Assembly: GCA_009103225.1 (NCBI GenBank)
Contig: RHPI01003330.1
Span: 524,730-588,729 of the forward strand
Length of the DNA stretch: 64,000 nt
Direction: 5' to 3'
DNA from: Chlorokybus atmophyticus
Lineage: Eukaryota > Plantae > Mesostigma and Chlorokybus algae
Position numbers and translations under genes: made by a program. Numbering within the stretch: the first letter of the stretch is position 1; every line of letters starts with the position of its first letter. The notes under the pieces were generated by a model. That model was not told the origin of the DNA and did not search any database. It saw nothing but the letters and a program-made list of their open reading frames with translations. Below, in pieces: positions 1 through 64,000 of the stretch.

Positions 1-3000
1 GGGGGGGGGGATGATGATTATGCCAGAGATCAGCATGCCTGATCTGAAGCGCACTCCTGGTAGCAGTCATAATGAGTAGGGCAGGCTTTCTCTTCGCCGA
101 GAGGGCACATTGGCTGCCCGCCATACGCATCACAGAAGACCATCCTGAGAACGCGTGAGAGTTGAACGTGAGCAGGTCATACATAGTGTACTCATCATCG
201 TGCAATAGTGTATGCGATTGATACGCACTTGTATCCGAGAAGCTGCATGCCAAGGAGCCCAAAGATGAACACGAACAGCATGACGAGGAGCGAAACGTAC
301 GCGACCGAGTTCAGCGACCTCACGATTGTGCCGAGTATCGACTGCAGCTGCTTCCATGACCTCACCTGCGCACGTGTGCGAAACATTGGGATAGAGAACA
401 TCTCTTGTGGATGACACACAAACAGTCACTCCCCCACTCACCAGTTTGAATACGCGGAAGATGCGAAGAGCCCGCAGTGCTGACAGCGCACTGCTCTTGG
501 AGCCTTGGGTCGCAAAGGACACGGCGATCTCGAGGACGGATGTCACGACGATGACGAAGTCAAACACGTTCATCCGCTATTGTATGTACCACATGTGAGT
601 CACAAACACACAAGGTATGATGGCGTATAGACGCTCACTCGCTTGTGCCACTTACGTTGGTGAAGTACTTGCGTGTGCCCGCTGCGGTCCATTGCAGCGC
701 GCACTCCACCGCGAAGCACACCGTGAGGAACCAGTTGATCTTCTCCAGAGCGTTGCTGTATGAGCAATCCATGGTTGGTATGGCAATGTTGTTGTCGCTG
801 TTGTTGTTCTGTGTGAGTACTGCAATACACACGTACTTGAGCCAGTCTGGCATGCCGTAGAAGTAGCTGGCCATGGCGATGGTGTTGAGGATGATGAGAG
901 CCATGATGAAGCGTCCGAACCACCGGGAACTGACCACCCGCGCACACCGCTCCGGCCACGTTGCACCCCCGGCCTTCTCACCCAATACCAATGGCCTGGA
1001 GACACACACACACACACACACAGTAGACAAGTGTCAGCAGTTGAAAGTAGGAATAGAGTTTGCATTGTGCCATGGCTGATAGATCCATTGTATCTCAACG
1101 CACCTTTTGAACGCTTTGTTCAGTTCCACCACCTCATCATCCACCTCCTCTTCCTCATCCTCCTCCTTCGGCGTCCTTCCCGCCTGATCCGCGGACGACG
1201 TGAACTGTGTGCATATGACCGCTAGCGCCAGGTTGATCGTGAAGAAGGTTCCCGTCACGATGAGCGCGACGAAGTACGGCCACGTCCACCAGGACGACGC
1301 ATCTTGAACCACGTACATGATGTCGCTCCAGCCCTCGGTCGTGATGGACTGGAAGATGGTCAACCAAGCCTTGAGGATGTTGTCGAAACCAGACACGCCG
1401 TAGTTGGGATTACCATTGAGGAAGCAAGTTAGTCCTGAAGGACACATGCGACCGCTACCACGTATCCCTTCTTCTGATGCGATGTAGTTGGGGATGCCAG
1501 GTCTACCGCATGATGCGTCCGGGTCGTCTGCGAGTTCACTAGCAACATAGGTTGTTGTGTTGTTGGGGGAGATGGACTGTTGCCCGCAAGCGTAGCGCAT
1601 CTGGCCTGCGAAGGTCTCGACGCCGGCGATGCCAAAGACGAAGTAGACGAAGCCGCAGAGGAGGACGACGTCGAAGAGCATGGGGAGGGACTTTAGCAAA
1701 GTTGCCACCAGCACACGCATGCCTGTTTGCGTGAAAGGAGAGTGGGTGAGTGTATGAGTGACTTAGTGAGTGGGGTGGTGAACAATCCATGAGCAGACCA
1801 ACATTGGGCGTGTGGATAAGTGGTGTGGTAAGCAAGCATGCGAGTGCCTTCTTAAAAGAGTGACTGTATGAGCCAATGATATATGGATCAATAGACAAAC
1901 GAGAGAAGTGCAATATGCACGAAGTATGTGGATGACAGTCAGGTTGTGTTTATGCACGTATCTGAGTTTGTATGTGATTGGTTACATTTACGTACGGATG
2001 TGTGTATGTGCATACCTTTAACCCGATTGATGGCTCGTAGCGGCCTCAGCACCCTCACCGTCCTCAGCGCCGTGAAGTTCCCCACCCCCGGCAGATACTG
2101 CGCCAGTCCCAACACCACGACGACAAAATCCAGCCCATTCCAGGGATCTCTCAAATACGTCCCCTTCCCAAACACGAACCCCATGGCGACGATCTTGACC
2201 ATCATCTCCGCGACGAAGAAGACGGTGAAGCCGATGTCAAAGCGTGCGAGGAGTATCCCGCGAGGCGAGGATGCGAAGCCGGGACGGCCGCCCTCGTGGA
2301 GAGCGAGGCAGAGGCAGTTGAGGGAGATGAAGAGGAGGACGAGACGGTCGAACCAGGGGGAGCGAAGGAGGAGGAGGGCGAGGAGACGGGGGGAGAGGGG
2401 GGGAGGGGGGGAGGAGGAGAGAGGTGTGACCTGTGTGGTGACGAGATTGGATGGTCAGAGTCTGCATTGATTGATGAAGATGAGGAGACTTCTGGTTGAG
2501 AGTGGTGCGATGCGTGCCGGCTGCTGTGGATAGTGTTTGCGCGCGTATTTGCGTGTATGTGCGCACACGGATACAAGCGCACACGTCCGCGTGTAAGCAT
2601 GTGTGAGCGTGTGTATGAGTGGGTGTGGGTGGATGGGTGCGCGCATAGGTGTGCGAGTGCAATGTCTGCATGTATGCAAGCGTGCAGTGCACTGCAGCTG
2701 CGCACACGCTACAACTGGCAAGATCACGCTTCGACCCTATCATAGCATTCAGTTCTCCTTCCATTTGTTAGCATGTACTCTCTTGGCTTCAGAAGCACAA
2801 GCTGATATTGGCTGTTACTATTACCCACTGATAATAAAGTACGCGTGCAGCATGTTTCACATCTGGCTCATTGAATGCTGCACTGCATGTGATACCCAAA
2901 AACAGAAAGTCACAGTTCAAACCTAGCCTACATATCAGGATGCATTGATGCCGCTTGTTAGGATTGTGTCTATCACTTCTGGCATGTGTTGCAGGTGACA

Positions 3001-3244
3001 TCCGAGAGTTGTTCATCTAGATGTCAACTACCCCGGTTGCAGAGCAAACCACTGCACCATATTAACAGTTCACGAGCAACTGCGTATTCATCAACGCTTT
3101 ATACAAATACATCTGGTCTTTTGACTCGTCACTCGCCTGCATATCCTCTCTTCCGCCTCCATCTTTGCCACCACCAACGGCAGCACCCTTTACGACGCCA
3201 GCCTTGACGTCAGAGTCAACCCCAACAGCTCCCGAGCCCGCCAT
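1..3244 (-). CDS. Four-domain voltage-gated Ca2+ channel alpha subunit, N-terminal part (domain I and start of domain II); continues off the left edge
   Basis: Exons encode S1 WFDRLVLLFISLNCLCLAL, YLRDPWNGLDFVVV, S4 LRTVRVLRPLRAIN, pore FQSITTEGWSDIMY (Glu filter), S6 FFTINLALAVI, and domain II WFGRFIMALIILNT, FDFVIVVTS, LRALRIFRVFKL. The first exon and start at 3244 are tentative. Confidence 0.9.
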
Positions 3245-3937
3245 TTATTTGTACTCATAGTGTCATCAAGATAACCAACAGCAACCTCTCCTCTCTCGCC
3301 GCCGCCGCCGCCGCCGCCGCCGCCATCCTCTCTGCTGCCACGTGGCGCAAGCGGCTTGACCTGTGCAAACCACCAAGGCACAAGCTGGTCACGTGATAGC
3401 CTCTCTAGTGCCCTGTACGCACAAGAAGTGCACTGCGCACAAGGCAATTTTCAAGGAGAAGGCAGAAAGCGCGGGAATCTGTGCAGTGGCGCCACGGTGG
3501 CACCCCGCAATCTCTCTGAAGCCACAAGCCACAAGCAAGCCGCAGATTCCGCGCACTTCCTGCATAGCCACAACTTTTCGGGGAAAACCCCGCTTCTTTT
3601 CATAAGTTTTGAACGCTCCGCAGAGAATATGAGCGAAACCACAAACAAAGCGACGCTCCAATGAAAGTCAGAAGTCCATCAAACGCGAATTGATAAAAAC
3701 ATCGGGACTCAGCTGAGCTCTCTACTTGCGGTCCAGGAGAAAAGTGCAGCAATCGACGGCAGCTGCTGCGCCAGGTGCGCTGAGCTGCGTTCTTCCGTTG
3801 GATTGACTGGAGCGACGGCTGAGATGGCGTGTGTTCCGCCGTGGCATCATCACCGGCAGGGGTGCTGTTGCTGTCGTTGGTGGCAGTGGTAGTGGTGGAG
3901 TTCGTGCTGGAGCTGGTGGAAGTTGGTCTGGGTGAGC

Positions 3938-6149
3938 ATGGCGGGTGTGGGTGCAGGAGCTGCGGCTGCCGCTGCAGCCGTGGCAGCTGCCGCCGCAGCT
4001 GCTGGCATGGGCCACGCTCGCCTGCCGGCAAGGAGGAGGCGGCGGAAGCCCTTATCGTCCAGTGTGTCCTGCTGCACAACAAGCCATCCAGCTGTCTCGT
4101 TGACACATGCTTCGCCAAATGACAACCTGGAGCAGTCCCGTCCAGTCCGCAGACGGGATGTCTTTGCCTTGGTCGCCGCCACTGCTGCTGCTGGCCTGGT
4201 GGTGGACATGGGCCTTGCTAGCGCTGCGCTCGCCGACCCGGTTGTTATCCGGCCGGAAACTGCCCCGAAAGGTCAGCCAGACAGTCTGTTAGAGACATGG
4301 CTGTCGTTAGTTAGCCAAGCTGTGCATGCCGCATTGCTTGCGCATGCTTGAAGCTCATGTTTAAGCTGCTTGCATGTACGTCTACCTCGCTGTTGACAAT
4401 GCACTAGGACGGGACAGTACACAGTTTGAAGTTGCAGTAGTTCTTGCAACGTAGTTCTAAACAGCATTAAGCTTAAACCCATCTTACGCGTGGTCAGGAG
4501 TCTTTGACGCGAAGGATCCTCAGTTGAGGGAAGCTGCAGCGCTGTTTCAAGAAGCTTTGGACGCTATGGATGTAAGCGATTGGACAGTCGCAAGTGGCAG
4601 GGTTGTCCGTTGACACTGGCTGGCAGGTGGAGGATGAGGAGAAGCTGTGGACGCTGTTGATAGATCGGTATAGCAACGTGGAGTCGGAGTGGGCGACGGA
4701 CATTGTGTCTCGCGCGTGGGGCAACAGAGGCAATGCACGGTCACGACAGGTGCGGTGAAGGAAGAGTGCTGAGCTGTGGGCGCTTCACGCACATTGGTGT
4801 GGTGCATGCTGCTCAGGTCCGCTAGCGTTGTATGCATGGTTGCACGTTGTTTGTGTCCCATTCATCACATAACGCCGAGGCAGAGGCCGGTGCATGCAAG
4901 GCACTGTGACCGCCTGTCGACATCAGATGTTGGAGGCGATGGGTTGTAGTACTCAACAGTTATACAGTGGTTGTCAAACTATGCTCAACGTTTGAAGTGT
5001 ATTTGTGAAGCCTACAAGCTGGTGCTGCAGGGGAAGCTGTTGGAGGCCTTGTCTGACTACAACAAGTCGATCGAGCTGACGCCGTATGCTGTGGATCCCG
5101 TTCTCAACCGTGGTGTAGTCTTGGAAGCGCTGGGGGAGTATGAGCAGGCAGTCGCCGATTATGAAGCAGTGCTCAAAGTGGCTCCAAATGATCCCGCAGC
5201 ATGTGAGCTCATGCACTGTGGTCACGACTGCTGACTCAACACTGAGTGTGCTGTAGATAGTTCCACTGCCATAATGTTGATTGTGAACATGTCTCACTGC
5301 CTATGTGAACGTTGTGCAGGGAACAATTTGGGGAATGCCAAGGTGCGCAAGTCAGCATTGTTGCTTGCTCATGTCACTCCATAGCAGCATGCGCATTTCA
5401 AGTGTGCACGCAGGCTGGGCTGGGTCAATGGGATGATGCTGTTACGGGGTATTCTAAAGCTGCACAGCTGGCGCCTGAGTTTGCTTTTGCTGCTGCCAAT
5501 CATGCGTTGGTAAGCACGCATGCATGTTTGACAGCATAGTCTGCTGATGCCCTGAGACTTGACACCTTGTTTGTCGGCAGGCCCTGTACCAAATTGGCAA
5601 GAAGGACGAGGCTTTCAGAATGTTTCGCAATATTTTAAGAAAATACCCTGAGGTAGGTAGTTGATAGAAGCAGTAAAGACACTGAGCTTTTGTTTCTGAC
5701 AATTATGCTCTCCTTTCCATATCCTAGTTCCCTGACATACGTGCTGCACTTGCGGCTGCGCTATACGCCGAGGGGAAAGGCGATGAAGCTGAAACCAACT
5801 GGCTACGTGTTGAGGTACTACCCAACAACAGTGACATATCAACTGCATTCTGTCTGTGTGGGCAGTTGGTTGCTCACTGTTGAGCTGTAGGCAGTTATAT
5901 ATGTTTGGCGAAACTGCCAGTTGTGGAGTGTTTGTTACTGCTTAAACAGTAGTGTATGCACACACGGCTTATGCTTCCCCTTCTGTTCAGGACTTGCGGT
6001 ATAAGGACCGGCAGTGGGTAGAGAAGACACGCCGGTGGCCTCCGCGCCTGGTAGCGGCGTTGGCATCCTTTCTAGATCTCACTCGCTTCAGCAGCAGTAA
6101 TACCCTGAAGGCTGAAGCGCCAGAACCTACCAGTCAGGCGACCAGTTAA
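3938..6149 (+). CDS. Chloroplast thylakoid-lumen TPR protein of a cyanobacterial-type family (multi-exon)
   Basis: Transit-like N-terminus, then twin-Arg signal RRRDVFALVAATAAAGL...AALA. TPR exons: AWGNRGNARSRQ, LSDYNKSIELTPYAVDPVLNRGVVLEALG, WNNLGNA, KAAQLAPEFAFAAANHAL, ILRKYPEFPDIRAALAAAL. C-terminal RYKDRQWVEKTRRWPP; TAA at 6149. Confidence 0.85.
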
Positions 6150-9100
6150 TGTCATGCAACTCTCGCCTGCAGAGCCACATGAGCAGCTCTTGCATTGTAG
6201 GCTTTGCACACAGCACGTTTAGTCTGTCGATTGGTTTCGACACACACTCTACTTGACACAAATTGCACGTCTCAGTCGTGGTCACCGTATGGAATTGTCC
6301 CAAGATGTGCTGCAGCAACTCATGTGCTGTGTGATTGAACATGAGGTAGTACATGTGAACGCGAAAGTCTGTGGTTGCATGATGCCAGGTTTGTTGGTAA
6401 CGCTGCAGACCTTGAAAGGGGCTTAGCACCATCAGTGCCAATAGTATGCACCTGCAGTGCATACAGCTGACCACGCTTCCGCATCCACTGGCAAGTTGTG
6501 TATTCTACAGGCAGTGTCAGTTCCTAACAGTACCTGACAGGTAATGCTGGAAAAGCAGTGCGCGTATATTGTGGAAAATAACCAGGGAAATTTTCCAATT
6601 AAGTGAGTCATAGCGTGCGTTTTCACATTGTAATACACATTCCGCATTGAAAAGCCACTAAGAGCCGCAGAGCATTTCATCTGCTGCAAAAAGATGGTAG
6701 CCAGTCATCACTAAGACTCAATACATGTATGTGGCTGTGTTTGCATGCTGGTTGGTATGCTATGCTGTTGTAACGTCATGCATGTCGCCAATTGTCTCGC
6801 GCATATCCTGTACATCACGTTGGTGGTAAGTTTGGTTGTTTCAACTACATCTGTGAATTGATAAATCATGGATAATAACAATGATTGGGCACTTAGCAAG
6901 TGAAAAGTGTTCATACCAAGGTCGGTAAAGTGTGTACAATGTGGATGTTTGCATATAATGCTTCATGCCTTAAGATAACTTATTATAAAGACACCAACGA
7001 CGCTGCATGCAGTCCCTACTGTTCGATGTTTGTCACGTACATTTATAAGCAACGTCTTGTAATCCATCCATCAGTCAATGTTTATAACTGTGTGTTCACT
7101 TGTGTATGTCATTGCCAATAGTCAACACTGCATTGACTGGCGACGATGAAGTTCACATAATTGCATGGCGCAACAACTGCTGCGATTCCTTGAAAGGTAA
7201 TGACTTGCACATTTGATACATGTTACGAGTACACATCTTAATCAATGATAATGCTCTCCTTGTATGCATTGATGTATACCATGTAGTCATGTGTTAAGCT
7301 CATTATCACATGGAGTAGTTATAATGACACATGAAATTATTTTCTTCATCATAAGCCAACAGTAGCTATAAAGTTGCGGCGAAGCAAACTCAAGAGTTGT
7401 AAAGGGGCACCAGTTCATGATATCGACAGCTTAGCCGACAGCTCAGCCAATGATGAAGCTATTTGGATGAATAACATGTCGACTGCCAGTGCTGATGATA
7501 AAACTTCTATTGTAATAAAGCAATTCTTTCAACTAGTTATTAATAGCAATGATTGATCAAGGTATCGTGCAACATAGTAAGTTACTGATATTATTTACTG
7601 CGTGATGTTTCCTTCGGTGCACTCATTGAAACCTTTAGTGCTGCAATTAAAAAAGACAGAGATCACTATATGAAGTTGTTGCAAAGCGGCAGAAGTTCTA
7701 CATATAATGAGCCAAGTATGTACTTGGAAAAAGCCCGTTGCAATGTTAAGATAAGAAACGACATCATTTGATAAAGGTACTTAGACTGTTGTGGAGGGGG
7801 AGGGGGGGCGGGGGAGAGGAGGGTTGCTTTCGAGTATACATGGTATGCCCCTTATTCATAAATGATTATAACAACCAACATTCCTGGATTGCATGCGTTC
7901 ACGTAAAATCGTGCTCTACCATGATTACGGAGGCGTTGGATTTGCGGCTTATTTGCGAACATATCACGAGGGTTTTATTCGTGCATCCTTAATACAATAT
8001 GAACAAATATTGAGCAATGTAATGAAACTTGATATAAGTTGCAAAACATTAAGTAATGAATCCTTATACACAAGGTGTTGTATAATCATAACATACGGCA
8101 ATGGGTACTCATGTACATTGCTTTACAACCACTTTGATTGAACATAAGTTAAGGCTTTACTTTTGATGAAGCACATCATAAATATGATATTAATTATGAC
8201 CTATATTGTACCAAGTCTGCAAATTTCTTAAACATATCTGTATACAATATTCATAAATAAGTGCAACTTTACAACACTCCAATAACAATTACATATGCAT
8301 AATACCTGCTTATCATGTGAGAATGTTTTACTGCATATGGTGTGCATGCGCAGTGTGATAATGTTATCACATTCAATATAATGTTATATTCAGTGTGATA
8401 TCACGTGTGTTGTGCATACGCAGTTTGACATTGTCATATTGCGTATGCACAACATGCATACCGCATTGCTACAATTGCATAAAAAACGATATTTTGAACG
8501 CATCTGCATCATGTCAAAGTAAATTATGGAAGCTCGTTGAGCAAAAATGGACACGCTGGTGTGATACAATTGAGTCAATAAACAACAAAGACACATGTTT
8601 GATTAGTATCAGGGTACCACCTAGACTTCTATTTTATAGATTAGTTTTACCTTATACAGGCAATTCTCAATTGCTTCTTATAAGGTAAAATGTTGAACCA
8701 TATGCAACCTTGCATAGCACTTTACTCTATACCCAATACAATGAATGGATCGACAAAAGTCATTACTTTAACGAGAGTAAATCATGTTGCATGCATACTA
8801 CACGTCGCATGTATGGCAAGTTAAGATATGTATTTCTTTTACAATAAATGTTGACCAAGTCGTCGTCGCCATGTTATTCTGGTGAAACAAGAACCTTTCG
8901 TTTCGCATGATTGTGCCCGCCATAAGTTCCATGAACACATGATAATGAATAAAGAGCTATGCACCGCAATTTGTCATCATTCAATTGTCATGTTCTACGC
9001 AAACTCACAGAACTTGCGACACGTTGATTTGATATGGCATGTGACATGGTATATATTGAACAACTTCGTGCTGATGATTTACAATATCAATGACATCAGC

Positions 9101-9533
9101 TACAACAGCATGTCATTGACCTGCTAACTTGCCTAACCTACACGCAATGCTTAACACACATGTCATATGCATTCTCTGACAGCATGCATGCCAAAGTAGA
9201 AGACAAGTCAGCTCTACTATGGTCGCAATTGCATGCAAGCACGTTATGATTGCAAACTTGGGCAAAACTTCTTCGCCGCCAACAACATATCAACGACCGC
9301 ACATTTCTGTAGAACAATCTAGGGTTGTTAAGCAAGGCATGGTCATATACACGACAGCATGGGGCTAATCAGCACACATCAATCACTCTCACCATCGCTG
9401 TCACGCCATGCTTCAGACTAGACATTTGAGAGTGCGTACAACAATTCTGGGTACAACCTTGATTGCACATAGAGCTGCTTGACTTGCTTGCAGCTGTATG
9501 GGACTGCTTGCAACTCCCATGCTTGATTCCCGG

Positions 9534-12500
9534 TCAGAATCCTTCTTGGGTGGCAGGCGTGGACTGGTGCACCCTTTTTCGCCTTTTGACCCTCTGTGAG
9601 GAGGGCTGCGACAAGTTTAGTTGAGACGGATTAAGCTGGGACTGTGACAAGAGTGGCGACTGCGATTGTGGTTGCAACGACGTCACTTGCAGCTCAAGCT
9701 GCTGGGTCAAGGACTGGCTACTCTCCAAATTGTTGCGCACACTTCTCCCTTGGGAACACAGAAGCGGCAGCCCTTTCGAAAGCAAGAACTCATTCTGCTT
9801 CTTCCTCCAGTCGTCCTCCAAGTCAAACATCTCTGTTGACAGCTCACCTGCTGACAGATGGCAGCAGGTGACTTCAGGTAAGATTGAGGACACAAACACC
9901 CATGTCCGCAGTTGCAGCTAAGTTGACCAACGATACTCCCTGCTAATCACTGTGCCAACAACACTGGTGAGTACAATTTTGCCGCTAACCCACCTTGCCG
10001 GATTGGTAAGGCCACTTCACTGAGGAAGGACCCCAGCTGCTGACTTTGAGTATTGGGTTTTTTAGGTACATACATGACACAATGCTCCTCAGGGACTGTA
10101 GCTTGTTGACTGAGTTCCGCCCCGGTTGCAGAGCTGGCACCTTGTTCATCATTGTTGCCTCGAGTCGTACTGAACTGGCGCTTCACTGACCTGATGATGT
10201 CCGAGTGCTCGCCAAGCGCAGTTTCTACTGCTTGCATGATGTTGGCATGCGTAGAGGGGAATGCTGTGCTGCCCGCAGGGTCTCTGCCCAAGAGACGCAA
10301 GTAGTGTGAGGTGCAATGCACAATATTGGCCTCAAACAATCACTTTGCGAGTACACTAACCGGTCACGAATGGAACTGGTAGTCAACCGCCAGAGCGCAC
10401 CCAATGGTAGTGCAGGCGACGCCTGGGCTTCAGCTTGTGCTGGATCACGCTCCATCTCCACAGGGACAGATCTGTCCATATCTGGAAAGCATAAGTGTGT
10501 CACTCAATACCGGACAGCAAAGCAAGCACTGGCACATATTACCTTGTGCACCTACACTGGGCAACCGGTCTTCTGCAGCAGCAAAGCCAGTTCCAGATTC
10601 AGCACACACACTTTGCAGCTCAGGGGGAACCGGTTGCAACCCAGCACTGCAAACTTCCAACGCAATGTCATGGCTGCGCTTATCAAGGGCAACACTGGAT
10701 CTTCAGAGGACAAACAACAGACTATTTCCCTGCTCTGCTAGTTGTGTAATTTATGAACAGTGAAGAGCAGGATACAGTGACTGCGTTGCAGTCATCTTGT
10801 GTGTGACTATGTCCACAGCTGCCGTCACATCCGGTCTCGGGACCTCCTGATGAGCCCAGGTACCCAACAGGGAGTCATCATCATAGGGGAAGTTGCCAGT
10901 TCTGACATCTGAAACATGGCGGGAACTTAGCAAGTGACTAACCAGTGTGAGCAGATGACGTAAGCAACCACACATGCTTACAGTGTTGCAGCACAGGGAA
11001 GTCAGCTGTCATGGAGTTCAGCCGTTCTGCTGCTTTCTGTTGGGTTACTCCGGACCCTTGTAAGGATGCATCTGTCACAGAGACACCCTCAAAGCCCTTC
11101 GGAAGCGCCTCCAAGGCTGCCGCCAGGTCAACATCCCCATCCCTTTCATTCAAGGCAACTTTGCCATCTGTTGAATACGTCATGCCAAGCAGGTCTCCTG
11201 AGGCCATCAGCCGTAAAATGACAGCTTGGCTTCGATTATCAGCAAGGCTTGAAAATATGCCGCTGGTGCGGCGTTGATTTTCAGAGGATGGCAACTGAAG
11301 CGCAGATGCTGTGCCAACCGCAACATGAGCGCTCTCAGAAAAGAAACTGTCAGCGACAGCAGCAGGGTAGACTGCTGATGCCCGCGCGTGCTGTACACTG
11401 ATTGCGTTGCCGTCATCAGCGAAGCTGGCTGCAAGTATCATCCCGGTGCTGCCATGTGAATGCGTGTGCATGCGCAAACAGTCTGGAGGCGCACCAATCA
11501 TGTTGTGACCCCACTGTTTGAGTAACACAATCAGACCTTTGCACCAGCAACATATTAGTTGATAACCATCACGATTTTTGAAGCAGCAGCCGTACCTGCA
11601 ACACAGGGTGGCCAGGCCGCCGCGAGTCTAGTAAAAGAAGGTGCTTGCGAGCTGCTGCTGTAAATAGGTACGACTGGTCTTCAGCTGGTGACACAGCAAA
11701 TGCAGACAGGCGATCAAAGGTGCGCGCGCCTCTTCCATGGGTGTCTGAGTGCATATCTAAGAGAGATGCTGCAGGGCAACGAGATGTTGCCTTCGTGCGC
11801 ATATCTATAGTAAACACCCTCTGCTCATTGGCTGCCAACAGCACGCGTGGGTGCGAGCTGAATTCGCAGCACCAGAAACTACGCCATGCCTGCCACTCAG
11901 GTGGGTCAGGCAAGAAGCTGGGCTTTGCGAACTGCTGATCGTACTCCAATTTCTGTAGCCCGCTGTTTGGGCCCACCGCAAGATCCAGTCTGTGCAATCC
12001 GCCATCTTCGGTCATGAAACATGCCTCACCAGCCCAATGCGGATTCCACGTGATCTGCATTGGATCGTCCTGTTTGTTGTGGCCCAACTGCAAAATACTT
12101 CCAGCCAGTGGAAGAAGCACATTGTTTGATAAGCAAGGTGCTGCTCTTCTGAACTTACATGAGCTGGTGTAAGAGGGAGCTTAACTGAAGCTACCTCACC
12201 CAACTCCGGGAGCGTTTCAGCATCCTGACTGAGCGTGGCACCCTTATAAACAGTGATGGAGTAAGCTGTGCGAGCTGCAAGCAGTAATGGCGTCTGAGGG
12301 AAAGAGCCAGCAAGACTCATCTGTGCAACAAAAACACTGTTGAGTTGACAACATCTTCATATCCTGTGATCGCGCTGGCAGCACAGCAGCTTATACCTGT
12401 TGTACTGGCAGTATGGTCTGTGGCAATGCTGCTGCGTCATTGACCAAGGTCAGCACTATCGGCTGGTGCGGGTCAGCAGCATCGGCGATAGCGCTGGCAA

Positions 12501-13381
12501 CAACATTGCCGTTTTCTCCGGCTGGAAACCACAGTGCGAACTTGTTGTCCGCCAACTGCGAGAAAATACCTGTGGATGTATACTGCAGAGTGCAGAGTTT
12601 CGACTGTGTGCTATGCTGCAGCAGCTGATTTGCTAATCACACCTGTCGTCCTGCCAGGCAATTGCCTGCATGCGGCTCGCCGTGCAACCGGCGTTGCCAG
12701 GCGTCAGCCTTGTCTTGGATGAGGCACTCGCGCAAGATGTCTCCATCTACTCCAGCGTCTGGATGAGAGGCGTTGAAGTATTTCACTTGCTCCCGCAGCT
12801 GCTAACCGAGCATGTGACCAGGCTACTGAACTCAGCTGACACTACGCTACTTGTCATCTGTTTGCACAAATGCACCTGTGCTGTGTATACGTTACCTTGG
12901 GAGGCACTTCTGGAAGCGTCGTCAGGCCATCAAGCAACTGCACAGGCGGTTGCTGGGAACGCAGCTGGTACAATGGCAATTCTGCGAAGCGACATTGTCC
13001 ATTACTTCACAAACGTTAAAGTAGCATGCAAGAGAAGTAAGCTGTGCATGCAAAAGTTTTGAACAAAGCTTGCACTTGCCATCTAGCCGTCGCAGCTGAA
13101 GCCTCTTGTCCCGTGACAGAGGGCAAGATTGGAACAGCGTGCATGTGACCAGAAGTACGCTTTTTGACTTGTGAAGCAGCATGTGCAACAACTAAGCCAT
13201 CATATGAATTTAATCATCCCTAGACCAGGCAATTGCTTGTCTCCAACTTGCCTGAGTCGTGGGCGAGTTGGCGTGCTGTGCGAGGCAACGGGACAGCCTC
13301 AGGCCCAGCAAAGACAGCGCCGGCGGTGTGACCCCACGACACGGTACCCAAAGGATCGCAGGCGCCTCTGCCAGGCCACAT
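9534..13381 (-). CDS. TAF1C: TAF1C-like RNA polymerase I TBP-associated factor subunit C (multi-exon)
   Basis: Exon 11569-12120 has WNPHWAGEACFMTEDGGLHRLDL, WCCEFSSHPRVLL and LLLLDSRRPGHPVLQ, as in plant TAF1C-like proteins. The last exon has a Q/S-rich tract, a basic KRRKR cluster and ends EGF*. Start codon is uncertain. Confidence 0.65.
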
Positions 13382-13837
13382 CCACAACACGCAGACCCTC
13401 CCTCCACCCTCCTCCACCTCGCCGCCAATGCCACCGCCAGCAACACTGGTACCGATGGTTTGGTTTACAAACAAAGTTTAGCCGATCCGTTTCCGATGAA
13501 AGGGTTCCCGTTCACTTTACACCTGCTGATCACGATCGCAAATCTGCACCCAAACTTCGCCTGCAGGCGGTACTCCGCCAGTGCGAGACAGCCAAACAAG
13601 AGTGCGGCTGTACGCGACGCAGCCGTTTGCACAGCCTACATCAGCCGGCGCAAGCGCTTTCAGCAGGCGGATCCGGGATCAACATCAACTGTCAGCTTTC
13701 AGAGTATCTGTCAGTGAGTGCGTTTTTGCGTGGCATTTTGCAAGCTACAGTTCAGTAAGCGGCGGCGCTGTAGTCGTTGTGGTCGTCGTGCTCGTGGTTG
13801 TGCGCTTCGCTTGACCTCTTTTTTCCCTTCTTTCAAC

Positions 13838-15149
13838 ATGCCGAACCCACGGGTGTTCTTCGATATCACCGTTGGCGGTGCGCCTACAGGCCGTATTGTG
13901 ATGGAGGTGCGAGACTGGTGCTCCTCTTTTATACCATTATCGCAGTAGCGTGTTAGATTTGTCATCGTCACACCTCATGTACTATGCATGCTGCGTGTGA
14001 GAAGTTCTCGCTGCGGTGGCTGTTGCGTGACGTTTCGTTTCACTACATGCACCGTAGCTTTGGGTTGCTGTGGTTGGTTGTTTGACGACTTGCGTCGTGC
14101 ATGCGCATTGGCCCGTTCGCGCGTTTACTCTGTTAGGATCACATTGGCAGCTGTCTGGTTGCATGTCTGTCTGTGCATGCCCTCTATTACTTACTGTGAT
14201 ATATGTCCACAGCTGTTTGCTGATGTCACTCCTAAGACAGCTGAGAACTTCCGCTGCCTCTGCACTGGTAAGAGAAGCAGCGAGTATGCTCTGTAAGTTA
14301 TTTGTGCACTTGTTTCAGGTTGCAGTGTAAGCGAACAGACGGTTGCGATCCTGTGCTCTACCTCGTTCTGTGTTTGTCAACAATGGCAGTTAACGCCGAC
14401 TTGGCGTCATGGTCGGTGCAGGTGAGAAGGGTGTGGGCAAGAGCGGTAAGCCACTCCATTTCAAGGGCAGCGCTTTTCACCGTGTGATCCCGAACTTCAT
14501 GTGCCAGGTGCGCTTGGCATGCCTGTTGAACATGTAAAAATGTAGCGCATACTTCTCCTGTTTTGTCAATCAGTGCTAGTGCCAAGCAGCACTATCAATG
14601 CATGCTGGTAGCAGCAGGGTTTGTGCATAGCATGGCACAGTCCCAGGCGGTCTTCAAAACGGCTGTTTTGTGCTCCGTCTGTAGGGTGGTGATTTCACTG
14701 CGGGAAATGGAACTGGTGGCGAGTCTATTTATGGAACCAAATTTGCGGATGAGAACTTCATCAAGAAGCACACTGGTCCAGGCATTCTGTCCATGGCCAA
14801 CGCTGGGCCCAACACCAATGGTTCTCAAGTAAGTGCAGGCATAATGCTATCATCAGCAATGCTGAAGCTCTGTTGCACACTGCGGCTAACCTGCGTTTTG
14901 TACAGTTTTTCCTCTGCACGGTCAAGACTGAGTGGCTGGATGGCAAGCATGTTGTCTTCGGTCAGGTGGTTGATGGGATGGATGTTGTGAAGAAGGTCGA
15001 GTCGGTCGGCAGCTCATCAGTAAGTTGATGGTGATGACTTTACCAATTGATGTGCTGATTTGCTCAATGTCGTCTGATCTGATTTTGTGCCATGACAGGG
15101 CAAAACCAGCAAGCCTGTTGTCGTTGCGGATTGTGGTCAGCTGTCGTAA
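13838..15149 (+). CDS. CYP: Single-domain cytosolic cyclophilin (peptidyl-prolyl cis-trans isomerase), 172 aa
   Basis: Exons 13838-13906, 14213-14267, 14422-14507, 14685-14828, 14906-15019 and 15099-15149 splice in frame: [10 protein letters not shown]...[44 protein letters not shown]...[15 protein letters not shown]...[10 protein letters not shown]...DCGQLS*. Confidence 0.97.
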
Positions 15150-16608
15150 GCACTTCACTAATGAGATAGTCACTGCTGGCTATTGAAAGACATATTGCGC
15201 GCTGAAGTTAGATTCGTTGAGTGATACTTGCTACCTGTTGCTCTGTTTTTGGCTCGTAGCGTTCTTTAGCACACGTGCTTGTGTGTAGCATTGCGCATCA
15301 CCTGTTGGCATCACCTGGTTGCTCCGAGGAAACTTGCAGTTGTGGCCGTGCTGCGTTGCTGGTGAAGTGTGCATTGCGCTTTCACAACCGTTCAAACTGT
15401 TGGTTGCACAGCAACAGAGTATCTGTCGTGACAGCCACGTGATTAGTGGTCGTCTGCACCTGATGCATGCATTGTGCAGCTTGAGAGAAGCCCAGGTCAT
15501 TGTTGCTTAGGAGTGAGTATGATGGTCTTCTCTATATCTTTTGTTCTTGTACCCGGGTGATCCAACATGTGCCCAGCAATTGCAATGGATGAAGCACAGT
15601 CCAGGTCTCTTGGTATAGGCTGCTCTTGTCATGCAGTAATGTGCACACGTATACGCAGTAGTAGTTTCCCTCAACAATGGTCATCACAGACCATGTACAT
15701 GAAATGGTGCATGTGCAGTACAGCGGTCTCGCTTTCAGCACTGTTCTTGCAGTGACTTTGAAGGCACAACTGATAGGCATGTCCAACTAGTACTTACAGT
15801 GGTAGTTGTCGCATTATCTAGCACTCGCAGTGTTGTGACAGCTGTAACACTACTCGTTTAGCAGTGATATTGGGGCAAAGGTGCATGGTCGTTGTGTACA
15901 CTGCATGTGCCCCGCTTGGAAGCATTCAATTACATATGCCTACTACAAATCCCCTACTTCCGACACACCCCACAGTTGTTGTCGACGCGCTGATGGCACA
16001 GGCCTAAACTTCAGCATGCAACCATCCAGAAGTGTACATAAGCAAACCTAGCGCGTCTACCGACGTGATGCTCATTATAACCCATAGCCCGTGGGTGACG
16101 ACGCTCACACAGAGTCACCTCACATACTCGCCCATTCATCTTCCTCACCTCAGTCCGGACTGGGCGTGGACATGTGTGAACCGTAGTTTGATCTCAATGA
16201 CACCATCACACAGCCTTCGTTGCGCTAACTCTGTCGCACAGCACGCCTCCGCCTGTTTCGCATCATTGGGGCTGTGCTGTAGCCTTCACACTGCCGCCAA
16301 GAGCTGCATCCGATCCGTGGTTGGCGGGCCTGGGCCATAGGGGCCCAAAAAGACAGGGCCCGAACTGGTGTGTGCCGCTGGTAGCGTGTTGTCATGGTGC
16401 TGCTAGTTGCAATTGGTGCTCGCTGACGGCGTGAAGTAGATGTTGTAGATGGTTGTGGTGTTGAAGATAATGTCGCAACTACTGAGCTGTCATCATGATT
16501 GTCGCTTTCAGGAAATGGTGAGGTTCCAAGATACCTGTATAGACAAGTGCAGCTTCCCACTGTGCACCTCGTGTATGATGCACATGGAGAGAAAGGGGGG
16601 AGGGGGGN

Positions 16609-17021
<413 letters not shown>

Positions 17022-17359
17022 CAACACAAGGCTTGGTTTTTGTATGTTGCAAGTCGGGTCACAGGTACGCTGCATATTACAGGTGCGCAAACAGCCAGGC
17101 TGTTGCCACAAGGTCAATCACGCATTACCAGTGCATCAGTCAACCCTTGCGTGCTTGCAATTTACATATGACCCAGTAAGCCATAAGCATGCAACTACTG
17201 TACCATATGTCTTATTATAGCATATCATACCATGCAACTACTAGACTACTATACAATAAACTCCGCGTTCACATCGCAGCCAAACATCTGAAGCTGAAGT
17301 GGCTCGGAGGAGTGTGGCAACATGAAGCAGAACAACGAAGGTAGTGGTGAACATTCCTG

Positions 17360-19167
17360 TCAGGAGGCAAACACTCGAGCCAAGCCAGCAGCAGCTTGCC
17401 CGCAGATGGGACACGTCCCGTCGCAGAGGACAGTGTTCCCGCAGGATTCGCATGCCATGTAGTGCATGCAGGGCGTAAACGCGTGTGTCCGATGGTTGGA
17501 ATGGCAGATCGCGCAGAGCTCCCTCTGGCTACTGCTGCTGGCTGCAGCGGGTTGGTGCCCTGCATAGAGCAGTAACGTTAGCAGTGCTCCGTTTGTGTAT
17601 CAGCTCACCGCTGAGAGATAAAACAGAGGGCAGCTTCCTTCTTTACAGAAGGCGATCGCGCACACATATGTGCGCGAGCGCACACCTTGGTATGTGTGTG
17701 TCACCAAACAATGTGACTTAGCAGGAACATCTGGCAAACACCTGACCAGCGGCTCTCAGTGCTGACCGGCTGGTGATGAGTGCGTGGCCTCGACAGAAAG
17801 GGACACAAAGAACTGCGCCGCCTGCTCGAGCATGCGGATCACCGTCATTTCCGTGGTGTAGTCGTGAAAAACCGTGCTGTGAGGGCAGTCCCCCGCGCAA
17901 TATTCTCTCAGTGTAAGGTTGCCGCAGAAAATTGTGTCGACCTGTGTCACTTGTTTCAGCGCTGACTCAGCCTCCCTCCTCTGAGGCAGAGTCATGTTCA
18001 GGGGGCAATTGCCAAACAGTATCACCGGCAACGGCCCACCTGCAGCCAAGACAAGGTCATGATCAAATGCCTTGTCGTGAGTAAATGCACCAGTGATTGA
18101 CCACCAGATGCAAGCCGTAAATCCTGAATGCATAGATGCAACTGTCATAGATGTTTGTGTCATCAATCAAAAGACCTGCTTGGTACATAAGCGGTGGCGA
18201 TGAGACCTTACCGATGCGCTGCGGGTTGCGAAAATGAGACACTTGTGTGCAAAGCTCCTCGCCATAAACACCAGTGGGAAAGGACTGCATTGCGATACGC
18301 AACCCCTCCATGTCGACGACAATAATGATGACGTCCGCGCGGTTCTCCGGGCAGTCTTCAAGAGTGTAGTTCAGCCTGTCGACAGTTACCTCCCTGACCC
18401 CCTGAGCCCACCGCTGCAGATCGGCGAGGTCCACTGGGGTAACACGTTTGCCCGGGGTGTCAATAAGCCTGCACATATTGCCGCTGAATTGCTGATAGCA
18501 GAGGGGCGTGTTTGATACATAGCACCTGCACTCTACAAATGTGCGTGTAGTCTGCAATGCAAACGGACCTGAACCGGGTGCGTTCCGAAACATGACACTT
18601 GGGGTACAGCGTGCACTCCCTGGTTGCGTTGCGCGACCCGGTTTCTGCCACGTTCACAGTCTTCCTGCACGTTTACAGAGAGCAGTGGTCAGCAGCAGCG
18701 CCTGGCAGGCAGATGCACAGGCCTTGGCGGCAACGACTTCAAGTTGCCTAATAGCACAGGGACGAGAACCAAGCAGAAGCATGAGACTACACGATCCTTT
18801 TGTATGCTGTCACTTACATGACTAAAAGTGCCTGACACAAGTGAATGACCATGACCACGCAGCAGATCAGAGGAGACAGACAAGAGAAAAACCGATTACT
18901 GCAGTGCAGTGCGAATGCCAGCTCTAGCCCTACCAAGCACGTTGCTCTCTCTCACCCGTCAATGAGTCTAAAGATTATGTTGGTTGCCAAGGACTTGCCG
19001 CTGTGCTGGCGACCGACCAGCATGGTATTGAAGGGGCGCGCCTGTCTCTGAAGGTTTCTGCCATGACCGGACCTGAAGGCCTGGACAGCTCTGTCAACAT
19101 CTTCCGAGCTACTGCTGGAGCGGCGGCACTCGTGCTTCGAAGGCTCCTTGCCCCAAAACCACCCCAT
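17360..19167 (-). CDS. IFI44-like P-loop GTPase + C-terminal RING protein, copy 1 (intact, 345 aa)
   Basis: Exons 19167-18956, 18664-18569, 18468-18212, 18039-17767 and 17559-17360 (1038 nt) have GT-AG ends and no internal stop. G1 GRQHSGKS, G3 DTPG, PVILFGN; RING CAIC-x11-CMH-x3-CESC-x9-CPIC, ending RVFAS*. Confidence 0.85.
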
Positions 19168-19748
19168 GCTTGCTAGTCTCCTTCTGAGCAGCAAAAAGGC
19201 TTCGGCCAGAGAAGTCTTCTGGCCACTGATACACACAGTGCAATAGGCCTAGCACCTTCTCCCCAAGTCTCTTCTCCCATTCCGCTTTGCTCCGACTACA
19301 TCTCACGTGCTTCCCACACCTTGTAACTGCTGCCACATGCAGCATGTAAGGCTTAGGGGGCAAGGTGCCCCATCTTTCATGCATTTTCCAGACAAAGCCA
19401 GGGTCATACAGGGTAGCGGCTAGATGCGGTAGCAAAATAAAATCACTTGTTGGCCAAAAGCTGTCAAAACGTAACTGTCGGTCACCAGGGCAGGTGTGTG
19501 ACCCTGCCTGACACAGCCCTGTGCAGCAGGGCAGCTGCGTTAGGGTCTAGATAGCGAGGACTACTACCGTAGGCTACGGTCCGTCGCGCCAGGGAAGTAC
19601 TCACCGTTAGAGTGCTTCAATGAAGTCAACAACAATTCAACGAGCTGGTCAGCTGAGGCACTTCTATTCTATTGCGCGAGTGCCCACACGTGCAAGAATC
19701 GGTGTAGCCTCATGCTTCTGCTTTATGCCGCCCCCCTCCCCCCCCCCC

Positions 19749-19828
19749 NNNNNNNNNNNNNNNNNNNNNNNNNNNNNNNNNNNNNNNNNNNNNNNNNNNN
19801 NNNNNNNNNNNNNNNNNNNNNNNNNNNN
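19749..19828. other. Assembly gap (N run flanked by poly-C)
   Basis: Ns in sequence. Confidence 1.
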
Positions 19829-19939
19829 CCCCCCCCCCCCCCCCCCTCTCCCCGTGGTTGTTTTGAGATGGAAGTCTTTACCGCTGATACCTGTGCACCT
19901 GCCTAATGATGCTGCCCATCGCTCCCTGTTAACGTGCAA

Positions 19940-21070
19940 GAAGACATCAAACGTTGCAGAAACCGGAATGCGCTGTGGACCCACGGCGTGCACGCGTTAC
20001 CCCAAGTGTCATGTTTCAGAACACACCCAATTCAGGTCCGTTTGCATGCGGTGCGCGCACGCATGTACAGTGCAAACGTTATTTCAAAGACAACCGTCTA
20101 GTATGTCAGCAATCCGGCTATGTGCAGAGTTACCAACACCCCAGGCATAGATGGGCACGCAGCTGCCCTCGCCCACCTGCAGCGGTGGGCTCAGGGGGTC
20201 AGCACGTTCACCACGGATGGGATGAACTACAGCGTTGAAGACTGCCCGGAAAATCACGCAGACGTCATCGTTGTTGTCGTGGAGATGGAAGCGTTGCACA
20301 TACACAGCGCAGAGCACTCCTTTCCCACTGATAGTTATGGCGAGGATCTCCGCGCACAAGTCTCTCGTTTCCGCAACCCGCAGCACGTCGTTAAGCTCTC
20401 CACGTGACCGCTTATGTACCAAGCAGGTCTTTTTCTTGGTGACACAAACACTTGTGATAGTTGCAGCTAACACTCTGTGGTTAAAGGCTTGCATTTGTCG
20501 AAGACTGGTGCATTTACTTGAGCTTGTGTTGGCTGCAGGTGGGCCGCTGCCGGTGATACTGTTTGGCAATGTCAAATGGAGCATGACACTAGCTCAGAGG
20601 AGGGAGGCTGAGTCAGCTTTGAGGCAAGTGACTGCGGTCGACACCATGTTCTGCGGCAACCTCTTGCTGACAGAAGTTTGTGCGCGGGACTGCCCTCACA
20701 CTACGGTCTTCCATGACGACAACACACAAGTAACGGTCATCCGCATGCACGAGCAGGCAGCGCAGTTCTTCGAGTCCCTTTCTGTTGAGCCCACGCACGT
20801 AGCATCAGCCAGTCAACACTGAGAGCTACTGCTCAGGTGTTTACCTTCCGACACATTGTATTGTTGAGTGACATGCGCACGTGCGCGCGCAGATACACAC
20901 CTCTGTAGCCATCTTCAATCTCAGTGAACAGTGAGCACTGGTAAGCGTTGCTGCTCTACGCAGGGCACCAACCCGCGGAGACGAGCAGCAATATTGATCA
21001 GAGGGTATGCTATGCGTGATCTGCCATTACAAATGCCGGGCGCTTGTTCACGCCCTGCATGCACTGCATA
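19940..21070 (+). pseudogene. GTPase-RING copy 2 (pseudogene, lacks exon 1 with the P-loop)
   Basis: Homologous exons 2-5 are present, but the exon-2 acceptor reads CAA, DTPG is NTPG, the exon-3 donor reads TTAAG, and the RING exon is frameshifted and truncated. No exon 1 lies upstream although intron-1-like sequence precedes the gap. Confidence 0.8.
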
Positions 21071-21494
21071 GCATCTGCACCACTTGCTTTATTGCTTTAT
21101 GTTGCCACTCTCCTCCAAGCCACGACAAATAGCTGTTTGGCAGCAAGGTAAACGCGGAGTACATTGTACAGTAGTATCATGGTTGCATCATATAGTATAG
21201 TATGCTTTGATAAGATACATAGTATAGTAGTTCCATGCCTGTGGCTGATTGGGTCATGTCCAGTTGCACCTACATTCGCGCAAAGTGTTGACTGATGCAC
21301 TAGTGATGCGTGATTGAAGTATGCAGAAGTATGCAGATTGCATAAATATCCTATACCATGCGAACACTATACAACTGTACAATTATACAATATACTCCGT
21401 GTTCAGATCACTGCCAAACAGCTATAAATCTGGCTCGGAAGAGGCTGGCAACACGAAGCAGAACGACCAAGTTAGTGGTGAACACTCCTTCCTG

Positions 21495-23288
21495 TCAGGA
21501 GGCAAACACTCGAGCTAAGCCGGCAGCAGCTTGCCCGCAAATGGGGCACGTGCGCCGGTTGTCGTCGCCGATGACGATGTTGGCACAGGGTTCGCATGCC
21601 ATATAGTGCATGCAGGGGGTGAACGCGTGCGTCCTGCGATTGGTCTGGCAGATCGCGCATACCTCCCTCTGGGAATTGCTGCTGCTCGTCTCCACAGGTT
21701 CATCCCCTCCTGCAGGGAGCAGCACGGTTAGCAGTGTTGTGTTTGTATATCAGCTCACTGCACAAACACTGCAATCACAAAAAGGACAGAGGGCAGCTAA
21801 GGTGTGTGCGACGTACGGTACACACGTACGGTACACCAGAAAAACACGGGTTGGCAGACATATGTGGTAAACACCTGACCAGCAGCTCTTAGCGCTAACC
21901 GGCTGTTGGCGTGTGCGCGGGCTCGACAGAAAGGGACTCAAAGAACTGCGCCGCCTGCTCGAGCATGCGAATGACCGTCACTTGCATGTTGTAGTCGTCA
22001 AATCTTGTGTTGTGAGGGCAGTCCCTCGTGCAAGCTTCTGTCAGCGTGAGGTTGCCGCAGAACATGGTGTCGACCTCAGTCACTTGCCTCAACGCTGCCT
22101 GAGCATTCCTCCTCTGAGCCACAGACATGTTGGGGGGAAAATTGCCAAATAGTATCACCGGCAACGGCCCACCTGCAGCCAACACAAGCTTAAATCTATT
22201 CGCCTAAGTCCCTCGTGGTGATTGAGAGAACCAACTTAGGACTGATTATAGGGCCTTAGACCTCAAAACAGAGCTCACAAGTTTTATGTTTGTGTCACCA
22301 ACAAAAGACCTAACTATGCAAGCGGAAAGGTGGAGATCTAGAGCTTACCAACGCGCTGCGGATTGCGGAAGTGGGAGACTTGTGCGCGGAGATCCTGGAC
22401 ATATTCACGATTGGGAGAAGACGTGGTTGCGCTCAGCAACGTCTCCATTTCCACAACGACAATGATAATATCAGCACGGTTCTCCGGGCAGTCTTCAAGG
22501 CGGGAGCCATCTCCTATCACCACCCTGACTCCCTGAGCCCAATGCTGCAGGGTGGCGAGGTCAGCCGAGTTGCCATTTTTACCCGGGGTGTCAATAATCC
22601 TGCAAATAAAACTGAGTTGCTGATCATGACGTAATATAGGGGCATTTTTCAAAGACAAGCAACCTGCCCTGTACATGCGTGCGGACACGTTCAAACAAGT
22701 AGCGATGCATATGAACCCAAATCGGGTAGTTTCTGAAATATGACAGGTGGGTAACAGCGTGCACTCTTTGTCGTTGTGGCGCGCCCCGGTTTCTGCCACG
22801 TTTGCAGTCCTTCTGCATGTGTAGAGAGAGCAGCGGTCAGCAGCAGCAGGCACTGGCAGATGCACAGGCATTGGCAACAACACTTCAAGTTTGCTAAGAG
22901 CACAGGGATGGGAACAACTGGACGAGCATGAGATGACCATGGTTTCACAAGGACCATCGCGCTTGCTGACATTCACACATGACTTGCACTGCGCTAAACT
23001 GAGCTAACCAGAGAAGCCAGATAAGAACAGAAGCGGTCATCTGCAGTGCAATTGGCCAGCCCAAACCCTACCAAGCATTGCTAGCTCTCACCCGTCAGTG
23101 AGTTTGAAGATTGTGTTGGTTGCCAAGGACTTCCCGCTGTGCTGGCGCCCGACCAGCATGGTGTTAAATGCGCGTGCCTGTCTTCTCCGGTGACGGGACC
23201 TGAGGGCCTCCACAGCTTTGTCAACATCCCCCGAGCTGCTGCTGGAGCGGCGGCACTCGTGCACAGGCGAGCTTGGTTTCTGCCCCAT
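21495..23288 (-). CDS. IFI44-like P-loop GTPase + C-terminal RING protein, copy 3 (intact, 343 aa)
   Basis: Exons 23288-23092, 22812-22717, 22599-22349, 22172-21900 and 21709-21495 (1032 nt) have the same intron phases as copy 1. MGQKPSS start, GRQHSGKS, DTPG, and RING CAICQTNRRTHAFTPCMHYMACEPC...CPICGQAAAGLARVFAS*. Confidence 0.87.
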
Positions 23289-24705
23289 GCTAGCTAGCCC
23301 GCACCCCCTTCTCTTCAGATCGCAGACCCTTCTCCCCAACTCGCCAAGCCTTAGACCCTTCTTTCTAAGTCTCACAGGCTCTTCTCCCTCCCTTTCACCT
23401 TGCCGGCTGGGCTTTACAACAAGTGCTGGCCCACACAGCTCCTCAGTACAACTGCTTGTTGCTTGCAGGCATGCCCCTTTATACCCGCTTAACGTGGACA
23501 TCTGTTCTGGCCAGACAGATAGCTTGTAGAGTTCTCTGGATATCACTCTATGCCTGCCTGCATTGCCGGATACGAACATGGCCCTCAGCGATATCGGACC
23601 GTCGTGACAGGTAGAGACTCAAAGTCCTCATCAACGTCATCTGTGCTTAGTAATACCTTACGTCACCACCGCTGTCAGCTGTACGTGACCAGTTGTCGTA
23701 ACGGCACGCGATCAGATGCGTCGTTGGCACCTTCACCAATAAGCACCACCGAATGGCAAGTGAGAGATTCACAACTTGCTGATCCTTTCATAGACTTCTC
23801 ACCACATCGACAGCCAGCGCTGCAGTAGCACAACGCATTGTGCTCGACTTAACACTGTTACGTTCTATTCCACGCATGCAACATTGCTCCCATAACCACA
23901 AGCAATGGACAGTGATGTGCTGCATATCTTGCATGTCTTGTATTGAACGTATTGCATGCAGCTGATACATGCATTGCATGCAATATGATCGTATCATGTA
24001 GCTGCACGTAAGGCGACTTGCAAAGTATTCGGACGGTGGGGGTCCCATTTGTTTGCGAATGTGAGTTGATTATAGACTGTTCCAGAGTGCGCTGCAGTCC
24101 GGCCTGATTCTGCATGCCGAAACCAAATCTGTGATAGTCCTGCATTTCGGATCCCCCAGCAACAATAAGTGGCAACCCAGAACGACACCTGCCCTTTTCT
24201 GGTAGCCCAACCAGCGCTGAGTGATAAGAAGGGTAGCGTGGCTGGTTACATGATCACGGTGGTGATGTGACTGCTGTGGTGCACGTAGTGCTGAAACGAC
24301 GCAGCAACTTACTAAGCACCACAATGACGGTGGTGCGTACCTTCTTGCACCCTTTGGAAGGGTGTGGGGTTGCAAGAAAGTACGCTTCACGTCATACTAC
24401 TGCTGCGTTCCACGTCATGCTACTTTTTTTTGTTTTACGGTGAAACTGTTGCCTACTGATTCCAACCTGTCACCAATTGGATGAGACCCAAATGGCTGCA
24501 CCGCACAAGCAGCCGATTGTGGTAGTCCTATGCTCAACTATTGCTCTGAATGAATGGCTGCGCATGGTGGAAAGTCAGCCCATTCGGCAAGTGGTGGCAA
24601 TGCTTAGCGGATGCAACGCTTGAGAACGATGCTAACCTGCGCAGCAACTCGCGCTATTGGGGCCAGCCAGCCCATATCTTAGTGTCTCCCTGAATGTAGC
24701 TTTCC

Positions 24706-26343
24706 ATGGATGCCGTGACCACTGCAGACGTTCACTTGCCACAGCAGCCGATGATAATGAAAGGCCATCCCAACAACTTGTATTCGGGCTCTTCATTTCC
24801 GCCATTGCCGTCACCATCAAACCGACATAACAAAAACTTATGGCTCTGGGCGTGGCTTGGCTGCACTGCAACTGTAGCTGGCTGTCTCGCGCGGTGCTGC
24901 TGGTGAGTAAATCTTGCTGCTTTTGTTGGCCAAGCTGCTTGCTTGGCATTCCAGGGCTGTTATGCATTGGTCTGCACATAACACACGCACAACGAGTGAC
25001 TATGGCATGCCCGCGCATGTTGGCCCAGTTACAGATATGCGTACATACACTATGCAGATATGAACAGAGGCACACATGCCGCAGGTGGCCTTGTGCCTCT
25101 TTTCATGACTGTGTTAGCATGTCTGTGTCTGTGCATCTACAAGTGTGCCACGCATGTATGTGCAATGCATATACATCTGCCCAAGCACACTTGTGTGCTG
25201 AAATGCATGCGTGCCTGCACGCATGTACATGCACGCAGCTGCAGTGTGCTTAAGTTGCGAGGGCTGGGCGTGCATTTCACAAGCTGTGCATGCGCGTGCG
25301 TGAGTGCATGGATGCGTACACCGCACATGTACGAGTAGCAGACTTTCTGTCCCCCTCATATACAAGGACAAAAAACCGCCTCCACCTACCGTACGCATGC
25401 AGGCGCATCGTCGTGCGCCTCCTGCGTGCTGTGACCAGAAACCCTGCTTTTCTGTTCAACAGTGGGAGGAGTAAGCAGCGGAAACTTGAGGCACCGGACT
25501 CTCGGCTTCCCTCATCCGGGGTTACCGACATAACCAAAAAGATGCGCGACCCCACTTGGTCGCACATAGACCACGTGCTGGTGAGTTCATGCATGTTTTT
25601 CGCAGCGAGTGAAAAATGCACACGCACATATGTACCTTTTCTTGACACACTCACCCCCGTACGCGCGCAACTGACTGGACACCACCGGCAGATTTGCTGT
25701 GAAGACGCTGCGAGAGCTCAAGACCTAGGACGTGCCCTCGGGCTGGACTGGCAGCACTACGGCCCGGCTGCACCTGATTCAGACAGGTACTCAACATCGA
25801 TTTTTGTAAAAGTGATGCATGTGCCATGTGTTACGTGTCTACTCGGTGTGCTTATGGTGCGAAAGTGTTGGCAGTTTTGCTCTGGAGCCGGACTTGAAGC
25901 CATGGCTGGGGCCCAGGAGCGCTGCAGTGATGCTGCTGATAGCAGACAACCGTAGCAACTCCTGGTGTGATCAGCGCCAGTACCCTCAAAACAAGAAGCT
26001 CCTCGACTGCCTGGTCAAGACCACGCGGGATACTGGAGGTGCAGTCCCTTGATCAAGTGAATCTTTGCATAGAAACACCATGCGTTGACTGAAACATACA
26101 CTTGTCCTGTGTATGTATCTGTCCTTCTTGCAACTTGTCTCCCACCCAGCACCATTAGCGGCGGTGGTGTATCCGGTGCTACCGGGAGCGAGGGCGCACT
26201 GGCGGAGGTACGGGGCGATGCAAGTGCAGTCGAAGGACTGGCCGGAGGAGTTTAGAGGCAAGACCTTTGAGTTCATGCCATCAAACTTGGATGAGGAGGA
26301 GAGGAGTTACATCCGCATGCAACAAGCATTGGTTGCAACTTGA
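24706..26343 (+). CDS. Uncharacterised protein with GNAT-like C-terminal domain, copy A (intact, 255 aa)
   Basis: Exons 24706-24902, 25463-25580, 25692-25786, 25875-26038 and 26150-26343 (768 nt) splice in frame. Domain SAAVMLLIADNRSNSW..RQYPQNKKLLD..PLAAVVYPVLP.ARAHWRRYGAM is conserved in copies B and C with codon-type substitutions. The GNAT call is inference. Confidence 0.75.
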
Positions 26344-29237
26344 GCTGAGATCACATTGGGCTCATATTTTTGAGCGCGACTATTGTGGATTGTGCTGTGC
26401 ATGTCCACAAACTGTCTTGGTGGATGTTACTGTGATACATTACAAAACACGTGGGCCGCACCTAGGCACGAGAGCTTCAAGCATGACTTTGCTAGCGATG
26501 TTTATCAGATGAAGCATTCCAAAGTGCGTATGTCTTCAATTGTGTATGTTCCCTATGTTGACTACATATATGAGCAAGTTGTATGTCATGGTGTTTGTAC
26601 CATTGCTGTGCGTACAAACTTGTTCCACATGGTGTATTGCTCACACATGTCGCAATCAAAGCAGCAAAGCAACCAAAGATAGATTGACAGCAATCACCAT
26701 TGAAGTATGCATGTCGATTGGATGTATGCAATATCTCTCGAGTGTATAATAGTGCTGAGCTCAAGTTAGCTACGTGAAGTAGTTCAGCTTATTATCTCTT
26801 GCTAATGGTTGTGTGAGCGTATCTACGCGTGAGCGCTTGTTGTGGGAAGGTGTTTTTTAGGTGGGCACCCTCTTCCTTAATGTGGTGTCGTTGCGCTGCT
26901 CCCGTGTTGCCGCGCCGCTATCACACGTGGTCAACTTGACCATGTTAAAACGTGTTGCATGCATAGTACTATAATAATCCCAAGTAGTACAAGTGTGTTG
27001 CTAGACTTCCTCCTTACTGGAGTTGTAAGTCTTTATGCTTGTGCATGGGTTTGCAATGCCGACAAGCAAGTAAGTAAGTGTGGAACTTTCAATTCCACAC
27101 TTACTCTGTCGCGGTTACAGAGGCTCTCGTCGCGCGTGTGCACATACAATGCAAGTTCGTGCCACGTCACCGAGCGCGCCGTGGGTTGCTGAATGCATTG
27201 CAAAATAGGTGCAAAATTGTCAACGCCACGCTTATTCTGAAATCATTAAAGAGGCTCTCCTCGCGCATGTGCACACACGATGTGAATTGTTACCGCGTCG
27301 CCCAGCGCGCCTTAGCCTGTTCAGTGCATGCTCATGTGTGTAATTCTTGCACTACTCTTGATCACACAGCATGCATGTCAATCATGGCTGCGGTTGTCAT
27401 GCGTTCCACCCTCAATTCTGTCACTCGTAACTTTCGCTCATATGCTTCCATTGCATGGGCTAGCTTGCGTTGACACAAATCGGGCTGTGAGTACCATAAA
27501 TAAGGGCTATGCAACACGCGCAACCCACCCATCCACTTCATCACCGCCATCGATGCCAATCAGTTTATGCTGATATGCGCATGCACCTTGACATGCTTAG
27601 GTTTCGCTGCCGCAGCAAGATGTACACAGTGCGTGGTCATGCGTGCCGTCACGGTTACAACTTGTCGTTCGTTGAGCTCGGTAAAACTGCGAGCGGACTG
27701 TACGTTATGTGAGCTCTTGGGTGGGGGCTTGAACAATGATGAACCCGAAGAAAACCTCAACATGTAAGCGCCTTTTGCTCACATGATCTACTAGTAGTAG
27801 AATTGCTCGACGTAACACAATGACGCCCGGCGTCTTTCAACCATGGCGTCCTCAAATTATGGTAGCGCCATGCTATCATGTTCAACGTCATTCCAAGGTT
27901 TATAATAACTGTTACATTGTTACTGCGAGCTTGGGCGAATGCATTGTGTCCGGGTGGACAGCGGGAGATGGCAACTTGCGTGTGACTTGTATCACAACCA
28001 TTGAGGGTGGTCGCATGGCTCGTGCATTTGAGCTCAACCCGAGGTCGCTCCACGCGCGATTCCGTGCGCGGCGCGAGGCGATGGTACAGTCTACCCCCCA
28101 AAAGACTTAATTTTCTGTGAATGACCATTATTCTCTTTAGTAGCTGAGCCCGCCAATAAAGTACAATAAAGTACAATATGAGATTATGGAACAGATTATA
28201 GGCAAATTTGCGCCCCAATGATAAGACTAACTGGTACGGTTTTATTTCTTTATGAAAATCTCGCAAGTTCTTATGAGGGATATGCCAGTCAAGGGGGTGT
28301 CATAATCACCTATGATGAGCAGAGTATCGGGCGTGACGAGCGTGACACAACGGGCGTGATGAGTAATATGGTAGGCGTGATGAGCGCGACGTTGTGCAGG
28401 GTGTACACATGGGTGTACGCAAATGTGATATGTCGAAAGACCCTCGTCAGTAGCATAGCTATGCTATTCAATATCATGCTCGTGACGTTCAAGAGTCTAG
28501 TGCATATCATGCTCTTAAACTTGCGTGCATAAACCCGTCAAGAGTATAAAATCGTGGAGGGTAAATAGCGTCATAAAGCGGCTCTTGGCGCAAGTAGACT
28601 ATATATGACAGTACAAAAGAACGTCTGTATACGTACCGGGACGCAGAGCAAAAACCGCGGGTTAAGGCAAAGAGGAATGTTACATTGCGTTTTATAAGTA
28701 AGCATAGAACTGTTACGCCTCCACTCATCACAATCATACGCACTTTTGCTAGTATGATAGAGATCATTGATTACGGGCTATGTAAGAACCTTAACTCACT
28801 TTGATGTTAAACTCGTCTACGTATACGGCACATCCTCATGGCCAAATAAAGAAGAGTTAAGTAGCACATAGCATTGTGACAAATCTTATACAATACCAAT
28901 GACAGCTTGCTGCAAGCTCACATGTGTTCATAGTTGTCGGACGTTGACAACACTGATTTGTATGTGTCGATTTCTTATTGTTGGGTTATGTCATGAACTG
29001 GCACTGCTTCTGAAAACAAATGGTTGATTAAAGCCTTATTGGCTTGCTAGATGGCCTTGAGTTTAATGTTCATGAACTTGTATAACTAACATGAGGTGGT
29101 TCACAATTCATAAACCTAATATCTGCTCAGATGGGAGCGCCCTCTTGTTACAGAAGCTCTCCACCCCTGCATCAAGTTCCAAACAAAGTTCTTTTAAGGT
29201 AAAATTTTGGTTTGAAGGTGTGTAGGTGGGTTGGTGG

Positions 29238-29504
29238 NNNNNNNNNNNNNNNNNNNNNNNNNNNNNNNNNNNNNNNNNNNNNNNNNNNNNNNNNNNNNNN
29301 NNNNNNNNNNNNNNNNNNNNNNNNNNNNNNNNNNNNNNNNNNNNNNNNNNNNNNNNNNNNNNNNNNNNNNNNNNNNNNNNNNNNNNNNNNNNNNNNNNNN
29401 NNNNNNNNNNNNNNNNNNNNNNNNNNNNNNNNNNNNNNNNNNNNNNNNNNNNNNNNNNNNNNNNNNNNNNNNNNNNNNNNNNNNNNNNNNNNNNNNNNNN
29501 NNNN
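29238..29504. other. Assembly gap
   Basis: Ns in sequence. Confidence 1.
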
Positions 29505-29800
29505 GGGGGGGGGGGGGGCGGCTGCTTTCTATCCGGTGAGATACACATTGGTAGGTCTCCACGCAATTGTCTCTCACAATGCCATTGTCCATGCTGGGTC
29601 CACTGTACGACTTTAGCCCTAAAACTTGAGGGCCATTTTCCTAGCGTTTGCGTTCAAGACCGTCCGAACCCTTTCTGCAGGTCCAGGCGGGTGACTCAAT
29701 GCGCTAGCGGCGGCGACCAGGCAGGGGTTCGCAGGCAGCAGCAGCAACAACAACAACACCAGAGACAACGCCAGGCTCTCCGCGGCGGCGGCGGCATATC

Positions 29801-31798
29801 ATGGGGTCACAGCTGGCGGGGCCAGGCTGGTCTGTGGCCACGAATGGCTGTGCGCCAGCTCAGCGCCTGGACTCCTCTGAAACTCAGGAGGCGGCGGCGG
29901 AGGGGGCTGCCCTGCGCTTGGGAACTGCGCTGGGCGGCAGGTGAGCGCGCCACGTGAGTAGTAGTGCACACAAGGAGTGCATGCGCTACCAGTGGTAGAC
30001 ATGTTCTGTAATCTGACCGTCTGGGCGTGCGGCTCAACTGCCGCAATCACATGATGTGACCGCTATATTGACGTCGCTTTCAGCAGCGCAGAATTGTGCA
30101 TGTTGCAACGAGAAGGCAAGCTGCCTAGTGATAGTGCTGCAAGCTCGGAGTGTGAGTGGCCTAAGGCTGATGCCAATTGGTGCCCGTCGTCTAATCCAAT
30201 GTGGGGGTGTCAAAGGTGAGTGATGACCATTCAGGAGAACCTGACTGCTGTGGCCTTGGTGCAGGACCTGTACATTCAACAATGACAGCGTATGTTACTA
30301 CGTATTCTCTGTGTGGTGCCCTCCAATTAGTGCACAAGTCTTTCAGCCTGTCATTGCACGCCGCTGTATCTCCCCTCCTCCAGGATCAAACTTGGGGGTG
30401 CCCCATGCGCAGATCCTTGCGGGCACTGCACCAGGCTCAAGTCAACAATGCTCACCCACGATCGCCGTCATTATCAGAGTCGCCGGCGCTGGCAACAGCC
30501 TCGCTGCCTCCTACTGGTGACGTGGCAACGTCTGCTATTGCGGGGGGCCCTGGGCCTGGGCCGGTTGCTAACCCTGAAGACTACGGGTGAGAGATAGCTC
30601 ACCAATTGCCACGTGAAACTTCAACTGTTCCATTGCAATCTCCCAGAAGGAATTGTGGTTAGTCTGTTGGTACAGCAACAGAGATATAATTACTTGTTAT
30701 TGCGCTGTTGGTACCAATCTTCATGGAGGTAACAATGTTGCAATTGACAATCAGCAGCTATTCCTCTCAGGAACAGCTTCCAACCACTCTCCTGGGCAAG
30801 AGACAACTTGACTCAAGCTGTGACATATGTCTGGCGGAACTGCCTGGCCAAGGCTCCGAGAATACGCCACCCTTCAAGCAACTGGAGGGGGGCCCCACCC
30901 GTTCAAAGTCATCGCCCGCTACCCCTGCTGCCGTCCGGGGTCCCAAACGTGGCTAACATGTTGGGTGCCGCCGCGTGGGGGCAGGTTGAAGACGTTCTGG
31001 TGAGGACATGTGTAGGTCTTTGTTTTTGTGACTGGCACTGGAGGGAGGGAGGGAGGGAGGGAGGGAGAGAGGGAGGGTGTGGATAAGTTCTTGTCTAGTG
31101 CAATTGCTCAAGCGAATCCACTTCATGGCATGTCCAAAACAGCTTTTCTGCGAAGACATTGCAAGGGTACATGAGCTGCTCGAAGGTTGGCCTGCGAGAT
31201 GGCAGGAGAAGGTGACCGCTGCGCCCATTCAACCAGCAGATTCTTCGATCGAGTGAGTGCTCAATTGCCACACATATCAACAACAGGCCACTGTTTGGAC
31301 CTGCGTACGTACGGCGCGCGTGCGTGCATGTGTTGCTTATATGCCATATAAGCAATATGCGGCATATTGCCAACAGAGATCTCTCCCGCCTGCACGAACG
31401 AAGTGCGGTGGTGATGCTGCTGATAGCCGACAACCGCAGCAACTCCTGGTTTGACAAGCGGCAGTACCCTCAGAACAAGAAGCTCCTGGACTTACTGATA
31501 CAAGCCACTAGCGACAGGAAAGGTGCACCATATTGTAATACATTCTCATTGTTGAACTGCAGATTGGTACTGAATACGCATGCAACGTGAATTCAACCAC
31601 ACATCAGTCCCTCTGGCGGCGGTGGTGTACCCGGTGCTCCCGGCCGCCAGGGCGCACTGGCGCAAGTATGGGGCGATGCAAGTGCAGTCGATGGAATGGC
31701 CGGAAGCGCTGCGGGAGAAGACCTTTGAGTACATGCCGACAGAGCTTGATGACGACGAACGTGCGTACAACCGATTGCAGCGGGTGCTGGCTGAGTAG
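29801..31798 (+). CDS. Uncharacterised protein with GNAT-like C-terminal domain, copy B (apparently intact, ~395 aa, longer N-terminus)
   Basis: Exons 29801-29940, 30084-30215, 30347-30586, 30771-30999, 31143-31252, 31377-31522 and 31608-31798 (1188 nt) join in frame. The last three introns match copy A in position and phase. The first three exons are less certain. Confidence 0.7.
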
Positions 31799-32257
31799 AG
31801 GTATCGTGTAGGCCTGTGGGAGGCGAATGCGCAGCTCTGCACGGTATTTCCAAGGAATTCCAGTTATTATCAGCAGTGGTAATGCATTGCCACACGCGTG
31901 GTGGTTATCCACCGTACAGGAAGCTTTGACAGGAAGTGTGTAGCTGTGTAGAATATATGCAATGGTGTGCATGTGACTGTGTCGTTGGGTGTCATTGGGT
32001 GGTACTTAGAAATAAGTTGTTCGCCTTGCTAACTTGCTGTTGCTCTGATCGCTGTATTGTGAAGCCCACCAGCTACACAGCCGCTGTGTGGCTTCAACGC
32101 GTTGCTGTTGCGGCAACAGGAACGCTTGCAGACAATGTTGCAGGCATGAAGTTTTACGCAATTGCCTGCTCAATTTGCAGCAAGCAACTACGCTCAGCTG
32201 CTTCTGAGCATTGTCTCATATGGTCTGTGCGTACGACACACTCATGTAATATTACAT

Positions 32258-32303
32258 GCACCTTACAAGCGCCTCCCTAAATAGGGAGGCGCTTGTAAGG
32301 TGC
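32258..32303. repeat. Perfect palindrome, 22-bp arms with a 2-nt spacer
   Basis: gcaccttacaagcgcctcccta-aa-tagggaggcgcttgtaaggtgc. Confidence 0.95.
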
Positions 32304-32415
32304 CATTGCACGCGACACTGCCATTGCATATATACACTCATCAGTGTTGTGGATGTAGCGCATACGCAACTTCCTGCAAGTGCTCAGTAGGCTGGGTGCG
32401 CGCGTGAGGGCGGGG

Positions 32416-33069
32416 NNNNNNNNNNNNNNNNNNNNNNNNNNNNNNNNNNNNNNNNNNNNNNNNNNNNNNNNNNNNNNNNNNNNNNNNNNNNNNNNNNNNN
32501 NNNNNNNNNNNNNNNNNNNNNNNNNNNNNNNNNNNNNNNNNNNNNNNNNNNNNNNNNNNNNNNNNNNNNNNNNNNNNNNNNNNNNNNNNNNNNNNNNNNN
32601 NNNNNNNNNNNNNNNNNNNNNNNNNNNNNNNNNNNNNNNNNNNNNNNNNNNNNNNNNNNNNNNNNNNNNNNNNNNNNNNNNNNNNNNNNNNNNNNNNNNN
32701 NNNNNNNNNNNNNNNNNNNNNNNNNNNNNNNNNNNNNNNNNNNNNNNNNNNNNNNNNNNNNNNNNNNNNNNNNNNNNNNNNNNNNNNNNNNNNNNNNNNN
32801 NNNNNNNNNNNNNNNNNNNNNNNNNNNNNNNNNNNNNNNNNNNNNNNNNNNNNNNNNNNNNNNNNNNNNNNNNNNNNNNNNNNNNNNNNNNNNNNNNNNN
32901 NNNNNNNNNNNNNNNNNNNNNNNNNNNNNNNNNNNNNNNNNNNNNNNNNNNNNNNNNNNNNNNNNNNNNNNNNNNNNNNNNNNNNNNNNNNNNNNNNNNN
33001 NNNNNNNNNNNNNNNNNNNNNNNNNNNNNNNNNNNNNNNNNNNNNNNNNNNNNNNNNNNNNNNNNNNNN
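32416..33069. other. Assembly gap
   Basis: Ns in sequence. Confidence 1.
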
Positions 33070-33675
33070 GGCAGCAGGGCATTGATAGCTCATCCGGTGG
33101 TTGTTCTGGGAGGGGTGCACCGGTCCGACGTGGGGAATAGAGGTGTGCAGTGCCTTCTCATGCTGTCATTGCAATATGTAGAGTGAGCTATGCATAGCTT
33201 TACCTTGGCCCCCATGCAATCCGCATAAGCACTTCCTTGTCTTCGCTATACTGCCACCTAATTTGGGGTTCACCACGTGCAGCCTTTGTGTGTTATATGT
33301 TACACATACACCGTACGAAACAGAATCAAATGCACACAGCATTCCCAACAACATAGACGACTTGCTCATTTGTTTTTGCAGCAGTGAGGGCGCTTGCACA
33401 CAATCATTAAGTTGAAGGCGCGCACGAGTGTACAACAGAAGCTATGCTATGATGCCTAATACGTACGCACGCACGCGGGTTTTCTAAATATGCATTGCCA
33501 GTACATAAGACCTGGGTGCCTGTGTGCGCCGCCGGGCCCAAGTAGTGGTGAATCAATGGGAATTCACAGGTGACATCCACCACGACACATCGCTGAGGAC
33601 TACACGCATGCATAGCACACTATCATGCACACAATCACCGTACTTGGGAATCTGACCTGCACGTTCTCTCAGCTC

Positions 33676-35373
33676 TTATGTAGTTGCAGCCAGCACCTGC
33701 TGCAGTCGGTTAAACTCACGTTCGTCGTCATCATACTCAGTCGGCATGTACTTAAAGGTCTTCTGCCGCAGCACTTCCGGCCATTCCTTTGACTGCACTG
33801 GCATCGCCCCGTACCTCCGCCAGTGCGCCCTGGCTGCGGGGAGCACCGGATACACCACCGCCGCTACAGGCACTGGGTTGGCAGATGGGAGACAATGTTG
33901 GTGTGGCTATAAGGAGAGAAACTACCACGTGAGAGTGCACCTTCTGTGGCTCCCGCAATCAGGAGGTCAAGCAGCTTCTTGTTGTGAGGGTACTGGCGCA
34001 TTCAAACCATGAGTTGCTGCGATTTTGTGCTATCAGCAGCAGCACTGCAGCGCTCCTGGGCCCCAGCAATGGCTGCATGAAGTCCAGCTCCGGGGGAACA
34101 CTGTTGAAGGATGTTACAACGTCAACTGACAACAACTTTGACGAAACATTATGTCAAGTACAGACCTGTCAGATTGAAGCACAGCCGGGTCTAGGTGTTC
34201 GCATGTCACTGAGTTTGGCAGCCCGAGGCACATGGCGCGTGCTAGGTCTTAAGCCCTGGCTGCGTCCTCACAGCAAACCTGCCAGTGGTGTCCAGTCAGT
34301 TGTACGCGTAAGAGAGTGAGGCAACACGCAATACGTCTGTGCGTGTGTGTTTTCCTCACTGCGGAAAAAATGCATGCACTCACCAGCACGTGGTTGATGT
34401 GGGACCAAGTGGGATCACGCATCATTGTGGCTATGTCGGGGACCCCGGACCCCGGACGAGGGGAGCCGAGAGTCCGATACTGGTGCCTCATGATCAAGAT
34501 TTCGACGCTTTCTCCTCGTACTGTTGAACAGAAAAGAAACAATCCTGGTCACAGCACGTACGAGGCGCAGGACGACTCGTCAGACATCGGATGCTTGCGC
34601 ATGCATATTGTAGGTAGAGGAGGTTGCATGTATATGTTGGAGAGAAAGCTAGATACTGGTACTTGTGTACTGTATGCACTCATGCACTCACGCTTATAGG
34701 GGAAAACAACTTGTTGAACCCACACAACTCGTTCACACCAACCTCCACCCATGCCCGCACCCACACACCCAAGTGTGCTTGGGCGGCACGTGCAGTGCCT
34801 GCACGCATGATGCGTGCAGGCACTACACGCATACAACTGTGCTTAGGCGTCTGTATGTGCATATGCACATGGTGGTGTACATATACAGCACGGGATCATG
34901 CTGCACATGCAAGCACATGCACACCCATGCACCGTGCATGGGTGTGCATGTGTGACACGCACACATGCACGCGCACTCGCGCACACAGACATGGACAAAC
35001 ACGCGCATGTACACAAACGCATATGCAAATTCGTGTGCATATGGGCGCACGTGCGCGGGCGGGACTCCAAAGTCACAAGTTGTCTCACAACGCAAACCAT
35101 AGCAACAACCCTGGAATGCCATCGCAACAGCCGGGGAGCACTTCTTGGCCAACAGCCTGTTGGCTAAGTTGAGAAACAGCAAGACTTACTGCTTACCGCC
35201 AAGCGATAAAGTCAGTCGCACCTGTGCAACTTGCCTTGAACGTTTCGTCTCACTTCGGTTGCCGACGGCCATGACGATGATGTTGCGCCGGAAGACAGCG
35301 AGTCGCTGGAACGGCCTTTCATCATCATCGGCGGCGGTGGCAAGTGACGGTCTGCAGTGGTCAAGGCATCCAT
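33676..35373 (-). pseudogene. GNAT-like family copy C (pseudogene)
   Basis: Same exon layout as copy A, starting MDALTTADRHLP. Lesions: 7-bp duplication ccggggt, premature TAA where A has CAA (CEDAARA*), and a frameshift before RQYPHNKKLL. The last exon is intact. Confidence 0.8.
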
Positions 35374-36996
35374 GAAGGCTACATTCAAGAGAGACTAACC
35401 TAGCATGCGTATTCAAAGCTTCTGTTTGCCCAACAGAGCAGTCACCTCTAGATCTATGCACAGCAGGCGCCACTGAGCCGGATGGGCTGGCCCCCAAAGT
35501 GCGAGTTGCTGCGCGCGTTGGCGTCGTCCTCAAGCTTTGCATCCGCAAGTACTACTACCACCACTTGCCAAATCAGCAGAGATTCTGCTATGCAACTAGC
35601 AAGTAGCAACAGTGCATAGCATTATCACAGCAGCCGACTTGCTGCGAGTTGCTACGAAGGTTGGGTCGTTCTGAAACTTCTCATCCGCTTAGTACTACCA
35701 TCACTTGCCAAATGCAAATGCGCAGAACATCAGTTATCAATAGCGCGTAGCAACGTCACAACAGGCTTGTAATTGCTTTGCCACTTGGGTCTTGCTCTGA
35801 TTGACTGGTTGACACATGCAACAGATTCATTGTAAGATAAAGCAGTGACTTGACGTGGAGCGTATTTTCTTCCCTTCCAGACCCTTCCGGAGGGTGTGGT
35901 TGCCAACCCCACTTTTGTCGCAATTGTAAGAAGGTACGCTGCACGTCATTGCAGTGCGGTTGGCTAAGTCGCTACGTCACATCACCACTACGCGACCACA
36001 GCAGTCACATCAACATTGTGATCACGTAAGCAGCGGCCACGCTGCCCTTTCCTCACGTAGCTACTAGTATAGCGCTGGTCGGTCTATCAGACAACGGCAG
36101 GTGCCATTCTGGAATACCTCCTTCCAAGTCGGAAGCCCATTGCTGCTGGGAAGTCAGCCATCCAGGATTGCCCCAACTTCGTTGTTGGCTCGAATCCAGG
36201 CCGGACTGCAGCCCAATATGAGGCACTGGAACAGCATGTAATAAAGTTCACGAACAATTAGTACATGCAAAACGAATGTACATACATGTAGCTACATGCA
36301 ATACGTTCAGGAACGAGCCATGCAATACACGCAACGTGTTACCATCCAATGCTTACAGTGCTGGGGAGCAATGTTGCATGCATGGAGTAGCAGGTCACTA
36401 GCAGTGCTAGTCTAGTAGCACAGTTCATTGTGCTACTGCTGCAGCGCTGGCAGTTGGTGTGGTGAACAATTTCTACGACAGCGACAGAAGTTGTGACTTT
36501 CTACTTGCCATTCGGTGTAGTGTTGCTTATTGCGAAGGTGCCAATGACGCAACCACAGCGGCGAGGTACGTAAATACCAAGCACAGTTATTGCGGTTGCG
36601 ATTAATGAGGACTTGAGTCTCTGAGGGGTTGCGCGAAGGTTCTCCACGGCCTGTCACAATGGTCAGATGTCGCGCTGAGGGTTATGTTATTATCCGGCAA
36701 TGCAGGCAGGTAGAGGGTGACATCTAGAGACCTCCACAAGCTGTCAGCCAGGCCGTAACAGATAACGACGATGTCAAGCGCATAGAAAGTGGCGTGTCAC
36801 ACGCGACTTTTCATCTGTTGCAGACGGTCTGCAACAAGCGCTTAGGAGCTGTGTGCGAGGTACTTGCTGTGGAGCCTAGTTGTCAAATTCAAAGGGAGGG
36901 AAAGGAGCCACTGAGACTTGGAGAGGTGGAGAGTAGGGTTTGAGACTTGGAGAGAGTTCTCTTCACTCCCTTTGTACGGGGTGGAGGCTGGCAAGC

Positions 36997-38652
36997 ATGG
37001 GGCAGAGACCAAGCACGCCTGAGGCTCTGCACGAATGCCGCCGCTCCAGCAGCAGCTCGGAGGATGTTGACAGAGCTGTGAATGCGCTCAGGTCCCGTCA
37101 CAGCGTCACAGACAGGCACGCCCATCCAACAATATGCTGGTCGGCCGCCAGCACAGCGGCAAATCCTTGGCAACCAGCACCATCTTCAAGCTCAGTGACG
37201 GGTGAGAGAGACAGCAACATTGGTAGGGTTGGTAGGGTTTGGTAGGGTTGGTAGGGTTTGAGCTGGCTAATTGCACTGCATGTGACCGGTTTGCAAATGT
37301 AAATTTACTCTTATCTGGCTTCTCTGTTAGCTACGTCCAGGGCAGTTTGAGTCATGTGAGTGTCAGCAAGCGCAATAATTGATGTGTCATCTCCGTCACG
37401 GTGATCAATACCTCATGCTTCTGAACGGTTCCCCTCCCCATGCTTCTAGCAAATCCTGTCGCCAATGCCTGTGTATCTGCCTGCTGCTGCTGACCACTGC
37501 TCTCTCTCCACTCGCAGAAAGACTGCAAACGTGGCAGAAACCGGGGTGTGCAACGCACACGGGGACCTAGTGCACGCTGCTACGCACCCGTCATGTTTCG
37601 GAACGCACCCGATTCAGGTTCGCATGCATTGCAAGTTGATTGAATATATGCGCACGCATATTTAGGGCAGGCTCTTTTCTTGAAATGATGCCCCCCAGAC
37701 ATGCCAGCAACTCAATTGTTTGCAGGAATATCGACACCCCGGGCAAAGCTGGTATTCCAGCTGACCTCAACACCCTGCAGCAGTGGGCTCAAGGAGTTAG
37801 GGCGGTGGCTTCAGATGGCCAATACCTTAAAGACTGCCCGGAGAACCGCGCTGTCGTCATCATTGTTGTCGTGGAAATGGAGACGTTGCTGAGCAAAATG
37901 AGGCCTAGATCTCCTCCCATTGGTGTATATGGCCAGCCATCTCCACGCGCAAGTCTCTCACTTCTGCAACCCGCAGCGAGTCGGTAAGCTCTTCACCTTT
38001 CCGCTTGCATAGTCAGGTCTTCGGTTTGATGACTCACCAAACAGAAAAGTGTTGGACATGTATATAGAATTGTAGCTCTGTTTTGGGATCCAAGACTCAT
38101 GACTACTTGCAGACTGGTTCATTCACTCACCACAAGGGACTTAAACTTGTGTTGACAGGTGGGCCGGTGATACTGTTTGGCAATTTCCCCCCGAACATGC
38201 CACTAGATGACAGGAGGGAGGCTGAGTCAGTGTTGAGACAGGTGACTGAGCTCGACACCGTGTTCTGCGGCAACCTCACTCTGAAAGAACTTTGCGATCG
38301 GGACCACCGTTACACATGGTGCACCAAGTTCTTTGATGACCATGACACGGAAGTGACGGTTATCAAGATGCTCAAGCAGGCGGCCCGGATTTTGACCAGA
38401 GTAGTGGAGTGCGCTCCTAGCTTCCTTTGCTGGATCGCCGCGGGCACGCGCTCGTCATCAGCTGGTCAGCGCTGAGAGCTGCTGGTCAGCTGCTTCTGAC
38501 GCACGCATGGCTACATAGCTGCCCTCTGTTCCATCTGTGCTGAGCAGAATTGGACTGCAAACACAACGCTGCTAACTTACGTCTCCAAGCAGGGCATCAA
38601 GCTGCGGAGACCAGCAGCATTGGCCAGGAGGACCTATGCGCGATCTGCCAGA
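36997..38652 (+). pseudogene. GTPase-RING copy 4 (pseudogene)
   Basis: MGQRPST start. Exon 1 (36997-37201) is frameshifted before the P-loop, exon 2 is 100 nt versus 96, and exon 3 has a further frameshift. The RING exon stops matching after CAICQ (~38652). Confidence 0.85.
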
Positions 38653-39068
38653 CGCTCTCGCTCTCGGTGTATAGCAGCAAGGCGTTGGACAGATGGCCGC
38701 CATCTGCGCAGCGTATGAGAATGTCTATTGAATCCTGGTCGGTTGCCTGGCCCTCCAGAATAGCACTATTGACAACAATTGAGTACTGGCTGCATAGGCG
38801 AAGTGAGCAAAGAACAGGCGCACGACGGCGGAGATCCAGAGCTGTAGCTGCACTGGCTGCTATACTAGTGGTACATACCATAAGCAGCTAGCATATGGAA
38901 TTGCCCACCTCTGGATCCGTTACGTTATGTATGGTTACAAGGACATTGTGTGCGTAGTGTGCTACAGTTTCATGCACTAGCAGTTGCGACAGCGCATCCG
39001 CATATTTGCCAGCAGGCTGGGGCAGTATTACTAGTGGTAGTACTACTTTTGTCGAGACATCCTTGCTC

Positions 39069-39181
39069 TTGTTACTGGTCATGAGCTTCCGTTCAGCGGT
39101 GTTTTGGCGCACTCACATGCTGCACACAGCAGCATGAGTGCGCCAAAACACCGCTGAACGGAAGCTCATGACAAGTAACAA
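39069..39181. other. Near-perfect long hairpin (53/55-nt arms, 5-nt loop)
   Basis: ttgttactggtcatgagcttccgttcagcggtgttttggcgcactcacatgctgc-acaca-gcagcatgagtgcgccaaaacaccgctgaacggaagctcatgacaagtaacaa; one mismatch and one 2-nt bulge. Confidence 0.9.
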
Positions 39182-39617
39182 TGCATAGCGCAGTCCCGCT
39201 GTCGTGCACTTCGCAGCCAAGGTGAAGCGCTGAACAACACCATGAGCAAGTTGTTGAAACTGCTAAGCACTCTCGCGCGCGCGGGCGTACGCACTCTCTG
39301 TGACAGCTTCGCGACCTGATTCTGTAAAGCAACAAAAAAACACAGTACTGGTTTTCTGCGGCTAAACGCATCTCTCTTCAGCGCTGCAAACTTCCGAAGT
39401 GATGACATATTGTAGGCTTGTGCGCATCCCTCCCACTCACACACTGAAGCAGAGACTCGCTTGTCGTTGTTGTCGTTTTACTTATCATTGTCTTCACCGT
39501 GCCCCCCCCCCTCCTCCTCCTCCTCCCGCTCCTGCCTCCCCCCTCTCCGCCCAGAACCCCCTCCGCGCCGACTCCTCCATCGCTGCCGCGGCCGTCTCGC
39601 ACCGCACGTGCAGCGCA

Positions 39618-40975
<1,358 letters not shown>

Positions 40976-41152
40976 CAACTTGTATGTGTTTGGGGGGGAA
41001 GGGTGAGGGTGGGGGGAAGGGATGCTACTACTTAGGCAAGGCAAGGCAGGTTGAAGTCTGAAAGGTTGGAGAGTGTCTTTGTATGAGGGTGGCAAAGCAA
41101 GTCACCGTGTTTGCCTACTCTGCCCGCTACGCCTAGGAGGGGACACTGAGCC

Positions 41153-44100
41153 ATGCAGCCTGCGCAGAGTTGCTTGGTCCTGCTGCTGCTGCTGGTGGCC
41201 CTGCTGGTAGCCACGCCTGATATAACCATGAGCTGTGAAGTCACCTTGGCCGTGATGCGATCCATGTTGAACTCTTGACGTCCTCTTGCGACTCTTGCAT
41301 GTGTGTGTCTTGTGTGTGTGTGGACCATAATCTCGCTGGTTCCGATGCGGTGTTGTCGAGTTATTCTGCGTGACGACAACTTGCCTGTGGTCACTTGAAC
41401 TCAACTTCAGCTCACTGATGCACACCCTGCATTGTAACCGGTACTTGCTGGCTGCAGCACCAAGGGGACGCCAATGTGCTTTCGCGCGCACAAGCAACTA
41501 CAGGTGGGTCGCCTAAATCAACCAAGCAGCTTGCAGTCTTGTGCTTCTTGTTCTTGTGCTTGTACTTCGTCGTCTCTCGTCAATGGCCACGCAGCTGCTG
41601 CAATGGTTGCACTCACATGCCCTCAACAGCTGCCACACCGAGTGCACCGCAGCCGTCGCTACCAGGTGAACGCAGTGTCAGCTTACTCGTGACTAAGATA
41701 CACACTCACACACAGCACGCACCAATGCCAACTTGTGCGCGTTGTGTGCGCAGCCGGCGACGCTTCGGTGGCCAAGTGCGTGACGGTGGACCCCGCGGAC
41801 TTGGCCAACGTCAGGGCGACACTGGCGGCGGGGAAGCTGGAGGCGCAGCAGGCGGTGGCACAAGTGAGCGATTATGATGAGACATGCGTAGACATGGGTA
41901 CATCGTCGGGTTTTTGTGATCTTGTCTGATATGTACATGTTGCTCAGCTGCAAAGCAACGCGGATGAGGCGATGCTACGGGCGCTCAACCCTGTGCTGAA
42001 GGCAGGTGGTGCGCGTGCTTGTACGCGCGCGCACACGTTTGCACGCGCGTGTCTGTGCCAGCTGCAGTCTGGCGATCATGTACATAAGTTCACTACACAC
42101 TTGTGGTGAGGTACAGGTGACGGACAAGCCGACCCCTCCAGCCAGCCACGACTACACATCTCTCTCCCCATGTAAGCAGGACCCACACCCACACCCACAC
42201 CCACGCCCACGCCCACGCCTACGCGCACGCATTCAGACATGCTTAACATATACGTCCACATGCATTCTGCTGCTTCTGTTTCCGCAGACTACTGGCCCGA
42301 CCCGAACAGCCCCAACGGCTTGCCGTTCGTGCGCGTGGACGGGGACACCAACCCTGACACACTCACAGACAAGCAAGTTGTCTTGTTGTATTGGTGTCTT
42401 TCATCCTTACCAACGAAAAAGGACAATGCGATGACACAACTCATTACACAGGTGGGACCTGCAGCGGCTCCAGACCATGCAGACATACGTGCCCAACCTC
42501 GCAGCCGCTTATGCAATCACAGGGCAGCTGCCCTACGCCACCAAAGGTGTGTATGTGCACTCCCGCACACGCACATCTTGCAACATGTTCCTATTGGCTG
42601 TAATCAGCTCCCTGTCCCTACTACAGTTGCACAACAGGCCAGAGTGTGGTTTGTCGATCCCGCCACGCGCATGAACCCCAACCTGACCTACGCACAGGTA
42701 GACCAATGATTATCCAACCTATCCAAAGTATCATGAGCTTCATCACATCAACTCTCGCACCACGCAACATCTATCTTCTCAGGTTATCCCCGGCGCCAAC
42801 AACGGCATTGGCTCCGTCGACGGCCTGATCGACTTCTGGCGCCTCCACACCACCCTCGACTCACTGGGCCTCATCTCAGACAGGCATGCAACTAATATTG
42901 TTCATGATGTTCATCCACTCCAACAACTTCAACATCACATTGCAGTGGGGAGTGGACGGCGTCTGACCAGTCGAGTGTCGTGGAATGGCTTCAACAGTAC
43001 CGCGCGTGGATGACGGAGGGGGTAGGGATGGTGGAGACGGCGGGGCAGGCGGATTACAAGGACGGGTTCTTCTATGACGCGCAGGTGGGTGCGCTACGCA
43101 CATCACCTCATGTGGGATGTGCATAGCGATAGTGAACACGTGAGGTGCTGTTAGGAGCTGCAGGGAATCCATTGTACGCACACGCGCAAGCATGCATGCA
43201 TAGCTGTGTGGATGAGCGTCTGTGTACATGCTAGCATGCGCGCAAGCATGTCTGCGTGCGTACTCAAGTACAAAGACACGCGCCCGCAGACACCGCCCAC
43301 GAGCACGCACAGGTTATCTGTGTATGGGCTTGCGTGAAGGGGGGAGGGGGAGGGGGGGGGAAAGCGGGCACGCACACGCACGTTCAGACATACACGCATG
43401 CTCCATTCTCACACACACGCGCGTACAAGCATCCCCAACAATGTACCCGCCCCCCAACTGCAGCTGGCGTCTGCGTCCTGGTATCTCGGTGACCTCCCTA
43501 CGCTGAAAGGCATCGCACAGCGCGTCCAGGAGTCACGCATCCCGCGCCAGATCGGCAGCGACGGTCAGCAGACGCTGCAGAGTACAAGCCCGAGAGCATG
43601 GAGGTGAGGATTGGTTCATATCTTAACAATCAATCGCAGAGACTTAAAAACACAAGAGTGATTGTTGGCGTTGTTGTGAGCAGCGATAGCGTCCAGAACT
43701 TGGAGGCTATGATGACTCTTGCCATGATAGCGCAAAGGTCTGAAGTGGCGGACATTTGGAGCTTCAAGACCTCCAACGGAGCCTCAATCAAGGTAATACA
43801 CCACAAGCACAGGCACGGCATGGAGTAGAGCGTTCACACGCCCACATACACACACTCTCGGAAGCTCACTCAAACAGAATTACACAGACATGCATGATGC
43901 ACCCATACACACGCCCATGCACACTTGCGCACACACACTCTCCACTGAGAGGTATGCTTCCAAACAGGCAGCGCTGGACTACCTGAACGTGTTTGCCTTC
44001 GAGGGCTCCGCCTGGCCCTACGCGGGCGGCGACGAGCTGGACAAGAAGGGGCTGCTGCTGTCCCTGCGCATGGCAGCGCGCATGAACGACTCGGAGGCTG

Positions 44101-44738
44101 CGCGCTACCCTCAGGTATGCGTACATGATAGAGTTGTTGCGGATGCTGTGCAAGAGAGGAGAAGGAAAGGAGCCTCCCTACATGACAGTTACTGAGTAGC
44201 TGTCATGTGGGCTACAGGTGGTTGAGACTGGGATCAGTGATCCTCTCTATTCCAACTCCAACATCGCATCCGTGCTCTACCCGGGCCCCGCTGCTGGAGT
44301 CGATTGCGAGGTGTGCGTTTGTCCTTGTCCCACAGCATACGTCAATGCTGCAGTATAGGATTACCCACACAGACACTCGCAACCACGCACACAAGCATGC
44401 ACACACGGGCCCATGCGCACGAGTACGTGCGCATGCACACGCGCGCGCGTATGCGCCAACCCACAACTAGATCAAATCCACGCCTGTCTGACCCATGACA
44501 GGTGACTGCGTTCAGCGATTGGACTCCTTGCACCGCCGACTGCGGCGGCGGCGTGTCGTTCCGCACGCGTCAGATCGTCGTGGAACCGGTGGGCGCGGGG
44601 GCGCTCTGTCCGGAGCTGCAGGAGAGGGAGGACTGTAACAACCAGACGTGCCCGTGCCCCGTAACGCCATGGGGTCAGAGGGGATCTATACACACACGCA
44701 CATACACTTGCAAGCTTCACATGATCAGGTCGTATGAT

Positions 44739-44792
<54 letters not shown>

Positions 44793-46217
44793 TACGTACA
44801 ACAGGTGACTGGGGAGCGTGCAGCGTTAGCTGCGGCGTCGGCCAGCGCGAGCGAAGCCGCACAGTCATCCTTGACCAGGTTCAATGACCGTGTTGTTGTG
44901 CAAAGCTTGTGTTTCCTCAATGTTGATTGTGACTTAGTTTTGCTTCCGAGTACACAAGTCGTAGTGGTACTCAAGTGCGCTGCTGACCAGACTGTTGCCA
45001 CATGTTGGCAGGCAGGAGATACGTCTCAGTGCCCACCACTGACGCAAACCGTCGGTTGTCTCGAGCCGGGCTGCACCATAGGTTCCATAGCAGAGTCAAA
45101 GCCAATGAGCCGACAGTTAGTCCGTTGTTTGATGCTAACTTGAGCTATGGTCCGTCGCCCTGACCTTCGTGTCTGCGTGTGCGTGCGTGTGCGTGTGTTC
45201 TCATCTGCAGCTGAGGTCCTTCCTGCCAGCAAGGCCTGGTTGACATCAACCCTGGTCTTCACCGCCTCATCAGACTCCTACTACACCACCACCAGCTCCA
45301 CCAACTCCCCCAACTCCACCTCCTCCAACTCCAACACATCCACAATTGGAAGTCCAACTGCTGCAGCGGGTAGCCTCGACACGGGCGGCAGCGTATTCCT
45401 GCCTGACACGCCCGTGTGGCAGAGCGGCGTGGCGCTGGCGGTGGCGGATGTCGTTGGCGCCCCGCCGGAAGACACGTATGTGAGGAGTGTGGAGTATGAT
45501 GGGGACCGCAACGTCACGGTGCAGGTGGGAGGGAGTGGGTGTGGATGTGTTGTGCGCATGTTGTTATGGTGGTGTTGGTGAGTGGGCGCCTGTCAGGTTG
45601 GCGATAGAACATCTCGCTCTGTCAAGGGCAGCAGCAGAGAATGCACAGTGTTGTGGGCGTGGGTGCGTGCGTGCGTGTGCGTGGTGGTGTAGGTGTGCAT
45701 TTGTGTGTGTGACACGCACACGCGCACGCACACACGCACGCAACTGCAACTGCAACGGCAACTGCAAGCAAGTGATAAACGCTCTGGTCAGGTGCGAGCA
45801 ACGATACCACTGCAGAAGTCCACCGCGACGCCTTCCGGGACGTACGTGACCGCGCCCGACCCGGCGCAAGCGGACGCTGCAGCGAAGCTGCTGGAGCAGT
45901 CGGTTAACGACGGTTCTGCTGCAAGCAAAGTGCTGGTACAGATAACTGCACACTGCAAATGGCAAAGCACATCAAAGTTGTTTGCAGCTGTTCTGCATCA
46001 TTCAGCTGCACGGGCTTGTAGTGGTACTAGGTGTATTGGAGCACTGACATGGCATGCCTTCCAGGCACAAGGTGTGGAGTTTGACACCTTGACACTGCTT
46101 TCTCCACCAACAATTAACCTGCCGGAAGGGACCACAAATGCCGCCGCTGAGTCCAGCAGGTTGACAATCAACGTCGCAACACTTCTGCTGGCCATGGTGC
46201 TGGCCATACAGCATTGA
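41153..46217 (+). CDS. Cell-surface protein: alginate-lyase (PF05426-like) domain + 2 thrombospondin type-1 repeats + S/T linker + GPI-like hydrophobic tail
   Basis: PTPPASHDYTSLSPYYWPDPNSPNGLPFVRVDGDTNPD; WFVDPATRMNPNLTYAQVIPG; DIWSFKTSNGASIKAALDYL. TSP1 repeats FSDWTPCTADCGGGVSFRTRQI..CPELQEREDCNNQTC and DWGACSVSCGVGQRERSRTV. Tail SSRLTINVATLLLAMVLAIQH*. The 5' end is uncertain (41153 or near 41458). Confidence 0.8.
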
Positions 46218-47009
46218 AGAATGAGCAATCCATGACATATTATATGCCTCGGCCTTCAAACTGCACTAGCTAATCAATGGCGCATTACGGTAGTATATCA
46301 GTGATGAAGGTACCTGTCTATGCTTCATGATGGCAAGTGCGCCGTGGCAATGATGGCAAGTGCACCGTTCCTTGGCACTGAACAATTGCCTACCCTGAAG
46401 CTGTGTACTCCCTCATACTATATACATAAGTAATTGGCTGTGTGTCGCATTGCCTTTATCTGAAGTGGCTGTGACATGTGTAACAGCAACTTGCACCATG
46501 ACTGCAAGTTGACACGCAATACGACAGCAGACCAAATACAATTTTGCACCAGTATGCCACACGAGTCACTGAGCACTGCACCATATCAACTTCCACAAGC
46601 ACCTTGCAGTTGCTCGACCACCTTGTCATCCTCACAATGTGCTCATGTAGTGACTAGCATAGCAACCACAAAGTACGGGGGACCTTGCCACGCTCAGATG
46701 CCAGCGCTTCAACAGCACCCATTCTACACGCACGTCAACATAGATTGACCTCATGCATTGCTTCTATCCTCCTATCTCTACACGAGAGTACGAGCACATC
46801 CAGGCTGCCATCCACACTACACTCGTCCTTCCCTCCTGAAGCATTACTCAAACCGTCACAACGACACAGTACCACGACGCATAGCTCGTTGCGCAAAGCG
46901 CAAACGCATGGCAACTTCTGAAACAGGTTGCTGAAGAACATACCTTACAAGCCACTAGGGTACTGATGCGTGCGATTGGTGTATGATGTTTATAATGTAG
47001 TCGGACACG

Positions 47010-49526
47010 TCATGAAAGCTCCGCCAGTAGCTTTGCACACTTGTCCTGTAGAACCTGTATTGCCTCTGTGAACAGCACAGAGGCTGGTAGTGCGCCAGTC
47101 GACTCGATGGAAACTGCGCACCACAAAAAGTAAGACATGAGCTAGCTGAACTTCAGGTGTACCAACCAAGTGTTGACAGTGGCACCTACATATAAAGTGG
47201 TCTTTGACACGCCGCAACTCAATCATCTTGTCCCAGCCCTCCGGCCGCACGCATTCTCGACAGAGCGTGCAAGACCTGGGCCGAGCAGCAACCGCTGTCT
47301 TCTGACCATTGGGACCCTCTTCAATATCAAAAACATGCATAGGGCATCGGATCTGAAGCTCTTCTGCCATCTTTCCTGTTCATAAAAGCAAAGTTGATCA
47401 GAGGTTAGCGTGATGATGTTGAAGTTCCTACGCACTGTCAAGCTCATTACGAAAGTAGCAGTGGCATGCCTGCTGAAGCACCATAAAGAGCAGCGTACCA
47501 GTGACTGGTTGCAAAAAGGCTACTTCCGGCTGTAGCCTGTAAAATGCTGTGGCAACAGGCGACCACTTCGCGTGCGTCTTGCCAATCCCTTTAATGGCAT
47601 GAGCCTCGAGCTCTATGCATTGGCCGGGTCGCATCTTTGCAAGTATAATATCGTCATCAACTATGCGCAACGGATCATCCCTAAACAGGTCTGCTTGTGA
47701 ACCGCTAAAGGATGTGAACTTCTGGTCTGAGTCTTCCGGCAGTTCGCTGCCCTGTGGCAGCCACCTGATATCACCTGAGAGGACTGTTCACGGCGCAACC
47801 AACATGTTAGCAGCTTGCATGCAATACTCACAACACTGCATACGTCATCTCAGCATCTCCTTTTCACCTCTGGCGCCTTTGATATCGTCACCTTCTCTCC
47901 TGCACTCAGCTTTGAGGCTGAACACGATCGTGTTGTGTTCGTTGGCAGTGTCGTTGTCAGTGAACTCCACAAACCTGCGGGGATCGGCTTTCACGGGCGT
48001 CATGCCCAAGCGATGCGCCAACACTTCGTCCTGAACTATGCTCGTGTTGTCTGCCATGAACACCTTCTCAATAGCCATGGTGGGGACCTGCGAAGGCATA
48101 GCAATTGTGCAATGACATCAAGTACATCACACAGTCAAAAACCTCGATTACGCACAGTGTTCAACTTGGTGCAGCGTTTTCTCCACCATTGCAAATGCAC
48201 TTCTTCAGCATTTGGGACCTCACCTCGGATATGAGAATGCGCCTGATGGCATTAGCGATGGCAGGATCAATGCCAACGAGGTCAAACACCATCTCCTCGT
48301 GTGTCAGCTTCTCAATGTCTATGCGCAGCCTATCCTTGATGGTCTCCAAGGCAACACTGTTGTCCACACCAACAGACATGTACGAGCCTGAGTACTGCAT
48401 GGTCGAGGTCTGTAGAAAAACAGTGCAAATCAGAATTATGCGAGTCCAATGTAACCAGGTTAACTTGTGTCTGGTGAACTGCCATACAGTCTTTCGCAAG
48501 ACATATTGACACGGTTGGGGGCAGTGAACAGCGGACGCTTCCAATCGAGAGCTGAGGGTGCAGCTGGTGCGACAGATGCAACCTTTGCATAGCAAGCAAT
48601 AACAAGCAATAGAAAGGGGCCAGTGGACAAACAAAACAGTGACTTTGTGTGAATTCGCAAGAGGGGGTTGGGGGGTGGGGGGCTTGCGTGTGTATGCCAG
48701 CAAACGTAGCATACAGCACTGCGTGCGGGCGTCAGTTTGTCAGAGGTGTATATTTCTCAGCAAGCGCCATCACGGCACTAAGCTTCATTTCGTCTTTCAT
48801 CAACCGCCCATATGCAAATACAATGCTTCATATCTTAGCACATGGCTTGCATGCGTATGCATGCCAGTAAATGCAGCTTGCAGCACTGAATACAGGCGTC
48901 AGCTTGTCAGAGGTGTGAGTATCTCAGCAAGCACCACTAAGGCACTAAGCTCTAGACTTCTCATCAACCGCCCATATCGTTGCAAGTTTAGGTGCTTCGA
49001 CCGTGTTGCATGACAACTTGACCTGACTGTTGGCGCTTACTGAGGTGAAATGTTTCGACAACTAAGACATGCATACAGACAACACCAGCGTACAATTAAG
49101 AGCTCTACTCACATGCATGCTTTTCAAGAGTGCTGGGGAAGTTATGCAGTTTGCTACAGTCAACAACCCACGAAAACTTGGTGCGTAAAGACACCACGTA
49201 CGCCTCAAGCACGCGACTGTCTCAAACAACCAATCTTGAAAAGGCATATCTTGAATACAACGCAGACCAAAGTGATCACTGGTCAATATTAAGCTTGCAT
49301 GCTCGCTAGCATGGCATGCAGCGCCTCGCAGCCGATCAGCATCAACCCGCACACATGCAAGCAGTGATTGAAGACGTACGTGTACTGGGGCGTGCTTGCC
49401 CATAATGGCGCGCGTGCGGGCTTTTTCCAGGTGCGGCGGCAGCGACCCTTTGAGCACGTCCGGCATATCCAGAGCGGACACCCTCCGCTTCTCCTTCTTC
49501 TTCTGCTCGCCTGCCTCTTCCACCAT
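47010..49526 (-). CDS. RPAC1: RNA polymerase I/III shared subunit AC40 (RPAC1/POLR1C)
   Basis: Plant-type N-terminus [20 protein letters not shown]; [30 protein letters not shown]; DEVLAHRLG; [38 protein letters not shown]; [12 protein letters not shown]; SIESTGALP. Confidence 0.95.
48685..48980. repeat. Diverged tandem duplication (~165-bp unit) in RPAC1 intron 1
   Basis: Both units share atgccag.aaa.g.agc...cagcactg, ggcgtcag.ttgtcagaggtgt, ctcagcaagc and ggcactaagct...tcatcaaccgcccatat. Confidence 0.8.
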
Positions 49527-49668
49527 GGTGCCTGCTCCTGTACACGAGGATAACAGTATCACCCTCAAACCGCCCTTCTAACAACACTCTCCCGGGAAAG
49601 TTCCTTCCCGGAGAACCTCAGCACTTCCGCCACTGCCGCCGCCGCTGTTGCATTCAGCCCACAGATCT

Positions 49669-49676
49669 AACCCTAA
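49669..49676. promoter_or_regulatory. Telo-box-like motif AACCCTAA upstream of RPAC1 (another at 61519-61526, upstream of the CCDC57-like gene)
   Basis: Motif seen directly. Telo-boxes are typical of plant ribosome-biogenesis gene promoters; function here is untested. Confidence 0.3.
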
Positions 49677-50695
49677 TCATCCCACCTCCGGGTGTGGTGA
49701 ATTTGAAGCCCTCCCCCCCAAAAAAGAAAAGAAGTAAGCCTAATATACTAAGCCTAATCCCAGCGTTGTCGCAGCAACGGCGCAATAGACGCAGAGTTGT
49801 TGACAGCGTTGTTGCACTCGGCGTCACCGTCAGCAATTTCAAACTTGCCGTTGCTCGTGCTCATCTCGACGACGCTCATCTTCTTTGCCATTGTGGATCC
49901 TGGATCAGCACAAGCAGGCGGCCTCGCCGCTGCCGGTAGAGGTGGAGGGAGGGACGGAGGAGGGCATACAGGACGAGGCGGAGGTCCGGCAGTAAATCTC
50001 CGCTCGAAGATGCTTGCCGTGACTTTCTAAATGCTGTTTCCGTCAATCTCAGGCATGTTCAGGCGACTTGTTGGGTTGCTCTTACTGCTGTCGGCAACGC
50101 ATGTCAGTTTACCACTATTACTGCACCTGCAGCAGCAATGCTGACAATGTCAGCAAGCAGTAACTTGCAATGCCGTGTACTTGCCTTGTCACAGCTACAG
50201 CCAAGCTTGTTGGTTGGCTCTCGTTTACAGATGCTGATAGTGACAAGCATTTGCAAAGAGCGGCATGCACGCATGTAAGGAATCATCTTGCTGCTTCGTA
50301 GTTTCACAATCTGTCGCTATTGAACTTTGCAATATAGTGAACAATGCAACGGTGTGGTAGGAACACCATTGCTTTGCTCATTGTATTGTACAAGCGGTTG
50401 AACTAGCTGATTTCACGCCAACATATGAAGTGTTTTTTGCTTTTGCGAGCCAGCTTCTGCTAGGTCGTTGCTTCATCCGCAATGCTTTGTACTGCATTGT
50501 ACTTGAAGTTAGCAAGTGACATTGCGTTTCAATTCATGCCAATGCTTGTTTGTATGCTTAAGAACATCCTTGTCTCTGCGTTGGCGAGTGCAGACTGTCT
50601 CAATCGCTGGTCAATATGAGTTGCATGTTGAGGGGGACGGGAAATATTGTGCAATGACGAAGTATGCCTGACAGTGTTTGATTGGCCCAGCAGGC

Positions 50696-53600
50696 ATGAT
50701 GGTGTTAACAACAGGCGTTGTGCTTGTGGCGGTGGCTATGTGCTTTCTGCGACCAAAGCAGAAGCGCGTGCTGCTGCCACCATGCGAAGCGGTGGACCTT
50801 AGAGATACCAAATACAACTTGAATCGCATACGAGGTGAAGTCTTGTAATTGTTCATGGCATCTTCCACAAAGCGAGCTAGTGCATTCGCTGTCCTGATCT
50901 GCCCTCTTGTTCTCACTCTGTTGAACTTCTCAGCACCGCGCATGGCTGGGCTGCCACTGAGGTTGTTTGCTATCTGCCTGGAGTTTGCACCTTTCCGGTG
51001 GCTGCTGCTTCCCAAGCTGCTGCGTGACTCTGGAGTGCCACAGGTTAGAGGGTGTGCTGTTTGACAATGCATGTGCATTGCAAGTTCATGACGCTATGGC
51101 CATAGTGTATATAGCAGCGCATGAGCCTCAATTGTAACTCTAGGTACTGGAAGACGTGGAAGTGCCCGAAAGACCAACATTTGAACCAATATGGCCAGCT
51201 GGTATGCTTGCGTTAGAAGTTGCATGTGTTGCATGTTGCTGCATGTATGGTATGGTGTGCAATGCTGTAGACTTTGCATTTGAAGTCCTTATCCTCCATT
51301 CAGACATTCAAGTTGAACCTGCCACAAGCAGTGTGGAAGGCGTATTCGCTCCAAAGTCCCGCATGTCCGCAGCCATGGCGTGTCTGAACAGCAACACGGC
51401 TAGTGCAAAGGATGGCGGCTTTCACCTTCCTGCTGTGCGGGAGTTCGCACACGCTTTCTCCAACAGAATCACAACTCCTTCTGAGGTATGTTTCAGCTGC
51501 CGCAGCTGTACTAGCAAGCAATGTTGTTGGTATGTTTCAGTCTGACTCTCGTCACAAATCCAATGGTTCTTAAGCTGAGGCTGTTTTGCTTCTAGGTTGC
51601 AGATCGCATATTGGCCTTTATCAGTGATACAGAGCGATGCCATCCTCCCATGCACTTCTTCATCAGCGTGAACGAGGAGGATGTGCGCAAGCAAGCAGCT
51701 GCATCTACCGAGCGCTATAAGCAAGGTCGACCCTTGTCAGTCCTTGACGGCGTGCCAATCGCAATTAAAGACGAGTTGGACTGTCTTCCATATCCCACCA
51801 CAGGTGCTTGACATACTGTTGCAAAGCGGACGTCGCTATTGGTCATTGCACAACTGTAAATCAACCAGCATGTCATTGTTTGACAGCTGGAACAACATGG
51901 ATTGCACGGGAACGACAAGTGTTGACTGATTCCACTGTGGCTGCACGCCTGAAGGCATGCGGGGCAATCATCCTTGGCAAGACCAACATGCATGAGATAG
52001 GAATTGGCACGACGGGCCACAATCCACACTGGGGGTGTGCTGAGTCAGCGCTTGCGTGTGTTGGCCATGTGCACTCAATGAACGAAACTCAATAGCATGT
52101 ATGCAGAGCGTGCCGCAATCCTTACGCTCCTGGTCACTATGCGGGTGGCTCATCAGCAGGTATGTCTGTCTGTCTGCTGTTGACAGTCACTTTGACCTGG
52201 CTGACCCATGCACCAAGCCAAAGCAGTCTGCGTTGCTGAGTCTGGTTGCCCTCGCAACATTATGTCAAGAATGCTCTGTACCTCTGAATGGCTTACTGAC
52301 AGGTTCAGCAGCAGTAGTAGCAGCCGGCATTTGCCCCATTGCCATTGGTTGCGATGGTGGTGGGTCAATACGGATCCCCGCATCGCTGTGCGGTGTGGTG
52401 GGGCTCAAACCAACATTCGGCAGAGTGTCTGAACACGGGCAAGCATACAGTACTGCTGTTTGTAATGCACACAATTGACTGGTTACTAACTAATCAACCT
52501 GATTAACACCGGACGGTTGAACTTAACGTTTTCATACTTGCAGAGCTGTTCCGATTTGCTGGACAGTTGCGCATGTCGGACCAATAGCGGCTTCTGTCGA
52601 GGATACACTACTGGCGTAAGTGGCTTGCTGGTGTGCACAGTAGTAGCAGTATCACTCAGCATGTTGCGGGATATGCAATCGTGTTATATAACTTTGGATG
52701 TTGGCAATTGCAGGTATGCGGCCATTGCTGGGCCTGACGAGCTTGACAAGCTTTCCCTGCACCAGGTTCAGTGTTGTCCTGTTGGCGTGCCTGTGAAGTG
52801 TTGTGATAGAGGTGCGGGCTGATCGGCTGCAATGCTGTGCAGCCGATGCCACGGTTACCCCTTATGGACGCCACCACTGTCATGACTGAGCTGAAAGGTT
52901 GCAAAATCGGTGTGTACTCTGAGGTAATTACTCATTGGGTGGTGCACTCCTGCAACTGCTGTGAGTAACCAATATACACTTATGGGGTGCATGTAACTGC
53001 AGTGGTTTGCAGACGCGGACCCTGCGGTCATTGTGGCATGTCAGCAAGCACTAAATGAGGTTCAGCGCAGGTTTGGCACTGAGGTACGTTCGGGCACACA
53101 GTCTTCCTCTATTGTATTGCTATATTGTCAACAACTTGGTCTAATTGCAAATGCTCTGTGTTCATACATGAATGGCAGACTGTTGACATCAAGATTCCTG
53201 AGCTAGAAGAGCAGCGAGTGTCACACCTTGTGACCATCACGTCGGAAATGTGCCAGACTGTTGACACTGCATACCGGCACGGGTGCGCACTGTATTTTTG
53301 GCTGTGCGAGCGCGCTACCAGCATCATTAGGCTTTGAACTCGCCTTGCACACAATGGCTATGCTTTATTCTATAGGAGTCGTTGATTGTTAATCACAAGC
53401 AATCTGTGCAGGCGGCAGTACAGCTTTGCATTGGATACTCGCATCTCCTTGATATTGTCGCGCTGGTTCACCAACCGCGATTACATCCTTGCACAGCGCT
53501 ACAGGTATGTTGGTTTGAGAGTTGTGCGGCATGGTTGCAATGCTGACGTCTAACGCTGCTTATGCTGATCGCAGAACACGGCTGATGTCTCATCACCGGC

Positions 53601-54515
53601 GCGTTCTGTCTGATGTTGATGTGATCGTGACACCTACCACAGCGTAAGTACCCACCCCTGCCCTGCCAGCACTTTGGTAGTGATGGTATGTTCACACGCG
53701 CCTGTTGCGCTCTACAGGATGACCGCACCCGCCATGCATGCAGATGCGGCAATCACTGGGGAATCCGACATCACTGTGACAGGTTGGGACCCTGCTTGGG
53801 GACCTGCACATTACAAGCTCTTCATATGAAGCTGATCTTGCGCCTGGCATGTAACGCTAACACGCAATGTGCGCACCAACGCTTGCAGGTAACCTGATGC
53901 GCTTCATCCAAGGGGGAAACTTTGTGGGGTTGCCAGCTATCAGCGTGCCGGTAAGTCAACCAAAGCTTACCACCCAGCTTGCAAAGCGTGCATCTGTTGT
54001 GCGTGACAAGCAGGGTTACAGAGTGACCTCATTGTAAACAAGCACAGTAGTAGCATCTGTCTGCTGCTGGTGGCCAGATTGGAGTTGGAGTGGAATATAT
54101 GCTTGCGATACCTCAAAATGCTGGCACTGCATAGCCCCTTGGCATGCCCCGCATCAGAATGATTTGTATTTGTACTTTTTTATTTTGGACTTGCATGCAT
54201 AGTGTTCATTGTATGAATGTGTGTTATGGGTTTGCAGGTGGGCTATGACAGTCAAGGACTCCCCATTGGCATCCAGTTGATAGGGCGTCCTTGGGGAGAG
54301 GCTTCGCTGTTGCGGCTGGCATCTGCTATTGAGGTTAGTTGCACACCGTCTCTCAAGTACTAGCAGCGGTTGTGGCACATGTTGGGTTCAACATTCTATG
54401 CTTGAGCTTCAATCTGCATATGACCACCCTTGTCCATGAGCAGCTGGTGACCGCGCCTTACCGCCAGAAGCCCAAGCTGTATTGCGAGCTGCGGGAGTTG
54501 CTGGGGCAAAAGTGA
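50696..54515 (+). CDS. FAAH: Plant-type fatty acid amide hydrolase (amidase signature family)
   Basis: [30 protein letters not shown]; [25 protein letters not shown]; [19 protein letters not shown]; [42 protein letters not shown]; [13 protein letters not shown]; TGA at 54515. Start may be 50696 or 50738. Confidence 0.92.
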
Positions 54516-55085
54516 AGTGTATGATACCAGCAGGATGAAGGTTGTCTGATGTCAACGACATAGCACCCAAGGGATTGCGGTTGCCTGCGTGTAGATTGAT
54601 GCTCTATGCAACTTGGCACTTTGCTACCATAGCTGTGCTGTCCAGCACAGCAGCACAGTGCGATGCAGCTGCCCAGCAGCGCAATATCGCAGTGCAATGC
54701 AGGCAGGCAATCACTGTGTGGATTGCTGAGAAGTTTCAAGCGGTTTCTTGTGTGAGTACAAAGAATTCAATGCCGTGATTGAAACAAGCATGACAAGCGC
54801 GATACGCGCATGCACTCACCGCCCTACAGCACATAATAACCATGTTAAAATACCACCACTGGGCTATGTACTCGAGTGTTCAACGAGTGCCTCACCTCAC
54901 CCGGTCACCATCGCACTGCCGCACACAGGCTAGATAGTTGCAGCATAACGTGAATGCCGCATGTGGTTCAGATTGTGGATGTCAGAACAACAAAGGTCCT
55001 GTGTGAAATGTGTGCAGCACCAATGAGTTTGTGCGGTATTGTAGAGTTTGAATCAGTACGATACTGGACTGCATGGTTACATAGT

Positions 55086-55490
55086 ACCATCCCAATGGCA
55101 GCCGAAACCCACGGGTCGCTTGGAGGAGCGTTCAACGCGCTCATCGCCAAGTGCGCCAAACAGGCGGTGTACCAGCGTGGCCTGGCGCTGGGGCGTTTGA
55201 GCGGCTTTGTTGCCATGTACAGGCAGCGGGTGGCGTGTGCGCTACAGCGAGCGCAAGGTCTGGCGCTGCTGGAGCGCGGAGCAGCAGCGGTGGCAGCGGT
55301 CCCGGGCTGGGTGCCGCTGCAGATGGTGCCCGCAACGGCGGAGGAGGACGCTGTCCTCGCTGGCGCGTCGTGAGGGGTCTAGTATTTTGCATGTGTACGT
55401 GCGCTAGCGCACTAGCGTCAGTGTACGTATTTTGGTTGGGCATGGACATGTTCCTGGACCCTTGCCCGTGTTGCCTTTTGATGTGCCAGT
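55086..55490 (+). mobile_element. 5'-truncated fragment of an RLE-type non-LTR retrotransposon (ORF C-terminus + putative 3' UTR)
   Basis: Abruptly GC-rich, intronless segment encoding IPMAAETHGSLGGAFNALI...MYRQRVACALQRAQGLALLERG. This matches the hPhAhET.G..G / QR.s.aLQR..A C-terminal signature of restriction-like-endonuclease LINEs. No clear TSD. Confidence 0.6.
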
Positions 55491-55871
55491 AGTGTTTGTT
55501 CAGTACTTGGCATTGCTGCGCACGTCAACACAACATTTCTGCAGTGTACATAGTGTTTTCAGTTGACAAACTCAATTGTGCACCCACACCAACAATCTGC
55601 GCAACAGCCGCCACACAGTACACAAGAAAACACGGTGGAATAAACCACCTCAACCTTCCAGTTCCCTTACAGCGTTGCTATTACAACTTGGTTATTACAA
55701 ATTTGTCGCGGTACAGCCATCATATCCACCAAGACCAATAATAACTTGTCGCTCTTGACGCAGTCTTAAGATTCTGCAAGTACATCATGATCATCATCCA
55801 TCACCATTGCACTGCTGTTTGTTGATACGTATTTGGCAAATCTTTGTTGGCACCTGAGCCAGCCAAACCTG

Positions 55872-57000
55872 TCATGAATGTTGTACTGCTTCACTATCCT
55901 GGGCATCCTTCAACAGCCCAGATCCATACAAGCGTAGCGCCTTCTGCGCAACCTCTGCAGACAGATAGCGCGCATTCTGTCAACACACCACTGCATGACA
56001 CACCCACTCACCATCTCAACAAATGCTCCTCACCATCGCACAGCGGCGTCACATTCTCCAACCTTTGCAGCTCAGGTAGCGTCACCCATTGCAGCGCATC
56101 AACATCTGTCGCTGCATCATCATACGTGTTACTCGTTATGCCAAGTGTGCCGCAGCTGTGCTGTCTTTAATGCTCATCGTTGTGTCAAACACAATGTCAA
56201 CATGTCGTACCTGCAACGCCTTCAACTGTAGGGTCCGCTGGCATGGCTGCAACCTGTTGCATACACGCATTGTGCCAACAATGACACGCTGACACTATCG
56301 AGTAAAGACAAAAGGGAGACAACAAAGGCACAACGGACACAGTCAATACCTCAACCAATGCGAAATGAAATGCAATCTCCCCGTCGGCTCCGTGTGAGAT
56401 TGCATCAACGGCGGTGAATGCCTCCGGCATGGACAGCGTGCCCCGCCCGCCAGCACATCTGCACACAGCTATTCCGTATACGACCTTGAGCATGTCAACT
56501 TGATTGCTTCGTACGGGGAATAACCCATCCAACTTCAACAGCAGCGCAATACCTCAGCGCTATGCCAGTCTCTTCAAGCGTCTCGCGCATAGCTCCTTGC
56601 ACAATTGTTTCACCTAAGAAGAGAAGGTCGTAGTTTTGCCAACAAAATTGCAACATGCGTTCCAACAAACTTGCACAGGACCAGAAAGAGTCACAACACA
56701 CCACAGCCAGAATTTGTGCGGACAAATTTTTGTAACATGCAGCGACAAACTAACATGAAAGTGTGCGCGCTTGGTATGTGCCACATACCCAACTCAAGAC
56801 TGCCACCAGGGAAGGACCACATGCCCTTGGCGGGCTGCTTGGCGCGCCGCACCATCAGGAAGTGAATGGCGTGCTGCGGGTTCGCAGAAGCTTCGCTCGC
56901 CTCAACAACCTTGTCTTTGTGCAAAGGCGGACGCATCACCACAGCGCTCACGCCCACGCGAGGGGCATCGAGCTTCTTCGGGACTGTGCATAGCACCAAA
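55872..57000 (-). CDS. Nudix hydrolase (NUDT1/ADP-ribose pyrophosphatase-like); first exon not located
   Basis: PRVGVSAVV; FLMVRRAKQPAKGMWSFPGGSLELG|ETIVQGAMRETLEETGI (Nudix box split by an intron); FHFALVE; DVDALQWVTLPEL. Confidence 0.88.
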
Positions 57001-57697
57001 ACGAACAACAATTTACGATTGATTTGAAGATACACGCCAGTGCAAAGTTGAGTTGTTGGTGGTTACCTGGTTGGGGTGTTGCGGCTTGCATGCTGGTGGA
57101 GAAACGACACACGTGTAGTGAAGGCAGCGCTGCGGCGCCCAACAACTGCGCTGTTCTTCTGCTCTTGCACACGCCTGTGCACGCATGCAAGACAAGACAC
57201 CAATTGCATGACCGCTTTTGTCAAAGCTTGCAATGCGCACGCTCGCACGCATGCACGCACCAGTGAGCGTAATGCACTACCATTCTGCGAGTTTGACTGT
57301 GTAGACTTTGGTCTTGTCGTGGATACAAGCCACTATTGATACTGCGACACTGAGCAGCTGTTTTGAAACTGTTCTATGCGTTTACAGCCCAAGACAACTC
57401 AGTGAAGTTGGATGCCGCATGCACGGATGCCAGCTGCTGCCGCAATGGGCATGCACTACAATAACAGTGCTACAGCCTGCTCGCAACAACAGCCTGCTTG
57501 AGTTTTTACTGGTGTGTCAAGCAACACATGCTAACACACAGCGATGTTGCGTAAGATTGAGGCTGCCGCTGCTATGGTCAGCCCACTACTTGAGCTCATG
57601 TGCGAGCTTCACCAGCTAGGTGTCTCTATCCAACGCAGGCATAAATGCATGCAAGCGGCAAGCTGACAGGCCAAGGCTTACTACCAAATCAAGGTGA

Positions 57698-59379
<1,682 letters not shown>

Positions 59380-60279
59380 GCGTGTTGCGCGGTGTAAAGT
59401 AGGGGCATTGGTAAAATGGTAGCATGTGTTGTTGTGCGCCAGCAAAGGTGCGCGTTGCTGTATTGATTGGCATAGTTGTTGCAGTTGTGTTCATTGTGAT
59501 CTAGCGCAGAAAGTAGTACAGGTTGTAGGGCATTGGATAGTGCAGACTTAGTGTTGTATACAACAATGTATTGCAGTTGAATGAGTGGCCAGGCATTTAG
59601 CTGGAGAGTGATGTGTGCGTTGCGTGCGTTGTCTGCTCGCATAGGCATGCTGGATAGCTGTGCCGCCAGCAGACAGTAACATGCTGGTTAGTGTGCAAGC
59701 AAGCCAGCACGCACGCGACAAAGATGTGCCCACAACACAAACTTTGTGACGTCCATGGCCATTGTGCATACGATCAAGCAACCACTGTATGCAGGCGCGC
59801 GCACATCAGACACTGATATTGCAACCAAAACAACATGGCAAGCAGTTCGTCCATACCTAACCATACGCGCGCGCATGCATGCCTACTTTGGATTGATGCA
59901 CCCCCCACCCCCACCCCACGCACGCCGGGGGGGGGGGGGGGATTTGAAGCCACGCAGCATCTTGAAGTCCCATCTTGTCCACGACGCTGCTGAGTTTTCC
60001 TTTCATGTCAACGGCGAGTACATAACGTTTCACATGGCAAGGAAGAGTCCCATATTCATGCTGCAGCCCAAGAAGACTCTCGTGTCGCCCTTTGACCCAG
60101 CACTGAAAACCAGCACGCGCTGGAGTACAGCGCCGTCAGAGACCACTGCATAATGCGTCTGGCTAGCATGCAGTAGCTGCTCGCTGACGTCAATGGCGAG
60201 CTGGAATCAGTCACCCCGACTGCTGCAGAGTCCAGATGGGGAAGGTTGACGCAGATGAGGATGCAGAGGTACCCTGCGG

Positions 60280-60371
60280 GCCCTTGCAGATGTGTTCGGT
60301 GAGGTTGCATAAGCGCGGCAGTTGTCTCAAGGGCGCGCAGGATACGGCTCACCGAACACATCTGCAAGGGC
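60280..60371. repeat. Perfect 24-bp inverted repeat with 44-bp spacer
   Basis: gcccttgcagatgtgttcggtgag (60280-60303) and ctcaccgaacacatctgcaagggc (60348-60371). Confidence 0.95.
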
Positions 60372-60930
60372 TTCTCCACATATGAACAGCGCATCATCAA
60401 CCTCCTCAGCGGTAATGTGTACACTAGGTATAAACTGCACTGTCTCGCTTGCATCTGAAACAATCAATTGAGAATTGTAAGCTGCTTGCATGTTTCCTTA
60501 CATGTGGCCATGCAAACACTACTCAAATATTCGCAGTTGATGCATTCAACACTACAGCATTCATCCCACAGCCGCATGTCATGCAAGGACACATGTGCAC
60601 ACGCATTACGTTGTTTTACCTGCTGTCTCAATCAACATAGCGCGGCCGTAACACTCTCGGAAAACTTCCATGGCAACCCCTTTCACCGGCTTCAAGCTTC
60701 ATCTGAGCCGCCTAACTTTGCCGCCACCATCAGACCCCTCACTCGGACATCGGTGATAGGGTACCGCTTTGCGAGATCCGCGAGTCCCTAAACACAAATA
60801 CGCATCAATATGCAACCAGCTGCCTGCTGGACGCAAATGCGACTCAGTGTCCCAACAATGACGCATACCTGCACAAGTTGTTGACGGCGCTGAGTGGCGT
60901 TGGTAAGCACAGGTTCCTCTGTACTGAAGT
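60327..60930 (-). pseudogene. Degenerate C-terminal exons of a class-III aminotransferase (GabT/PuuE-like)
   Basis: EEPVLTNATQRRQQLVQ|GLADLAKRYPITDVRVRGLMVAAKLG-(frameshift)-VAMEVFRECYGRAMLIETAG|VQFIPSVHITAEEVDDALFICGEALADVF. Exon 60787-60620 is 168 nt but needs 3n+1. Confidence 0.65.
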
Positions 60931-61673
60931 TTGAGACTTCCGAGGCCGGGCCCTCATGTCCAGGTGGCAGTCAAGCAGCGTCTGTAAATCACGACTGATC
61001 GTTTCCAACATCTCACTAAGGGTTTCCCCGTTGGTAATAACCATTGCGTCACTCTGGTCGTCCATGGTGGTGTTGAGGGTCACCACGGAACTCAGCTTAT
61101 TCAGCTTGATGGTGAATTCGTTTGCAAACTTTTGAAACCGTGCAGGCGCAGCTGCAACTACAAATGCAGCTTGCAGCAACAGTGTATGCTCAAGACTGAA
61201 CAACACTAAACAGCAGGAAGCAGACAAGGACAACACACACCTTTCAGCCTTACCGGAATAATCGCTTTGGCCGGCCTGAGCAGCACCTCACATCACCCTC
61301 TGCGCAGCAGCCAAGCAGCCTCCAGGCTTCCTCGCCGCAGCCGCCAGCTGGCGTAAGGCAGGACGACGCTTCTGCGCTGCACCACCTCGAAGGGAACGGT
61401 GGCGCAAGCCCTCCTGCCGCCATCACCGTCGCCGTCGCCACCGTCGCCGCAACCTCCCCCGCAAGTGTATGACTTTGGCGCTGGGACTGAGTACAAACGT
61501 TACGAATTTCAAAACCCCAACCCTAATTGATGTGTGCAACGGGCATGTGGGCGAGGACGTAGCCACCGTCGTCGTCGTTGGCCGGCATGTGGTTCTGCGA
61601 CGCCTTCGTATTTGCCACGCAACAGCTGCGGTGGTAGCGCAATGGCTACTGGTTGTGTTAGCAGCAGCGCAGC

Positions 61674-64000
61674 ATGACTGCTGCTGAGCATGAGGAGGTT
61701 GACGGCGCTGCCGCCGCCGCGGGTGGTCTCGACAGTGCTGGCGGCGGCGGACTGGGGGGAGCTGATGTTGCTGATGCTGTCAAAACTGACCAGAGGTTAT
61801 GCCAAACAATGTTACTTCGCAGATGTTGACAACTGCGAAGCTCATTGACTGTTTACGTTCATTTATACCAGCTCGTTACAAGCTTGTCTTCAAGACAGCA
61901 ATGGCATGGTACTGCTACCAACACCAGTCAGAGATTTATGATCTTGCAAACAACCAGGGCAGCAGCACGTTGGGGCTGCCATATCATATTTTACACTTGA
62001 TATACTCATTGTTGGTGAAGAAGCTTTGTTCAAGTCTCTCACATTTGAGCTTTGTACCTTCAGGTTGTCGCTGCTGCTGCAGCAGCGTGAGCAGGAGGTT
62101 GCCAGCTTGCGGGAGCAGAGGCTGCACATGCTTGAAGCAAAGGCATGACCTTGCGCTGTGTTGGTCAATATAAGAACTTCTTGACTGCTTTCACCGTAAC
62201 ACTGCTGCACTGTTTAAGTGAATATGTGTACTTGCAGATATGGGAAAAAGATGCAGAGCTCGCCGCAGTCCAAAACCAGCTGGCACAGCTCAAAGACGAC
62301 TTTCAGGTGGGGTTAATTTAGGTGATCACGCCAGCGCGCACAATGAGTTGGCTGTTCAGTACTTGTGCACTTTGCTTGCAGCAACTCTTTTTGGTGCTGT
62401 GCAGTACAACTTGAAGCTTTTGGATGAGCGAGATGCTGAGCTACAGCAGTATGACGCTTTATTCCTGGCACTCCAGGTAATTCAGCTTGTGCATTCATTT
62501 GTACCCACACGCACACACGCACGCACGTGCACAAGCACACTCGCACCCACAACTTATGCACCCATGCAGAAGGCAGCCAACAATAATGAAACGCTGCTGG
62601 CTGAAGCGCAAACCCAGCTTGCGGCAGCACAAGCGCATGTCAAGCAGGTACAGTCAGTTGCATATGCGGCAATGTAATCAGCAGTACTGCTGCTCTAAAG
62701 AGCTATGCATGAGCAGGAGCAAGGCAGGTTGCGCGACCTTGAGGTGCACTACCAGCAGAAGCTTGTGGATCTCACTGACCAGGTGTGTGCGTGCATGCTT
62801 TCCTGCGTGTGTAGTCATATGCGTGTATGTGCATTTCTGTGTGCGCACGCGTGCATGCGTGTGAGTGTGCGCACGCACATGCTTACATGCACGTACGAAT
62901 GTGTGCGATGCTCTCATTGTGCAAGCAGATGCCTGTGTGCACTGCGTGTCTTGGTTAGCATTGGTCCTTCTTGGGCAGTTGTCACCTTCATACTTCTGTT
63001 CATGTCCCTCAGGTGGAGGCACAGCGATTTATACAAGATGAAGCTCTGCGCAGGCAGAAGGAGCAGTTTGAGGAAGTCAAGCGAGGTGTGTTAGTAGAGC
63101 CCTGACAGTAAGCACTATTACTGCATCAAAAGAGTTGATTGATATATCAGAACACTATTACAGGCTTGTTGCGCCAGCTGGCGGCCAAAGAGGAGGAGCT
63201 TGAGCGACAGCAGCACGTGCTGCTCAACAACTGTGATGAAGCTTTGAGACAAAAGGAGGCAGAGTATGAGGTGCGTTGATTGAGCAGTTGGCGCGCCAGC
63301 TCTCTGCAATTGGTATGTACCAAGAGAATCAACAACTATTGTGCTGCAGCGGCGCTGGCATGAGTTGGAGGCGACTGCGCTTGAATGCGAGCAGAAAGCC
63401 AACCAGATGGTAAGCAACACAGCTGATTGCAACGAGTGTTGCATGCCATACAGAGCAACATCAAGCACTTTGCGTTTGGCTGTGAAGTAGTAGCAATTGT
63501 TGCATGCTCATGGCTCTTCGAGGGTACACATGAATTTTGACATAGACTTGTGGTTGTTGTGCCAGCTGCGTGAGATGGAAGCAACCAAGCATGCCGAGTC
63601 TCAGCAGCGAGAACAGGCGGAGCATGCCAAGGCTGCTCTGTTGGCCAAGGAGCACGAGCTCACAGTAAGTTGCTTGATGTTTTCTGTCCTGCAAGCAGTC
63701 TCATGGCCTGTTGACTCCAACACGCATGAGGGCAAGTGTGTTATGACTATTCAGGCTGTGAAGAGGGAGCTCGAGAACACAAAGCACACGAAGGATGCTG
63801 CGGTGACTGATCTTGTCCACGCCAAAGAGGATGCGCAGCGCGCTCTGCAGCAGCTGCGCGAAGAGTACAAGTCCAAGTTGACGCTAGCGGTACCATGTTC
63901 ATCCGCAATGCATGCAACAATTGGTTCATTGTTGCGCGTGTTTGTTGTTTATGTGTATTGTTGCAAGCAGAAGGAGGAGTGCATTGCAATGTCACAAGCG
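61674..64000 (+). CDS. CCDC57: CCDC57-like coiled-coil centriolar protein, N-terminal part (continues off the right edge)
   Basis: Spliced LLLQQREQEVASLREQR...LAQLKDDFQYNLKLLDERDAELQQYDALF resembles the CCDC57 N-terminus (EDFxYNLxxLxERDxELxxYD). Many short E/Q-rich exons follow. Confidence 0.7.

Follow-up and report, generated by a model that had tools for sequence, protein, structure and literature searches.

The 64-kb stretch of Chlorokybus atmophyticus DNA that was analysed (hereafter the window) contains one five-exon gene in four copies, two of which are intact (genes A and C) and two dead (copies B and D). The copies, the exons of gene A with the elements they encode, and the assembly gap are located as follows.

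17360..19167, minus strand: gene A, intact, five exons (19167-18956, 18664-18569, 18468-18212, 18039-17767, and 17559-17360), 1038 nt, 345 codons plus stop
18956..19167, minus strand: exon 1 of gene A, with a Met-Gly start, a Ser-rich leader, beta-1, the Walker A motif (GxxxxGKS), and helix 1
18569..18664, minus strand: exon 2 of gene A, 96 nt, equal phase at both ends, with candidate switch I/G2 threonines and beta-2
18212..18468, minus strand: exon 3 of gene A, with beta-3 carrying DTPG (Walker B/G3) and the switch II helix
17767..18039, minus strand: exon 4 of gene A, with a hydrophobic strand ending in Gly-Asn (G4 position), Cys-Gly-Asn (G5 position), and the last helix
17360..17559, minus strand: exon 5 of gene A, with a linker, a C3HC4 RING, and a C-terminal tail followed by the stop; no upstream Met of its own
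21495..23288, minus strand: gene C, intact, five exons (23288-23092, 22812-22717, 22599-22349, 22172-21900, and 21709-21495), 1032 nt, 343 codons plus stop
19694..21100, plus strand: copy B, an inverted pseudogene between A and C
about 37000..38700, plus strand: copy D, a pseudogene with frameshifts in exons 1, 2, and 3
19749..19828: assembly gap within a poly-C run, in the intron-1 remnant of copy B

The introns of genes A and C are all of the GT-AG type (8/8), the phases agree at each junction, and both coding lengths are divisible by three. The RING exon is predicted to be joined in frame to the upstream exons in both genes, as it is in the JGI model of gene C. The copies are segmental duplicates with about 70% identity. 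In copy B, exon 1 is missing, as is the 5' half of intron 1; its exons 2-4 are open (19941-20033, 20129-20389, and 20541-20810, plus strand), its G3 Asp is replaced by Asn, and its RING exon carries frameshifts and a stop and is missing its 3' part. In copy D, which sits in an inverted duplicate of a unit made up of gene C and its upstream neighbour, the RING is decayed past the first Cys pair. The presence of two intact and two dead copies inside 22 kb indicates gene turnover. A preliminary description of this DNA had listed the two intact genes, to which copies B and D are additional. The flanks of the assembly gap, namely the left 30 nt (19694-19723) and the right side (19829 onward), both align colinearly with the first intron of gene A. 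The gap was thus assigned to what remains of intron 1 in pseudogene B; it is clear of genes A and C, no exon of which lies near it.

The JGI model Chlat1/5615 (protein P0001, 311 aa) shows 100% identity to the gene C exons of the window and corresponds to gene C minus the 96-nt exon 2. It joins exons 1, 3, 4, and 5, and the exon that it skips is the carrier of the 'G2' stretch. Word searches retrieved no annotated protein for gene A. In A, B, and C, exon 2 has an open frame and compatible phases, and in the alignment of the copies it contains zero indels, as against 23-30 gap columns in the flanking introns. In P0026, a Chlorokybus paralog, the stretch equivalent to exon 2 is joined to exon 3. 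Without exon 2, as in the JGI model, the domain would be left with neither switch I nor strand 2.

The C-terminal RING was identified as zf-C3HC4_3 (PF13920), the family that had been expected, with an E-value of 1.7e-10 for exon 5 of gene A alone and of 4.9e-11 for P0001 (41-42.7 bits for a cut-off of 27). The C3HC4 ligands are visible in both genes, and none of the eight Cys/His columns varies among 56 relatives. The best matches in the PDB were the RINGs of cIAP2, cIAP1, and XIAP (E 3e-5 to 1e-4). Alignments with cIAP2 (3eb5) and cIAP1 (6hpr) extend to the last residue of both proteins, in agreement with the IAP/MDM2 type first proposed for this RING. The C3HC4 spacing and the extreme C-terminal position are common to the Chlorokybus RING and to those of IAP/MDM2 proteins, as is the tail, which extends for about 12 residues past the last Cys and has an aromatic residue at the third position from the end. 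In contrast, the residue past the last RING Cys is Gly in Chlorokybus and the Arg 'linchpin' in cIAP, an Arg that XIAP also lacks. The Chlorokybus proteins are devoid of the BIR, CARD, or p53-binding domains of IAP/MDM2 proteins; BIR, the criterion for the IAP family, had no match in Pfam scans of the exons and P0001. The proteins share a RING type with the IAPs but do not belong to the IAP family.

All the motifs listed in the preliminary description for its two intact genes of about 345 aa are present in the translations of A and C, and the gene models support its proposal that a P-loop NTPase-like domain is fused to a C-terminal RING. At the motif level, genes A and C both contain G1 (GxxxxGK[ST]), a candidate G2 Thr in exon 2, and G3 (DxxG) after a hydrophobic strand. 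Exon 3, which likewise has columns that are invariant among the copies, continues with an acidic, family-specific Cys-Pro-Glu-Asn-Arg-Ala-Asp block and a further hydrophobic strand, and exon 4 has 35 invariant columns across the four copies. Genes A and C and the dead copy D do not differ in the Walker A block or on either side of it. The NKxD motif (G4) is absent in all copies; after the Gly-Asn that ends the strand at this position comes a Pro-rich stretch devoid of Lys and Asp. The TRAFAC-like domain that had been anticipated was thus recovered as far as G1, G2, and G3 are concerned, but neither NKxD nor a profile match above threshold was found. Since the G3 glycine is lost in P0026 and the G3 aspartate in copy B, some members of the family presumably cannot function as active NTPases. 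The leader of gene C and of the dead copy D fits the N-myristoylation pattern, but that of gene A does not.

Searches for relatives of the N-terminal domain were run exon by exon and with the exon-2-less protein P0001 of JGI. Scans with Pfam, NCBIfam, and PADLOC of each exon, P0001, and P0026 gave no match above threshold for this domain. The nearest was PF01926 (MMR_HSR1) in P0026, a sub-threshold match (E 0.085, 13.4 bits for a cut-off of 21.9) in the register of the strand-2/strand-3/DxxG part of the model. Searches of PDB sequences with P0001, the family profile, and an exon-2/3 profile returned only RINGs, a septin P-loop, and noise, and word searches in which the read-through of gene C, residues 1-245 of P0001, and the exon-2/3 profile served as queries returned only P0001 and P0026. 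When P0001 was compared by phmmer with 1.84 billion representatives, most of the best 150 of 322 matches were to the RING, and among these 150 the N-terminal region matched only P0026. Profiles of exons 3 and 4 retrieved no relatives from viral, metagenome, and prokaryote genome contigs, and thus give no support to a recent origin from viruses or bacteria. An hhalign comparison of the family profile with E. coli Era and Der matched at the P-loop only, with a probability of 0.7% and 10%, respectively.

Neighbours in the ESM Atlas, whose scores lie in a range (0.79-0.90) reached by shuffled proteins 4-10% of the time, were all GTPase clusters for residues 1-245 (0.90; MMR_HSR1, AIG1, DUF815, and an unnamed G-domain cluster) and nearly all GTPase clusters for residues 67-240, from which the P-loop is excluded (0.79-0.84; MMR_HSR1, AIG1, septin, dynamin-N, DO-GTPase2, and IIGP). 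We consider the kinship to Era/AIG1/septin-type GTPases suggested by the protein language model as a lead only. The AlphaFold2 model, built from a 6-row alignment, had a mean pLDDT of 41.6; with this low-confidence model, Foldseek found no match at E ≤ 0.001, and the matches that it listed were noise.

Genes A and C are under purifying selection. The ratio proposed for estimation between the paralogs, dN/dS, is 0.35 overall for A versus C, at a dS of 0.51, and falls to 0.25 in the P-loop exon (exon 1) and to 0.15 in the RING exon. As the Walker A block is invariant, the A-C ratio is this low at such a dS, and exon 2 is free of indels, chance is not a reasonable explanation for the gene pattern.

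The gene structure, the identity of the RING, the motifs, the purifying selection, and the duplication with decay are direct observations. On these, genes A and C appear to define a family, so far restricted to Chlorokybus, of putative RING E3 ligases controlled by a nucleotide switch, a reading to which we assign a probability of roughly 0.55. The protein of about 345 residues would consist of three parts, a Ser-rich Met-Gly leader, a P-loop NTPase domain, and a C-terminal IAP-type RING, and in its P-loop domain the motifs are ordered and spaced as in Era/AIG1/septin-type TRAFAC GTPases. It would act as a RING-type E3 ubiquitin ligase, with the nucleotide state of the N-terminal domain determining its activity or its choice of partner. 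IAP/MDM2-type RINGs work as tail-mediated dimers, in which the aromatic residue of the tail makes dimer and E2~Ub contacts. For this reason, the most likely route would be a nucleotide-dependent dimerisation of the G domains that brings two RINGs together.

Among the other explanations, the one that survives best, although we consider it unlikely, takes the N-terminal domain for a strongly diverged GTPase of the AIG1/GIMAP type (septin-like clade) that has acquired a RING. AIG1 genes occur in plants and algae, AIG1 clusters recur among the ESM Atlas neighbours, one of them from Streptophyta, and septin gave the weakest-but-best PDB match for the P-loop region (E 0.19-0.44). A Thr-x-x-Cys located about 20 residues before DTPG also presumably approximates the G2-to-G3 spacing of GIMAPs. 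However, PF04548 (AIG1) had no match even at E 10 in the exons, P0001, or P0026, and the family profiles retrieved neither GIMAP nor Toc structures from the PDB.

It is less probable still that the domain is a pseudo-NTPase that has kept a P-loop relic and, in an otherwise ordinary RING E3, is only a lineage-specific module for substrate binding or scaffolding. The absence of G4 in all copies, the loss of G3 in P0026 and B, and the orphan status of the domain at the sequence level are consistent with such a relic. On the other hand, even at a dS of about 0.5 both intact genes strictly conserve the Walker A motif, the helix after it, and DTPG, and the dN/dS of the P-loop exon argues in the same direction.

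The preliminary description had proposed that the domain is IFI44-like. A true homology to the GTP-binding region of IFI44/IFI44L, which would make the proteins algal IFI44-RING antiviral effectors, appears improbable. This idea drew on an argument of motif spacing, and the top ESM Atlas neighbours include unnamed G-domain clusters of 230-400 residues from chordates and molluscs, taxa that are rich in IFI44-like genes. IFI44 and the Chlorokybus domain also resemble each other in a GxxxxGKS P-loop, a DxxG-type motif after it, and the lack of a canonical NKxD. The motifs are, however, no less consistent with AIG1/GIMAP or Era-type GTPases. In addition, a search of every exon and of P0001 matched no TLDc domain at E ≤ 10, the Chlorokybus proteins have only about 45 residues ahead of the P-loop, and the best 150 of the 322 phmmer matches contain no IFI44-like protein and no animal protein that matches residues 1-245 of P0001. 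The GTP-binding region of IFI44 is, moreover, merely 'predicted' in animals and is dispensable for the restriction of RSV (PMC7459546), which also speaks against this explanation. As judged from these comparisons, the proposed kinship with animal IFI44 is not supported.

The most far-reaching reading, which we regard as very improbable, is that of a membrane-targeted nucleotide-switch E3 family for cell-autonomous defence, either evolved in Chlorokybus or retained from early eukaryotes as part of a heritage in common with animal IFI44/GIMAP-type proteins, in which a pathogen-triggered oligomerisation of the G domains would activate the IAP-like RING.

A role in biotic conflict is speculative and would follow only from the lineage restriction and from the pattern of gene birth and death; this turnover is compatible with the idea of an immune effector and is no proof of an immune role. 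If the defence reading were true, the proteins would be a plant-lineage counterpart of the GTPase-based innate immunity of animals, and the family would extend the set of lineage-specific candidate defence genes in this alga, which is among the earliest-branching streptophyte algae. The family, putatively one of nucleotide-switch-controlled RING ligases, is a well-defined orphan. A protein of about 345 residues with an orphan G-like domain and an IAP-type RING would be a compact system in which to study the nucleotide gating of E3 activity. To our knowledge, fusions between a nucleotide switch and a RING ligase are rare, and an independent one in Chlorokybus would add another case to the few known.

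Compared with known systems, IFI44 and IFI44L have an N-terminal TLDc domain and no RING, whereas the reverse holds for the Chlorokybus proteins, which are also about 100 residues shorter, and no sequence similarity between IFI44 and the Chlorokybus domain was detected among the best 150 of the 322 phmmer matches. The likeness to AIG1/GIMAP and Era-like (MMR_HSR1) GTPases lies in a hydrophobic strand, a Gly-Arg-x-x-x-Gly-Lys-Ser motif with an Asn four residues on, and the presence of DTPG, and hhalign pairs the Chlorokybus P-loop stretch, below threshold, with the P-loops of Era and Der; unlike in these GTPases, G4 and G5 are not recognisable in the Chlorokybus domain. No member of the AIG1/GIMAP and Era-like families is known to be fused to a RING. 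The combination of a nucleotide switch and a RING in one polypeptide is found in TRIM23/ARD1 (RING-B-box-coiled coil-ARF), in RNF112/ZNF179 (a RING with a GBP-like G domain), and in RNF213 (AAA and RING). These proteins, which have roles in innate immunity or signalling, are a precedent for a nucleotide-regulated E3, more loosely so in the case of RNF213. TRIM23 and RNF112 carry a RING of a different subtype at their N terminus and have ARF- or GBP-family G domains, whereas the Chlorokybus proteins have the reversed order, with an orphan G-like domain followed by an IAP-like RING.

Tblastn of the gene A exons against the window located four copies of the same five-exon gene, of which A and C are intact and B and D are pseudogenes:

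17360-19167, minus strand: gene A
about 19694-21100, plus strand: copy B
21495-23288, minus strand: gene C
22717-22812: exon 2 of gene C, a 96-nt switch-I-like stretch with the same phase at both ends, missing from the JGI protein Chlat1/5615
about 37000-38700, plus strand: copy D

Genes A and C each consist of five exons with matching phases, separated by GT-AG introns of 100-291 nt, and their coding sequences total 1038 nt (345 codons and a stop) and 1032 nt (343 codons and a stop), respectively. The preliminary description had placed the limits of this pair at 17360 and 23288, which coincide exactly with the stop of A and the start of C. It had also proposed that a RING is fused to a P-loop domain, and the gene models of A and C bear this out. 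The RING exon contains no Met before the first Cys pair within its open stretch, and is thus unable to stand alone. Moreover, Chlat1/5615 (311 aa, scaffold Chrsp369), the JGI model of gene C and the sole database protein identical to the window, joins exons 1, 3, 4, and 5, lending independent support to the RING join.

Exon 2, left out of this model, was taken as real on the basis of its sequence. Its two ends share one phase, and its reading frame is open in A, B, and C; indels are absent, versus 23-30 gap columns in the flanking introns; and in the JGI model of a Chlorokybus paralog on another scaffold (Chlat1/5268), the corresponding segment is directly joined to exon 3. Its removal would leave helix 1 immediately followed by the DTPG strand. 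The public Chlat1/5615 model probably falls 32 residues short, or exon 2 is alternatively spliced.

Self-comparison of the window showed that the four copies are segmental duplicates with 66-74% DNA identity. Gene C and its upstream neighbor (23300-26340), arranged head to head with it, recur inverted as 33682-36290 and copy D; the two copies of the neighbor are 67-75% identical, and the second adjoins pseudogene D. Gene A has no counterpart of this neighbor. In copy D, each of the first three exons is frameshifted, and the RING is decayed beyond the first Cys pair. Copy B lacks exon 1 and has the G3 Asp replaced by Asn, with exons 2-4 still open; its RING exon carries frameshifts and a stop, and the 3' part is missing. 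A sub-threshold Pfam FIIND match in exon 4 of B (20541-20810, plus strand; E 0.013, 15.6 bits versus a cut-off of 25.8) was present in this copy only and was taken as chance.

An N run (19749-19828) is located within a poly-C tract in copy B. The 30 nt on its left (19694-19723) and all the sequence on its right are colinear, on the plus strand, with intron 1 of gene A, and no trace of exon 1 was found left of 19694; the gap thus falls inside the intron-1 remnant of this 5'-truncated copy. It has no bearing on the intact genes, which come closest to it at 19167 (A) and 21495 (C). Elsewhere, a (GA/TC)n microsatellite about 400 bp long (16610-17000), with a single N beside it at 16608, lies about 360 bp past the 3' end of gene A and generates long spurious Ser-Leu and Arg-Glu ORFs. 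A (GT)n microsatellite (39700-39800), immediately preceded by Pro-rich low-complexity sequence, adjoins an assembly gap (39801-40042).

Nei-Gojobori counts, made per exon and then summed, gave a dS of 0.51, a dN of 0.18, and a dN/dS of 0.35 between A and C. The ratio was lowest in the RING exon (0.15), followed by the P-loop exon (0.25), and was about 0.7 in exons 2 and 4. These values show that both genes were under purifying selection through most of their separate history.

The N-terminal domain opens with a hydrophobic strand and then a canonical Walker A motif, with an Asn four residues past its Ser. Two conserved Thr in exon 2 are G2 candidates, after which come a hydrophobic strand with DTPG at its end, a helix, an acidic block specific to this family, and a very hydrophobic strand. 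The strand at the G4 position ends in Gly-Asn, without Lys or Asp, a Cys-Gly-Asn stretch occupies the G5 position, and an amphipathic helix closes the domain. At motif level, the order and spacing of these elements are those of a TRAFAC GTPase; as NKxD is missing, the base bound may or may not be guanine.

Database searches were run with single exons or JGI's own proteins as queries. No exon, nor Chlat1/5615, matched a family in this domain in Pfam, NCBIfam, or PADLOC, and PDB sequence and profile searches returned a septin P-loop alone (E 0.19-0.44). HMMER, run exhaustively over 1.84 billion representatives, gave 322 matches at E 0.001 or better, and among the best 150, all except Chlat1/5268 cover the RING only. 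Word searches of protein databases revealed no further relatives of the domain, and none was found in contig collections of viruses, metagenomes, or prokaryotes. Chlat1/5268, encoded on scaffold Chrsp33 and thus not part of the window, alone gave a sub-threshold MMR_HSR1 match in the correct register (E 0.085). It is a divergent paralog fragment with G3 Gly replaced by Pro and an Asp/Val/Asn-rich insert, about 45 residues long, separating switch II from the following strand; such family members elsewhere in the genome are probably unable to hydrolyze nucleotide.

In hhalign comparisons with Era and Der of E. coli, the P-loops paired and nothing else did. AlphaFold2 with the shallow family alignment reached a pLDDT of only 41.6, too low to be used, and the Foldseek matches of that model were noise. 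Among language-model feature neighbors of residues 1-245, every named one was a GTPase cluster (MMR_HSR1, AIG1, DUF815; 0.90), as were nearly all those of residues 67-240, which exclude Walker A (MMR_HSR1, AIG1, septin, dynamin-N, DO-GTPase2, and IIGP; 0.79-0.84). These neighbors are the one positive, if soft, signal for the domain; the tool's calibration treats them as leads, not proof.

The proposed kinship with IFI44 is unsupported rather than disproved: the TLDc domain that defines IFI44 is absent from the algal proteins, their N-terminal domain has no detectable similarity to IFI44 proteins among the best 150 of the 322 HMMER matches, and at motif level it presumably resembles AIG1/GIMAP or Era-type GTPases no less than IFI44. 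In animal IFI44, the GTP-binding region is itself a predicted one and was dispensable for RSV restriction (PMC7459546). No published description of the algal family was found in the literature. Lineage restriction, with two live and two dead copies within 22 kb, is typical of conflict-related families but would fit a young, dispensable family equally well. The preliminary description is partly supported, its fusion and RING type holding and its IFI44 kinship and immune role not.

The RING, described as IAP/MDM2-type, matched PF13920 above threshold in Pfam scans, and its best solved relatives in the PDB are cIAP2, cIAP1, and XIAP, followed by MGRN1, MEX3C, MUL1, and MDM2. The cIAP1 and cIAP2 alignments extend through the final residue, with the aromatic residue of the tail kept. 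The algal protein has no BIR domain and is thus not an IAP. Among the 56 longest of the proteins whose RINGs are most similar, the top 25 of 52 Pfam partner families by frequency include ankyrin, GIDE, RRM, WD40, UEV, and Sel1, and no GTPase family.

IAP/MDM2-type RINGs function as dimers formed through the tail, and G domains of the septin/AIG1 type often dimerize across the nucleotide site. In the simplest model, nucleotide binding by the N-terminal domain would control RING pairing, and hence E3 activity. The start codons lie at 23286-23288 (C), 19165-19167 (A), and about 37000 (D), and all copies begin with Met-Gly. The starts of C and D fit the N-myristoylation pattern, in which Gly is followed by a small or neutral residue and, five positions beyond the Gly, by Ser; that of A, with Trp after Gly, falls outside this pattern. 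The start of C may add membrane targeting, in which the paralogs may differ. The product would be a new, putative NTPase-RING ligase with a reversed domain order, an orphan G-like domain, and an IAP-like RING in which the last Cys is followed by Gly, whereas this residue is Arg in cIAP and Tyr in XIAP.
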